From NCBI GenBank assembly GCA_018238545.1, contig JABCTC010000012.1, forward strand, positions 26,470 to 90,469: a stretch of DNA of 64,000 nt. Reading direction: 5' to 3'. Origin of the DNA: Candidatus Heimdallarchaeota archaeon. Lineage in GTDB: Archaea > Asgardarchaeota > Heimdallarchaeia > Heimdallarchaeales > Heimdallarchaeaceae. How positions within the stretch are numbered: position 1 is the stretch's first letter; every line of letters starts with the position of its first letter. Shown here piece after piece: positions 1 through 64,000 of the stretch. Both the position numbers and the translations under genes were made by a program. The notes below the pieces were generated by a model, which saw only the letters and a list, made by a program, of their open reading frames with translations, had not been told where the DNA came from and made no database searches.

Positions 1-1
1 A

Positions 2-503
2 TGGTCAGCAGATAGTTTTACACATAAAGAGGATCTTGATAATATAGTCTATATTCAGAAAGTCAAAGAACTAGAAAATGGAATTAATGTAACTAATGTC
101 AGAAATTTCGATTCAAGTAAAGATTTGGATAAATGGCTATCAATTGTTAAAAAACTTGATAATCGAACTGATGAGCAATTAGAACGAATCAAAGGTGAAA
201 TTAAAGATGAAAATGTCATTGCTCATCTAGTTATCGAAGATAATGATGAAATTGTTGGGACAGTATTAGTTTTCAGAAATCCTATCAAGAAGGAATCTGC
301 TAATCTTGCCGCCCCCCTATGCTACGGAAGAGAAATATTTCAATCAGTTACTTGCTAAAGCTTCTACCATAGCTTTGGAAAATGGTGTAGAGGAATTTAT
401 AATTTGGCTCTTTGGTGAAAGGTTATCTTTGAAGGATTATGTTGAAGCTGCTTCCTTTAAATTTGGTAAACCTGCATTCTCTCGTTATGAGCTAGATCTC
501 TAA
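2..503 (+). pseudogene. 3' part of a GNAT-like N-acetyltransferase gene, split by a +1 frameshift (5' end lies outside the window)
   Basis: Frame 2 is open from base 2 (WSADSFTHK...VRNFDSSKDLDKW...HLVIEDNDEIVGTVLV). Removing one C from the C6 run at 312-317 joins it to the 306..503 frame (...LAAPYATEEKYFNQLLAKASTIALENGVEEFIIWL), giving a GNAT-like secondary-structure pattern. Confidence 0.55.
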
Positions 504-801
504 TACTACTATCATACTAGCATCGCTTGAAAGCACTTCATTTGATTAAAACCAAGGGATATATGGGAGGGAGTTTAAGATTATTTTTCCTTAAATTTTC
601 AACCATTTTTTCAGTGTGTATTCCTTCACACAAGCACCATAATAAGTGTAACAATGTAGGGTTATTCGAGACACTAAGTAGTTAGTGGCTAGAAAGAACT
701 TCATTTAATATCTTAGAGTAGATTGGACGTAAGTTCAATCGCCCTAAACACCAAGTGTCACTTTTTAGAACTTTTTGACTCTAAAAATCTGTGAAGAAAG
801 C

Positions 802-2418
802 TTACTCCTCTTCTCCTTCTTCTTTCACTTCTTCGCTTTCCTCATCCTTATCTTCGTCTCCCTTTCCCTTATCTTTGTCGATTAACTTCTGATAATCCTT
901 TATTTTTCCTTCTTCACTAGTCTCCTCTAAAACAAGTACATATTCTATACATCCTCTTGCTCTCTCTCTACGTTGGATCATATCGTCTATATTAGTGGTA
1001 ATGTCAAGGTGGATGACAACATCAGCTGCCTCTAAATTTAGTCCTCTCCCCCCTAAAGGAGTAAAAATTAAAACATTAACATTACCTTCGTCAAAATTCT
1101 TCAGAACAATTCTTCTAGTGTCTTCAGTTGTTTTGCCTGACAAATACTTAACTTCAGGAAAACCGAGATTATTGAGGAGCCTATTAAGATAACTTCCTAA
1201 TGCTAGATAACGAGTGAAAAGTAGAACTTGTGCTCCTCTGAATAAATGCTCATGAATGATGTCTATCGCCGTATAGACTTTTGGTTGTACCAGAGCTCGT
1301 GTTACTTTCTCTTCAGGATTTTCGTATTTAGGCAAATCAACTCTGTAAGTTATGAGTTCCTTACTTGGTTCATGAATACTTCTAAAAATCTCCTTGTTTT
1401 CTTCCAATTCTATATATTTCAGGAATTCTCCTGGTGTAGATTCTAACAATAATAATCTAGCGTGACTTAGTTTGAATAATCTTCTAAAAGCAAGTATTAG
1501 TTTAGTCTTAGCTTCTTCATCCTTTACTTGATATTTATTTAATCTTGCTGGGAAATTCTTTAACCTTTCAAGACGTTCCAAAACTCCACTATATGAAAGT
1601 TTGATGATTTCTAAACGTGATAGGTTTGCATCCAGATGTTTTTGAATAATCTCTATTGGTTTGGTTAACTGTATTGATATTTGCTTATCTATTTTTATAT
1701 AATCTTCCCTTCTGATCTTATGAATTTTAGTGACAGTTTCATAGGGTGATAGATCAAGCCTCTGCATCAAAGCTGTATTCTTCCCCAATAATTTGAGAAC
1801 GGCTTTAGCACGTTGCCCGTCTCTTGTTCCGGTCATCGCCAATATGGGAAAAGCAAACCCCTTTTCTCTGAATTTAAATAATCCGTCAAAATACTTACTT
1901 AGACGAAATCCTGCCATATCTCTTGCCAAAACATCAGTTGCTTCATCTATAACACACATAGTAATATTTTCCAAGATATTGACTCTTAGTTTAGTTTTCA
2001 TCTCATAATAGTCATTCATTAATGATGTAATTGGCGCAAAAATAGCTGTTGAAGCTTCATACATCTTACTTTTTTGTCTTAAGCTGATACCTTTACCGCT
2101 GGGATCATAGAAATAGCCTAGCTTATCAATAAACCCAAACTTCTTCCCCATCTCTAGTGCTTGACGGCATCTGAGTCCTGCTGCCTCTCTTGCAGAAGTG
2201 AATAGAAACTTTGCATTAGGGTTATTTTGTCTGATTGCAAGAAATGATAGCAATGCAATGATTGTCTTTCCTGTACCATAGGGGTAATTTAGAAGAATAG
2301 AACCTTCAGAGAGTTTCTCCAGAATCTCGCTGACAGCACTTAACTGGTAATCTCTGTGTTCAATTGTTAATCCTTCCAAACTTTCTACAAAATCTGTTGG
2401 TAACTCCATTTCAGCCAA
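802..2418 (-). CDS. Superfamily-2 DExD/H-like helicase, Hef/FANCM(Mph1)-like, no nuclease domain
   Basis: Q motif RDYQ, Walker A YPYGTGKT, motif II VIDEAT, III MTGT, V GGRGLNL, VI QRRERARG; helical insert between the RecA domains; acidic C-terminal tail. Confidence 0.75.
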   Translation of the reverse strand: MAEMELPTDFVESLEGLTIEHRDYQLSAVSEILEKLSEGSILLNYPYGTGKTIIALLSFLAIRQNNPNAKFLFTSAREAAGLRCRQALEMGKKFGFIDKLGYFYDPSGKGISLRQKSKMYEASTAIFAPITSLMNDYYEMKTKLRVNILENITMCVIDEATDVLARDMAGFRLSKYFDGLFKFREKGFAFPILAMTGTRDGQRAKAVLKLLGKNTALMQRLDLSPYETVTKIHKIRREDYIKIDKQISIQLTKPIEIIQKHLDANLSRLEIIKLSYSGVLERLERLKNFPARLNKYQVKDEEAKTKLILAFRRLFKLSHARLLLLESTPGEFLKYIELEENKEIFRSIHEPSKELITYRVDLPKYENPEEKVTRALVQPKVYTAIDIIHEHLFRGAQVLLFTRYLALGSYLNRLLNNLGFPEVKYLSGKTTEDTRRIVLKNFDEGNVNVLIFTPLGGRGLNLEAADVVIHLDITTNIDDMIQRRERARGCIEYVLVLEETSEEGKIKDYQKLIDKDKGKGDEDKDEESEEVKEEGEEE

Positions 2419-2534
2419 TCAACCCTTTCTTATATCTCCAAACAAGTTCATATTTTTAAACATTGTACTTCTTTCGGATTTCGCTATTAACAATTAACAG
2501 AATGAGTATTACACATCATAAAATCTAATAGAGT

Positions 2535-3203
2535 TTAAACTTCGTAACACAACCCAAAATCGTAAAATATTTCTCTTAAAAGCAGGAGATCTAATCCATA
2601 CTCTAGAGAAAGTTCGATTACTTTGAAGCCTTCTAATCGTTTCCTTATAAGATCAGCTATATTTTCAATAGTTTTTGTCTTGTATCTAACAGCTGTTACA
2701 TTGACTCCAGAATTCCTGATATGTTTGTTAAGTTGTTTTGGTGTGATACCAAGAAAGATTGAGATTGATTCATTGTCATAACCCTTGTTCTTCATTTGAA
2801 TATATCTGGCAATAAGAATGGTGTCTCTGTCCTTTTTCTTTAACAATAAACCCTTTTCTTCTAGCACTTTGCGAACAGTATAATCGGTTAGCTCTAAAGC
2901 CTCAGCAATTTCCTTTTTATCTTTACCTTTATTGAAAAGTTCAACGACTTCTTCATGTTTAAGCTTGTGATAATCAGCTATAGTTCTTGTTTCAATTTGG
3001 TTTTTCTTTAAAACCTTGGAGACTGTGTGCCTGTTTAACTCTAATTCTTCAGCAATCTGATAAGTTGATTTTCCTCCGTCATATAATTCTACAATCGAAA
3101 TATCCCTTACTGACATTTCATGGTTTACAGAGAATCCTGAACCTACATCTTCTGAAGAATTATACATTTCAGTTTGTTCATCTCTGTTAGTCATCAGTAT
3201 CAC
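2535..3203 (-). CDS. Multi-HTH DNA-binding protein
   Basis: Repeated HTH-like units: STYQIAEELELNRHTVSKVL, KKEIAEALELTDYTVRKVL, NESISIFLGITPKQLNKHI. Confidence 0.7.
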   Translation of the reverse strand: MILMTNRDEQTEMYNSSEDVGSGFSVNHEMSVRDISIVELYDGGKSTYQIAEELELNRHTVSKVLKKNQIETRTIADYHKLKHEEVVELFNKGKDKKEIAEALELTDYTVRKVLEEKGLLLKKKDRDTILIARYIQMKNKGYDNESISIFLGITPKQLNKHIRNSGVNVTAVRYKTKTIENIADLIRKRLEGFKVIELSLEYGLDLLLLREIFYDFGLCYEV

Positions 3204-3389
3204 TTTTGCTGCTCGTTTCCACTATGAATAAATTCCTTCTTAAAAGAAAATTGTCATCATCTTTAAAATATCTTTCTAATCAATTTCGATTATTGGAATA
3301 GATTTTCAAGAAGAATGGAGCTTCCTTTCTTCTAATTATGGTTATGTTTTAAGTTCTTATAAGTTTGGAGCAAACTATTTAAACAATAA

Positions 3390-4862
3390 TTGATTGAGTA
3401 TTTTATGTCATTTAAAAGCAAATTTAGAGACGCACAAGACGGTAAACGTTTTTCGTATCTATTCACAGCGATTATCGGCTTGGGTTTTTTCACAACAGCT
3501 ATAACATGGGTGATATATAATGTATATATCCCAACTTACCTTAAGAGCTACTTAAGAGAAGTGTGGGGAACAGTACCTCTTGAAACCTTTATCATTGGTT
3601 CAATAATGGTTCTAGATAATGTAATAGCGGTACTAATCCAACCTTGGATTGGAAATATCAGCGATAAAACTTGGAAAAGATATGGTCCTAACAAAAAAGG
3701 TCGTAGAATGCCTTTCATAATAATAGGAGTGCCATTAGCAGCTGTATTCTTCGTTTTAGTAGGTATATTTGGCTATGATTTATTTTCAGCTAGCTCAGAT
3801 TCCTTTTTCTTAGGTTTTATACTTCTTCTCCTTGTTATAGGAGGTTTTAATATCAGCATGGCTCTCTACAGATCTCCTGTAGTTTCTTTAATGCCAGATA
3901 TAATACCAAAAGAGTTTCGAAGTCGAGGAAATGGTTTTATTAACCTACTTGGAGGTATTGGTGCTTTAGTAGGCTTGTTTGCATTTCCGATGATAGAAAA
4001 GATTAACACATTTTGGGCATACATTTTTGTCTCAGCTATCTTGATTATTTGTCTTATAATTTTATACTTCACTATTAAAGAACCTGAAGTACTGAAAGAC
4101 GTTGAGAAGAAAGAGAAAGTAAAAGTTATTCCAACACTTAGAGAAATTTTCAAGCGAGAAGATAAGAGTCTAGTATTTATTCTATTCGCAATTTTCGCTT
4201 GGTTCTTTGGATACAATGTAGTTGAAACATTCTTCTCTAATTATGGAGAAGATGTTCTTCTGATGGCTAAAGGTGATATCAGTATGATATTTGGTGTAAT
4301 GGCCTTAACCTTTATTATTTTTGCTTTTCCAGCAGGATTGATTGCCAAGAAGATAGGTAGAAAACAATGTATCTTAGCAGGTCTTGGAATATTTGTAGTG
4401 TTTCTAGGCATTGCAACCGTTTTCTCTTTAGCTAATTTTCCAGCTTTGGCTGTTAGAACAATCTTTATTGGTATGGACATACCCTACTTGGCACTTTTGT
4501 ATGCGGGTTGCTTCTTCTTTATGGGTATTGGCTGGGCACTCATTAATATCAATAGCATCGTAATTGTATGGGAATTATCCGGAAAAGATAAAATTGGTAT
4601 GGGAACAGGGATTTATTACTTCTTCTCAGCAGCTGCAGCTATTACCGGACCAGTAATTATTGGTGGAATATTAGATCTAATAAACTTTGGATTGGATCTT
4701 GGAGAAGGTGAGCAATACAAATATCTTTTCCTTTTTGCTGTAATTTTCTTCTTAATCGCAGGGATTTTAACATTCTTTGTTAAGGAAACTGGTGTTGAAG
4801 GAGAATCAGGAGATCTTCCACCCGAAGGAAAACCTGAAAAAATTGAACCCATAGCAGAGTAA
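3390..4862 (+). CDS. MFS transporter (GPH/SLC45-like sugar symporter)
   Basis: About 12 TM segments; QPWIGNISD...GRRMPF and PAGLIAKKIGRK MFS loop motifs. The start is probably the ATG at 3405. Confidence 0.85.
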   Translation: MIEYFMSFKSKFRDAQDGKRFSYLFTAIIGLGFFTTAITWVIYNVYIPTYLKSYLREVWGTVPLETFIIGSIMVLDNVIAVLIQPWIGNISDKTWKRYGPNKKGRRMPFIIIGVPLAAVFFVLVGIFGYDLFSASSDSFFLGFILLLLVIGGFNISMALYRSPVVSLMPDIIPKEFRSRGNGFINLLGGIGALVGLFAFPMIEKINTFWAYIFVSAILIICLIILYFTIKEPEVLKDVEKKEKVKVIPTLREIFKREDKSLVFILFAIFAWFFGYNVVETFFSNYGEDVLLMAKGDISMIFGVMALTFIIFAFPAGLIAKKIGRKQCILAGLGIFVVFLGIATVFSLANFPALAVRTIFIGMDIPYLALLYAGCFFFMGIGWALININSIVIVWELSGKDKIGMGTGIYYFFSAAAAITGPVIIGGILDLINFGLDLGEGEQYKYLFLFAVIFFLIAGILTFFVKETGVEGESGDLPPEGKPEKIEPIAE

Positions 4863-4869
4863 GTTCACT

Positions 4870-4903
4870 CCTCTTTTTTCCCTTTTTCCCTTTTTCTCTT
4901 TTT
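4870..4903 (+). terminator. Archaeal oligo-T (pyrimidine-rich) terminator
   Basis: Several T-runs (ctcttttttccctttttccctttttctctttttc) directly after the MFS stop codon. Confidence 0.5.
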
Positions 4904-4961
4904 CTGCTTCTACAACATCTTTAAATTGTTGGTTATACATTTTACAACATAGATACGATTA

Positions 4962-7955
4962 TTGGTGAGTTTCTTGACAACCTTTACAGATGATGAGAGC
5001 TTCTTCATGGAATATAAACCTAAATTCAAGGTTTTTCATGAATTAATGGCTGTAAGAATGAGTAATGTTTTACTCGTTTCCAGTATTTACGATAGTTTTA
5101 TGCTTGAAGAGGATGGTCGCCTCTCTGATCAAATTTATGAGGAATTTCACAATCTTAACCTACGTACTTTACCTAGGATAACAAGAGTTTCCTCTGCAAA
5201 AGAAGCTTTAGCCCTCTTACATGAAAGGTCTTTTGATTTGGTTATAACTATGCGAAGACTTGGTGATATGGATGTGTTTTCTTTTGGAAGAAGTGTAAAG
5301 GAAATCAAAGATATACCTGTAGTTTTGCTCTTAAATAGCGTTGTTGAAATTAAATATATCCCGGAAATTTCCAAACGTGAAGGGATTGATCGCACTTTTG
5401 TTTGGAATGGTGATTCTAAAATATTTGTTGCAATTATTAAACATCTTGAAGATAAGATAAATGCTGAATACGATACGAAAGCTGGCAAAGTTAAAGTTTT
5501 CATATTTGTCGAAGATTCAATTCGTTCCTATTCCTTACTTCTACCTGAAATGTATGGTGAAATTATGCGTCAAACGCATCATCTGATTACAGAGGGTACC
5601 AACGACTTTCAAGATTTACTAAAAATGAGAATCAGACCCAAGATTCTTCTTGCTGAGACTTATGAGGAGGCAATGAAACTCTACATGAAGTATAAACGTA
5701 GCACATTAGGTATCGTTAGTGATATTGAATTCCCACGCAATAATATTTTAGACAAAACTGCTGGTTTTTCATTTGCTAAGAAGGTTAAAGAAGATTATCC
5801 TAACATGCCAATGATTTTACAATCATCGAAGGAAAAACATCGAGAAAGGGCAAATAAAAAAGGCATTTTCTTTCTATATAAGAGGTCACATACCATGCTT
5901 TCGGATTTGCGAAAATGGTTGCTTGATAGGGTAGGTTTCGGTGACTTCGTTTTTCGAGATGCCAGCGGTAATGAGATAGGAAGAGCAAGTGATATAATCA
6001 ACTTTTACAAAGAAATTGAGCAAGTCCCATTTGAATCTCTTGCTTATCATGGTCAGAGTGATTATTTCTCAAATTGGTTGAGTGCGAGAGGAGAATTTGA
6101 GATAGCTGAGAAATTACGTCCACGAAAGGTTTCTGAATTCGAAGGAGAAGAACTTAGGGAGTTCTTGCTTTCTACTATAAAAGAAGTAGTGATTGAGAAA
6201 ACAAGAGGGATTGTTAATGATTTCAATAGAGAAAATTACCATTCAGAAATTTTATTTTTAAGACTACGTCCTGGCTCCCTTGGTGGTAAAGGAAGAGGTT
6301 TAGCTTTTCTTATGTTCCTGATTAATTCTCTGTTGTTCCAAAAAGAATTTAAAAATATTTCAATTGAAATCCCTCAGACTATTGTAATTGGAACTGACGA
6401 ATACGACCGTTTTATGGAAGATAACAATCTTCTCAATTTTGCATTGTCTGGTGTATCAGATCAGCAGATAAAAGAGAAATTCGCAAAATCAAAACTCTCT
6501 AAGAGTATTAAATCTGACCTGAAATTTCTTTTGAAGGATATCGATGGACCTATTGCAGTAAGGTCTTCAAGCTTATTGGAAGATTCTGCTTTCCAACCCT
6601 TTGCAGGAATCTTCAATACATATATGATTCCTAATAATTCTAGTAGTGAAAATGAAAGATTGAATCAATTATGTACTGCTATCAAATTAGTATATGCTTC
6701 TCAGTTTTTATCTCTAGCTATGTCTTATGCAGAGACAATTAATCAGACAATTGAAGAATCAAAAATGGCTGTCGTTATCCAGCAAGTAGTAGGAAAAGAG
6801 CACAACAACCGGTTATATCCCGATTTTTCAGGTACTGCTTCTTCCTATAATTATTACCCATTTGGTGAATATATGCGACCTGAAGACAGAATAGCTCATG
6901 TCGCATTGGGTCTTGGAAAAACAATTGTTGATGGTGAATCTGCCTTAAGATTCTGCCCTAAATATCCTGAGATGAATTTTTATTCAACTCCAGAAATTCT
7001 CCTTAAACAGAGTCAAAGATATTACTATGCAGTAGACTTGATAAGAGAAAAATTTGATATTCTAGACGATGCTCCTTATCTTGTTAGACTTAATCTATCT
7101 GATGCAATAGATGATGGAACCCTAATCAAAATCGCAGATACCTATGATTTCAATTCAGAGACGTTGAATTCAGGCTTTTTCGGGGAAGGTTCTCCCGTAA
7201 TCACTTTCAATAATCAACTAAAATTTGAGACATTTCCTTTAGCCAAGCTTATTACTCGATTGTTGTCAGTAGGTGAGAAAGCATTTGGTAGTTCCATAGA
7301 AATTGAATATGCCTGCGATTTTGGCGAAAAAAAAGGTGATAGTGACACATTTTATATTTTACAAATAAGACCATTTTTACATCAAGAACTAATATCAAAA
7401 GAGGATTTTGAATCGGTGGAGTTGAAAAAGGTACTCGCATATTCCACTCATGTCTCTGGGAACCTAATAGTGAAAGACATAAAAGACATTATCTATGTTA
7501 AACCTGAAACTTTTGACAAAACAGCTACGCTTGAGATTGTTGAGGAAATTGACAAGTTAAATGCCAAAATGTTAGAAGAAAAACGTCCATATCTATTAAT
7601 GGGATTTGGTCGTTGGGGAACTGCTGATCGTTTTCTAGGGATTCCTGCGAAATGGAATAATATCAGTGGAGCAAAAACTATCATTGAAGCTACAACAGAT
7701 GATTTCACAGTAGATTTTTCTCAAGGAAGTCACTTCTTCCATAATCTTGTTACAGCAAATATAGGCTATTTACACATCAAACACAATTCAGAACAGCACA
7801 AGATTGATTGGGATTGGTTAGCTAGTAAAAAGAGCGTTAACGATTTAGAATATGTTCGTCACGTCAGAACTAAAAAACCATTGACGATTGCCATCGATGC
7901 CCAAAGGGGAGAAGGAATGATAATTAAACCTAATAAACAAAATAAAAAAAGATAA
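4962..7955 (+). CDS. Receiver-like domains fused to a PPDK/PEP-synthase ATP-grasp domain and phospho-His swivel (GDH-associated PEP/pyruvate-binding-domain family)
   Basis: Receiver-like N-terminus (FDLVIT, IFVED, IVSDIEFP); GSLGGKGRGL, AVRSSSLLED, FAGIF, MAVVIQ, GLGKTIV, FYILQIRP; C-terminal SQGSHFFHNL. Confidence 0.8.
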   Translation: MVSFLTTFTDDESFFMEYKPKFKVFHELMAVRMSNVLLVSSIYDSFMLEEDGRLSDQIYEEFHNLNLRTLPRITRVSSAKEALALLHERSFDLVITMRRLGDMDVFSFGRSVKEIKDIPVVLLLNSVVEIKYIPEISKREGIDRTFVWNGDSKIFVAIIKHLEDKINAEYDTKAGKVKVFIFVEDSIRSYSLLLPEMYGEIMRQTHHLITEGTNDFQDLLKMRIRPKILLAETYEEAMKLYMKYKRSTLGIVSDIEFPRNNILDKTAGFSFAKKVKEDYPNMPMILQSSKEKHRERANKKGIFFLYKRSHTMLSDLRKWLLDRVGFGDFVFRDASGNEIGRASDIINFYKEIEQVPFESLAYHGQSDYFSNWLSARGEFEIAEKLRPRKVSEFEGEELREFLLSTIKEVVIEKTRGIVNDFNRENYHSEILFLRLRPGSLGGKGRGLAFLMFLINSLLFQKEFKNISIEIPQTIVIGTDEYDRFMEDNNLLNFALSGVSDQQIKEKFAKSKLSKSIKSDLKFLLKDIDGPIAVRSSSLLEDSAFQPFAGIFNTYMIPNNSSSENERLNQLCTAIKLVYASQFLSLAMSYAETINQTIEESKMAVVIQQVVGKEHNNRLYPDFSGTASSYNYYPFGEYMRPEDRIAHVALGLGKTIVDGESALRFCPKYPEMNFYSTPEILLKQSQRYYYAVDLIREKFDILDDAPYLVRLNLSDAIDDGTLIKIADTYDFNSETLNSGFFGEGSPVITFNNQLKFETFPLAKLITRLLSVGEKAFGSSIEIEYACDFGEKKGDSDTFYILQIRPFLHQELISKEDFESVELKKVLAYSTHVSGNLIVKDIKDIIYVKPETFDKTATLEIVEEIDKLNAKMLEEKRPYLLMGFGRWGTADRFLGIPAKWNNISGAKTIIEATTDDFTVDFSQGSHFFHNLVTANIGYLHIKHNSEQHKIDWDWLASKKSVNDLEYVRHVRTKKPLTIAIDAQRGEGMIIKPNKQNKKR

Positions 7956-7985
7956 GAATTTTCGACATAAAGTCGAAATAATTTT

Positions 7986-10889
<2,904 letters not shown>

Positions 10890-10950
10890 TGTTTTCAAGT
10901 GCAAAAAAAAGAAATAGAAAATCTCCTCTCCTCTAGTTTATTAATTTTGT

Positions 10951-11715
10951 TTAGTGGAATTCTTTTCTGAGAGCTTCTAGAATTCTATAGGAATCTGAGT
11001 AACTATCGTATTCTAGTACTTTCTCAAGCAAATTATTGAGAACAGGTTGAACTCTTACTGTAGCCATAGTAACTTTACTCTTGATTTCGTCAAGTTTCAA
11101 TCCATCAGGGGAGGAAGCAACAATTGACACTATCTCAGCTTCTGGGACATCAAGTAATCCTGCATCCATGAGATAAACAATAAGCTTGTTATCTTCTTTT
11201 GCTTGTGTTAGAATTGTTTGAGATTCGTTAATTTTTTGTTCCATGTCCTCGAGATCTTGTCTAGATTTCACTTCTAGATGGTTGTAAGCCTCTTCTTTGT
11301 TCTTTGCCGAGCTTGAAAGATGTTCTAGTTCTTGTTCCAGCCTGTTCTTTTCATTTTGTTGATTAGATATGCTAGCTTCAAGATCCTGTTTTTTGTTTCT
11401 CTTCTCTATCTCAGTTTCCTCTAACTCTCTTTTTTTACTTCTATTAATCTCAATTTCAGCAGAAACCGTTTCAATTGCTTGATTGGTTTGAATTATTTGT
11501 TGCTCCAAGTCTGCATTAACTTGTTTTAGATCTTCTAGATTCTTTTTGAGTGTATTAACATACTCAGGAATTGCTCTAATGTCCTCTACTACAGATTCTA
11601 ATGTTTGATTAGTGTTTGAAATAACTGAAGTGTTTCGAGAAGTTAATTCTTCTACATCACGTTTGATGTCGCCAATAATTGTTATCATTCTTTCTTCTTC
11701 TGCCATATCATTCAC
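10951..11715 (-). CDS. Long coiled-coil protein with C-terminal winged-helix domain
   Basis: About 175 aa of heptad-rich helix, then PEAEIVSIVASSPDGLKLDEIKSKV...VLEYDSYSDSYRI (wHTH pattern). Confidence 0.7.
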   Translation of the reverse strand: MNDMAEEERMITIIGDIKRDVEELTSRNTSVISNTNQTLESVVEDIRAIPEYVNTLKKNLEDLKQVNADLEQQIIQTNQAIETVSAEIEINRSKKRELEETEIEKRNKKQDLEASISNQQNEKNRLEQELEHLSSSAKNKEEAYNHLEVKSRQDLEDMEQKINESQTILTQAKEDNKLIVYLMDAGLLDVPEAEIVSIVASSPDGLKLDEIKSKVTMATVRVQPVLNNLLEKVLEYDSYSDSYRILEALRKEFH

Positions 11716-12468
11716 CTAAATATCAATCTCCGTTATAACTTGGAATTTTCCTGTATGAGATTCGAAAGTAATTATTTCTCGTTTAGCAAGTTCAACAAGA
11801 ATGTTTCTAATTATCTGTTCAGAAACTCCAGACATCTTCTTAAGATTCTCCTCTGTGTTAATGCCTGGGGTAGTTAAACTGCGGATAACCTGAACTTCAG
11901 GTAAAACCACAATATCCTTCTTGACTAAATACTTCAAAGCTTTTGAACGTGAAATCATCATTGTATATTGACCGTTCAAATCTGCTAATCGGATTTCTTT
12001 GCTTCTAATAGCTTCAGATGTATCGCTAGAAGTTGCTTGACTAAGAACATTTAGTTCTTCTACTTTCCTTTTGAAACCAGACATCTTTTCAGTAAGAGAA
12101 TCTACTTGCATTTTAAGCTCTGTAGAAATTTGCTCCCTTTCCATAATAAGATTCAAGAGCTGCTGGATATCTTTTTGCTTACTTGAAATCTCTGACTGGA
12201 GAACGTCTTTATTATGGGTAAGTTCTTGTAATTTCTGACTAAGTTGATTTAATTCAGTTGTGTTATTGCTTTTCTTCTCTTCTTCTTGAGCAATAACTTG
12301 ATTGAGCTCATCGGCTTGTTTGAAGTAAGCAGATAGAATTCCATTGATTTCACTAATCTTTGTCGCTACCTCGTCTTTCTTGCTTGAAAGAATCTGTTGA
12401 AGCTCATTGAGATTAGTAGTTACACGCTCAACATTATTTTGAGCCGATTCAAGATTTACTCTACTCAT
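11716..12468 (-). CDS. Long coiled-coil protein with C-terminal winged-helix domain (paralogue of the adjacent gene)
   Basis: Coiled coil, then PEVQVIRSLTTPGINTEENLKKMSGVSEQIIRNILVELAKREIITFESHTGKF. Confidence 0.7.
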   Translation of the reverse strand: MSRVNLESAQNNVERVTTNLNELQQILSSKKDEVATKISEINGILSAYFKQADELNQVIAQEEEKKSNNTTELNQLSQKLQELTHNKDVLQSEISSKQKDIQQLLNLIMEREQISTELKMQVDSLTEKMSGFKRKVEELNVLSQATSSDTSEAIRSKEIRLADLNGQYTMMISRSKALKYLVKKDIVVLPEVQVIRSLTTPGINTEENLKKMSGVSEQIIRNILVELAKREIITFESHTGKFQVITEIDI

Positions 12469-12706
12469 GATGTATTCCTCACAAAACCTTAATTCCGTGA
12501 ATAAATAACAACTAATATTCTGAAACTAAATTAATAAACCTTGTTAAAATCCTAGCTGAAAAAAAATGCTTTTTACTAATAAGATTCTTCAAGTAGATTG
12601 GATTTAACAATGCTGAAAATCTTATTTAAAATAGTAAGAATTTTTCAATATCTAAGGAAAGAAAATAAAGAGTGAGAATAAAAATAATAAGAAAAAAAGA
12701 AAAGAA

Positions 12707-13939
12707 TTATTTAACGTAAGCTTCGGGACTTTCCTCTCCACCTTCAATGTTGTGGCAGTAAGCAACGTGAGATTTGCTATACCATCTAGCTGGGGGTTCC
12801 TCAAGACGACAAATGTCAGAAACGAGGGGGCAGCGAGTTTGGAATTTGCAGCCTGGTGGGGGATTGATTGGTGTTGGGATATCACCAGTAAGAAAAATCT
12901 TCTTGGAACGCTTGGTGGGGTCAGCGATAGGAACAGCTGAAATTAATGCTTTAGTATAAGGATGCATCATATTTTCAAAGATTTCATCACTTGTTCCTGA
13001 TTCCATGATTTTGCCGAGATACATTACGTTAGTTTCGTCACAAAGGATTTTAACTAAGGAAAGATCGTGAGCAATGAAAAGGTAAGTAAGACCCATCTTG
13101 TGCTGAAGCTCGAGAATTAGTTGAATGATAGCTGCACGGACGGAAACGTCAAGATTTGAGACAGGTTCGTCCATAACTATGAAGTCTGGTTCAAGTGCTA
13201 ATGCTCTTGCAATTCCCAATCTTTGTCTCTGCCCTCCACTGAATTCGTGTGGGTACCTATATGCGTGATGTGGCGCTAAACCTACATCTTTTAGCAGTGA
13301 CAACACTTTGTAACTTGCTTCGTCTCCTGATGCTACTCCGTGTATTGCGAATGGTTCTATAATGATATCATGTGCTGTTGCTCGAGGATTCAAAGATGCA
13401 TATGGATCTTGGAATACAATCTGTAGATGCCTTCTTATTTCTTTCATCTCTACAGAGGTTAGACGATTTATGTCTATTCCTTTGAAATATACTGATCCTG
13501 CTGTTGGTTCTAATAATCTAATTATTGTTTTAGCAGCTGTACTTTTTCCACAACCTGATTCTCCTACTAATCCAACGATTTTTCCTCTACGAATGTGTAA
13601 ATCTATCCCATCTACAGCTTTAAGATGGGCTACTTTTGGTCGTTTATTGAATGGGGGAATATTTGGCAATAGGAAATAAAGAACAACTACTCCACCCATT
13701 ATACTTAATCCAATTGTAATATTGAAAGCAAACACTACCACTGCGGCTACGAATGCTAACATAAACCAAGTAGTTTCAAAAGGAATTGGGATGTTAAAGA
13801 ATTTCTTGAGGTTGATAACTTCAAGAACAACATCTTCTTTCATTTCCTTTGTTCTGATCCTGCTAGATATTAGCCCTTTTTCCACTTGTTGTCTTCCTAT
13901 TTTTTCTATAAATGTCTCTGAACTCATTTTCTTTTCCAC
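12707..13939 (-). CDS. oppF: Oligopeptide ABC transporter ATPase (OppF/AppF) with a hydrophobic insertion
   Basis: GESGCGKS, VFQDPYASLNPR, YPHEFSGGQRQR, MDEPVSNLD, HPYT and C-terminal Cys cluster. Confidence 0.9.
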   Translation of the reverse strand: MEKKMSSETFIEKIGRQQVEKGLISSRIRTKEMKEDVVLEVINLKKFFNIPIPFETTWFMLAFVAAVVVFAFNITIGLSIMGGVVVLYFLLPNIPPFNKRPKVAHLKAVDGIDLHIRRGKIVGLVGESGCGKSTAAKTIIRLLEPTAGSVYFKGIDINRLTSVEMKEIRRHLQIVFQDPYASLNPRATAHDIIIEPFAIHGVASGDEASYKVLSLLKDVGLAPHHAYRYPHEFSGGQRQRLGIARALALEPDFIVMDEPVSNLDVSVRAAIIQLILELQHKMGLTYLFIAHDLSLVKILCDETNVMYLGKIMESGTSDEIFENMMHPYTKALISAVPIADPTKRSKKIFLTGDIPTPINPPPGCKFQTRCPLVSDICRLEEPPARWYSKSHVAYCHNIEGGEESPEAYVK

Positions 13940-15007
13940 CTAACCTGTAGCCTTTTTAGGCATTGTTGATATTTCACGTTTCTCACCATGTTGTTGCATC
14001 CAAGCTTTACCTTCTTCAGTATAAATGTGGCATCTTACATCATGGCCTGGTTCAATCGTTACGATACTTGGAAGAATAGTGTCACATAACCCTTCCATCC
14101 AATAATCACATCGAGGATGGAAACGACAAGCTGATGGAGGATTAATAAGGTTCGGAATAGCTCCACGAATAATCGTGAGATCCTCACGAGCTGCATCAGG
14201 TCGAGGGATAGCTCCAAGAAGACCGCGTGTATAAGGATGATAAGGTGATTTGAAGATGATTATAATGTCTCCAACCTCACATATGAAACCTGCATACATC
14301 ACCGCTACACGGTCACACATTTCAGCAATTACACCCATGTCGTGGGTGATTAAAATAATACTCATGTCGAACTCTTCGCTAGTAGCTTTCAGAAGCTCAA
14401 GAATTTGAGCTTGAATTGTTACATCAAGAGAAGTTGAAGGTTCATCTGCTATCAATAATTCAGGATTACAGCTTAGAGCCATCGCGATCATAACACGTTG
14501 GCGCATACCTCCCGAAAATTCGAAAGGATAATTATCAACACGCTCGTCAGCACTTGGAATACCAACAAGGGACATAATTTTGATAGATTTTTCACGGGCT
14601 TCTTTCTTAGTAACCTTTTGATGAAGAATAATAGCTTCACTGATCTGATCACCAACAGTAAAAACAGGATTGAGACTGGTCATAGGATCTTGAAAAATCA
14701 TAGCTATTTGGTTACCTCGTATCTTACGCATATCAGCATCACTGAGTTTGCGTAAATCTTGTCCATGGAATATTACTTCACCTTCGAGTATTTTACCAGG
14801 AGGATCTGGAACAATACCTAAAATTGAAAGTGCTGTTACTGATTTTCCTGAACCTGACTCACCTACAAGTCCAAGAGTTTCTGATTTATGAACAAGAATG
14901 TCTATGCTTTCTATAGCTTTTACGACACCTTCCTCTGTAAAAAAGTATGTTTTTAGCCCTTTTATTTCTAAAAGAACATCTTCTGGTGGTCGACTCATAT
15001 AATTCAC
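13940..15007 (-). CDS. oppD: Oligopeptide ABC transporter ATPase (OppD/DppD)
   Basis: [44 protein letters not shown]. Confidence 0.92.
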
Positions 15008-15203
15008 TTACTAATATTTTTATAAGCGCTTAATTCTGTTGTTAGTTATACTTTTATAAGTTTGTCTGTCTTGCTCTACTAAAAATATTCTAGTCTATGC
15101 CGTTTAATGAGCGTTAAAACTGTTATGCTCGAGAATTGTGAACAATTCAAAAGAGAAAAGAATGTGAAGAAAAGGTTCTATTAGTCTACATTATTTCATG
15201 TGT

Positions 15204-15968
15204 CTATAGCCTTTCTTGATATCTTTTCACTCTTTTACGTAGAGCAGTTAAATTAACCTGAAAATCTCTTCGTAAATTCAATAAAACTACTAATCTTGCA
15301 GCTGGAAGATTGATATATGTTGGGAAAAATGCCACTATCATTGTTAGCGCAGATTCGCGTAGGTTAGCATAGGGTACGATTTTTCTTTCTGACAATTCTA
15401 ACACTCTCTCTTTCAGCATCTCAAGCTCATCGTGTCGAGTCTGCAGCAGTTCTTCTAAATATTTGAGCCATTGGAAGATTTTTACTTGCAGTTCCTTAAT
15501 ACAATAATCCGAGCTAAATTTTAGTAGGTCGGCGTTTTCGAGATTATGTTTAGCAAGAGAGATTTTCTTCAAGAAAGAATCATGATCTTTATCCATTCCC
15601 CAGAATCTAAGAATTCTTGAGATATCCTTAACCTGAATCTCTTTGCTGTTCATAGTCATATTATAGTCTAGAACAGCTAAAAAGTAGGCAAGAATATCAC
15701 CATTCTGAAAACTAGAGTCATTCTGATGACTTTCTAGTAACAGAGTGTAAATATTTTGAAAATGTAGAACAGAGTCAGTAAAAACTTTTTCAGGGATATT
15801 ATTGCGAAGAAGCTTAGATATAATCTCTAGAAATTGGAAAAAATGATTATGGTTTTTTTGCCAGTCAAATTTTTCTAGTTTCCCATTAATTAGAAACTCA
15901 GGAATAGAAACCTTGTCTTTGGGGCTTTCTAATGGTTTGAAGTCAAGCTTTTTGATGACAGTGGTCAT
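15204..15968 (-). CDS. Hypothetical protein, possibly a degenerate TFB-like cyclin-fold protein
   Basis: All-helical. Segments resemble TFB repeats (LAVLDYNMTMNSKEIQVKDISRIL; C-terminal FQVNLTALRKRVKRY versus TFB VTEVTIRNRYKEL). Confidence 0.5.
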   Translation of the reverse strand: MTTVIKKLDFKPLESPKDKVSIPEFLINGKLEKFDWQKNHNHFFQFLEIISKLLRNNIPEKVFTDSVLHFQNIYTLLLESHQNDSSFQNGDILAYFLAVLDYNMTMNSKEIQVKDISRILRFWGMDKDHDSFLKKISLAKHNLENADLLKFSSDYCIKELQVKIFQWLKYLEELLQTRHDELEMLKERVLELSERKIVPYANLRESALTMIVAFFPTYINLPAARLVVLLNLRRDFQVNLTALRKRVKRYQERL

Positions 15969-16236
15969 TTTGCCTCACTAATATATACTTAAATTAGTAT
16001 AAATACTCACAAAATTTTTTGTGCAAAGTGAAAACCTACTATCCTTTAGGATATGGTGACTCCCTCCCAAAATAGTCTACACCCGATTTTGGAGTTACTA
16101 AAATATATTTAGTAAATGATAAGCTTCCACTAGCCTATCAATAAGATAATACTTGAAATGCTTAATATACCTAAGAAAATATAATTGCATTTTAATTGCA
16201 TAAAAAATTAAAAAAGAAAAAAGTTTGAGAGAAGGT

Positions 16237-17298
16237 TTAATCCTTCAATCTTGGATCTAATGCATCTCTTAAAGAATCACCGAGTAGGTTGAATCCTAAA
16301 ACCGTGAAGAAGATGAACAAAGCTGGAAACATCGGCATCCATGGATAATCCAATAAATTATTTTGCCATTTATTTAGATCATCACCCCATGAAATTGCGT
16401 TAGGATCTCCGAAACCGAAGAATGCTAGTGCTGCGAATGTAAAGATAACCCCAGCTATACCCAATGTGATAATAATAATCAATGGGGCTAGTGAGTTAGG
16501 CAGAATGTGCCTAAAGATAATCCTCATATCCGACGCACCTAACGCGCGTTCTGCTTCTACGAAATCTTGTTCTTTTAGAGAGAAGAAATTCGACCTTATA
16601 ATCAGTGCCGTTCCTCCCCACCCGATAAGTGAGAAGAACACTATTACCACGGCGTATTTTCCACCCGGAATCTGCACATCTTCAAACAGTACAATGATAA
16701 AGATCATCAAGATAAATCCAGGCATGGAATAGAGTACTTCTATTACTCTTTGCAAGACATTATCTATAATACCACCATAGAAACCTGCGAGTGAACCAAG
16801 AACTGTACCAATAATCACTGTGGTCATCTGTCCGATGAAACCTAGTGCTAAAGATACGGATGCTCCAAAGAATACTCTGGAAAGCATGTCTTGTCCAAGA
16901 CGATCAGTTCCGAATGGGTGTTCCCATGAAGGAGGTAGAGTTGATTGATCTGCGAATTGATACCTAGGATGTTGGAAAAGTACAATAGGGTTGGACTGAT
17001 CCATTCCAGGGTACCATAATTCTATGTACAGGTTGTTTAGACTTGCAGGATTGTTAGGGTCACCAAGGAGTAAATTAGCGCTCGTCAACCAATTATCAAC
17101 CATGAGTAGTATCCAAGAAACAAGGGCCATCATGATTAGGAAGAGTACAATGTACAAACCTAACATACCCATTTTATCTTTCTTGATACGACGCCATACT
17201 ATTGACCATTGGCCGGCACCTTTCATTGATTCAATTTCTCTTAACGTTTTCTCGTCAAGAAGAAATTCTTCTTTATCTACTTTATCTACAGTTGCCAT
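16237..17298 (-). CDS. oppC: Oligopeptide ABC permease (OppC)
   Basis: HPFGTDRLGQDMLSR; EAA loop FVEAERALGASDMRIIFRHILPN; FNLLGDSLRDALDPR. Confidence 0.92.
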   Translation of the reverse strand: MATVDKVDKEEFLLDEKTLREIESMKGAGQWSIVWRRIKKDKMGMLGLYIVLFLIMMALVSWILLMVDNWLTSANLLLGDPNNPASLNNLYIELWYPGMDQSNPIVLFQHPRYQFADQSTLPPSWEHPFGTDRLGQDMLSRVFFGASVSLALGFIGQMTTVIIGTVLGSLAGFYGGIIDNVLQRVIEVLYSMPGFILMIFIIVLFEDVQIPGGKYAVVIVFFSLIGWGGTALIIRSNFFSLKEQDFVEAERALGASDMRIIFRHILPNSLAPLIIIITLGIAGVIFTFAALAFFGFGDPNAISWGDDLNKWQNNLLDYPWMPMFPALFIFFTVLGFNLLGDSLRDALDPRLKD

Positions 17299-17309
17299 TT
17301 TTTTAGCCT

Positions 17310-18317
17310 CTAATATTTAATCCTTGGATCGATAAACACATACGTGATATCCGTCAGTAAACGCGCTACTAGAAAGAGCAGGGGAAAAATTGTATTCGTT
17401 GCCATCATAAGCGGATAATCCCTAAATAAGGCCCCCTCTAAGAATAGAGTTCCTAATCCAGGCCATCCAAATACTGATTCAACCATTACACTTCCACTTA
17501 ACAATCCTGGTAATGAACTGCCTATGATTGTTACTATTGGTAGAAGACCATTTCTGAAAGCGTGCTTGTAAATTACTGCACGATTGTCTAGTCCTTTAGC
17601 TTTTGCCGTTGTTACATAATCTTGTCTCAGAATTTCTAGCAATTGTGATCTTACTAACCTGGCCATGAAGACTAGTCCTCCCAGCGTAAGCGCCAGCGTC
17701 GGCAGAATCAGGTATTTGTAAAAATTCGGGTTAAAAATTAGTGGTGTCTTAAATGCATCTTTACTCACTACTCCAGTAAAGTTGAATAACGAATAGGATA
17801 GCAACATGATTAGTTTTGCTAGCCAGAAAAGAGGCATAGAATATCCAAGTAACATAGCAATAGTTAACGAACGATCCCAAATTGAGTTTTGTCTGGTTGC
17901 TGAAACAACACCAATTGCTGTAGCCAGCAATAGTGAGAAAATGAACGATAAAACATTTAGTGTAATCGTATACACCATTCGTTCGGATATCAGTTGCGAG
18001 ATAGGTATTCCCACTCCCGCTTGCGTATTGTACCACGACCGACCTAAATCAAAATGTAATAAATCATTAACGAAATCAATATATCTTTCAAACCATGGAA
18101 CTGTGTACATGTCATTGTCCAACAGACCCATTTCTATTGCTTCTCGGTTATACGCCGAATTGTAACACTCTGGTGTCTCACAATGTAATAATCCCAGCCT
18201 GACGATAACCGGATCTCCAGGACTGACGTTAATTAATGTAAAATTCATCAAAGTGATACCTAACATTACAGGAACGATATAGATGACTCGTTTTACTATA
18301 TATCCTTTTAAAGACAT
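17310..18317 (-). CDS. oppB: Oligopeptide ABC permease (OppB)
   Basis: YIVKRV, PGDP, DLGRS, DYVTTAKAKGL, ESVFGWPGLG, DPRIKY. Confidence 0.92.
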   Translation of the reverse strand: MSLKGYIVKRVIYIVPVMLGITLMNFTLINVSPGDPVIVRLGLLHCETPECYNSAYNREAIEMGLLDNDMYTVPWFERYIDFVNDLLHFDLGRSWYNTQAGVGIPISQLISERMVYTITLNVLSFIFSLLLATAIGVVSATRQNSIWDRSLTIAMLLGYSMPLFWLAKLIMLLSYSLFNFTGVVSKDAFKTPLIFNPNFYKYLILPTLALTLGGLVFMARLVRSQLLEILRQDYVTTAKAKGLDNRAVIYKHAFRNGLLPIVTIIGSSLPGLLSGSVMVESVFGWPGLGTLFLEGALFRDYPLMMATNTIFPLLFLVARLLTDITYVFIDPRIKY

Positions 18318-18531
18318 AATATATACTCCGTGTATTATTTTACTCGAAATCTATTATATTCTAATTAGTTTCAAAAGTTTTGATGCGTTTATTAAGTTTC
18401 CTTTGCCCCTTTTTGGCCGCCTCAAGAAAAATTTTACCCTTTAAATATAAAACCTAAAAAAATAGGTCTAAGTATTTTCATTAGTTGTAAGAAATTTAAA
18501 TTGTTTCTAGGGAAAAGTTTGATTCACTTGG

Positions 18532-19266
18532 CTAAATACCTTCTTTTATCATCTCTTCTATCTTCATGTCGAAAGTTATTTTCCCATCATGCATGTGAAG
18601 AGTTCTATTCGCACGTTTTGCTGCTGCTAGATCGTGTGTTACTAATAAAATAGATGTTCCTCTTTCTTTGTTCAAGTTATTAAATAACTCTAGTACTGCT
18701 CTCCCTGTTTTTGAATCTAAATTCCCTGTCGGTTCATCTGCCAGTAGTATTATTGGGTCATTTACTAATGCTCTCATAATTGATACTCTCTGCCTCTCCC
18801 CTGAGCTCAGTTCTTCTGGAAATTTACTTCTTAGATGATCTAAATCAAAATCTTGAATCAAGCTATCGACCGCTTCTTTTCTTCGCTCATATGGCACCGA
18901 ATCAAAGATTAAAGGTAGCTCAATATTTTCAAAAGTTGTTAATCCCTCTATTAGATTGAAGAACTGAAACACGAACCCTAGATTTTTTCTTCTGAAGTTG
19001 GTCAATTCTCCTCTCTCAAAATTGCTTAAATCTGTTCCATTGATTATTATCTTTCCTTCTGTAGGTACTTCCAATGTCCCTACCAAATTTAATAAAGTTG
19101 TTTTACCCGAACCTGAAGGACCAACAATGGATGAAAATTCTCCTCTCTCAAAATTTATTGATAAATTATTTACTGCCTTTACTTCGTTGCTTCCTACTGT
19201 AAAGGTTTTCGAGAGGTTTTCACAGATAACGATTTGTTCTTTCATCTGTATGGTACCACAAGACAA
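18532..19266 (-). CDS. LolD/MacB-type ABC ATPase
   Basis: GPSGSGKTT, GFVFQFFNL, LSSGERQR, LADEPTGNLDS, VTHD. Confidence 0.9.
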   Translation of the reverse strand: MSCGTIQMKEQIVICENLSKTFTVGSNEVKAVNNLSINFERGEFSSIVGPSGSGKTTLLNLVGTLEVPTEGKIIINGTDLSNFERGELTNFRRKNLGFVFQFFNLIEGLTTFENIELPLIFDSVPYERRKEAVDSLIQDFDLDHLRSKFPEELSSGERQRVSIMRALVNDPIILLADEPTGNLDSKTGRAVLELFNNLNKERGTSILLVTHDLAAAKRANRTLHMHDGKITFDMKIEEMIKEGI

Positions 19267-19312
19267 GCACTAATAAAGTTGTTCAAATGCTTATTTCTCT
19301 TACTTTTCTATT

Positions 19313-20800
19313 CTAGTTAATGGTTGGCTTTAGAAACTTTGTTTCTCCCGTTGGTTCAAAATAGAGTAATTTTCCTTCAATATCTTGATTGGCTTGTTTT
19401 GCAGAAAAAGTAATGATATTTACTGGGACATAAATAACGTGAACAATTATAGCCTCTATGGCTGATGTGATTCTTGCTGTTTCATCTAGAATAGTCTCAA
19501 TGTTTTGGTTCTGTATTGCTTCCTCTAATATTCTAATTATTGATTTACCGAAATTAAATAGCAATTTCTCATTAATCTCCGATAACCCCTCAACCGAAAA
19601 TATTTCTATCCATTTTTCAAGAACATCTTCTTGCTTTTTAGCTCCTTTAATTGATTCATGAATCTTTTTCTTCTTTGCTTGGAATATTCTTAATTGATTT
19701 ATCAAGTCCTCTTTTTGTTCCCTTGTTACTTTTTTGCCTCTTCTTTCATCTATTTGCAGTCTCTTTGTTCTAGCATCGATCTGTTTTTGCGTTCGTTTTA
19801 GTTTGAGAAAGTTAACTTTAGCATCTCTCCCCCTAGTAGCATACTCCTCTTGTTTAACCTTCAGTTGAGGTCTAATCTCTTGAAGCACTTTTTCAAAATC
19901 TGGTTCATTCCAAATTTGCTTATCATTCTCAATCGTTTCTTTTAGTTTATTTAGAAATAGTATGAGTTCCGAATGATAGCTGTGTGTTTTATTCATTTTC
20001 TTCTCATAATCGGTTATGTAGTCATGTATCACTTTTTCGTCAAGTTCTATGATACTGGTTTTTTTAACTTCCTCTTTGCTTAATCTTTCCTGAGAATCTC
20101 TATTCAGTAATTTTACTAAATTCATCTGAATTTTGTTTATCGCTTGAATCAAATTTTCTCTTTCTTTGGCTTCTATTTCCTTGAATTCTTTCTTCCCAAC
20201 AGCTAGCAGTTTTAATTGCTTCTTATCTCCTGAGAGAAATGTTGGAAGTAAGATTCCATCCAAATCTAAAGGTAGTATTGCTTTGAAACTATTCTCGATT
20301 TTGCACAGTGCAAAAGGATAACTCATCGTTTCTTGATGAGTTATTTTTATGGATTCTAATGAATGTAATCTCCCCTTAATTCTTTTAATTATGTCTTCTT
20401 TTTCTACTTCTTTGGTTATATAGTAAAAATCATTTACTGAAACGCTTGTTTTTTCAAACAGTAGCGAAAGCGCATTCTCAATTTTGGTTATGTCCTCCAA
20501 TCGTTTTTCTTTTGTTATTTCAGCCGATTCTTTCTGAACAACATCTATTTGCTTTTCGAGATCTGTTGCTTGTTTCTCAACATCATCTATCTCTTGTTCA
20601 CTCTCACTCTTTATTTGCTCAACTTCACTTGATTCAGTAATTGCTGCATCTTCCTTTTCCTCTTGTTTTACTTCTGTTGTATCTGCACTATCACTTTCAA
20701 GAGTAACATCTGGTGTTTTATCCACTATTTCCTCGATTTTCTTTGTCAGTGCAATAAATTCGGAAAATGTTTGAGGTTCATCCTTAGGCTTTTCGCTCAT
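19313..20800 (-). CDS. Hypothetical coiled-coil protein
   Basis: 495-aa ORF with an acidic N-terminus and long K/E-rich helices. Confidence 0.7.
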   Translation of the reverse strand: MSEKPKDEPQTFSEFIALTKKIEEIVDKTPDVTLESDSADTTEVKQEEKEDAAITESSEVEQIKSESEQEIDDVEKQATDLEKQIDVVQKESAEITKEKRLEDITKIENALSLLFEKTSVSVNDFYYITKEVEKEDIIKRIKGRLHSLESIKITHQETMSYPFALCKIENSFKAILPLDLDGILLPTFLSGDKKQLKLLAVGKKEFKEIEAKERENLIQAINKIQMNLVKLLNRDSQERLSKEEVKKTSIIELDEKVIHDYITDYEKKMNKTHSYHSELILFLNKLKETIENDKQIWNEPDFEKVLQEIRPQLKVKQEEYATRGRDAKVNFLKLKRTQKQIDARTKRLQIDERRGKKVTREQKEDLINQLRIFQAKKKKIHESIKGAKKQEDVLEKWIEIFSVEGLSEINEKLLFNFGKSIIRILEEAIQNQNIETILDETARITSAIEAIIVHVIYVPVNIITFSAKQANQDIEGKLLYFEPTGETKFLKPTIN

Positions 20801-20968
20801 ATACTGTAACCAGTTTATAATCGATTTTTCACTTATTTAAACTACTCGAAATCCTCGAACCTATTGCAATAATTTCTTTTTACTGCTGTCTCTTGCTCAA
20901 TTATTTGTTCTGAGATATCACGTGGGTATTGCGGAGTTATAAAAGATAAAGAAAGATGTTGTCCTTAG

Positions 20969-22252
20969 GTGAGCCCTATTTCCACAAAGAAATGTCCTAT
21001 TTGTTATTCTATACTGCCTCACAAGGTTGTTTTTTGTCCAGTTTGTGGAACTGAACTTCAAACAAATATTGAGGAGGTTCCATCTGCACCTGAATCAGCC
21101 ATTGAGCAAGTCTATAATTATCCAACTGCTAGGCGTTTGTACGGGGATGAACCATTAGAGACGTCTAATGCTCATGTAACTGATCATTTTAACGGAGAGC
21201 AATTTGCATGGAAAGTTTCTGACTCTGTTCTCCCAATTAAAGCAAAGAATCATACTAACTACTCTGAAATGTTCAATTCCCCCAAGATTAATCTGCAATT
21301 TATTAAAAACCTTAATTTGCTCGAAATTCTACTATTTTCGGTTATAGGTCTATCGTACTCACTATTGCTAATATTCCAAATAGGTCTTTCAGGCTTGTTG
21401 ATATCTAGTTCTCTAACTATTTCATGGATTCACATTACAGTTCTTATTGTGTCATTAATTCCATCTTCATTATTATTGTATTTGCTTAATCAAAAAATAA
21501 CTAAGACCTTAACTAGGCAAAACAATTCAAGCTTGGAATTGCCAAAATACCAACTGATTTCATTCCTTTTCGTGCAAATCACCCACCTTCTATCAGTAGG
21601 ATTAATTGCTGCTGGGCTATTGACTACATTGCTACCATTAAGAACCTCAATAAATTCTATTGTTGTTGTGTATATTTTCGTAGTCATTACTGCTCTACTA
21701 GTGTCTATAATTTCTCCACCTTTTAGAATTGCAAAATTATTCACTTCTGTAAGAGAATCAGGAACAATACAAAATTATCAAGATTCTTTTCAATTTCCAA
21801 AAATTTGTTTGAAAAGATTTGTATTAATTAGTGTTTTCTCTTATCTTATTCCTGCAGTTCTCTTAGTTCTAGGTCTCCATTACTTTATCAATATTCTAGC
21901 ATCAGTGTTTATTCCAAACTATGGAATCATTACGACAGGTTGGGATATATCTTTAGGCATTCTACTCTGGTTACTACTCGCAGCAGCTATACTCTTCTCT
22001 AGTATTGAAGATGTGAAAACAACTTCATTTTATGAGGGGTTACTGCAGAAATTTGTTAATCCACCATCGCTTAAATGGATGAACCAGGGATATAATCTAA
22101 ACGCTTCTGGTAAGTCTGCAGAAATAGTAAATTTCAATACTAATTCATCACTGTCATTAGATTCTAAAAATGAATTGTGTTCAACTTGCTCTGAACCTCT
22201 TGTAGGTGGAGCTGAGTTTTGTACTCATTGCGGAAAAAAAATAGTGGAATAG
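20969..22252 (+). CDS. Membrane protein with N- and C-terminal zinc ribbons
   Basis: CPIC..FCPVCG at the N-terminus, about 6 TM segments, CSTC..FCTHCG at the C-terminus. Confidence 0.75.
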   Translation: MSPISTKKCPICYSILPHKVVFCPVCGTELQTNIEEVPSAPESAIEQVYNYPTARRLYGDEPLETSNAHVTDHFNGEQFAWKVSDSVLPIKAKNHTNYSEMFNSPKINLQFIKNLNLLEILLFSVIGLSYSLLLIFQIGLSGLLISSSLTISWIHITVLIVSLIPSSLLLYLLNQKITKTLTRQNNSSLELPKYQLISFLFVQITHLLSVGLIAAGLLTTLLPLRTSINSIVVVYIFVVITALLVSIISPPFRIAKLFTSVRESGTIQNYQDSFQFPKICLKRFVLISVFSYLIPAVLLVLGLHYFINILASVFIPNYGIITTGWDISLGILLWLLLAAAILFSSIEDVKTTSFYEGLLQKFVNPPSLKWMNQGYNLNASGKSAEIVNFNTNSSLSLDSKNELCSTCSEPLVGGAEFCTHCGKKIVE

Positions 22253-22260
22253 AAAGAAAA

Positions 22261-23004
22261 CTATTGTAATTTTTTGACAATTTGTTTCAATATTGTTTGT
22301 ACGGTATTCAATTTATCTTCAAGTTTTCCTATTCTTTCTACTAGAGTGTCAAATTCAGCACGAGAAACAGTTTCCGTACTCATTGAAGTTTCTGTAATCT
22401 GTTTTGTTCCCATTGCTTCTTTAACATCAATAATTCCATCTGTTTCTTCCGGTGGATCAACCTCTTGGATGTTGTTTACTAATAACAATCTATATGCGAG
22501 AAAATCAAATGTTTCTTGAATATTTTGACCAGTTAAAGCACTTGTTTCACAGTAATAAAATCGTATACCTGTTTCAATTTCCAAACGATTGCAAAATTCA
22601 AGAGCCATGTCTCGTGAAACCCTTCTACTCTCTTCAAGATCGACTTTGTTAGCTACCACAAAGTAGGATAAAATGCCATTATTTGACCCTTCTATTGCTT
22701 CCTCAACCCAGTTGGAAAGATTAGTCATAGATTTAGGATCTTGACAATCAAAGACCATAATAGCGGCCGTTGCACCCTTGTAAAAAGATTTTCTAACAGA
22801 TTGATAACTATCCTGACCTGCTAAATCCCATATTTGAAAAGTTATTAGCTCTTCATTTTTTTCCATTTTTTTTGTTGCAAAGTCAGCACCTATGGTTTTA
22901 AGGTAACTCTCTTGGAATCCCTTTCCCATATATCTTTCTCTGATAGAAGTTTTACCCACTGCTCCATCACCAGCTAAAATGATTTTAAAATTCCATTTTC
23001 TCAT
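22261..23004 (-). CDS. Rab-like small GTPase with C-terminal helical extension
   Basis: G1 GDGAVGKT, G2 TIGADF, G3 WDLAGQ, G4 NKVD, G5 ETSAL; RabF-like FQIW, FYKGA and MVFD. Confidence 0.9.
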   Translation of the reverse strand: MRKWNFKIILAGDGAVGKTSIRERYMGKGFQESYLKTIGADFATKKMEKNEELITFQIWDLAGQDSYQSVRKSFYKGATAAIMVFDCQDPKSMTNLSNWVEEAIEGSNNGILSYFVVANKVDLEESRRVSRDMALEFCNRLEIETGIRFYYCETSALTGQNIQETFDFLAYRLLLVNNIQEVDPPEETDGIIDVKEAMGTKQITETSMSTETVSRAEFDTLVERIGKLEDKLNTVQTILKQIVKKLQ

Positions 23005-23016
23005 GACGATACATCT

Positions 23017-23718
23017 CTAATTACTTTTGGAGCTAGCTAACTCTTCTTCTAGTTCTTCTATCCGAACCTGACTTTCCAACAATTTTTTCTGAAATGTTTC
23101 TCCAACTTCAGCTTGAGTTTTCTCAAAATGTTCCTTGGCTTCCTCTAGCTCTTTTTTCATCTTGTCTCTTTCGTCTTTTGCTCTCTTGATCTCTTCACTT
23201 TCTCGTGCCTCTTGAACTGCTTTCACCATTAATTCATCAAGACTCCCAGAGGAGACATCGTATTTCGTAGAAATCAGCATCTTTAGACTTTGCAACTCTT
23301 CTGCACTAACTATAGGTCGATTGGATATCATATCGCTTACTTTTTCATTTAATGCTTTCTTCTCAACTAGCAAATCAGCAACTTGAGCTTTAAATTTCCT
23401 ATTTTCATCTGATAATTCAGATGAGTTGCTCAGTTCGATGTCCAGTGATCGTCGGAGATGTTCAAGATCATCTGTTCCTTGTCCGAGTTCATTAACATAT
23501 TTCACAATCATGATCATATATTCTCTAACAATTGGATGTAAGAGCTCCCAGTATTCAATTAGTTCTCTTTCGACATCTTTTAGCCTTGTATCTTTTTTGT
23601 CTGAAGGTAATTTAACATACACAGGACTGTCTACATTAAATGATGGCAAATAGTCTGGAACATAGTTGAAAATAGTTTCCCCTTTATGCTTTTTTGGTTT
23701 TGACATAGAATAACCCAT
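23017..23718 (-). CDS. Coiled-coil protein, probably co-transcribed with the Rab-like GTPase
   Basis: Heptad-rich E/K helices; 12-bp gap to the GTPase start. Confidence 0.7.
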   Translation of the reverse strand: MGYSMSKPKKHKGETIFNYVPDYLPSFNVDSPVYVKLPSDKKDTRLKDVERELIEYWELLHPIVREYMIMIVKYVNELGQGTDDLEHLRRSLDIELSNSSELSDENRKFKAQVADLLVEKKALNEKVSDMISNRPIVSAEELQSLKMLISTKYDVSSGSLDELMVKAVQEARESEEIKRAKDERDKMKKELEEAKEHFEKTQAEVGETFQKKLLESQVRIEELEEELASSKSN

Positions 23719-23773
23719 GTAATTTAATTTGTTCTCAAAAATAAACCTTACGAAACTGATAAAACAAAAAAAA

Positions 23774-24070
23774 CTATGATCCGGTTCTTTCTTTCACTTT
23801 ACTTTCTTGATTAAGCAGCGTTTTGTCTAATTCTAGAAAACCTCTAAGAATTTGGCTATCAAATACAATCTCTCCAAACTTACAATAATTATCAATAAGT
23901 TTGTCAATTGTTTTATCACTCAATCCCTTATCAATGAATTTACCCATTAAGAAATTCTTAACAGATTTCTTCTTCTTCTTCTTTTTTCTAGAATGCCATT
24001 TAAATTTTGTTCTAAAAATAATTCCATAATAAAGCGTAATTAATGGATTGAATATTGCCATTATACCCAA
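23774..24070 (-). CDS. Small hypothetical protein with a poly-Lys tract
   Basis: GAGGTG SD upstream of the TTG start; C-terminal half resembles the neighbouring gene (FIDKGLSDKTIDKLIDNY). Confidence 0.55.
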   Translation of the reverse strand: MGIMAIFNPLITLYYGIIFRTKFKWHSRKKKKKKKSVKNFLMGKFIDKGLSDKTIDKLIDNYCKFGEIVFDSQILRGFLELDKTLLNQESKVKERTGS

Positions 24071-24095
24071 AGTTGCACCTCAGAATATGTTATTT

Positions 24096-24500
24096 TTATT
24101 CTTTTTTCTTTAACATAGAAGCAAATCGATCTAAATTGGCTGAGTACTCACAAATAATTTTTTCAGCTGTAGGTTTGGTAATTCCTTCTTCTAGTAATTT
24201 CTTGTAAATTGTTACAATAGCATCTGCAAAACTGTCAGCCAATTCAACGTCGTAAATCGCATTTAGAAATTGCTCAACAAGAACACCAACTTCTGCTGAG
24301 AGAACCTTTACAATTTCTTTTGTCTGTGAAAAATCTTTGATAGATTTTTTGTGTTTTTCGCCCCTTAAATCGTTAATATTCTTTTTGCCTTTCTTAGTAA
24401 CATAGTTATTGTTAGCCACCAAATCACCACGTTTCATGATATTCTCACCTATAGAATTTAAAATGTTTCCCCTCTGGGCTATTGTTAAAACAGATAACAT
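24096..24500 (-). CDS. Small helical hypothetical protein
   Basis: IYKKLLEEGITKPTAEKIICEY motif. The real start is probably downstream (MKRGDL, after a GGTGA SD). Confidence 0.55.
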   Translation of the reverse strand: MLSVLTIAQRGNILNSIGENIMKRGDLVANNNYVTKKGKKNINDLRGEKHKKSIKDFSQTKEIVKVLSAEVGVLVEQFLNAIYDVELADSFADAIVTIYKKLLEEGITKPTAEKIICEYSANLDRFASMLKKKE

Positions 24501-24543
24501 ATTTTTGAAATAAAATACAAAAATAATTCAAGATTAGTAGCTA

Positions 24544-25215
24544 TTAATTACTTTCTTTAGCAGGTTCACTATTTTTTAGCTGAATTGAGACATAAACGAA
24601 TCTTTGAATCACAGTTATAACACAAAGAGCTGTTAATACCATGTAACCAATTGAGAAACCAGTTATAGCAAAATGTAGACCAATTAATTCTATATTGATA
24701 GCAAGAGTGCCAACTTGAAGTCCAAATGAAGGCACTAAAAGAACGACAAACATTAAAACCATCAAAACAAGCCATCTTTCAGCTCTCTCCATAATGCCCA
24801 TAGCCATTTTCTTTACTCCAACACTTTCCCCTTTTGCTCTAATATAACTGATTAGAAGGGAAGCGGCTACCATTGTTATTCCAGTAATTGCATCAACCTG
24901 TTTGCTGAATATTATCCCTCCAAAAACACATACATCACTAATTCTGTCAAAAATACTGTCCAGAAATGAACCTTGTTTTGAATCAAGTTGCCTGTATCTA
25001 GCCACTCCTCCATCTATGAAATCCATTGCTCCTCCAAACCATATGAGTATAAATGCTACTAAGAAATTATCTAAAGCTAGAAATATTCCTGTAGAAATTG
25101 ACAATAGCAATCCAATTACAGTAAATACGGTTGGATGAAGACCTAATTTGGCAAAGAAAATAATTACAGGCTGAACTATTCGAGTCAATGGTTCACGAAT
25201 CTGGGAAATTACCAT
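24544..25215 (-). CDS. CDP-alcohol phosphatidyltransferase (archaetidylinositol-phosphate synthase-like)
   Basis: Signature DFIDGGVAR...GSFLDSIFDRISD; SYIRAKGE; ERAER. Confidence 0.88.
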   Translation of the reverse strand: MVISQIREPLTRIVQPVIIFFAKLGLHPTVFTVIGLLLSISTGIFLALDNFLVAFILIWFGGAMDFIDGGVARYRQLDSKQGSFLDSIFDRISDVCVFGGIIFSKQVDAITGITMVAASLLISYIRAKGESVGVKKMAMGIMERAERWLVLMVLMFVVLLVPSFGLQVGTLAINIELIGLHFAITGFSIGYMVLTALCVITVIQRFVYVSIQLKNSEPAKESN

Positions 25216-25392
25216 GGCAAGTCAAATTCCATCTCCTCACTTTTTAATGTTTCTGTAACTATTATCCAATACATATTTTTGTTTATTTTAGTAAAAAGAA
25301 TAAGTTGAATCCCCTTTCTCAGATTCATCTGAAAATTAGTTAAAATGGAAATTTTTTGATATGAATGAGTATCCAAAAATCGTTTTTATAGC

Positions 25393-25755
25393 TTATATTT
25401 TCAAGATTTCATTCATTTCTTCCATTTTAATAAGAAATATTCGCTTGTTTCCCCTCTTATTGGTGGAACTTACCATATCATAGGAATTTTGTGAAAACCT
25501 ATTTCCGATGATTATTGCCCCATCACAGTTCATATCTTCTAACTTGTGCTCTGTTCTTATTATAGTGTTAGTTCCTATACTTTTCTTCCAATGAAAGGCA
25601 AACACTGCAAATCTTTGATCCTCATTTTCAACAATATATGGTAAAATTCTATTATTTTCATCTAAATTTACATCACTTAACACTTTCACTTTACCATATC
25701 GATTGAGAAATTTACCGACCTTCTCTTCAAACATCTTACTTTCCATCTTCTTCAT
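25393..25755 (-). CDS. Mrr-like restriction-endonuclease-fold protein, degenerate active site
   Basis: FEEKVGKFL helix, WKKSIGTNTI, GAIIIGNRFS..., IFLI pattern of Mrr_cat; the PD-(D/E)xK residues are not conserved. Confidence 0.55.
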   Translation of the reverse strand: MKKMESKMFEEKVGKFLNRYGKVKVLSDVNLDENNRILPYIVENEDQRFAVFAFHWKKSIGTNTIIRTEHKLEDMNCDGAIIIGNRFSQNSYDMVSSTNKRGNKRIFLIKMEEMNEILKI

Positions 25756-25848
25756 TAGAGATATTTTGTCGGAATATTTGATTGTTGGTAACTCTAAAGT
25801 ATTACATTTGAAAGAAAATTTAGAAAAATTCCAGAGAATGAAGATAGT

Positions 25849-26163
25849 TTAACGCCTTCGCATCTGTAAACCTTCGTTTTTCTCTTCTTCTTTTTCGTCA
25901 GCATCTTTTGATGGTATTGAATGCTTATATGATGTACGAGATGTGAAAAGAATAATCGATAACCCCATAATACCTAAGCCTGCAAAAAAGCCATATTCAT
26001 TATCGAGAAATACTTGAAACACTAAAATTAAAGTCATTCCTGCTACAAAGAGTAGCCCAATGATGACTGTATATATTAAGTTGAATCTCTTATTGTGGAA
26101 TAGCCCTGTCTTCTTTGTGGGTTGCTCTTCTTTTTCAGGCGTGTTCTTCTTTTTTGAGCTCAT
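25849..26163 (-). CDS. Small two-TM membrane protein
   Basis: Two hydrophobic helices flanked by charged tails. Confidence 0.65.
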   Translation of the reverse strand: MSSKKKNTPEKEEQPTKKTGLFHNKRFNLIYTVIIGLLFVAGMTLILVFQVFLDNEYGFFAGLGIMGLSIILFTSRTSYKHSIPSKDADEKEEEKNEGLQMRRR

Positions 26164-26232
26164 ATTTGCTACAACTCTTTACAATTTAAGAATTTATTCG
26201 TTTAATGAAAGAGAATGAATGGAGTTAGAACT

Positions 26233-26619
26233 TCATGGAAACCATTCTGGAAACATAACACCGGAGATAGGAACGCCCCCATTCATCATCCAAACAAGTG
26301 CCCAGATGGCAGTCATTGTTATGAAATATTGAAACATTGCAGATGTGAAATATGATCTTATTTTGATTCCTGGTTCTTTCTTTCTAAATAGTAACATCCA
26401 GACTAAAGAGATTGTTAAGAAAAGTAGTAACATGGTTAATCCTGCTGGCCACCTTACAAAGCGTGTAGCACCAAAAATTGCTCCCGCAACAAACGCTAGA
26501 ACGACCTTAGACCAATATACTTGGTTCATTACAGCCATATCTTTTATTTTTTGAAGGATATTCTTAGGTTTCAAACTATTTTTAATCTTATCTGTAAATT
26601 TTAATTTATCTGTGGACAA
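26233..26619 (-). CDS. EMC6/OPTI (Rab5IP family)-like three-TM membrane protein
   Basis: VYWSKVVLAFVAGAIFG...GLTMLLLF...YFTSAMFQYFITMTAIWALVW matches the 3-TM pattern of EMC6/C20orf24 (IYWxR...GxxxG...F...W). Confidence 0.65.
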   Translation of the reverse strand: MSTDKLKFTDKIKNSLKPKNILQKIKDMAVMNQVYWSKVVLAFVAGAIFGATRFVRWPAGLTMLLLFLTISLVWMLLFRKKEPGIKIRSYFTSAMFQYFITMTAIWALVWMMNGGVPISGVMFPEWFP

Positions 26620-26639
26620 TTCAAATCACCGTGATCAAC

Positions 26640-28655
26640 ATGAAGACATCATTATCTAGTATTGACATATCTGCTTTAGTACATGAGTTGCAACCAAAAT
26701 TAATTGGAAGCTGGGTTAATAATATTTATTCAATATCGAAAAATCGAGTTATATTAAGATTTCGTAAGTCAACAGAAAGTCCTATGGAGCTCGTTATAGA
26801 ACTTGGAAAACGCTTTCATCTTACGAAATATGTTAGAAAAAAACCAGTATCACCAAACAACAAAATAATGACCCTAAGAAAGCATATTAGAAACCTACCA
26901 GTGAACAAGTTTTACCAAAGGAAACTTGATCGTGTGATAGTTTTCGAGATTGCTTATAAAGATGGTTTCTACAAATTGGTTATTGAATTGTTCGGGGATG
27001 GAAATTTTATTCTAGTCGGTCCAAACAATAAGATAATACTTGCTTATCATTATAGAAGAATGAAAGATCGTGATATTCATCCTGGAAAGATCTACAAATT
27101 CCCCCCCTCTCCTAACGAAAACATAACTACATTAACTCAAGAGCTATTTGAAGAGAAAATTAAAACAGCTGAAGGTAAAATCATCAATTTTCTAAATGAT
27201 ATTCTTGGACTAGGACCGTTATATTCAAAGGACATTTTAACTAAATCAAACGTCCAAACAAAAATCATAGAAGAATTAGATGATGAGTCTAAAGAATTGC
27301 TTTACAACCAGATTAGTGCATTAAAAGAACATATTGCTGAGAAAAACTTCACTTTTACTAAGTATATTGATGAAGATGAAGTTGTTGATATCACCCCTTT
27401 AGAGCTCTCAAAATATAGTGATTTAGAGAAGCTTGAAATTGAATCATTCAATGATGAACTTGATGATTTCTTCTCAAATCAGGAAGAAGAACCTGAATAT
27501 GTTGAAGATAAAAAAGTAACTACTGGAAAAAAGACCAAATATCAGAAAACTCTCCAGAGTCAGCAAAATCATCGAAAAAAACTGATACAACAAGAAGAAG
27601 AAGAGAAACAAAAAGGAAATCTACTCTATGATTATTTTGCTGCAATTGATGAACTATTAACAACTATAGTGAGTGCAAGACAGAACGATATTCCTTGGGA
27701 CAAAATAGTTGAGAAGCTAGAACTAGCTCGAGAAAAAGGTATCCCGTCAGCTGTAATTCTTGAGAAAATTAACCCTAAAACTAAACAATTATGGCTAAAT
27801 CTCCTTAATGAAAGAACAGGTGAGAAAGAAATCATTGAACTAGATTTTACTTTACCCTTGGTGGAAAGTGCTAATTTACTCTATGAGAAATCAAAGAAGG
27901 CTAGAAGAAAAATACCCGGAGCTAATGATGCAATAGCTAGATCGAAGAAACTGATTGACGATGTAGCATCTACTCAAGAAGAAATTATTGAGAAAGTCGA
28001 ATCAACACCTATGGTACTTAAAAGAAACAAGCGCTGGTATGAGAAATTCCATTGGTTTTTACGTGGAGATCAATTAATAATTGGTGGTACAGATGCTAAT
28101 TCTAATGAAAGAATACTGAAAACATATCTCGATGATAATGATTATTTCTTTCATGCTGACGTTCATGGTGCTCCCTATGTCGTAGCTAAAGATGGCTTAT
28201 CTAATCTTTCAGAAGAAGATTTTCAAGAAATAGCTGTGTTCGCTTTAAGTTACTCAAGTTTGTGGAAGGATAATAAGCTTGTAGGAGATGTTTTTCGAGT
28301 TCTGCCCGATCAAGTTAGTCTTACTCCTCCTTCAGGGCAGTTTTTAGCTAAAGGTAGCGTCATGATATATGGTGAGAAGCATTATTTCAAGAATGTTGAA
28401 ATAAACCATGCAATTGGTCTGGTAATTTTTGAGAACTATGCTCAAATTATAGGCGGGCCAGTAACAAGTATTGATCAAAGAACAACCATGTATGTTGAAA
28501 TCAAACCTGGCGATGTTCCCAAAGGAAAGATAGCTAATCAGATCAAAGCTAAGCTAGCAAAACAGTGCCCTTCTGAAGATCTTTACAAACTAGACGCTTT
28601 GACCATCAATGATTTATTACCATTCATACCTGGTGATGCAGAGATTATTGAATAA
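26640..28655 (+). CDS. rqcH: Archaeal ribosome quality-control factor RqcH/Rqc2 (NEMF/NFACT family)
   Basis: NFACT-N (LRKHI, LDRVIVF, LVIELFGDGNFIL), coiled coil, WYEKFHWF, GGTDANSNE, FFHADVHGAP, QVSLTPPSGQFLAKGSVMIYG. Confidence 0.9.
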   Translation: MKTSLSSIDISALVHELQPKLIGSWVNNIYSISKNRVILRFRKSTESPMELVIELGKRFHLTKYVRKKPVSPNNKIMTLRKHIRNLPVNKFYQRKLDRVIVFEIAYKDGFYKLVIELFGDGNFILVGPNNKIILAYHYRRMKDRDIHPGKIYKFPPSPNENITTLTQELFEEKIKTAEGKIINFLNDILGLGPLYSKDILTKSNVQTKIIEELDDESKELLYNQISALKEHIAEKNFTFTKYIDEDEVVDITPLELSKYSDLEKLEIESFNDELDDFFSNQEEEPEYVEDKKVTTGKKTKYQKTLQSQQNHRKKLIQQEEEEKQKGNLLYDYFAAIDELLTTIVSARQNDIPWDKIVEKLELAREKGIPSAVILEKINPKTKQLWLNLLNERTGEKEIIELDFTLPLVESANLLYEKSKKARRKIPGANDAIARSKKLIDDVASTQEEIIEKVESTPMVLKRNKRWYEKFHWFLRGDQLIIGGTDANSNERILKTYLDDNDYFFHADVHGAPYVVAKDGLSNLSEEDFQEIAVFALSYSSLWKDNKLVGDVFRVLPDQVSLTPPSGQFLAKGSVMIYGEKHYFKNVEINHAIGLVIFENYAQIIGGPVTSIDQRTTMYVEIKPGDVPKGKIANQIKAKLAKQCPSEDLYKLDALTINDLLPFIPGDAEIIE

Positions 28656-28728
28656 ATATAGGAAAACAAGCAGAAAATGTAAAACCTTTAAAGGCACAAA
28701 TAATCTTACGTTAACATAAGCAACTAGG

Positions 28729-29328
28729 ATGTTTTACAAAGTGAAATCAATATTCGATAGGAAAAAATTCGAACTTGCTCTCAGTGAGATAATGACAACT
28801 AAAGTTATTTCTATAACTCTTGAGACATCAGCTGAGGTTTGTGCAAAATTGATGGTTGAAAATCATATAGGTTCAATAATCGTTCTTGACAAAAATAACA
28901 AAGCACTTGGAATTATTACAAAGGAGAATTTGATTAAGAATGTAATCGCAGCAAACGCGGATGCATCAGCTGTTTTAGCTTTAGATATAATGTCAAGTCC
29001 TGTTATTACTGCTCCACAAACTATGACAGTCATACAAGCAATGCAATTAATGTCCAAACAAAGAATAAGGCACTTAGTCATTCTTAAAGGAGGTAAAGTT
29101 GCTGGAATGTGTTCCGATACAGATATTTTCAAGGTTGTCCCCCAACTTATCATGCTGGAACAAGAATATTTGAAAGTATTAGGAGAATCTCAAATTACTG
29201 AAGAACTTCCCGATCTAGCAGGATATTGTGACGACTGCAAAGAGTTTAGAGATGATCTCATCTTCCATCAAGGTCTCTATATCTGCCATAATTGTGCTCC
29301 TGTAGGATTGTTGGAGCGTAATGAATAA
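28729..29328 (+). CDS. CBS-domain pair with C-terminal zinc finger
   Basis: IMTTKVI, IGSIIV, IMSSPVIT, IRHLVI; GYCDDC...ICHNC. Confidence 0.85.
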   Translation: MFYKVKSIFDRKKFELALSEIMTTKVISITLETSAEVCAKLMVENHIGSIIVLDKNNKALGIITKENLIKNVIAANADASAVLALDIMSSPVITAPQTMTVIQAMQLMSKQRIRHLVILKGGKVAGMCSDTDIFKVVPQLIMLEQEYLKVLGESQITEELPDLAGYCDDCKEFRDDLIFHQGLYICHNCAPVGLLERNE

Positions 29329-29788
29329 GTTCTATGCAGATTCAATGCTCGGTAAATTGGCTCGTTTCTTAAGGTTTCTTGGTTATGATACTCTTTATCG
29401 TAGTGAAGAATCAGTTGAGAAAATGTTAGAAACCTCTATTGAAGATAATCGGATTGTTTTATCAAAATCAAAAGATATTGTAAATAAATGCAATAAATTG
29501 AGCATAAAATCTTTTTTTATGTCTGCTAATGAAATTGAATATCAACTCAGAGTGTTGCATAATGTTTTGCATCTAGAGATGTCTACCCCTCCCCTAAATA
29601 CCAGATGCAGTATGTGTAATAATGAATTGATTGAAAAAAACAAACAAGAAATTATTAACCTCATTCCTAAGCGTACAGCAAGCCATCATGATCGTTTTTG
29701 GCAATGTTCTGCTTGTGGAAAAATTTATTGGATAGGTAGTCATTGGAAAGATATTGAAAAAACAATAACTAGTGCAAAAGTTGGTTGA
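29321..29788 (+). CDS. Mut7-C (PIN-like) RNase domain protein
   Basis: FYADSMLGKLARFLRFLGYDT, RCSMCN, FWQCSACGKIYWIGSHW. Confidence 0.9.
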   Translation: MNKFYADSMLGKLARFLRFLGYDTLYRSEESVEKMLETSIEDNRIVLSKSKDIVNKCNKLSIKSFFMSANEIEYQLRVLHNVLHLEMSTPPLNTRCSMCNNELIEKNKQEIINLIPKRTASHHDRFWQCSACGKIYWIGSHWKDIEKTITSAKVG

Positions 29789-30410
29789 AGTTATGGATGT
29801 AAAAGATGATACTGGTATCTATTTAGTCAAATTAGCTAGACATTCTGCTAGAAGTTGGGTCATAAATAATGAAAAACCTAAACCGATTGATCCTATTCCT
29901 GAGCAAGCAAAATTCACGACGGGAGTTTTTGTTACAGTAAAAGTATTTGAAAATGGAGAAACTCATCTTAGAGGTTGCATTGGTTACATTCTAGGTATAA
30001 AATCCTTGTATGAGGAAGTAATAGACCTTTCAAGAGAATCTACACTTAATGATCCTCGATTCCCTCCTGTTAAAGAACATGAATTTTCCTCTCTGGTTTT
30101 TGAGGTAACTGTTCTAACTCCACCTGTTGAAATTGAGTATTCTGATTCTGAAGATTTACTTAAACAAATCAATGTTCCTGGAGATGGTTTAATTGTTAAA
30201 TTTGGTAAATTTCAGGGACTATTATTGCCTCAGGTACCTGTAGAACAGAATTGGGATAAAGAGGAGTTCCTTTCATATACTTGTAGAAAAGCTTACTTGC
30301 CTGTTGATATATGGAAAAAAGAGAAAATATCTGTGAAGAAATTTCAAGGAATAGTATTTAGTGAATTAGAACCAAAGGGAGAAATTAAACGATTACCTTT
30401 GAATTATTAA
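29772..30410 (+). CDS. AMMECR1-domain protein
   Basis: GVFVT, LRGCIG, DPRFPPV, GLLLPQVPVE, TCRKA. Confidence 0.92.
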   Translation: MQKLVEVMDVKDDTGIYLVKLARHSARSWVINNEKPKPIDPIPEQAKFTTGVFVTVKVFENGETHLRGCIGYILGIKSLYEEVIDLSRESTLNDPRFPPVKEHEFSSLVFEVTVLTPPVEIEYSDSEDLLKQINVPGDGLIVKFGKFQGLLLPQVPVEQNWDKEEFLSYTCRKAYLPVDIWKKEKISVKKFQGIVFSELEPKGEIKRLPLNY

Positions 30411-31366
30411 TTATAGAAAATTGAAATCTCCTCTTCTCTCAGATCTTCTACTAAGTATGGTACAAAAACTGGAATTGTGGTAGGAAATTTCATAGATATA
30501 TCCTCAAAGATGGTTTTTGACATAGCAATACTCAGACTCTGTGTTTTTTGATAATAATTTAAAACCTCTTCAACATTGAATTGTTTATCACTTGAAAATA
30601 TGACTCTTTCAGTTTTCTTGAGATTTTGTTGTAAAGCAAGCAATTTCGAGATTGCTTTTTGATATTCCTTTGGGTATTGGGAAAACTGTTTTATTGAATA
30701 TATTATTGTAATTGCTCCCCTTTTGTATAGTTGTAATATATTCGCTATATCTTCATTTTCACCAGAAATAATAACTAATACCTTGCCTTGACACCCCGCA
30801 GGAAGTCCTCCCAATCCTTTCGCAATCTGATCATAAACATATGTCACTCCTTCGCGTATTTCCAAGTATAAATAATACTCTGGATCAGTTAGATTGACTC
30901 TTAAGTTGTTATCATTAATATTGTCTAGAATGAACTCTCCAATGTCAGCTGCTATCTCTACGCTCGAAAAAGAATGCTTTCCTGTACGTTTAACTTTTAC
31001 TGCAAACGTGGAGTGATTGCGTAACCTCTCAAAAAATTGTTCCCGTATTATTCCTGTGATTTCTTGAAAATCAGTTTTGCAACTATATACTTTGCTTATG
31101 CTTGATATACCTGGAATGAAATTGCTCAAAAGATGTACTATTTTATCTGTTTCTGCTGAAAAAACAAATATTCTGCTAAATCTGTTTTCTATTTGAAATT
31201 CCTCAATATCATTATTCTTCAAAACAAATTCAATATGAGATATTAGTTTTTTTGTTAACCATCTTCTGGTTTTAGGACTTTTAATACCTATTTCAGAAAA
31301 TCTTATCAAAATTATTTGATGTTGCTCATTTAATCCAATGCTATCATCTAGATTACTCTGTTTCAA
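30407..31366 (-). CDS. THUMP-domain ThiI-like protein with degenerate PP-loop
   Basis: IRFSEIGIKS, FAVKVKRTGKHSFSS, VNLTDPE, GLGGLPAG; the PP-loop SGGxDS appears as SGENED. Confidence 0.8.
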   Translation of the reverse strand: MKQSNLDDSIGLNEQHQIILIRFSEIGIKSPKTRRWLTKKLISHIEFVLKNNDIEEFQIENRFSRIFVFSAETDKIVHLLSNFIPGISSISKVYSCKTDFQEITGIIREQFFERLRNHSTFAVKVKRTGKHSFSSVEIAADIGEFILDNINDNNLRVNLTDPEYYLYLEIREGVTYVYDQIAKGLGGLPAGCQGKVLVIISGENEDIANILQLYKRGAITIIYSIKQFSQYPKEYQKAISKLLALQQNLKKTERVIFSSDKQFNVEEVLNYYQKTQSLSIAMSKTIFEDISMKFPTTIPVFVPYLVEDLREEEISIFYN

Positions 31367-31613
31367 AGAAATCTATACCCTCTATGAATCTCTCGCGTCT
31401 AGCCTCAATTTCAGCTTCAGTAAACCCACTTTCTCCTTCAGAGTCGACAACTTCTATGACGTCTGAAACTTTATGTTCAATCTCATCAGCTACTTCATAA
31501 GCATTTTTTTCTTCAAGTTTAGATTCATATCCACACTTAGAACAGGCTAAGATTTTTGATTTTCCCTTCTTCTTTGGGATTAACAATTTTCCACATTCTG
31601 GACAAAATTCCAT
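31353..31613 (-). CDS. TFS/RPB9-like N-terminal zinc-ribbon protein lacking the C-terminal ribbon
   Basis: MEFCPECGKLLIP...CSKCGYE followed by an acidic helix. Confidence 0.75.
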   Translation of the reverse strand: MEFCPECGKLLIPKKKGKSKILACSKCGYESKLEEKNAYEVADEIEHKVSDVIEVVDSEGESGFTEAEIEARRERFIEGIDFFETE

Positions 31614-31757
31614 TTCAAACCCTCAACTTGTGATTTTTTTTCTATATGTTCGTTCAACCTTTTGAACGTTTCTGTTTGATACAAATTAGACGGAATCTTC
31701 CATAAGTAAGTTATTTCAAACTACAAACTTTTTAACCAAGGTTTACAAATTAATTTT

Positions 31758-32813
31758 ATGGATCAGAATTTCTCTTCTAATACCACCTCAAGGAAAGATG
31801 AACATCTTAAGATTTGTATCGAAAAAGATGTAAAATACGAAAGTGTTGCATCTGGGTTTGATAATTACACTATTAGACCAAATATTCTTACAGAAATTTC
31901 ACCTGACGATATAGATTTGTCTACTACACTCTTAGGAAAATCGATGGATGCTCCTTTACTAATTGCAGGAATGACTGGAGGTTCAGAGAAAGGGAAAGAA
32001 ATAAACAAAATTATTGCTAAGGTGTGTGATGAATTCAATATCGGTATGGGGGTAGGTTCTCAAAGAGCAGCTATAGAAAATCCTGCTTTGACTGATAGTT
32101 TTCTAGTCAGGGATAGTGCTGTAAACATTCCCTTGTTCGCAAATTTGGGAATTGCTCAATTCTCTTCTGGATATTCAGTTAAAGAAGCAGAAAAAGCTGT
32201 TGAAATGATAAATGCGGACGGATTAACTATTCATATAAATCCTTTACAAGAATTCATTCAACATGATGGGCATAAGAGGTTGATGAATATTCAACAAAAC
32301 CTCAAAGATGTGGTAAGTGGGTGTAAATATCCAATTATCGTAAAGAGCGTAGGAACTGGTTTTTCTAAAGAAGATATGAAGTATTTATCGTCTCTCAACA
32401 TAGCTGCAATAGATATCGCTGGTGCTGGAGGAACTAATTGGAAAAAAATTGAAATGTATAGAAACCCCTCTCTGTCAGATCTTTCCTCCTCTCTAATTAA
32501 TTGGGGGATACCTACAGCTGATTGTCTTGTAAATGCTGTTGACGTTTTCGCTGGTTCTTCAAAGAAAATTATAGCTTCTGGTGGAATATGGAACGGTATG
32601 GATGCAGTAAAGGCTCTAATGTTGGGAGCAGACTATGTTGCGTTTGCTTTGCCTGCTTTGTTGGCAATCAGCAAAGATTCAGAAGCAGGATTGAGAAAGT
32701 TTATTCACAATTATATTTTGGAAATGAAAATAGTTCTAACAATGCTGGGTGTAACAAAACTTGAGGAATTAAGAAAGAAAAAAAACTTGTTAATGAGAAA
32801 AATTCCTCATTAA
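31758..32813 (+). CDS. fni: Type 2 isopentenyl-diphosphate delta-isomerase
   Basis: RKDEHL, GMTGG, GVGSQRAA, ANLG, HINPLQE, AGAGGTNW, IASGGI. Confidence 0.93.
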   Translation: MDQNFSSNTTSRKDEHLKICIEKDVKYESVASGFDNYTIRPNILTEISPDDIDLSTTLLGKSMDAPLLIAGMTGGSEKGKEINKIIAKVCDEFNIGMGVGSQRAAIENPALTDSFLVRDSAVNIPLFANLGIAQFSSGYSVKEAEKAVEMINADGLTIHINPLQEFIQHDGHKRLMNIQQNLKDVVSGCKYPIIVKSVGTGFSKEDMKYLSSLNIAAIDIAGAGGTNWKKIEMYRNPSLSDLSSSLINWGIPTADCLVNAVDVFAGSSKKIIASGGIWNGMDAVKALMLGADYVAFALPALLAISKDSEAGLRKFIHNYILEMKIVLTMLGVTKLEELRKKKNLLMRKIPH

Positions 32814-32886
32814 TAATTCAGACTAACTATGATTCGTCATAGAGTATAAACTCTCAGCACTCATTTTTCATCCTTTAGTTATAATG
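32808..32886 (-). ncRNA. Box C/D 2'-O-methylation guide sRNA
   Basis: Minus strand: C AGGATGA (32874-32868), 10-nt guide, D' CTGA (32857-32854), internal hairpin, C' ATGACGA (32840-32834), 12-nt guide ATCATAGTTAGT, D CTGA (32821-32818). Lies mainly in the gap between convergent genes. Confidence 0.7.
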
Positions 32887-32932
32887 ATTATTCGTATAAT
32901 TATCTCTTTTGATAGACACTAAATAACTCACA

Positions 32933-33874
32933 CTAGAAAAATCCGGGATTAAGTATAAACGATGGAATGACAATTGCGACATTGATAACCACAACTATAG
33001 CGAAGACCTTCCAGTCCCATTTAAGTATTTTTGCTCCATCTAGTTGCCAGACTGGTAAACAATTGAATAGAGCAATTAGAGCGTTAAATTGTGCTACTTG
33101 TATGAAAATATTTGGCGTTGCAAATAACCCAATAAATGGTATTATCCCAAAACTCGCATCAGTTAATAAACCTATAACTAAACTAATAGCTCCAATAACT
33201 GCATTGATTGCAGGTCCTGCCAAAGCAACCATACCTAGATCTTTTTTGTCCATTTGCCTGCTCAAAGGTACAATGGCAACAAAACCTGGAACAATTAATC
33301 CAATACGAAAAATCAGGGTAAATAAAGTGTAAATTATCCCTCTCGTCCAGAGTATGTATCTTGCATACTGCCCTCTTCGCTGAGCGACAACCTTGTGAGC
33401 CATCTCATGTGGAAGAAAAGCTGTTGTTATCAAAATGGCTGAAATTAGAAAACCCCACCAATCATTAAAGAAAATCAGTCGAGAAAAACCAAAAACTAAT
33501 ACTATGAGAGTGAAACCTATGAGAATATCAACCAATTCACTACCAAAAGAGAGTAAACCTTTAGATTTTTTCAAACGTTGTTCAATGAGTTTCTTCCTAG
33601 TTTCCTCATCAGCATAAGCATATGGGTCTTGTTGTCGTTGTTGTTGCCCCATTGCTTGTTGAGCCATTTTCATGGCACTTTGGGCCATTTGTCGGACTAC
33701 TTCTTCATTCGATGGGGTGCTTGTAGCTGCATAAGGTTGTTGAGCTTGCACACGTACTGCAGGACAACGATGTGCTTCTGGATCTCTATGTTTCTGACAA
33801 AACGATCCTCTACAATAACGACAGTAGAACAGTAAGTCTTCTTGCGCTCCACAATTAGGATACTCACATCTCAT
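32933..33874 (-). CDS. AN1-type zinc finger fused to an M50 site-2 intramembrane metalloprotease
   Basis: CEYPNC...FYCRYCRGSFCQKHRDPEAHRC; Gln-rich linker; HEMAH, LAGPAIN, FNCLPVWQLDGAK. Confidence 0.88.
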   Translation of the reverse strand: MRCEYPNCGAQEDLLFYCRYCRGSFCQKHRDPEAHRCPAVRVQAQQPYAATSTPSNEEVVRQMAQSAMKMAQQAMGQQQRQQDPYAYADEETRKKLIEQRLKKSKGLLSFGSELVDILIGFTLIVLVFGFSRLIFFNDWWGFLISAILITTAFLPHEMAHKVVAQRRGQYARYILWTRGIIYTLFTLIFRIGLIVPGFVAIVPLSRQMDKKDLGMVALAGPAINAVIGAISLVIGLLTDASFGIIPFIGLFATPNIFIQVAQFNALIALFNCLPVWQLDGAKILKWDWKVFAIVVVINVAIVIPSFILNPGFF

Positions 33875-34033
33875 CTATTTCATTTTGCACAGAACACGGG
33901 CATTTTAGAAGCTATCTATTTAACAGAAAAATAGAAGCAGGAATCATTGGAAGTTGAGTTTGTAGAAGATTGTTTCCAGATACAAATATTTTTTAATACA
34001 AAGCTCAAAAATCCCATGAATTAACTCAACTAG

Positions 34034-35737
34034 TTGATGATTACTATGAAAACAGACATAGAAATTGCACAAGAAAAAGCTAAGGATATGAAAAATATCC
34101 GAGAAATTGCTGCAAAAATAGGTCTAGAGGAAGATGATCTTGAACAATTTGGTAAATATGTTGCAAAACTAAATTACCAAACAATGCTAAAGATACTCAA
34201 ATCAGACAAACCAAATGGTAAACTAATTGCTGTTACAGCTATGACAGCTTCAAGAGCTGGTGAAGGAAAAACAGTAACCACAATAGGACTCTCTCAAGCA
34301 TTTCAGAAAATAGGAAAGAGTGTAATGTTTGCATTAAGAGAACCTTCAATGGGTCCAACTTTCGGAATAAAAGGAGGAGCAACAGGAGGTCATCTTTCAC
34401 AAGTATTTCCAATGTGGGACATAAATCTGCACTTTACAGGAGATTTACATGCAATTACTTCAGCTCATAATTTACTAGCAGCTTTGCTTGACAATCACTT
34501 AACAAAAGGAAATAAGTGTAACATTGATCCAACCAAAGTAACTTGGCCAAGAACAATAGATATGAATGATAGAGCATTAAGAAATATCATTACTGGACTT
34601 GGTGGAAGAAGAATGGGTGGAGACGTCCGAAACACAGGTTTTGTTATTACAGCAGCTTCAGAAATTATGGCCATTTTAGCTCTATCAGCTGATGTGGGAG
34701 AACTGAAAGAAAGATTAGGAAGTATTCTATTAGGATACACTTATGATGATAAGCCAGTCTTCGCTAGGGATATTGAAGCAGTAGGAGCAATGACACTAAT
34801 ACTGAAAGATGCAATAAAACCAAACCTTGTACAAAACTTTGAAGGAGTACCAGGTTTTATTCACTGCGGTCCATTTGCTAATATTGCGCATGGAAACAGT
34901 TCTATTATCGGTACTAAACTAGCTCTGAAATTAGTTGATTATACTATCACTGAAGGTGGTTTCGCAGCTGACTTAGGTTTCGAAAAATTTGTTGATATTG
35001 TTGCTCGTCAATATGATACCTTGCCAAACGCAGTAGTTCTTGTTGTTACTGCTCGTGCTCTCAAACTCCACGGTGGTATCAAAGATTTAGATGAAGCAAA
35101 GAATATTCATATGGATGAATTAGCTAAAGGTTTCGAAAATGTTGAAAAACATCTTGATAACATGCTTAACGTCTTTAATATACCCCCTGTTGTTGCTATT
35201 AACCGCTTCCCATTTGATTCTGATGAAGAGATTAAATGGATTAAAGACAAGTGCTCTGAACTCGGTGTTACTGCTGCTGAAAGTGAAGTTTTCATGAAAG
35301 GTGGTGAAGGCGGTATTGCTTTAGCTGAAGCTGTTTTAGAAGCAATTGAAAAGGGTAAAGGCGATGTTAAATTCGCTTATGAATTCTCTGATCCTATTAA
35401 AGTTAAAATTGAGAAAATCGCCAAAAAAGTTTATGGAGCAGAAGATGTTGAATACACTCCTCGAGCATTACAGGAGATTGCAGCAATCGAGAAACTAGGT
35501 TTCGCTGATTTTCCAATGTGTATGGCTAAAACCCAACTCAGTCTTTCTGATAAAATTGGTTTGATGGGTGCTCCAAAAGGTTGGACTCTCAATGTAGATG
35601 AAGTTCGTCTTTACACTGGTGCTCGTTTTATCGTTCCTATTTGTGGTAGCATGTTCTTACTGCCTGGACTACCTCCAGTTCCAGCAGCTAATAGAATGGA
35701 TTACACAGAAGATGGTGAAATAATCGGATTAAATTAA
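34034..35737 (+). CDS. fhs: Formate--tetrahydrofolate ligase
   Basis: KTDIEIAQ, GEGKTVTTIGL, REPSMGPTFGIKGGATGG, INLHFTGD, GPFANIAHG, CMAKTQ. Confidence 0.96.
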   Translation: MMITMKTDIEIAQEKAKDMKNIREIAAKIGLEEDDLEQFGKYVAKLNYQTMLKILKSDKPNGKLIAVTAMTASRAGEGKTVTTIGLSQAFQKIGKSVMFALREPSMGPTFGIKGGATGGHLSQVFPMWDINLHFTGDLHAITSAHNLLAALLDNHLTKGNKCNIDPTKVTWPRTIDMNDRALRNIITGLGGRRMGGDVRNTGFVITAASEIMAILALSADVGELKERLGSILLGYTYDDKPVFARDIEAVGAMTLILKDAIKPNLVQNFEGVPGFIHCGPFANIAHGNSSIIGTKLALKLVDYTITEGGFAADLGFEKFVDIVARQYDTLPNAVVLVVTARALKLHGGIKDLDEAKNIHMDELAKGFENVEKHLDNMLNVFNIPPVVAINRFPFDSDEEIKWIKDKCSELGVTAAESEVFMKGGEGGIALAEAVLEAIEKGKGDVKFAYEFSDPIKVKIEKIAKKVYGAEDVEYTPRALQEIAAIEKLGFADFPMCMAKTQLSLSDKIGLMGAPKGWTLNVDEVRLYTGARFIVPICGSMFLLPGLPPVPAANRMDYTEDGEIIGLN

Positions 35738-35821
35738 TTCTCAATCTCTCTTTTTTTCTTTTTTATCTTATCTACTTGCATATTAAGTTAGGTTTTTTAA
35801 CGTAAAACACATAATAATAGT

Positions 35822-36577
35822 ATGCAAAAACGCACATTAGCCTTTTTTCTGTTTGTTTTTACGCTTTTTTCAGTTTCACTTTTCAATGTCGATTTTTCTT
35901 ATGCTGGGTGGGAAGTTGATCCTGTAGGTGATGTCCCCAAAGCTTATCTAGACATCACAAATATGACTATTTCGAAAAATTATTTGGAACTCACTTTAAA
36001 TGCTGATCCCTATTTTAATGATAGTGATGTTAATTGGCGTTTCTATAATATCTGGATTGACACCAGTATGGAAGATACCACTCCTGATACTTCCACTTGG
36101 AGTACTGACGTTTATGAGTATTTAGCTCACTTTGATTGCCGTTGGAATGGTGATCAATGGATAAACAACTCTTACATCAATGCCTTCCACTATTATCTAA
36201 CTTCTGATGGTAGTGCAGAGGTTACCGGAAGTTTCTTCTGGGATGGAAATAACTGGGTTGGATCTGATCCAAATATAGATGTAGCAGTTGTCTCAGGTAG
36301 TACCATTTCTTATGATACTGAAGGAGCTCTTTTTAGAGAACAGCCTTTGGGTACAGGTTATGTTATTCAAGGTGTTGCCAATACTTCCAATCTTACAACA
36401 GTTGACATAGCTCCCGATTATGGATGGCTAGATGAGTTCGATAATTTATGCGTACCACCAAATAACACAGAGCCCGAAACAACACCTACTCCCTTCTCAA
36501 TCTTTGGTTTATTGTTTGGCATAATCCTTCTGGGTATCATTGGTTCAAGCATAAGTAAAACTAGAAAAAGGAATTAA
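35822..36577 (+). CDS. Secreted/surface protein with C-terminal membrane anchor
   Basis: Signal peptide; beta-rich D/T/W-rich body; Thr/Pro linker, TM helix and basic tail (TPTPFSIFGLL...KTRKRN). Confidence 0.75.
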   Translation: MQKRTLAFFLFVFTLFSVSLFNVDFSYAGWEVDPVGDVPKAYLDITNMTISKNYLELTLNADPYFNDSDVNWRFYNIWIDTSMEDTTPDTSTWSTDVYEYLAHFDCRWNGDQWINNSYINAFHYYLTSDGSAEVTGSFFWDGNNWVGSDPNIDVAVVSGSTISYDTEGALFREQPLGTGYVIQGVANTSNLTTVDIAPDYGWLDEFDNLCVPPNNTEPETTPTPFSIFGLLFGIILLGIIGSSISKTRKRN

Positions 36578-36657
36578 TTTTTATTGTTTATCCTTCTTTT
36601 TTTTATTTTAATTCTGAAAAAATTGTTAGTGTTACAGCTTCAATTTTGTATAAGTAT

Positions 36658-37911
36658 CTAATCTCTCTGTTCTAATTCTTTTGCATAAATGATTTCGCAG
36701 ATTCTGTGTTTACTTTTTGTGAGATTGACATCTACTTTACTACTGTCTCTTATCCATTTTTCACATGAATTGCAAATAATCTCATCTGGATATCTCCAAT
36801 AATTACATACAACTAAAAATTTCACATTCTCATCTGTTTCATTAATGAAATGATCAGGAATGAATGGTGCTTTATTGAAGAGTTGAATTAACCTTATCAT
36901 TGGATCGAATTCAGGGTAAAACTCCTCACCAATATCAGCCTTTATCAGCTTCACTGTTTCTTCTCTCTCCTTCTCACCCATCTCCCTAATTGTCTGATCT
37001 TCTCTATAAGATATGATTTCTCTGCTTACACGACCAGGAGCTATTTGGAAAATACAATCCTTAACGTAACTATATTCAGCTGCACATCTCATCTCACTGC
37101 AAACAACCTGCTCATTTAATAACTGGCTGAATATTGCTTCTAACATTCCTTCCACGTAGGCACACGCTTTAGTCGCAATTACTCCTAATGATTCCGTCCA
37201 GATTGAGTTTTTCAGCGAAACAGTTGCGACTTTTTCGTCAGGATCAAAATGTAAAATACTAATCTCTCCCCATCTAGAAACGATAGGTGATGTGATTATT
37301 GTGTTGAGGTATGTGCGTAATGAATCATTTTGTTTAGGCTGATAACGCATAGAGATTTTTTTGCCAGCGTCATTTCCTATTTTGCCGAGAATCTGCGAAA
37401 TCGCGTCTTTTCGCCCCTCGAATTGACCATAGAACAACTCTTGGAAAATATTAATAGCATTGTCTTTGAGAGATGTTAAGCAATTTGACACCTCTGGAAA
37501 ATCATCTAAGATAGGATTAGCATAAGTTATAACAATAAACATCTCTGATAATACAATCAGTCTACTGAGTGTTTTATTCATCTCTTCTTCAAGTGAAGAA
37601 ATAGTCAGATATTCTGTAATCGTAGGATCAAATATAACAAAAGAAAGCATGAATTGTTCTACTCCACCTCTTGCCATAGGATTTGGTATAGAAAAGAACA
37701 TGCTTGAATAAACTACATTTGCCATTGCATTAACAAATGCTTTCATTTCTTCCAAAAAATTGAAATCCATAAGTCTGGTTAATGAAGCTGTTATTCTTGT
37801 ATCTTGTATTTCTGCAACGTTAAAGAGTAACCTAGGTCCTAGCCTCTGATCAAAGTGAAACAACATCACATTGATTCTATTTCGAAGATCCGATCTTTCA
37901 GCCATCAACAA
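36658..37911 (-). CDS. Longin/uDENN-like domain fused to V4R (Bet3/TRAPP-related) domain(s)
   Basis: N-terminal VMLFHFDQRLGPRLL...LMDF...FSIPNPMARGGVEQFMLSFV; V4R pattern GNDAGKK...WGEI...CAYVEGMLEAIF...EMRC...CIF. Confidence 0.7.
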   Translation of the reverse strand: MLMAERSDLRNRINVMLFHFDQRLGPRLLFNVAEIQDTRITASLTRLMDFNFLEEMKAFVNAMANVVYSSMFFSIPNPMARGGVEQFMLSFVIFDPTITEYLTISSLEEEMNKTLSRLIVLSEMFIVITYANPILDDFPEVSNCLTSLKDNAINIFQELFYGQFEGRKDAISQILGKIGNDAGKKISMRYQPKQNDSLRTYLNTIITSPIVSRWGEISILHFDPDEKVATVSLKNSIWTESLGVIATKACAYVEGMLEAIFSQLLNEQVVCSEMRCAAEYSYVKDCIFQIAPGRVSREIISYREDQTIREMGEKEREETVKLIKADIGEEFYPEFDPMIRLIQLFNKAPFIPDHFINETDENVKFLVVCNYWRYPDEIICNSCEKWIRDSSKVDVNLTKSKHRICEIIYAKELEQRD

Positions 37912-38962
37912 TCATCTTTTTTGCATAAAGATAAGCAATACAGTACGCAGAATTTATTTCAGCAGACCTTATTATATTAGTTGCTAGTATTAACTCACCA
38001 TATATCATCTTGTTTTTTAAGTATTGGTAGATTACATCTGACCCAGAACCGGTTACTATTACTCTGTTCAAATTATATTCTTCTAATTTTCTTTTAATGT
38101 TTGAATTAATTTCTTCAAGCATATGAGATTTAAGCTGTACTGCTATTTCGACTAAATCTTCTTCTTCCAAACATGAGTCTACTATACACAACATGTTTTG
38201 CATCCTATTTATAGCATCTTCCTTGAATTTTGCTTTTTTATCAGGAGTATCAATGATATAGTTTGCCTGAGGCAAATCATCTGTTATAAGAAAAACATCT
38301 GCAGTTACTGCATGAGGTTCAAAAGGTAGATTGAATGTCTCGCCTTTGTACTCAAATTTTGGTTTAATGAATGCTACGTTTGTTTCAAGAAGTCCGTAAT
38401 ATAATAATTCATTGTGTTTCATTCTTTCATGATCCGACGATGAATTTGATAGGATTTTGCCTTCTTTTATCGGTATAAAGCTGGTTGTACGTGTGGAAAA
38501 GTCAACAACTAAAGCATCTTTTTTCACTAGCTCCCAAACACCTTCTCCTAGGGCTTTCCATCCTGCCGCTACTATTTTCTCGGGAATTTTAGTTGCTTCT
38601 TCAATTGGTAGAAATTCCCCGTCTATAGTATAGCACAGAATACTCCTGCTTTGGATGAATTTTGTAACAGATTGGATAACAAAATCAACTGTTTCTTTTG
38701 CAGAGGAGTAGAAAGAACTTGAAGTAGTAATAATGAACTTTCGAATATGATAATCGGCATAGGAACGCAATAATGTTTTAAGAATACCTTCTAACTCTTC
38801 CTTTCTTGTTCTTAAAGGAAGGTATATTTTCTGAAAACTCAATGGTTCTTCTGGATTAGCTGGGTTTATAATGATGATTTTATGTGTTGTTAGACCAAAA
38901 TCAAGAACCGCAATATTATTTTTTGTTTCCATAAAAGTTGATGATTGATTAGTTGCCATCAA
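37898..38962 (-). CDS. MfnF/hydantoinase-A-like ASKHA-fold protein, degenerate motifs
   Basis: DFGLTTHK, YLPL, AAGWKA, VDFSTRTTSFIPI, SDHERM...ELLYYGLLET, TPD, VIVTGSG. Confidence 0.75.
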   Translation of the reverse strand: MMATNQSSTFMETKNNIAVLDFGLTTHKIIIINPANPEEPLSFQKIYLPLRTRKEELEGILKTLLRSYADYHIRKFIITTSSSFYSSAKETVDFVIQSVTKFIQSRSILCYTIDGEFLPIEEATKIPEKIVAAGWKALGEGVWELVKKDALVVDFSTRTTSFIPIKEGKILSNSSSDHERMKHNELLYYGLLETNVAFIKPKFEYKGETFNLPFEPHAVTADVFLITDDLPQANYIIDTPDKKAKFKEDAINRMQNMLCIVDSCLEEEDLVEIAVQLKSHMLEEINSNIKRKLEEYNLNRVIVTGSGSDVIYQYLKNKMIYGELILATNIIRSAEINSAYCIAYLYAKKMIVDG

Positions 38963-39007
38963 TTAATAATCTCGAAGAAATCATTAATAAAAGTAGGGAT
39001 ACTCCCC

Positions 39008-39682
39008 CTACTTTCGTCGAATTTCTACACCTTCAGGTTCTCCATCATCCTCTAGCTCCTTGATTTTTTTTGATGATGCAACTTTCTTTTTGAGTTCCTC
39101 AAGTTTTGGATACTCTTCCCCAAGATTAGTAACTAACTTAGCCCTAGGATAGATTTTTTTAATGTATACACATATCTCAACTAAGTCTTCATTAGTGAAA
39201 TATTCACCAAATATGTGTTCTTTACCATCTTTCAGATTAAGTATTAACATAGCTTTGTTCTTGTATTTTCGCATATCTAAAGAGAATTTTCGAGGGATTT
39301 TAGATACACCAAATTTCCTTATGCTGCGTATATCAGCTTCGCTTTTTTTGGTTCTAATTCCTGTAAAAAAGAGCGGTGTTGAACGATATTTAATTGAGTC
39401 ACCGCTGATTGAAATGAAATCATACAAGTAAATTGATTCTCTTACTACTCGATTCCCAAAAATTAACAAAGGTAACACAGTAGCTAAGATTAATGAAAAC
39501 CAAGCCGTTAAATCTCCCTCAACGGGAGGTTGAATAAACACAAAAACAACGAAACTTGTAATCATAATAAGACTAAAGACAAGGTTAAGAGTGAAATCTT
39601 TCCATCCAAATCTCGTTGATTTTTTTGTTAGAATCGTTTCATCCTTTTTTTTATCTGTAGATTTTTTCACTTCTTGAGCCAT
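39008..39682 (-). CDS. Two-TM membrane protein with a PH-like cytoplasmic domain
   Basis: Two TM helices followed by a beta-rich region ending in a helix (bacterial-PH-like pattern). Confidence 0.55.
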   Translation of the reverse strand: MAQEVKKSTDKKKDETILTKKSTRFGWKDFTLNLVFSLIMITSFVVFVFIQPPVEGDLTAWFSLILATVLPLLIFGNRVVRESIYLYDFISISGDSIKYRSTPLFFTGIRTKKSEADIRSIRKFGVSKIPRKFSLDMRKYKNKAMLILNLKDGKEHIFGEYFTNEDLVEICVYIKKIYPRAKLVTNLGEEYPKLEELKKKVASSKKIKELEDDGEPEGVEIRRK

Positions 39683-39685
39683 TAT

Positions 39686-40684
39686 TTAAGACCTCTTTCT
39701 TGATTTGTGCATGGTTTTTGAGATAATCTCTATAGACTCGTTTGTTGCCGTAATTGGAATTACACAGCCTGGTGAGATTATAACTCTATTATCGTACTTC
39801 TTAGATGTCTCTATGGCTTCCAGTATATTATTCTTTATTTCTTCTTCAGTTCCATCTACCAAACTTTGGGTTTCATCAATACCAGCTAAGAGACCTCTCG
39901 AAAAAATATCTGCTGCTTCAGGGATTGACGGCCATGTTAGTTGATCGTGCCAGTTAAGACCATCTGCGTCAATATTTTCTACCACTTTATTGAAATTGAT
40001 ATTTTGTCCGTGAATATGTATAATATTGAAATCTGATTTCTTTCTAGTTTCTTGTATCAATTTTTTGATAAAGAAAACCTCGAAGCTATCCACTTCTTCC
40101 CACGTTAAATCAGTTTCTCGAAAATGTTGTGATGCGATGAATAATCCATTTGCACCTGCATCAATTGATGATTGAGCAAATTCTAACAAATCTTTGTATA
40201 TTATAAAAATTGCTTCCTTTAATTTTGTTTTATCCTCTCGCATATGTGTAACGAGATTCTTATCCATTTTAGAAGCAACCATCAAAGGAGAAAAAATGGT
40301 CATCATTTTAGGCAACCCTTCTAGTTTTTTACCTAATATTTTGACAGTTTTGACTTGGTCACCAAATTCCCCGTCATTTACATTAACTTGTTCTAAAGCA
40401 CCCCAATCCCCAATGCTGTTTATTGTGCATTCTTCACAACTAGTGCTGCCCGTAACTGGGTCATATTCTTTTGCTACCTTACATCCATAATCCACAACAG
40501 GATATCTACCATGAGGAGAGATTTTCATTAAATCGAATTGATGATGTTCATAGAATTTAATGTGAGCTTCAGCTAATCTCTCATAGTGCCTGTCATCATG
40601 TGGAAAATGTTTCCACAAACTAAACAAAGGATAATCTGCATTCTTCCCTTTGAATGTATTAAGTAACAATTCCAATTTATCCAT
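39686..40684 (-). CDS. Uroporphyrinogen decarboxylase/MtaA-like superfamily protein
   Basis: WKHFP, TIFSPL, AGANGLF, HIHG, LNW, AGID, ISPGCVI. Confidence 0.8.
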   Translation of the reverse strand: MDKLELLLNTFKGKNADYPLFSLWKHFPHDDRHYERLAEAHIKFYEHHQFDLMKISPHGRYPVVDYGCKVAKEYDPVTGSTSCEECTINSIGDWGALEQVNVNDGEFGDQVKTVKILGKKLEGLPKMMTIFSPLMVASKMDKNLVTHMREDKTKLKEAIFIIYKDLLEFAQSSIDAGANGLFIASQHFRETDLTWEEVDSFEVFFIKKLIQETRKKSDFNIIHIHGQNINFNKVVENIDADGLNWHDQLTWPSIPEAADIFSRGLLAGIDETQSLVDGTEEEIKNNILEAIETSKKYDNRVIISPGCVIPITATNESIEIISKTMHKSRKRS

Positions 40685-40783
40685 ATGGTGTTTTAGGATT
40701 GGAAATTATCAAGATTGTGGTTAGTGAAAAACCTTTCAATAGAATAACTTAAAAATCCGCGTAAAAACCAAAGTTCGAGAACG

Positions 40784-41083
40784 ATGTCATTACGTGAGAG
40801 GAAAGTTGTTAGAAAGAAGAAAAAATTTGGTTTAGTGTTCGAATTTGTCCCTGTCATCCGTGATTTTACACCAGATGAAGAAACAAAGAAAAAGATTGAT
40901 GGAGAACTATCCAGGGCAAAAGGAGTAACACCAGCTTACCTTGCAGATAAGTACAATATTAGAGTTAGCGCTGCAAAAAAAATCTTGAGAGAAGCTGAAG
41001 CAAAAAACATTGTTAAATGCATCAGTAAATCAAGAAGAACAACCGTTTATTCTGCTGCTATGGATAAACCATCAGCTGAGTAA
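40784..41083 (+). CDS. rps25e: 30S ribosomal protein eS25
   Basis: Basic N-terminus plus wHTH VTPAYLADKYNIRVSAAKKILREAEAKNIVKCISKSRRTTVY. Confidence 0.88.
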   Translation: MSLRERKVVRKKKKFGLVFEFVPVIRDFTPDEETKKKIDGELSRAKGVTPAYLADKYNIRVSAAKKILREAEAKNIVKCISKSRRTTVYSAAMDKPSAE

Positions 41084-41147
41084 TTTTGAATTCTCCATTT
41101 TTCAGAAAATAGTTATTTAAACAAGTATGTCATTTTCACTTCATATT

Positions 41148-42095
41148 CTACTCAAATAGTTCCGTAGAGTAAGGAGCATCAGTGATACCACTTTCTGTAA
41201 CATAAAACAATGCTTCTCTTTCAGGCATCCTTGAACTATCAAACAACCTAGCAATTCTTGAACTACCTCTTGATTTTCTTAGGAATATTCTTTGTTGAGG
41301 TCGATGGGCCCAAGCAAATCCTAAGGCAGGTTCTTCAGGGCTTCCGAATAAGAATTCTTCAACATTAGCAATAATTTGGTTAGTTACAACAATTGCAAGA
41401 TCATGTTTTACAGCAATCATGATCAGCTGTTCTGCAATTTGCATGAGTTTTTGTTGTCTTTCAACAAGCTTTCCTTTTCCTATAAATTCAGAGCGAAAAT
41501 GTGATGCTAAAGAATCAATGATTAGTAATTTGACGTTTTTCTCTGGTATAATTTCATCTAATTGGTCGACAATGCTAAATAAATGATGAGTGTTAACTGC
41601 TGAACTGATATAGATGTTGTTTAGTATTTCCTCAACATCCAATTCTCGGTAAGATGCCATTTCAACCACTCTTCGGGGTGAAAATGTTCTTTCAGTGTCA
41701 ATAAAAAAGGCATTACCTTCCAATCCTCCCTCTTCAAAAGGTAATTGTACGTTAATACATAATTGAAAACAAAGTTGTGTTTTACCAGAACCAAAACCAC
41801 CGGCTAACTCTGTTAACTCCTGTGTCCATATTCCCCCACCGAGTATGCCATCAAATTCATTTGAAGATGTAGTGATTTTACCTCTTTTCGATTCAAGTTC
41901 CAAAAATTTCATGGCTGAAATAGGTTGTATCCCAAGTTTATGTTGGGCCTTCTCAATGATTTTTTTTGCTTCTTCGATGGTTATATCAATCTCAGAGGAA
42001 AGTTCTTCTGATGTTGAAATTGATAAACTTTCAATAGTAAAACCAGCATTTTCTAACTTCTCCAGTATTTTCTTATTGATTCCTTCAAGATCCAT
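41148..42095 (-). CDS. RadA/Rad51-family recombinase paralogue
   Basis: N-terminal HhH domain, Walker A GGFGSGKTQ, IDTERTF, LIIDSLASHFR, ERQQKL, VVTNQ. Confidence 0.88.
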   Translation of the reverse strand: MDLEGINKKILEKLENAGFTIESLSISTSEELSSEIDITIEEAKKIIEKAQHKLGIQPISAMKFLELESKRGKITTSSNEFDGILGGGIWTQELTELAGGFGSGKTQLCFQLCINVQLPFEEGGLEGNAFFIDTERTFSPRRVVEMASYRELDVEEILNNIYISSAVNTHHLFSIVDQLDEIIPEKNVKLLIIDSLASHFRSEFIGKGKLVERQQKLMQIAEQLIMIAVKHDLAIVVTNQIIANVEEFLFGSPEEPALGFAWAHRPQQRIFLRKSRGSSRIARLFDSSRMPEREALFYVTESGITDAPYSTELFE

Positions 42096-42299
42096 TTGCT
42101 AATCACCAATTAGGTAATAAATACTTGTTAAAAACTTTGGGTAAAAATGTATCGTTAGTTAATTTGATTTGTTTAATTATCGAAAAACACTAATCTTTTT
42201 ATATTCTTCTTCAGCCATTTTTATGATAACTTTTGAGAGTTAAATATCTCTCAAAAAATATCTCAACATCATTAAGGTGCTAATATTTCGGTGACATAA

Positions 42300-43481
42300 A
42301 TGAAAGAAATAACAGAAGATGTTTTTTACATCGGTGTGAATGACCATGAAACTGATCTTTTTGAAGGTTTATGGCCTATTCCAGAAGGAGTTAGTTATAA
42401 TAGTTATCTGGTTAAAGGAACAGAGAAAGTAGCTATTGTTGATTTAGTGAAAATTCTATTCGTAGATGAATTTCTAACAAATATTGAGAAGAACGTTTCC
42501 TTTGAAAAGATTGATTATGTTGTAATGAATCACATTGAACCTGATCATAGTGGTTCTCTCTTAAGGTTTCTTGAAAAAGCGCCTCAAGTGACAATTATAT
42601 GTACTAAAAAAGCAAAGGGTATGCTCAATGATTTTTACAAAGTAACTAATAACATAGTTATTGTAGGTGAGGGTGATGAAATTGATTTGGGTGGTAGAAA
42701 ACTTGTTTTCTATATGGACCCATTGGTTCATTGGCCTGAAACAATGTTAACTTATGATACTAAAGACCAAATACTCTTTTCTTGCGATGCTTTCGGTTCG
42801 TACAAGGCTTTAGACATAGGTATATTTGACGATGAAGTAAACCCTGATGAATATTATGAAGAAACAATAAGGTATTTCAGCAATATCGTTGCTAAATATG
42901 TAAAATATGTTCAAAAAGCAATGGCTAAGCTTACCGATTTACCTATAAAGATGATTGCTCCATCTCACGGAATTATTTGGAGAGCAAATCCAAAAAGGAT
43001 AATTGATTTATATGTTGATTTAGCTGCAAGAAAAACTCAACCTGGTGTAGCTATCATATATGGTTCCATGTATGGAAACACAAAAAATGTAGCGGATTAT
43101 GTTGCTGAGGGTGTTAAAGAGGCTGGTGTTCCCGTAATAATGCTTGATTTTACTAGACATCATTTGAGCTATTTGCTAAAAGAGTCGTGGAAAAACAAAG
43201 GGATTATACTTGGCATTCCAACATATGATGGAGGACCATTTTTAGGAGCTTCATATTACTTACATTTGATGAAAAGAAAGAATTTACGCGAAAGAATTGT
43301 AGGGTTCTTTGGCTCATCGCTGTGGAGTGGTCGTGCATTACTTCAAGCTTCCGAACAACTGAAAGAATTAGATTGGGAAATTGTTGAACCGTTACTAGAA
43401 TTCAGAGGAGCTGCAACAGAGGAAGTTTTGCAGCAAGCCAAAGAATTAGGTAAAAAAATAGGTGAGATGACAAAAGAGTAG
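42300..43481 (+). CDS. fprA: Flavodiiron protein (FprA/NorV-type O2/NO reductase)
   Basis: GVSYNSYL, NHIEPDHSG, VHWPET, FSCDAFG, APSHG, flavodoxin YGSMYGNT. Confidence 0.92.
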   Translation: MKEITEDVFYIGVNDHETDLFEGLWPIPEGVSYNSYLVKGTEKVAIVDLVKILFVDEFLTNIEKNVSFEKIDYVVMNHIEPDHSGSLLRFLEKAPQVTIICTKKAKGMLNDFYKVTNNIVIVGEGDEIDLGGRKLVFYMDPLVHWPETMLTYDTKDQILFSCDAFGSYKALDIGIFDDEVNPDEYYEETIRYFSNIVAKYVKYVQKAMAKLTDLPIKMIAPSHGIIWRANPKRIIDLYVDLAARKTQPGVAIIYGSMYGNTKNVADYVAEGVKEAGVPVIMLDFTRHHLSYLLKESWKNKGIILGIPTYDGGPFLGASYYLHLMKRKNLRERIVGFFGSSLWSGRALLQASEQLKELDWEIVEPLLEFRGAATEEVLQQAKELGKKIGEMTKE

Positions 43482-43622
43482 TAAATAGATAGTTTTTCTA
43501 CTCCTTTTTCTCATTTTTGTTGCATTACTTTTCATTTTAAAACCCTTATCTCTTGTTTTCTTACTTATTCCTAGCAAATTTTAGAAAAAAGTTTTAAATC
43601 CTTAAAGAGAAATAATATCAGA

Positions 43623-43835
43623 ATGACCTATCTACAACAAAAAATAACAAAAGAGAGCGGGTTAAAATTAACAAATGAAGTTGTAGATATTATTGTGGAA
43701 GGAATGTCAGATAATAATCGAGGTGTGAGAGAGGCAGCATATTCTACTTGGGTTTCAGTAGTAGAGATGGAATCAGATCAAGTTACTGAAGAAATGCTAT
43801 CCAAAGTCACTCAAGCCCTGAAGACCTATTCTTGA
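43623..43835 (+). CDS. Small HEAT-repeat-like protein
   Basis: IIVEGMSDNNRGVREAAYST HEAT-like motif; TATA-like TTTTAAA upstream. Confidence 0.55.
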   Translation: MTYLQQKITKESGLKLTNEVVDIIVEGMSDNNRGVREAAYSTWVSVVEMESDQVTEEMLSKVTQALKTYS

Positions 43836-43894
43836 AGTGAATATAGTATCATTTGACTTTTAAAAACAAAAATAAAAAAAGAGAAATATTTTCT

Positions 43895-45520
43895 CTAATA
43901 ATCTTCGGGCATTCCACCGCCGCCACCAGGCATTGGGGGACCGCCACCAGATAGTTCTTTAGAAGCAATAACGTCATCAATTCTTAAGATCATTTCTGCA
44001 GCTTCAGAAGCACTACTGATAGCTTGTAATTTGACAGAAATAGGCTCCCAAACATTGAGTTTAGACATGTCATCTACTTTCTTAGCAAAAGGATTAACTC
44101 CAAAGAAGTTACCAACTTTGCTGTGTTGGACATGCAATTCAGCAAGTACATCAATAGGATCAAGTCCACCGTTTTCTGCTAAAGTTCTTGGAATAATTTC
44201 TACAGCCTTAGCGAATTTTTCAACTGCTAATTGAACTTTACTAGTTTGAGCTTTAGCAAATCCACTTAGTTTTTGACTAATTTGAATTTCTGGAGCTCCA
44301 CCACCTGGAACAACTTTTTGGTCATGAATAACTTGTCTAACGACACAGAGGGCATCATGAATAGCTCTATCTGCTTCATTGACAATCATTTCTGTTCCAC
44401 CACGGATGACAATAGAAACTGCCTTAGGATCTGTGCAACCTGTAATGAAAATCATGTTGTCATCACTGATGGATTTCTGTTCTGCGAGTTCAGCGTTTCC
44501 AAGGTATTGATCTAAATCGTCAAGGCTTGTTGTAACTTTAGCTCCAGTTGCTTTAGCTAATTTATCCATGTCGCTTTTCTTAATTCGACGAACAGCTGAA
44601 ATACCTTTCTTTGCTAGATAGTGTTGAATAATATCATCAATACCTTTCTGACAAAGTACTACGTTAGCTCCAGAGGCAATGATTTTATCAGCCATCTCTT
44701 TTAGCATTTCGTGTTCACTATCCAAAAATGCTTGGATTTGGTCTGGACTTGTAATGTTAATTTTAGCGTCAATTTCTGTTTTGCTTAATTCAAGACCTTT
44801 ATCTAGAAGTAGAATTTTTGCACCGCTTATCTTTTTGGGCATGTCAACATGTACAAACTCTTTGTCGAGTATAATTCCATCGATGAGTTCTGTATCAGCA
44901 AGACTTCCTCCTTTCTTCTTCTGGATTTGGATGTTGTCAATGTTGGCAACAAGCTCACCATCCTTTTCTTCAGTAATAGATTTCACTGCTTTCACAATAA
45001 TCTTAGAGAGCGTTTCTTTCTCACCACTGACTATTTTGGATGACATGGAAGTTTGAGCAACATAATTGAGTATATCTTCATCTTCAAACGATACCTCTCT
45101 AGCCATTTCTTCTAGAATTTCGATAGCCTTAAATCGGGCTTTTTTGTAACCATCAACAATGATGCTAGGATGAACATCAATATCTAACAAATCTTCAGCT
45201 TGCTTAAGCAGTTCTCCAGCAATCACAACAACGGTAGTTGTTCCGTCACCAGTTTCTTGATCTTGTGTCTTGGATAAATCAATAAGGAATTTAGCTGCAG
45301 GATGACTGACTTCAATCTCTTTCAAAATTGTAGCACCATCATTTGTAACAATAGTATCACTAAAATTGTCTATCAACATTTTGTCCATCCCTTTGGGACC
45401 AAGAGCTGAACGAATCGCTTCAGATACTGCTCTAGCGGCAAGGATATTATTTCTTTGTGCATCTTTACCCTGAGTTCTTTCAGTACCTTCTTTCATAATA
45501 TAAATGGGAGTACCATACAT
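43895..45520 (-). CDS. ths: Thermosome (group II chaperonin) subunit
   Basis: LGPKGMDKM, TNDGATIL, GDGTTT, GGGAPE, ILRIDDVI, Gly/Met-rich tail. Confidence 0.96.
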   Translation of the reverse strand: MYGTPIYIMKEGTERTQGKDAQRNNILAARAVSEAIRSALGPKGMDKMLIDNFSDTIVTNDGATILKEIEVSHPAAKFLIDLSKTQDQETGDGTTTVVVIAGELLKQAEDLLDIDVHPSIIVDGYKKARFKAIEILEEMAREVSFEDEDILNYVAQTSMSSKIVSGEKETLSKIIVKAVKSITEEKDGELVANIDNIQIQKKKGGSLADTELIDGIILDKEFVHVDMPKKISGAKILLLDKGLELSKTEIDAKINITSPDQIQAFLDSEHEMLKEMADKIIASGANVVLCQKGIDDIIQHYLAKKGISAVRRIKKSDMDKLAKATGAKVTTSLDDLDQYLGNAELAEQKSISDDNMIFITGCTDPKAVSIVIRGGTEMIVNEADRAIHDALCVVRQVIHDQKVVPGGGAPEIQISQKLSGFAKAQTSKVQLAVEKFAKAVEIIPRTLAENGGLDPIDVLAELHVQHSKVGNFFGVNPFAKKVDDMSKLNVWEPISVKLQAISSASEAAEMILRIDDVIASKELSGGGPPMPGGGGGMPEDY

Positions 45521-45916
45521 AATTTTTACCTCACTCTAATAATGTTTGAGTGTAAATTTCAATTTGTTTTACTTTTCATTGATATATAACCTTTGTGTTT
45601 TTATAAAAATTGTAACTAACACATTTCTTCTCTAATTATTGATGAAGTATCATCCTTTCATCCAATTTTAAACGCTTATTTTAAAACAATATCTCCAACG
45701 TGCACTTGTACTAGTATAAGTTACCATATAAGCTTATTCTTAACTCAAAATTCACTTGCATTGCCTATCCAGAGCGTTAATTGATTTCGTACAGAATCCC
45801 GACTTAATTGCCTAACTACATAAATTTTTAAGATTGGTTTACCAATATATTTATAGGGGTTTTTCTGATGATTCACCACACTATTAGTGTGAAGAAGGGA
45901 AAGAAGTGATTACAGA

Positions 45917-46912
45917 TTGTTAGGTCTTAATTCAAATTCTAATTGGTTATTCTCTGATAGAGATGTATCCATATCCGTTGCTGGATTAGATGGAGTTGGA
46001 AAAACCACCATTATTAATAAAATTCTGAATGAAGAGATAACTGAAACCTACTCTACTTATGGTATCAACCACGAAACAGTTAATATTGATGGATTGAAAC
46101 TTGGTTTGACAGATTTAGGAGGTAAAGAACCTTTTAGAAAATCTCTTTGGCCTAGTTATATTTCCCGTTCCGACGCGCTCATTTTTGTTGTTGATGCAAC
46201 TAAAGAACATCAGATTCAAGAATCAAAGAAATGGTTTATTCGTTCCTTGAAGTGGATTAAGGAAGATTCACCTATACTTGTTTTACTTAACACCTGGGAT
46301 AAGAAAGTTAACCAAAAAGAAATCAACACCGTTTCTAACTTGTTTAAGTCATCTTCTCGTCGACAATTGATTGAATGTTTTAGTGTATCTCCAATTACTG
46401 GTGAAAATCTAAACAAAACAATTGATTGGTTAGCTAATACAATTATCACCAATCTAGTTAGTACGGGAATATCGGTAGAGTATTTTGTTGCATTTCTTAA
46501 AATAGACAATGGTATAATAGAGGCAAGAATTCGCACACCATCAGTAATTGATGAAACTGAAGGGATCTCTCCTGTAATTCGTTACAAATTTGCGTCTGGC
46601 GATGAGTCAATTCTTGAATACATGAACCTTAAAGGAAGACAAGTAGTCATGGCAGCTGACGATCAGACATCATGTTGGTTGATGACAAATGTGATTGATC
46701 AGAATGAAGAGATAAAAGGTGCTTCTTTGCTTTTGAAACTATTAACAGAATTTATTAAGGAAATACAAGGATTGAAAGAGGATAGAGGCGTTAATATATC
46801 AGAATCTGATTTGACAAGTCACCTTATGAAATACTTGATTGACAACCAATCTTTCTGGTCTGAGAAAGAACTACCAATGTTTGAAATCTCTTATGTAGAA
46901 AACAATTCTTGA
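45917..46912 (+). CDS. Arf-like small GTPase with a C-terminal extra domain
   Basis: GLDGVGKTT, STYGIN, DLGGK..FR.LW.SY, IFVVDA, LNTWD, SPITGENL...IDWL. Confidence 0.82.
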   Translation: MLGLNSNSNWLFSDRDVSISVAGLDGVGKTTIINKILNEEITETYSTYGINHETVNIDGLKLGLTDLGGKEPFRKSLWPSYISRSDALIFVVDATKEHQIQESKKWFIRSLKWIKEDSPILVLLNTWDKKVNQKEINTVSNLFKSSSRRQLIECFSVSPITGENLNKTIDWLANTIITNLVSTGISVEYFVAFLKIDNGIIEARIRTPSVIDETEGISPVIRYKFASGDESILEYMNLKGRQVVMAADDQTSCWLMTNVIDQNEEIKGASLLLKLLTEFIKEIQGLKEDRGVNISESDLTSHLMKYLIDNQSFWSEKELPMFEISYVENNS

Positions 46913-47000
46913 AGAATGGTTAAAAAATTCCCATTTTACTAGGATGATAAGGTGACAAAACCCTTATAATAATTTCTTTGTTAATTACTTTGAATTAACC

Positions 47001-48503
47001 ATGGATTCTGAGCTAAAAGAGATTCTTAAAGGTATCAAAGGTTTCAGAGACTTCTACCCAGAGGACTATGCTGAAATCAATAAGATTCTGAATATTATGC
47101 GTGATGTTTCTAATAAGTTTGGTTTTGAGGAATATGAGGGACCCTCTCTAGAATACGCCAAATTAATTGAGCACAAGTCTGGACAGGACTTGTATGACGA
47201 AATATACAGCCTGGAGGATCGAGAAAAGCGCAAATTGGTTCTTAGGCCAGAGCAAACTCCTACTTTAGCACGATTAATTGCGAATCAACATCAAAGATAT
47301 CCCAAACCAATGAGATGGTTTTCTATTCCAAGAATTTTCCGAGATGAAACACCTCAAAGGGGAAGAGTTAAGGAGCACTTTCAATTTAATGCGGATATAA
47401 TTGGAGTAGATCAAGTTGGTGCCGATGCTGAGATTATTGCCCTTACTACTCAAATAATCAAGAAAGCTGGATTAAACGAAGACGAGTTTGTTTGTACAAT
47501 CAATAGCAGAGAATTAGTTCAAAATTATCTGAATCATTTGGGTGTCGAAAATTTACCAGATGTTATAAGAGCCATAGATTCTCGTGAAAAACATGTTCAG
47601 AGTTATATTAAGCAAGATTTAATTAATAAAAAAGTAGAGAAGGAAAAAGCTGATGATCTTTCTATGATTGTTAGGACTGTATGGATGCAAGACCCAAAAT
47701 TGGAAAAGTTCAGTTCAATTCTTCAGAAGGATTCTAACCTGGCTCCTTATGTTGATAGCTTACAAGAGATTGCTGAGAAAGTAATCAAGAAATCATTCAA
47801 AAATCTAGGTTTAACTGATCTTCAATCAGATAAGTTGTATGCTTTTTCAAATGTCAGAGGTAATCCAGAGGTTTTCCTTGAACAAATGCAAAATGAGTTC
47901 GATTTAGATGAAGCAACCAAAGAAGTTCTAGACAAAATGAAAGAACTTGCTGTATATCTAAAAATGTTTGGAGTTATTGATACTTGCATTTATGATGCCT
48001 CTATAGCACGAGGTCTCGATTATTATACAGGAATAGTGTTCGAGTTCTACGATACAACAGGTTCCGTTGTGAGGGCAATCGCTGGGGGAGGAAGATATGA
48101 TCAGCTCGTTGAAAGTTTTGGTGGGGGAAAGATTTCTAGTACTGGAATAGGTATGGGTGAAACTGTTCTCTATTCCATTCTAAAAGAGCAAGGAAAACTG
48201 GAAAAATATGAACACCCTGCTAAGGTTTACGTTGTACCAATGTCAGAAGATGTTATTAACATTGCAGCTGAAATAGTTTCAACTTTAAGAGATGACTTTG
48301 CAACATTGTTTAATCCATTCGGCTGGAACCGTAAAAAACAACTCCAAGATGCAGTAAACAGGAATATCCCCTATGTGATTATTGTTGGTAAAAGAGATTT
48401 AGAAAATAAGAGTGTAACTCTTAAAAATCTAGAAACAAGAGAGGAATCTTTAGTACTAATCTCTGATTTAACAAAAGAACTAAAGAAGCGATTTGCCCAA
48501 TAA
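47001..48503 (+). CDS. hisS: Histidine--tRNA ligase
   Basis: KGFRDFYP, LRPEQTP, FRDETPQRGRVKEHFQ, ARGLDYYTG, GGGRYD, anticodon-binding domain. Confidence 0.95.
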   Translation: MDSELKEILKGIKGFRDFYPEDYAEINKILNIMRDVSNKFGFEEYEGPSLEYAKLIEHKSGQDLYDEIYSLEDREKRKLVLRPEQTPTLARLIANQHQRYPKPMRWFSIPRIFRDETPQRGRVKEHFQFNADIIGVDQVGADAEIIALTTQIIKKAGLNEDEFVCTINSRELVQNYLNHLGVENLPDVIRAIDSREKHVQSYIKQDLINKKVEKEKADDLSMIVRTVWMQDPKLEKFSSILQKDSNLAPYVDSLQEIAEKVIKKSFKNLGLTDLQSDKLYAFSNVRGNPEVFLEQMQNEFDLDEATKEVLDKMKELAVYLKMFGVIDTCIYDASIARGLDYYTGIVFEFYDTTGSVVRAIAGGGRYDQLVESFGGGKISSTGIGMGETVLYSILKEQGKLEKYEHPAKVYVVPMSEDVINIAAEIVSTLRDDFATLFNPFGWNRKKQLQDAVNRNIPYVIIVGKRDLENKSVTLKNLETREESLVLISDLTKELKKRFAQ

Positions 48504-48579
48504 TCACACTATTTCTTTCCATCTTTAGGAAAAATGGAAGAACAAAACTAATTTATTCCATTTCTTTATTTGTGTATTA

Positions 48580-50178
48580 ATGACCGCGTTATTACACAAT
48601 TATCTTAAGTCTACAAAACCACAAACCTTTGCAAAAAATGTAACAGATAAATCTAAATTCACCAATATTTTAGCAGATTTACAACTAGAAAAAAATCTAA
48701 CTCTAGATAACTTTGTAGAATATATGTTAGCTGAGTGTAAAAAGCAGTATACTTTGGGAAACAAAGATGGAGTAATGATAATATTACGCAATGTTAAGGT
48801 TTTACTACCATTAGTACCTAAAATACTAATTGCCTTTTTTTACTTTGCATTAGCAGATTCTTTCTTGCTTTCAAATGATTATGAAGGAGCTGAAAAAGCA
48901 GTTAGAAAAGCAGAGGTTATCGCTCAGAAATTGAAGGACCCAAAGATACAAATTAAGGTGTATAACATGCAGTTTATCATAAGCAGGACACTTGAAAAAG
49001 ATAAAGCAATGAGTTTTCTTCTCAAATCTAAAGAACTGTCAGAAAAAAACAAATTCTATGAAAACATTGTATTTTGCGATGTTAACATTGGTCTAATGCA
49101 TCTATTCAAAAAAGAAGCAAACAAAGCATTAGAATTTTGTTCAAATACGATTGATATAGTAACTTCAAAACCTTATCCGAATGAAAAGATCATCCTTCCT
49201 GCAGATTTCTTCTTAAACATATTTTCTGATAACCCTGGACTTGCAGTCGTTTCAAAAAATAAAGAAACAATACTAAAAGGTGTAGGAGTTGTATTAAGAG
49301 CTATCAAGTATCTGAAGTCGGATTATGAGGCAACTAGACGTTTAACTATACTTGCAAACATTTTGAAACTTTCAGATAGTTTACTAGAACCGTCGATAAA
49401 ACAAATAGATGATTTCATAGAAGGATTAAATCGTAATAAGAAGGCGCTGTACTATTCTGCTACCGCACAAGGTGTTGCGGAATACAAAGAGTTCAAACTA
49501 GCTCTGGTTTATTTTGAGAAAGCTATAGAATTTTCTACTTATATACCAGATGATGAACAAAAGCTGATTAGGAAAGGTAACGCGTATACAATCGCTCAGC
49601 TTCTAGGAATATCTATGTTATATGATCTTGCATCGTCTTCACAGACTACGCAGTTAATGAAAAAGTTAACATTGAGATTGAATAATTCATGTTTAATTGG
49701 TGACAAAGATCAGAAAGTGGAATTTGCTAATACTGTTAGCGACTCAGATGCTGCATTTGCGCTTTCCAGAGACTTGATAGAAGAGAAATTGCTTTTTTCG
49801 ATTAAAGATAAATATGAGCTTAAAGACAATATAAGCAAATTCTTCTATAGAACTAGTAAGGAAGACATACTTGAAAATCTAGAAATCTTTGTGATAAACG
49901 CTTTGAACCAAAATGATGATGTACAGTCACTCCTATTTATAGGTTCAACAATGGATCAAAAGGATTTAAGAAAGACACGAAAAATCTTCTCTGGATATCA
50001 AATAATTGGACACATTTTGCCCAAGGAACTCAGAGAAAATAAGCATAATGAGGATTTTGTTATTAAATTTGTGAGTGATCTTCTACGAGCTCCACAGCGT
50101 TTCAAAAAGATTGAAATATTAATCCCAAATGATAATATTGCAATATCTTATAAACAACTATTTCCGGTGAAAAAGTGA
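48580..50178 (+). CDS. TPR-repeat protein
   Basis: Helical repeats such as DYEGAEKAVRKAEVIA, NIGLMHL...KALEF and LALVYFEKAIE. Confidence 0.7.
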   Translation: MTALLHNYLKSTKPQTFAKNVTDKSKFTNILADLQLEKNLTLDNFVEYMLAECKKQYTLGNKDGVMIILRNVKVLLPLVPKILIAFFYFALADSFLLSNDYEGAEKAVRKAEVIAQKLKDPKIQIKVYNMQFIISRTLEKDKAMSFLLKSKELSEKNKFYENIVFCDVNIGLMHLFKKEANKALEFCSNTIDIVTSKPYPNEKIILPADFFLNIFSDNPGLAVVSKNKETILKGVGVVLRAIKYLKSDYEATRRLTILANILKLSDSLLEPSIKQIDDFIEGLNRNKKALYYSATAQGVAEYKEFKLALVYFEKAIEFSTYIPDDEQKLIRKGNAYTIAQLLGISMLYDLASSSQTTQLMKKLTLRLNNSCLIGDKDQKVEFANTVSDSDAAFALSRDLIEEKLLFSIKDKYELKDNISKFFYRTSKEDILENLEIFVINALNQNDDVQSLLFIGSTMDQKDLRKTRKIFSGYQIIGHILPKELRENKHNEDFVIKFVSDLLRAPQRFKKIEILIPNDNIAISYKQLFPVKK

Positions 50179-50179
50179 C

Positions 50180-50980
50180 TTAACCAGCGAACATGGAGAT
50201 AATTGTATTTTGTACAGAAGTGATCTTTTCAGGATTGTAATTAGCTCTTTTCATTTCGTTAATTGCTTCGAACATGTATTCTTTGGCTTTAGGTTTTTTC
50301 TTAAGCTCAAAATATATTCGACCAATTAGTATTGCAATAGTAATTACATTGTCGTGATTATTTGTTTCCTTGAAATAAGTGAATGCGGGAGAAAGAAACT
50401 TCAGAGCCTTCGAATGATCGGATTGGGAGATTAAAACATGACCCAAATCAAATTCGCATTCTGCTTTCATTTTGTTGTTTTTTGCTTTTTTATAATAATC
50501 TAGTGCTGTTTTGTAGGCTTCAACAATGTTGACTTGATGATCAATAGAATCTGAAAGATCCATTTGATATGCCTCAGCTAGTTGTTTCCATGAATCAGCT
50601 ATTTTCTCTGAATCTTTTAGGTTAGTAAAAATGTGTATTGATTCAAATAAATATTGTCTGCTTCTCTTGAACTCTCCTTCTTCCTTATAGATCTCTCCAA
50701 GAGCTAACGCGCATTCTCCTAATTTGACCAATTTGTTAAGTTCTTTGAATCTAGAATACGCTCTAGCAAACATCAACCTAGATTGATCAAGCCGAGTGAT
50801 GTTAAAATATGCAGAAGCTAGAAGAAGTGAACTTTCTGCAGATTTCTCTTTATTGCCTGTTGTTGTATACATTTCTTGTGCATACATCAAATCCTTTATA
50901 CAATTTTGATAATTACCTTTGAGGAACCCGTCTTTTCCTCGCAAGAAGAAGAAATTTGCATTGGTATTTTGATCATTCAT
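50180..50980 (-). CDS. TPR/alpha-SNAP-like helical repeat protein
   Basis: Repeats such as KSAESSLLLASAY, LGECALALGEIY, KAECEFDLGHV and IGRIYFE. Confidence 0.75.
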   Translation of the reverse strand: MNDQNTNANFFFLRGKDGFLKGNYQNCIKDLMYAQEMYTTTGNKEKSAESSLLLASAYFNITRLDQSRLMFARAYSRFKELNKLVKLGECALALGEIYKEEGEFKRSRQYLFESIHIFTNLKDSEKIADSWKQLAEAYQMDLSDSIDHQVNIVEAYKTALDYYKKAKNNKMKAECEFDLGHVLISQSDHSKALKFLSPAFTYFKETNNHDNVITIAILIGRIYFELKKKPKAKEYMFEAINEMKRANYNPEKITSVQNTIISMFAG

Positions 50981-51092
50981 GTATATCTGCTCCTAGCCCA
51001 CTTGCCTTTCTATAATATAATTCACGTAATTTATTAAATAGTTTCTAGTAGTTTACTCCGCCAAAAAAATGGAAAAAATGGAAGAAAAGAGA

Positions 51093-52841
51093 TTAGTTTT
51101 TCTTGTAAAAGAGTGGCTTTTCCTCGTAACTCAATTTTACTGTATCCCAATTTATCTCTCTTGAAAGCGTTCTCTTACCTACATCATCAGTTTTGTTGAC
51201 TCTTCTCGCATGTAAAAACTCATTAGCTTTTCTTTGAAGTGATCTTCTCTGATATGTTGGTTCTGGTCTTGCAAGTGTCATTGCTGTTTTAGCTTGTTTT
51301 TCTGCCAATATTCCAACTAATAGTTTTTCCCCGAAAACAAATTCTACAAGTCTATAGAGACCTATATCTTGCTTATCGCGATAGAATGCTTCTTCAGGAA
51401 TTACTGAAATCGTTGCTACTTTCTTCACTGCCGCAATAAACATCTTACCAACTTCTATTAGTCCAATAATTGGATCTAGAAATTCAGAAGGAAAAGCGAC
51501 AGTAGCTTCTGAATAGAAAACTGTAGGTTGAGTTTCTTTTTGTTCTGATTCAATTAATCCACTAATTACGAAATTATCTTCACGATAAGAATCATAAATC
51601 TCTAATCCTAGTCCTATACCAGAAACGCTGGCAATGAGTATTTCATCCAAAATTAACCTATACCACTTATCTATTGCTTGAGGTGTTTTTGCAGCTTTTA
51701 CAGTTTCAGTTTTCTTCTTCTTTTTAAATTTTGAAAATAGTTTTTTGAAGAATCCCTTTATCTCCTCTTTTTCTATTATCTCTTCAATTACTTCACGTTC
51801 TTCTTTTTCTCTTTGAAGAACTTGGACAACTGGGAGATGTTTTGAATACTTCTCAAGAGCCTTCAGATCGTCTAATTTAAGTTTCAATAAGGATTCTATT
51901 TCCTTCATATTAATATCATCTAAAGGTGTAATTAATCCAATCCAAACTTCTGCATCTGTAGTTTGGGAATTTGCAATGATGAAGTTTATCTCAGGGAAAG
52001 AGGTTAAGAACTTTCCTGCAAGTCTCATATATTTCAAAATATGTGGGTTATTTGAATCCATTAATGGAGTACATTTCTTGAATTCCTTATGAATCTGTGC
52101 AGAATTTTTAGCAGGTAAAAGTGATTCAAATCGATCTTTTTTCGATGTATCTTGATCCCATGTAGCATAGTAGAAAATAGAGGAATCTTTCAAATAAGGT
52201 ATGGGGACAGCTGGGTTTGGTTCACCTATAGTCTCCCCTATGAAGTTATTTGCAATTATCTGTGCTAATAAACCAACTTCATTAGAGTGGAGAATTTCTT
52301 GGCTGTTAGCCCATTTCTTCTGAGTTGTGGAAAATATTGTTTGACACATAGCTGTTTCCATTAGAAAAACTATCCACCAATTTGGGATAATATTCATTTT
52401 GTCAGAAATGTATTCCAAATGGTGCCGAACAAAGTAATCAGCTACCAATGCTGCTGCGATTTGCTTAGCAACTCCTCTGTCCATTAAATAATAATACCGT
52501 TTTCTAAGCATCGAAGCAACTCTATATGAAAAAGCTACGATATAAGTTAATTCGTACCACATTTCGTCATTAGTTATGTTCAAATTCATCCAGAATTCGA
52601 TAATTTCTTTCCTTCTAGCATCATCTTCAAGTTCAAATTTCACTTCTGATGACATTATAATATAATCTGCTGTATAAAGAGCAGATACTATCAAATTATT
52701 GGGTCGCGAATATTCTTGTTCAAATTTTTCGACTAATTCAGAGTTTAAGTTTCGATATCTTTCAAACAATTGACGAAGCTGATGAACTCTTACAGTTTCG
52801 AGATATTCTTTTTCTAAGAATCGTGTGATACTCTCTTTCAT
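51093..52841 (-). CDS. Hypothetical protein (582 aa)
   Basis: Long ORF with no motif I recognise; central amphipathic basic segment GFFKKLFSKFKKKKK. Confidence 0.75.
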   Translation of the reverse strand: MKESITRFLEKEYLETVRVHQLRQLFERYRNLNSELVEKFEQEYSRPNNLIVSALYTADYIIMSSEVKFELEDDARRKEIIEFWMNLNITNDEMWYELTYIVAFSYRVASMLRKRYYYLMDRGVAKQIAAALVADYFVRHHLEYISDKMNIIPNWWIVFLMETAMCQTIFSTTQKKWANSQEILHSNEVGLLAQIIANNFIGETIGEPNPAVPIPYLKDSSIFYYATWDQDTSKKDRFESLLPAKNSAQIHKEFKKCTPLMDSNNPHILKYMRLAGKFLTSFPEINFIIANSQTTDAEVWIGLITPLDDINMKEIESLLKLKLDDLKALEKYSKHLPVVQVLQREKEEREVIEEIIEKEEIKGFFKKLFSKFKKKKKTETVKAAKTPQAIDKWYRLILDEILIASVSGIGLGLEIYDSYREDNFVISGLIESEQKETQPTVFYSEATVAFPSEFLDPIIGLIEVGKMFIAAVKKVATISVIPEEAFYRDKQDIGLYRLVEFVFGEKLLVGILAEKQAKTAMTLARPEPTYQRRSLQRKANEFLHARRVNKTDDVGKRTLSREINWDTVKLSYEEKPLFYKKN

Positions 52842-52915
52842 ATTTATGATAAATAATTCATAAAAATTAAACCTATCGCAAACATAAACTTATTTTACAT
52901 GACAATAATCTGTTA

Positions 52916-52995
52916 AATAGCGTGAATTATGATGAAGGTTTTACCGTTTGAGCCTATGGCAATGTAAAGAACGGCACCTCTGAGTTTACGCTATT
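52916..52995 (+). ncRNA. Box C/D sRNA with 12-bp terminal stem
   Basis: Stem AATAGCGTGAAT (52916-27)/GTTTACGCTATT (52984-95); C ATGATGA 52929-35; 12-nt guide; D' TTGA 52948-51; GCC-TAT-GGC mini-hairpin; degenerate C'; 11-nt guide; D CTGA 52980-83; AT-rich TATA-like element about 20-25 nt upstream. Confidence 0.78.
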
Positions 52996-53002
52996 CTTTA
53001 TT

Positions 53003-54394
53003 CTATTCTATACCATCAGCTTTGCTGTATTTATTCCAAAACCTTCGATAGAGTATACCTGTACTTGTTTCGATTGGAAGGTCTTTGATATTATCTATCC
53101 ATTCACCAGTTAACTTTTGACTTTCTTTAAACGAATCTGTTGTAACCTTCTTCATTTTTGTTAAATCAGCTTTTTTTGGTTTTCCTGATAGATTTTTGAG
53201 AATTGTGTTAACCTTTTTAACATATTTTTTCTCAAACTTATCTCTATCTTCTTTGTAAGTTCCTAACCTCTTTTGATAGTCTAAAAGAACCAATCTGTGA
53301 AGTTTCTCATGTTGCCACCAGAGGGATTTCTCATTGTATTTTTCATCTCCCAAAATTGGTTCTTTACTGAATCCAGCTTTAGGTAAGAATACAGGTTTGA
53401 ATGTACTTGTGCATGGACCTGATGTACCTGTAACCCAGTGAACCTGAATGTTTTTTTTCAGATGAGAGACAATAGATCCAGTAGATTGATCTGGTAATGT
53501 AAAACTTGTAGCGTGGTGACACGGACTCTTGGCTGAAGCTTTTGATGCTGACCAAGTAGCTTCTTCTTCTGGTTTGATATTGTGATTCCTAAGAACTTCC
53601 ATCACGTCTTCTGGAGTTATCTTACCTTTATTTCTTAATAAAAGAGCTGTAGTACATTGTTGACGGTCAAAGCCTTTTGCAAAATATTGTGTTCTAGTTT
53701 TGGACTCTTTTACAACATGATATATACGGAATTTAGGTATGAAATTATCAGCAAAATGGAAATCATCTTTACTCTTACAGTAGCCTTTGTTGATAGCATG
53801 ATCAATTAGCTCTGGATGAATAAGATCATATTCGCTACCTATTGAGAGAGTGTTTGATATTGTACGTATTCCTTTCACTTTCTCTGCTATCCAAAATTTA
53901 TCAGCTGTTTCAAGAATCCAAGCTTCTTTTGTGTCTGCAATTATGAATGAATTATGGTAATTACGACCTTTGACTCCATAGGTACATTCCCCCCCTTGGC
54001 CATACTTCTCCAACAGGTTGGTTATCGTTTCAAGTGCTTCTTTTGCTGTTTTTGTTCTTTCTAATACCAGACGCATCATATCCATACCAAGCAACCCTGT
54101 ATCGCGTATGGGTTCCTTGCTCCAAACAGCTTCATTACCGATTGTTACGCCATATTCATTACTACCCATCTCACAACCAAACATCCAAAATGGTTTCAAT
54201 AGGAGTACATCATACGTTTCCTTTACTTGTGGAATTGTAATATATGTACATTTAACCTTGGCATTAGCTCCATATTTTTTTCCTTTTACATATTCAATGT
54301 TATGAACCTCATTAGGAGTACGGTTTGAATTTTTACCTAAAATAACACTACCATCTTTAGTAGACTTTCCTACAGCAACTACCGTGTCACACAT
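53003..54394 (-). CDS. Peptidase C69 family (secernin/dipeptidase, Ntn hydrolase)
   Basis: N-terminal MCDT nucleophile, GKNSNR, GCEMGSNEYGVTIGNEAV, GLLGMD, LETA. Confidence 0.9.
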   Translation of the reverse strand: MCDTVVAVGKSTKDGSVILGKNSNRTPNEVHNIEYVKGKKYGANAKVKCTYITIPQVKETYDVLLLKPFWMFGCEMGSNEYGVTIGNEAVWSKEPIRDTGLLGMDMMRLVLERTKTAKEALETITNLLEKYGQGGECTYGVKGRNYHNSFIIADTKEAWILETADKFWIAEKVKGIRTISNTLSIGSEYDLIHPELIDHAINKGYCKSKDDFHFADNFIPKFRIYHVVKESKTRTQYFAKGFDRQQCTTALLLRNKGKITPEDVMEVLRNHNIKPEEEATWSASKASAKSPCHHATSFTLPDQSTGSIVSHLKKNIQVHWVTGTSGPCTSTFKPVFLPKAGFSKEPILGDEKYNEKSLWWQHEKLHRLVLLDYQKRLGTYKEDRDKFEKKYVKKVNTILKNLSGKPKKADLTKMKKVTTDSFKESQKLTGEWIDNIKDLPIETSTGILYRRFWNKYSKADGIE

Positions 54395-54452
54395 ATAATG
54401 AATATAAATAGTACTTGCTAAAAAAGAATTTGCTCTCCCAACTTTAAAAAAT

Positions 54453-55790
54453 TTAGAAAGTATGAATTAAAGTAGCTATGGTTTTCATTCCTTGAATCCA
54501 ATCTTCTATTATCAGATTCTCATTAGGCGCATGTGCATTCCCATCTGGGTGACCTGTTCCTATAGAAACACAAGGAACATTCTCGAAAAGATACATTGGT
54601 CCAGATCCTCCTACAAGTGGCCACACAATTGGTTCATTTTTGTAAACATCTCTAAAGGTTTGAATTATTACTTGTGCAAATGGGTTTGTACTCTTTGTTT
54701 TTGCAGCAGGATAGCCATCCCAGCTACTAATCTGTATGTGATTGAGTTGGAGAGCATCAAGATGTGCTTCAATTTTGGAAACTATATCTGTAGCATCTTG
54801 CCCTGGGACAAGACGACAATCAACCTTTGCAAAAGCTTCATTGGGAGTTACCGTTTTGCTTCCTTCTCCTTGATATCCAGACCAGATACCACAGATATTC
54901 AAAGTAGGTTCAAGGAAATATTTCCTTTTCATATCTAGTCCCGATAAACCCTTTCGAAATTCTTCAATCCCAAACGTTTCTTTCATTTCTTCTTCTTTTA
55001 AATCAAATTCCTCTATTTCCTTTAGTTCATCTACTGTTGGTTCAGGTATGTTGTCATAGAATCCTTGGACTAGGACCACATCATCTCGGTTCTTTAATTG
55101 AGATAGCGCCCAAACTAATTCGTATGCTGCATTATCTACAAATTGTGTATATCCACTATGAACATCTTTTCCTATAGTTTTTGTTTTAAAATGCATGTAA
55201 AGAATACCTTTTACACCAAGGTAAATTTGCTGGATTCCTTCTTTGGTTTTTCCTCCAAATTCCCAGATGATGCCATCAGCATTCAACGCAAAATCTCTGT
55301 TGTTTTTGATGAAATAAGGTAAATTTGGAGATCCAATTTCTTCTTCTCCTTCAATAAGAAATTTTATGTTAATTGGAGGTTTATCATAAATCTCGTTGTA
55401 AGCTTTGATTGCTTGTAATCTGCAGACAATCTCATTTTTATTATCAGTCACACCTCTAGCGAAGATTTTACCATCTCTGATTGTAGGTTCAAAAGGGGGA
55501 GATTCCCACAGTTCTAAAGGATCTTCAGGTTGAACATCATAATGGTCATAAAATAGCAAAGTTTTGTCTGCACCAACATTCATCTCTGCACAAAAAACTG
55601 GTTTAGTCGGGGTTTCACCAATGAAATAATCAAATCCTGCTTCCCCAAATATCTTTGAAAGATAAGTTATAGCTTCATCATGACCAGTGTTTTTTGCAGC
55701 TACACTGGGAATGCGAAGTAAATCAAAAAGAATATTTTGGCTTTCTTGCTTTCTGCCATCAATATTCTCAAAAACATCATTAATGCTCAT
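54453..55790 (-). CDS. M20 family metallo-dipeptidase
   Basis: HYDVQP, ARGVTDNK, EGEEEIGSP, DVHSG, NAHAPNE. Confidence 0.92.
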   Translation of the reverse strand: MSINDVFENIDGRKQESQNILFDLLRIPSVAAKNTGHDEAITYLSKIFGEAGFDYFIGETPTKPVFCAEMNVGADKTLLFYDHYDVQPEDPLELWESPPFEPTIRDGKIFARGVTDNKNEIVCRLQAIKAYNEIYDKPPINIKFLIEGEEEIGSPNLPYFIKNNRDFALNADGIIWEFGGKTKEGIQQIYLGVKGILYMHFKTKTIGKDVHSGYTQFVDNAAYELVWALSQLKNRDDVVLVQGFYDNIPEPTVDELKEIEEFDLKEEEMKETFGIEEFRKGLSGLDMKRKYFLEPTLNICGIWSGYQGEGSKTVTPNEAFAKVDCRLVPGQDATDIVSKIEAHLDALQLNHIQISSWDGYPAAKTKSTNPFAQVIIQTFRDVYKNEPIVWPLVGGSGPMYLFENVPCVSIGTGHPDGNAHAPNENLIIEDWIQGMKTIATLIHTF

Positions 55791-55840
55791 GAGAAGAAAA
55801 AAGGTTTCTGTTTTAAAAGGGTTGTTGGGATAAAAGAGAG

Positions 55841-56899
55841 TTAAACTAAACGATTTAATTCATCCAACCATTCAATCTGTTTTGCTCTACAGTTTGGGCA
55901 CGTATGAGACTTCTCAACCCATATCATAATGTGTTCCCTATGACCATAAACCCCACAACAAGGCATTTGAATAACTTCTTCTTTTTCAGCAGGTTGCAAA
56001 TCTAACAGACAGATTGCACATCTAGGTCTATTAGCATTACAGTTAGGACATTTTTCATCATTTTCATCAAGGTCCTCTCCACAATCAAAACATTTGATGT
56101 AAGTTACTGTTTTCAAACCAGTTTTTTGATTTACAAATTCTTTATACAATTCTCCTAGTAAATCTAAGATTTTAGCTAAATAACCAGTATCATAAAATAT
56201 CGCAACAAAATATTTTCGATTAACCATGATTAGCTCAAGATTAGAAGATAATGCAATTAATTTCTGAGTTATTCTTGAATTCTGATTTAGAGATTTAACA
56301 AGTAACTCATCATTGGAGCTTATGATGTAATGGGAATTAAGGTCTTGAAAGCTCTCTTGACCTTTTTTCTTTGCTTCATCCCCAAAAGATCTTATTGAAA
56401 CTTTAAAAGGTTGAATTTTCTTGAAAAGTCCATCTAGGATTATACTACCATCTTGTTCATATCTGATAAAAAATTGCAAGAAGAAGGGATATTTACTCTG
56501 ATTTGAAGAATCAAATGATAATCTTAGTTCATTGTTAACTTCTTGAATTTTGATATTTGAAATTTCTAAACTTTGCAAAGACACTTTGATATTTGTAGCA
56601 AATAGCAAATGCTCTGTTTTTTCAGATCTCTCTTCATCGTTTAGTGCCCTTTTCTTAAGTTCTGTTTCAATTTTTGCAATATAATCATCAATTGTGTGTG
56701 TGATTACAGAACTAACTTCTAGTCCCAAATCCCTATAGTTTTTTCTTTTTCCTGAACGCAAATCCTTCGATTCTTCTTCTCCAATTGCTATAAAAATCCC
56801 AATACCCGCCTCTTTTTGTGCAGATCCAAGTATTCTATCCAAAAAATTAATCTGTTTCTTTTTCCTACCTGGTGGTCCAAAATTACTTCCTTCATTCAC
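55841..56899 (-). CDS. Zinc-ribbon plus RING-finger protein (putative E3 ubiquitin ligase)
   Basis: CFDCG...CPNC, then CAIC...PCC...HREHIMIW...CPNCR. Start placed at GTG 56899, behind a GGAGGAGG SD. Confidence 0.78.
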   Translation of the reverse strand: MNEGSNFGPPGRKKKQINFLDRILGSAQKEAGIGIFIAIGEEESKDLRSGKRKNYRDLGLEVSSVITHTIDDYIAKIETELKKRALNDEERSEKTEHLLFATNIKVSLQSLEISNIKIQEVNNELRLSFDSSNQSKYPFFLQFFIRYEQDGSIILDGLFKKIQPFKVSIRSFGDEAKKKGQESFQDLNSHYIISSNDELLVKSLNQNSRITQKLIALSSNLELIMVNRKYFVAIFYDTGYLAKILDLLGELYKEFVNQKTGLKTVTYIKCFDCGEDLDENDEKCPNCNANRPRCAICLLDLQPAEKEEVIQMPCCGVYGHREHIMIWVEKSHTCPNCRAKQIEWLDELNRLV

Positions 56900-57126
56900 T
56901 AGTATCCTCCTCCAAAACAATTGTAAACTCTACGTATACTTAAAGGAATAATTGGGATAAAACAAATCACAATGCTTGTCCACTTCTGCATTATTGCTCC
57001 ATCCATCATTGATTAATTATATGTCATTCTGATATATATAGTACAGCATATTTGTTCTTAATTTAATTTCTGAAAACCTTAAAAAGTACTTTAATATTTG
57101 TAAAAGAAAGAAATTAAAAGAAGTTA

Positions 57127-57705
57127 TTAGAAATCAAATGCATTGATTTCATCAAGTGTATTGTAAGTGTTTTCAACAGCTTGACGGACTTGTATCTCTG
57201 TTTTTGCACCTGTACAAACAAGATTACCAGATTGGAATAGTAAGAGAACTGTCTTTGGTTCTGCTAATCTATAAATCAAGCCTGGGAATTGTTCTGGTTC
57301 GTACATGGAATGCTCGAGCCACAAAGCTGCTAATTCTAAGTTAATGGTTCTTTTGTTGAAATGACCAGAAGCGACAATATTCTGAACAATGATTTCTGGT
57401 TCTTCAGTTATTTTTGTTCCGACAGTACGGAGTATCTTGATCATTTGTTGTACTCCCTCGTGAACCATTTGTGTGGATTTAGCTCCAGTTAAAACAAGTT
57501 TTCCAGAGCTGAAGACAAGACTGGAAATCTTTGGTTTCTTAATCTTTAAGATGAGACCTGGAAATGTTTCAGGATTATAACTGACGAAAAGATCATCATC
57601 ATCTATTAAAGTTTGATAAGAAGTAACGAGATCGATGGTTGTAAAAAGATTGATACTTGCAACAACATTCTGTATAATTATTCCAAATTCAAGTTTAGGG
57701 GCCAT
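57127..57705 (-). CDS. tbp: TATA-box binding protein
   Basis: Two repeats: QNVVAS...YNPETFPGLI...FSSGKLVLTGAKS and QNIVAS...YEPEQFPGLIYR...FQSGNLVCTGAK. Confidence 0.97.
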   Translation of the reverse strand: MAPKLEFGIIIQNVVASINLFTTIDLVTSYQTLIDDDDLFVSYNPETFPGLILKIKKPKISSLVFSSGKLVLTGAKSTQMVHEGVQQMIKILRTVGTKITEEPEIIVQNIVASGHFNKRTINLELAALWLEHSMYEPEQFPGLIYRLAEPKTVLLLFQSGNLVCTGAKTEIQVRQAVENTYNTLDEINAFDF

Positions 57706-57889
57706 TTTATTATTCCAACTCTAATTTATTTATATATGATATGTGCAACAAATCAACATCAATTTATAAAGCTTTTTGCAAAAGTGAGAAATAAAAATGT
57801 TCGCACTTACCTAATAGATAGAGTAAGAGTAGCTTCTAACTTATTTCCGACAAAAATTTTTTCTCTCATTATTACATAGAATTGCTTTG

Positions 57890-58681
57890 CTAATTTGTGC
57901 AAGAACATTTAACAGTAGAAATATCCGTGGCAATTATTTTCTTCATTATCTCCTTAACTTGATTTGTTTTCTGTTCAAAAATTTCTACAACTTCTTCGTG
58001 GGTTATTTTTTCTTGCATTCCTGCACCAAAATTAGTTGTGAGACAGAGGGTTGAATAACACATTTTTAATTCCCTTGCAAGGATTGCTTCGGGAATTGTA
58101 GTCATTCCAACTATGGTTCCTCCCATTTTTTGATACATGATAATTTCTGCCGGTGTTTCAAATCTCGGTCCTTCAGAGCAAACGTGGACCCCCTTTGTGT
58201 AAACCATTTCTCCGATGTCCTCAACCGCTTTAATATACATATTTCTAAGATTTGTGCAGTAGGGATCAGTATAATCCAGGTGCACGACACCTTTTCGAGT
58301 GGAGCCATCTTCAAATTTAATTTTTGTAGTACCATCGAAAAATGTCAGTGATCTAACCTTTGTCATATCTATTATTTGGTCTGGAACAACGAAATCTCCT
58401 GGCTTAATACTTAAGTCAATGGAACCTACAGCGTTAGTTGCAAAGATTTTTTTCACTCCTAGACTAAAAAGTGCATATATATTTGCTCTATAATTAATGA
58501 GGTGAGGTGGGACTGAATGCTTTGGACCATGTCGAGGAAGAAAATAGATTACTTTCTCTTTGTACACTGTTTTTTTAATAGTGTCCACCTTACCATAAGG
58601 AGTTTTAACAGATACTTTGCTTGCTTTTTTTATTAAATCATAAACTCCTGACCCACCAATTATAGCGATTTTTTCAGACAT
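57890..58681 (-). CDS. mtnP: 5'-methylthioadenosine/methylthioinosine phosphorylase
   Basis: IIGGSG, TPYG, RHG..H..PPH.INYRAN, EGPRFETPAE, VGMT..PEA.LARE. Confidence 0.9.
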   Translation of the reverse strand: MSEKIAIIGGSGVYDLIKKASKVSVKTPYGKVDTIKKTVYKEKVIYFLPRHGPKHSVPPHLINYRANIYALFSLGVKKIFATNAVGSIDLSIKPGDFVVPDQIIDMTKVRSLTFFDGTTKIKFEDGSTRKGVVHLDYTDPYCTNLRNMYIKAVEDIGEMVYTKGVHVCSEGPRFETPAEIIMYQKMGGTIVGMTTIPEAILARELKMCYSTLCLTTNFGAGMQEKITHEEVVEIFEQKTNQVKEIMKKIIATDISTVKCSCTN

Positions 58682-58760
58682 TATTACTAATTTATAATGA
58701 AATTAAAAGAACTTTTCGCATTTTTAACGAAAAAACAATGTTTTAGTGCAAAATTCCTTT

Positions 58761-60488
58761 TTAGTTCCTAGGGGCTAGTATTTCCACCACTTCAATTGAT
58801 TTCCAATGAATTTTGCATCCGATGTACTGGCTTATTGCTATTAATGCCTCTTTATATTCAGGGAATTTTTCTTTGAGGGACTCGAGTGAAATTCTTTTCA
58901 TCTTTTTTAGATAAACCTCAACTTCTGTGACTATTCCTTGAGAAACCATACCGAAGCTAGGGATAAATACGATAGATTTCTCTTGGATGATGTGTTTGAT
59001 TTCCATCTCTGAAAGTATCTTATTTGTTTCTTTAGTTGAATATGATTGAAGTTTTTCCTGTATTTGTAGCAGTGTAATAAGACTATTATTTTGCTTCAAA
59101 TTACTACAAATCTCCTCCATAATTCTTTTGAATTCGGGAAATCTTTCGTCAAAATCAGAGAAATTGGTTTCTAGGATTTCCGTAAGTTCATTGGATGGGA
59201 TCGTTGTACCCTTGTAAGGTAGCAAGGTAACATCTCGTAAATCAGTAAAATTAGAGATGATGCTTTGATCTACAAGATATAGGATTGATAGATTAAGTGA
59301 GGCTAATTCTTTCATCTGACTCTTTTTCTTCTGAATATATTTAGCTGTATAAAATCCAACAATTTCTACATAAATGCTTTTTCCACCTCTTTCAAGTAAG
59401 AAATCAGGTATATACATTTTTTTGCCAATAATTATGGCATCAGGTTCTGGCTTTGCTTTCCAACCATGATAATTTTTCCAAGTTTTCAAGAATCTATCTT
59501 CAATTTTAGAATCTATCTCGGGTCTAACGGAATCGTCTTCTTCTTCTTTGAAAGAAGGTAAAATAGGTAATGACTTGGAATTTAAAGAATAGAAAGCTTT
59601 TCTTTTTCTAGGCATTATTATTGCTTTGAATTGAAAATCAATTTTTTCCTTCAACAGTTTTTGTATAATGTACATTGCAACATTACTGATGTTTCTGCCC
59701 CACCCTCCCTTATCTCTGAACATCTCAAGAGGGGGGATAATCTTCAAGACATATCCATCTCCTTCTAGAGCTATCTCTGTGAAAACATAATTTTTCTTTG
59801 AAATGTAAACTACATTTTTAGCGATATAGCCAGGAAGTTTATTAGTTTTTATTTGAAAATCTAGTGCAAACGCAAGAGTAGTTTCTATTACATCGTAATT
59901 GTACCAGCCAATTATCTTAGATAGTTCTGCATTGTCTTTTTTGATTAGTGTGCGCTCTGATGCTATATCATAATAAAGAAGATTCGCGAGTACCTTTTTG
60001 GGGATTTTCAAATCTTCTTCAATCTTCTTGATTATTTCATCTCTTTCAGAACTCTTGACATACCCATTCTTGTTCCTATTTACAATCTCAAATACAAGAG
60101 ATCTTATTTCTGCTCCTGATAGGTTACATATGCTAGTATTTACATCTGCAGCTTGTTTGAGAAAACTCGCTATATCTACTGAATCACCTTTAAGGTTTAC
60201 ATCACTTTTTTTCTCTATTCCAATAATTTTCTCAATTGATTGGGTTTGAAATTGGTAGTATCTGTTCATAGATGTTAGTAAGGATTTGGAAATCTTTTCA
60301 GAGATGAACAAACCACTTAGAGTTTCTAAAGGAGTATCTGACCTCTTTTTGTGTAAATTTCCTTCCAGAAGGTCGATGAAAATTTGAATTCTATTACCAT
60401 CTTCATATTTTAAATAAAATGGCACAAATATGGCATTTGACCCAGAACCTCTTATGTCAAATTCAAAATCTGATATGGCAAATCTCAT
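58761..60488 (-). CDS. bax1: Bax1 (DUF790) endonuclease, XPB partner
   Basis: LYYD..ER, WYN, IDSKIEDRF, W...EP, IPDF, YVEIVGFYT.KY..KK; start overlaps the XPB stop codon. Confidence 0.82.
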   Translation of the reverse strand: MRFAISDFEFDIRGSGSNAIFVPFYLKYEDGNRIQIFIDLLEGNLHKKRSDTPLETLSGLFISEKISKSLLTSMNRYYQFQTQSIEKIIGIEKKSDVNLKGDSVDIASFLKQAADVNTSICNLSGAEIRSLVFEIVNRNKNGYVKSSERDEIIKKIEEDLKIPKKVLANLLYYDIASERTLIKKDNAELSKIIGWYNYDVIETTLAFALDFQIKTNKLPGYIAKNVVYISKKNYVFTEIALEGDGYVLKIIPPLEMFRDKGGWGRNISNVAMYIIQKLLKEKIDFQFKAIIMPRKRKAFYSLNSKSLPILPSFKEEEDDSVRPEIDSKIEDRFLKTWKNYHGWKAKPEPDAIIIGKKMYIPDFLLERGGKSIYVEIVGFYTAKYIQKKKSQMKELASLNLSILYLVDQSIISNFTDLRDVTLLPYKGTTIPSNELTEILETNFSDFDERFPEFKRIMEEICSNLKQNNSLITLLQIQEKLQSYSTKETNKILSEMEIKHIIQEKSIVFIPSFGMVSQGIVTEVEVYLKKMKRISLESLKEKFPEYKEALIAISQYIGCKIHWKSIEVVEILAPRN

Positions 60489-61909
60489 TAGAACACCTCA
60501 GACTTCTTTCTCCTTTTGACAGTCCATGTTTCCAAAGTACCAGGAGTAACCAGTTCATATAATGTAGCTTCCCCTTCCTTAGGTCTTAAGATCCTGCCTA
60601 ATCTTTGAATAAACTGTCTAGCTTGCCCTGTCCCACTCACAATGACTCCAACATTGACTGACCCACAGTCCCATCCTTCATCAAGAACGCGCCCTGTTAC
60701 AATCTTATTGTATTCCCCTAAACTAAATTTGTTCAGAATATCTTCCCTTTCCAAACTCTTTGTTTCATGGGTGATAACTGGAATAAGATGTTTCCTACCA
60801 ATTGAATATACCATGTCATTAAATTCTGAAAAGATAATCATCTTATCTGAACTATGTTTCTCAAGCAACTCTTCAATCTTATCAAGTTTAGATTGTGATG
60901 AATAAACAATATTTCTAGCAATTCGATGAGCATCCAAAGCTTCTTTTGCTTCTACATCTTGGTTTACTCTAAAAATCAAGTATCTTTCATAATCTTTAGG
61001 TGAACGTATCTGGATTTTTCTTTTTCTTAAGTATCCTCTGTAGACCCTCATATTTTTGTCATAAAGAATTCTTTCTTCTTCAGTGAGAGGAACTTTTAGT
61101 GTTTTTAATTGATATTTTGCAACATACCCAGTTTCCACTAAATCTGATATTTTAGCAACTATAATTGGGTCACCAATGAACTTGAATAACAGCTCTTCTC
61201 CCTTATCAGATCTGCTGGGAGTAGCAGTTAAACCCAATCTGTTTTTTGCAGGAAGTCCCTCAAGAACTTTGATTGTTTCTTTTGCTGCAGCATGATGAGC
61301 TTCATCTAGAATAATAAGATTGAAAATTTTTCTGAAGGAATTTAAGTTTAATCGCGCACTATCATAGGTTGTAACTGTTATTTCTTTTATCTCTTTGACA
61401 TTATCTCCAACTTGACCAATCATGTCTTTGGACAAAGATGTGTACTTCGTTAAGTGATCAATCCATTGATGAAGAAGATTTTTTGTTGGGACAATAATTA
61501 GTGTTTTCTGCTTAAGTTTCTCAATTATTTTGAAACCAATTATTGTCTTACCTGCAGCTGTTGGTAAAATAACTATTCCTTTCCCGCTATTATTAATAAA
61601 TTCTGCAATTGCTTGCTCTTGATATGGTCTAAGATTTAGTTTTAGTTTCATTCTGGTACTATATTCTTGAGACAAAGAAGAATCTTCCAAAATGTCCGTC
61701 TTAATAGAAATTTGTTTTTGTTTAAGAATTTTTACTATTTTTTCAAAATTATGCGGTGCAGCTCTATATTCATTTGTTTTCTTAGGGTTAATTTTAACGA
61801 ATCTAAGAAGATTTGAATCTGTTATTTTGTTCTCTGTTTCAATTATTAAGTCAAACCCTACTCTGAAACGAATTGAGAGCTTTTTCATCTTTCCGCATCC
61901 TACAATCAT
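60488..61909 (-). CDS. xpb: XPB/Rad25-like DEAH helicase
   Basis: LRPYQ, LPTAAGKT, DEAHH, GLTATP.R.D, VLDEG, QRLGRILRPK. Confidence 0.9.
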   Translation of the reverse strand: MIVGCGKMKKLSIRFRVGFDLIIETENKITDSNLLRFVKINPKKTNEYRAAPHNFEKIVKILKQKQISIKTDILEDSSLSQEYSTRMKLKLNLRPYQEQAIAEFINNSGKGIVILPTAAGKTIIGFKIIEKLKQKTLIIVPTKNLLHQWIDHLTKYTSLSKDMIGQVGDNVKEIKEITVTTYDSARLNLNSFRKIFNLIILDEAHHAAAKETIKVLEGLPAKNRLGLTATPSRSDKGEELLFKFIGDPIIVAKISDLVETGYVAKYQLKTLKVPLTEEERILYDKNMRVYRGYLRKRKIQIRSPKDYERYLIFRVNQDVEAKEALDAHRIARNIVYSSQSKLDKIEELLEKHSSDKMIIFSEFNDMVYSIGRKHLIPVITHETKSLEREDILNKFSLGEYNKIVTGRVLDEGWDCGSVNVGVIVSGTGQARQFIQRLGRILRPKEGEATLYELVTPGTLETWTVKRRKKSEVF

Positions 61910-61957
61910 TTAACACTATTTACATATAAAAAGTAAAGAAAAAAATAGAAGAAAGAA

Positions 61958-63019
61958 TTAAATTGAGAGTTTTCGGGGGTTCAAATACAAGTTTGTTTCA
62001 CTATCATCTAATTTGACTGTTGCATCTGAAATCCTTAGCTCTTTTAGAGCTTTCTTAATATTCTTCTTGACATCTTTGTGGAAACGAAGTGTAGCGCTGA
62101 ATAGTATTAGCATATTGAAAAATGTCTTATCAAGTGCAAGTTTTTCATCGAAAATATCAATTTTGAACCTTCCACCCAAGTTCATGAATTTGCCATCAAT
62201 TTTAGCAATAACTTTGTTGTGAATGTCTTTTATCATCCAATCGCTACCGAAGGTTAATCTTTTGTCATCTATCACAAATGTTTGAAATATATCATTTTCA
62301 TCAAGAAAACTGAAACCAAATACTTCACCTTGAAATCTTGGGAAATGAGCTAATCTCTTGATTCTGTAAAGATTTCTGGTGTGTTTGAAAATACAAACAT
62401 ATGCGGGACAAGGTTCTTTAGTTGCGTGAGAATTTGCAAAACTTTCTCCTTGCAATCTTTCTATGCTACCTCTCCAGTAACCGCCTTTTGAGAACATTTT
62501 CATAACAAATCTTCTCGCTAGGGGATCCTTTGCTTTCCATAATTTTTCCCTTTGACCAAGAAAACCATAAGTTTCACCGTCTTTTTTAATTTCACCAATC
62601 ATGTCCATATCGCGAGTCCATTGACGGTCTTTTTGAGCTCTTTGGGCATCTAAGCGGATACCCCATTCTTCTCGGTGCATTTTGGTTCTCCAAAGATCAA
62701 CATCAAAGTGAGCATAAACTACCTGCTCTTCCTTTTTCTTTTTCTTCTCATCATCTTTGACTTCAGGTGTTTTAGCTGTAACTTCAGGTTCTTCAGCTGT
62801 AACTTCAGAAATCTCTTCTTTCTCTTCTTCCTCTATTTGTGTTGCCATTTCTTCTTCCTCTTCTTCCTCTTTTTCCTCTTCTACAAACATGTCCTTGTCT
62901 AATTTGTCCTCTCTCTCCCTGATTTCCTCTTCCTCTTCTACTCGTTTAGAAATTTCAGATTGAACATCATCCATACCATCTATCTCTTCATAGCTACTCT
63001 GTTCTTTTTTTTCAGACAT
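61958..63019 (-). CDS. Acidic N-terminal tail plus tubby/LURP-one/scramblase-like beta-barrel
   Basis: About 95-aa Glu-rich N-terminus; beta-rich body ending IDDKRLTFGSDWMIKD...IAKIDGKF...FKIDI plus a hydrophobic helix (MLILFSATL). Confidence 0.6.
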   Translation of the reverse strand: MSEKKEQSSYEEIDGMDDVQSEISKRVEEEEEIREREDKLDKDMFVEEEKEEEEEEEMATQIEEEEKEEISEVTAEEPEVTAKTPEVKDDEKKKKKEEQVVYAHFDVDLWRTKMHREEWGIRLDAQRAQKDRQWTRDMDMIGEIKKDGETYGFLGQREKLWKAKDPLARRFVMKMFSKGGYWRGSIERLQGESFANSHATKEPCPAYVCIFKHTRNLYRIKRLAHFPRFQGEVFGFSFLDENDIFQTFVIDDKRLTFGSDWMIKDIHNKVIAKIDGKFMNLGGRFKIDIFDEKLALDKTFFNMLILFSATLRFHKDVKKNIKKALKELRISDATVKLDDSETNLYLNPRKLSI

Positions 63020-63098
63020 TTAAATCATCCTTACAACTTACAATAATTGACTTAATACTTTAAATTTTCTATGATTCTTTGGATTATTTTGAAAATAT

Positions 63099-63866
63099 TC
63101 ATTTTTCACTTAATTCTTTTAGAATTCTAGCCAAAGTAGGCAAAGTTTCAATTATATCTCCCTCAACATAGTAATCTAATTGTTCATTATATAAAGTAGG
63201 TACAAGATTAAATAATGCCTTTTTGGTTGGTAGAGATGGCGATAATAGAATATTGGCAGCTGGAAAAACTTCTAAACTTGTAGCAACTCCCACAACTATC
63301 TCGCTCCTATTAGCTACTCTCATTGCAGTGCTAATAATATCCCTGTCCAGAGGTTCTCCAAAGAGTATAACTTTTGGTTTTAGAGGATTTTCGCATTTAG
63401 GACACAAGGGGAATTTTTCAGGTTCAATGTGTTTTTCGTAATTCATCTTCTCCTCATAAGAACATCTAATACAGTGCATTATGTCAGGATTGCCGTGTAA
63501 TTCGTATACATTTGTAGATCCAGATTTTTGATGAAGCCCATCAATATTTTGCGTAGCAATATGAACTCTATTTTCTCCTTTCATTTGTTGAATTTCTGTA
63601 ATAGCGTAATGACCTGCATTAGGCTCTACGGGACGAAAATCTTCATAAATAATACGAAAGAACTCCCACACTTTCGCAGGATTTTTTCTAAAAGCTCCGA
63701 TCGTTGCTACTTCACTAGGTTTGAATTTTTCCCACAATCCTCCTTCGGAACGAAAATCGGGTATACCGCTATGGACACTTGTACCTGCGCCAGTAAAGAA
63801 AGTGATTGTTTCTGCCTTTAAGATGTGCTTAGCAACTGATTTTATGATCTCGTCATTAGTGTCCAT
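63099..63866 (-). CDS. cobB: Sir2-family NAD-dependent protein deacylase
   Basis: TGAGTSVHSGIPDFR, TQNIDGLHQ, ELHG, CxxC/CxxC, P.VILFGE, TSLEVFPA. Confidence 0.92.
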   Translation of the reverse strand: MDTNDEIIKSVAKHILKAETITFFTGAGTSVHSGIPDFRSEGGLWEKFKPSEVATIGAFRKNPAKVWEFFRIIYEDFRPVEPNAGHYAITEIQQMKGENRVHIATQNIDGLHQKSGSTNVYELHGNPDIMHCIRCSYEEKMNYEKHIEPEKFPLCPKCENPLKPKVILFGEPLDRDIISTAMRVANRSEIVVGVATSLEVFPAANILLSPSLPTKKALFNLVPTLYNEQLDYYVEGDIIETLPTLARILKELSEK

Positions 63867-64000
63867 TTAGTTCACTCTGCAACTCTGCCCGAATAACGTT
63901 TTGATTAAATTTGTAGAGGTTGTATTTAATGTTTTAATCTCTTATAGACTAAAACTCCTAAAATGTTACAGAAGGTTGTTTGAGGTTTTGTAAGTCCATT

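Follow-up and report, generated by a model that had tools for sequence, protein, structure and literature searches.

A box C/D sRNA in a Candidatus Heimdallarchaeota archaeon with a conserved guide predicted to target A1913 in helix 69 of 23S rRNA

A short intergenic locus of a Candidatus Heimdallarchaeota archaeon is, with high confidence, best explained as an archaeal box C/D sRNA, about 60 nt long and transcribed as a separate unit, whose D guide would direct the methylation of A1913 (E. coli numbering) in helix 69 of 23S rRNA and of this site only. The locus lies in a window of 64,000 nucleotides, the term window denoting the whole stretch of DNA that was analyzed. Reading of the four boxes places the 57-nt core of the sRNA gene at 32874-32818 on the minus strand (Table 1), with the boxes in the order C, D', C', D and within the span of 50-70 nt expected for an archaeal box C/D sRNA. 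An initial annotation of the same DNA had placed a C-D'-C'-D layout on the minus strand at 32808-32886. All four boxes are present and the gene is there, but its core is shorter than the interval given, the rest of which consists of unconserved flanks.

Table 1. Features of the sRNA locus and its neighbors (positions in the window)
Feature	Position	Strand	Remarks
Box C, AGGATGA	32874-32868	-	6/7 to RUGAUGA
D' guide, decayed (orphan), 10 nt	32858..32867	-	one base shorter than ACAAGGCATTR of genus relatives
Box D', CTGA	32857-32854	-	perfect; relatives carry CAGA, CCGA, CGGA
4-bp hairpin closing the C'/D' motif	32853-32842	-	pairing kept across 11 sequences
Box C', ATGACGA	32840-32834	-	6/7 to consensus
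D guide ATCATAGTTAGT, 12 nt	32833-32822	-	complementary to E. coli positions 1909-1919 (helix 69 of 23S)
Box D, CTGA	32821-32818	-	perfect; same in every aligned homologue
Promoter-like element, purine-rich BRE and TATA-like box	32895..32910	-	box C begins about 21 nt downstream
A/U-rich hairpin and T8 tract	32778..32813	-	antisense to 3' end of convergent IPP isomerase-like gene
Type 2 IPP isomerase-like gene, convergent	31758-32813	+	name from motif reading
AN1-finger/M50-type protease gene	ends 32933	- (sRNA strand)	name from motif reading

The setting of the gene is shared across the host family, in which the sRNA is flanked by the AN1-finger/M50 protease gene on one side and the IPP isomerase-like gene on the other. 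The promoter-like element forms a conserved island in an otherwise diverged flank, as the strict motif is found at 19 of 20 same-genus loci and a one-base variant at the remaining one. This element suggests an independent transcription unit with a putative promoter of its own. The A/U-rich hairpin with its T8 tract is likely the 3' end of the sRNA or its terminator. This hairpin is restricted to the five closest genomes, most other relatives have T-rich tracts, and a scan for terminators with G+C stems did not call it. A scan for bacterial-type promoters and terminators was uninformative. It was also observed that the IPP isomerase-like reading frame is about 18 codons longer in the host and two close relatives than in other relatives, and that this lengthened frame, which overlaps the hairpin and T tract in antisense, stops 5 nt short of box D.

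Several features of the core count against the assignment, namely the missing conserved terminal stem, the replacement of U2 of box C by G and an unremarkable fold (z-score of the core -0.79). No conserved flank pairing beside the C/D kink-turn was found in the host genus; terminal stems are visible in several distant homologues. The G at position 2 of box C occurs throughout the host genus, and the other genera of the family carry the canonical RTGATGA. In the predicted fold of the core, part of the D guide is base-paired to the decayed D' guide. An Rfam scan of the window returned no family at gathering score, and the C/D models that it listed weakly (E 0.15-7.7) are unrelated.

The target of the D guide was identified by pairing the guide with the host's own rRNA, a check that the initial annotation had proposed. 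As stated there, the 23S rRNA gene is outside the window; it is located on another contig of the assembly (C86:14042-17457). Host helix 69 reads GAGCUAACUAUGAGCUUC, with C instead of G at position 1910. The D guide ATCATAGTTAGT (32833-32822), which includes TCATAGTTA, forms 10 Watson-Crick pairs and one terminal G-U pair with this sequence, so the 9-bp match originally reported was real but understated. Helix 69 is the unique best site, the next best in the host 23S rRNA having 7 Watson-Crick pairs. The +5 rule points to host A2016, which aligns with A1913 of E. coli rrlB, in agreement with the first assignment. The eukaryotic equivalents named in that assignment are borne out by the literature: yeast Am2256, guided by snR63, lies two nucleotides before Psi2258, the equivalent of E. 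coli 1915 (PMC2794176), and human Am3760, guided by SNORD46, is the equivalent of yeast Am2256 (PMC11542601; PMC11550049). Separately, the host 23S match extends over 3416 nt versus 2904 in E. coli, and the host 16S gene (C86, about 10330-11900) is oriented divergently to the 23S gene, on the other strand.

The host genome encodes the proteins of a C/D sRNP. Genes for fibrillarin (PF01269, E 8.6e-92) and Nop5 (PF01798, E 4.7e-63) are neighbors on contig C63, and two matches to the L7Ae family (PF01248) are found on contigs C94 and C86. The proposed steps are based on the established archaeal C/D mechanism (PMC7994747). First, the sRNA would be transcribed from its own promoter. Next, L7Ae would bind the C/D and C'/D' kink-turns, and Nop5 and fibrillarin would assemble on the L7Ae-bound sRNA. 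The D guide would then pair with pre-23S rRNA, allowing fibrillarin to methylate the 2'-OH of the ribose of A1913, which is part of intersubunit bridge B2a. Judged from its sequence, the sRNA very probably guides Am1913. Loss of Am2256 in yeast has only small effects on accuracy (PMC2794176); consequently, the role of the modification is likely a fine-tuning of subunit joining and decoding.

Considered in the host genome alone, the case for a real gene is moderate: it is suggestive, not decisive. About 1% of random genomic 12-mers reach a 10-nt match to host rRNA, and a relaxed genome-wide C/D scan gave 6 matches versus 4-12 in shuffled genomes, no better than background. Both results are what would be expected if the locus were a chance collection of box-like words in an AT-rich intergenic spacer. 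A strict genome-wide scan for C, C' and D boxes found at least 10 Watson-Crick pairs at this locus only, with 0, 0 and 1 such hits in three shuffled genomes. It is the comparative data that refute a chance origin, through conservation, synteny, recurrence against a control, covariation with the rRNA and near-identical published sRNAs, and they leave that origin a negligible probability. The boxes and D guide are kept in 20 of 23 same-genus genomes, with flanks that have diverged. The search for Asgard homologues suggested in the initial annotation proved productive, with the C'-guide-D pattern turning up in 126 of the 399 Asgard genomes, almost always once per genome, compared to 3 for the reversed control. 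The gene is established as a real sRNA gene because its boxes and guide are conserved between diverging flanks and because the pattern recurs across the phylum well above its control.

These counts rest on the strict C'-guide-D pattern, which was used in place of a looser phylum-wide pattern that gave excess background. By family, the pattern is present in 24 of 29 genomes of the host's own family (f1), 22 of 22 in f5, 6 of 6 in f14, 5 of 5 in each of f25 and f28, and about half of those in f31; in f20 it is near control level (2 of 135). The strict pattern gave no match in the sister families of the same order (f2-f4), where a looser pattern returned noise. In f3, whose helix 69 has C1915, a pattern adapted to that sequence found nothing in five genomes.

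The D guide also changes together with its target. Among 32 genomes having both guide and rRNA, the guide position facing 1910 forms a Watson-Crick pair in all 32, and that facing 1918 does so in 31, with a G-U pair in the remaining one. At position 1910, C faces a guide G in f1 and f31, and G faces a guide C in seven other families. The set comprises kin from about nine families and represents about two independent changes at 1910; the 22 guides of f5 were left out of the count, the rRNA of that family not having been retrieved. Furthermore, 97.7% of cells in the C'/D' hairpin are paired over 11 sequences, compared to 27-55% in slid controls, and one two-sided change (U-A / C-G) is seen. This pairing lends modest support to the predicted C'/D' structure; the support is modest because the sequences are kin and not independent.

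The D' guide has had a different history. The form ACAAGGCATTR, or one close to it, is shared by most other members of the genus and by two other genera of the family; it makes 9-10 Watson-Crick pairs with 23S rRNA and targets G1940, and the targets of the D' and D guides are 27-32 nt apart. A double guide with both targets in one rRNA region is the usual pattern (PMC6009581). The host D' guide, matched against the host rRNA and 28 predicted tRNAs, reached 6 Watson-Crick pairs at best; thus, the layout that was first described as full is complete in its boxes but has lost the target of one guide, which had been overlooked. The host copy lacks a D' guide with at least 9 pairs to a nearby target, which most genus relatives possess. 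The decayed D' guide occurs in five genomes and in three versions, and these genomes form a clade at 100/100 on the tree of the neighboring protease. A sixth genome, which belongs to another genus, may have lost its D' guide separately. In the host and in the relative G002, the rRNA sequence formerly targeted is unchanged, and no replacement guide for G1940, G1945, C1934, A1937 or A1938 was found in a C/D frame in the host assembly, which is 92% complete. The C34 of tRNA-Met was considered as a target for the decayed guide and rejected, as it gives only 6 Watson-Crick pairs and is not matched by the other decayed versions in the clade.

The decay of the D' guide by one base in five genomes, and the position of the core next to the antisense 3' end of a neighboring gene, would be consistent with an sRNA gene in which both halves were once functional and which is now turning into a pseudogene in the host clade. 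Decay of the entire gene is nevertheless very improbable. All five genomes have the same four boxes, hairpin, promoter-like element and 12-nt D guide, even though they hold three D' versions and differ by 12-32% in the neighboring proteins. In addition, orphan second guides are common, making up 28% of Pyrobaculum guides (PMC6009581). The sequence evidence instead favors a host copy that acts as a single-site guide, in keeping with the high confidence placed in the explanation as a whole.

Outside the host genus and its closest kin, the second guide is directed elsewhere. The D' guide targets G1945 in f5, f6, f10, f11, f15 and f25 (by script) and in f14, f18 and f28 (by eye), and in f31 it is aimed at about C1934. 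As a side observation on that position, family f1 has G1934 and other Asgard families have C. In two genomes of f19 (L069/G136 and L070/G137), box C, box C', the D guide and box D are kept, and the D' half is A/T-rich with no recognisable target; as read from their sequences, these appear to be another single-guide state. Metagenome loci were also noted (L133, L136, L145, L146 and 12 more) in which the D' guide is directed at A1938 with 8-9 Watson-Crick pairs and a TTGA box; these loci carry a crenarchaeal-type helix 69. With A1913 set equal to yeast 2256, G1945 corresponds to yeast Gm2288 and A1938 to yeast Am2281, both of which are sites modified in eukaryotes (PMC11542601). G1940 (yeast 2283) is absent from the plant-shared sites in the table of that study. 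With its various targets (G1945, G1940, about C1934 and A1938) and its losses, the labile second guide neatly illustrates how guides are retargeted. The host sRNA probably belongs to a widespread archaeal lineage in which the D guide is fixed on A1913 and the D' guide is labile.

A genuine C/D RNA could still act mainly as a folding chaperone of helix 69 or modify a neighboring nucleotide, with little or no methylation of A1913. Archaeal double guides have been proposed to serve as rRNA chaperones (PMC6009581), the terminal stem of the host sRNA is weak and its box C variant, and the published assignments of guides to A1913 are themselves predictions (PMC4644070). However, the distance from the D guide to box D shows no variation across all 126 genomes and two crenarchaeal sRNAs, and position 1 of the D guide is freely variable among homologues. 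An invariant register combined with a free first position is expected under selection on the +5 base. Moreover, a clamp on two sites was lost in the host together with the second guide, yet the D guide is invariant. A chaperone or a modifier of a neighboring nucleotide is accordingly considered improbable, and methylation of A1913 is preferred.

Guides for this adenosine have been described in other archaea. Helix 69 is a hotspot of archaeal methylation (Dennis et al. 2015, PMC4644070). In the alignment numbering of that study, sR91 of Ignicoccus hospitalis has A2179 as its D target and G2211 as its D' target (PMC4644070); A2178 of the alignment is E. coli A1912, which makes A2179 A1913, and G2211 is G1945. 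Similar to the host sRNA, sR91 is predicted to target A1913 through a D guide of 12 nt that pairs with helix 69 in the same register, and it has a hairpin between D' and C'. Its D' guide on the helix 71 region (G1945) matches those of many Asgard homologues, in at least six families. In contrast to sR91, the D guide of the host fits C1910 and A1916, the host box C is AGGAUGA, and the host D' guide is decayed, its counterpart in genus relatives being aimed at G1940 and not G1945. Compared as a possible orthologue of sR91, the host copy thus has the same D target and register but not the D' target G1945. Sulfolobus acidocaldarius sR113 has the same D guide as sR91 and no D' target (PMC4644070, Additional file 1). 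Its target is printed as "A21779" in PMC4644070, evidently a typographical error for A2179. Its D guide is predicted to reach the same adenosine as that of the host copy, and its targetless D' guide makes it a single-guide state as well; it differs in lacking the D'/C' hairpin and in having a canonical box C and a crenarchaeal helix 69 as target.

For the other five species of the Dennis supplement, a string search returned no guide of this kind (PMC4644070), and P. abyssi is not given for the A1913 site in a plant-centered table (PMC11542601); this evidence is too thin for a claim that the guide is absent from Euryarchaeota. A literature search, mostly outside subscription journals, found neither a description of C/D sRNA sets in Asgard archaea nor a measurement of Am1913 in any archaeon. 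The initial annotation had viewed the locus as an Asgard guide for an rRNA modification of the eukaryotic type. Taken as a distinctively Asgard trait, this view does not hold because guides for A1913 have been published for Sulfolobus (sR113) and Ignicoccus (sR91) (PMC4644070). Since crenarchaea have the A1913 target in common with Asgard archaea and eukaryotes, it is not a signature that joins the latter two.

In eukaryotes, yeast snR63 and human SNORD46 are likewise guides for 2'-O-methylation of the equivalent adenosine (Am2256 and Am3760). They differ in functioning as snoRNPs with Nop56/Nop58 and Snu13, in being longer RNAs and in their relaxed C'/D' boxes. The snR63 and SNORD46 families were not listed in the Rfam scan of the locus even at E values up to 10; the likeness to these families is in the target nucleotide and does not extend to their Rfam models. 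A comparable pair is archaeal sR12 and SNORD43-snR70, site-equivalent guides for which descent has been proposed, at another site and in the small subunit (PMC3511168). Hoeppner and Poole (2012) concluded that descent and convergence are inseparable for site-equivalent guides (PMC3511168), and this limit holds for the A1913 guide, seen in the initial annotation as a possible snoRNA ancestor or a convergent equivalent, because the target dictates the guide sequence. On a tentative and rather doubtful proposal, the A1913 guides form a single continuous line of genes that began in a TACK-Asgard ancestor as a double guide aimed at both A1913 and G1945, and that eukaryotes inherited and split into snR63/SNORD46 (Am2256) and snR75/SNORD15 (Gm2288). 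If this is true, hardly any other snoRNA family could be traced in the same way from archaea to eukaryotes; a survey in 2012 found no eukaryotic snoRNA family firmly tied to an archaeal one (PMC3511168). The host copy, as a derived single-guide member, is a weaker witness for descent than its two-guide homologues.

Among published archaeal methylation sites, most individual positions are not conserved (PMC6009581). A guide that is kept on a single helix 69 nucleotide, with compensatory changes, in many Asgard families and in two orders of crenarchaea points to Am1913 as an unusually old modification at the subunit bridge that has been under selection. Previous publications already cover the class of RNA, the mechanism and the A1913 target. 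What the present locus adds is mainly the family-specific shift of the D' guide to G1940 and its decay in the host clade.

Other observations concern helix 69 and further C/D RNAs. In the 23S genes L264 and L265 (f4, genomes G026 and G030), an insertion of about 800 nt lies within helix 69, the 5' half of which is found 813-814 nt upstream; a motif at the 3' end of the insertion is reminiscent of a group I intron S element. The C1915 of helix 69 noted for f3 is seen in L259 (G029), at a position that is pseudouridine in both E. coli and yeast. A second box C/D sRNA in the window (52929-52984, plus strand) has a D' guide that forms 10 Watson-Crick pairs and one G-U pair with the 530 loop of host 16S rRNA. 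For this guide the +5 rule selects the U that follows GG, which from its context is E. coli U531 and would correspond to yeast Um578/snR77; the D guide of this second sRNA reaches only 7 Watson-Crick pairs in host rRNA. Finally, a double-guide C/D sRNA is found outside the window on contig C48 of the host (about 43807, minus strand), with a D guide that matches the context of 16S C1402 (9 Watson-Crick pairs in a 12-pair run) and a D' guide that matches 23S rRNA at E. coli 2591 (10 Watson-Crick pairs).
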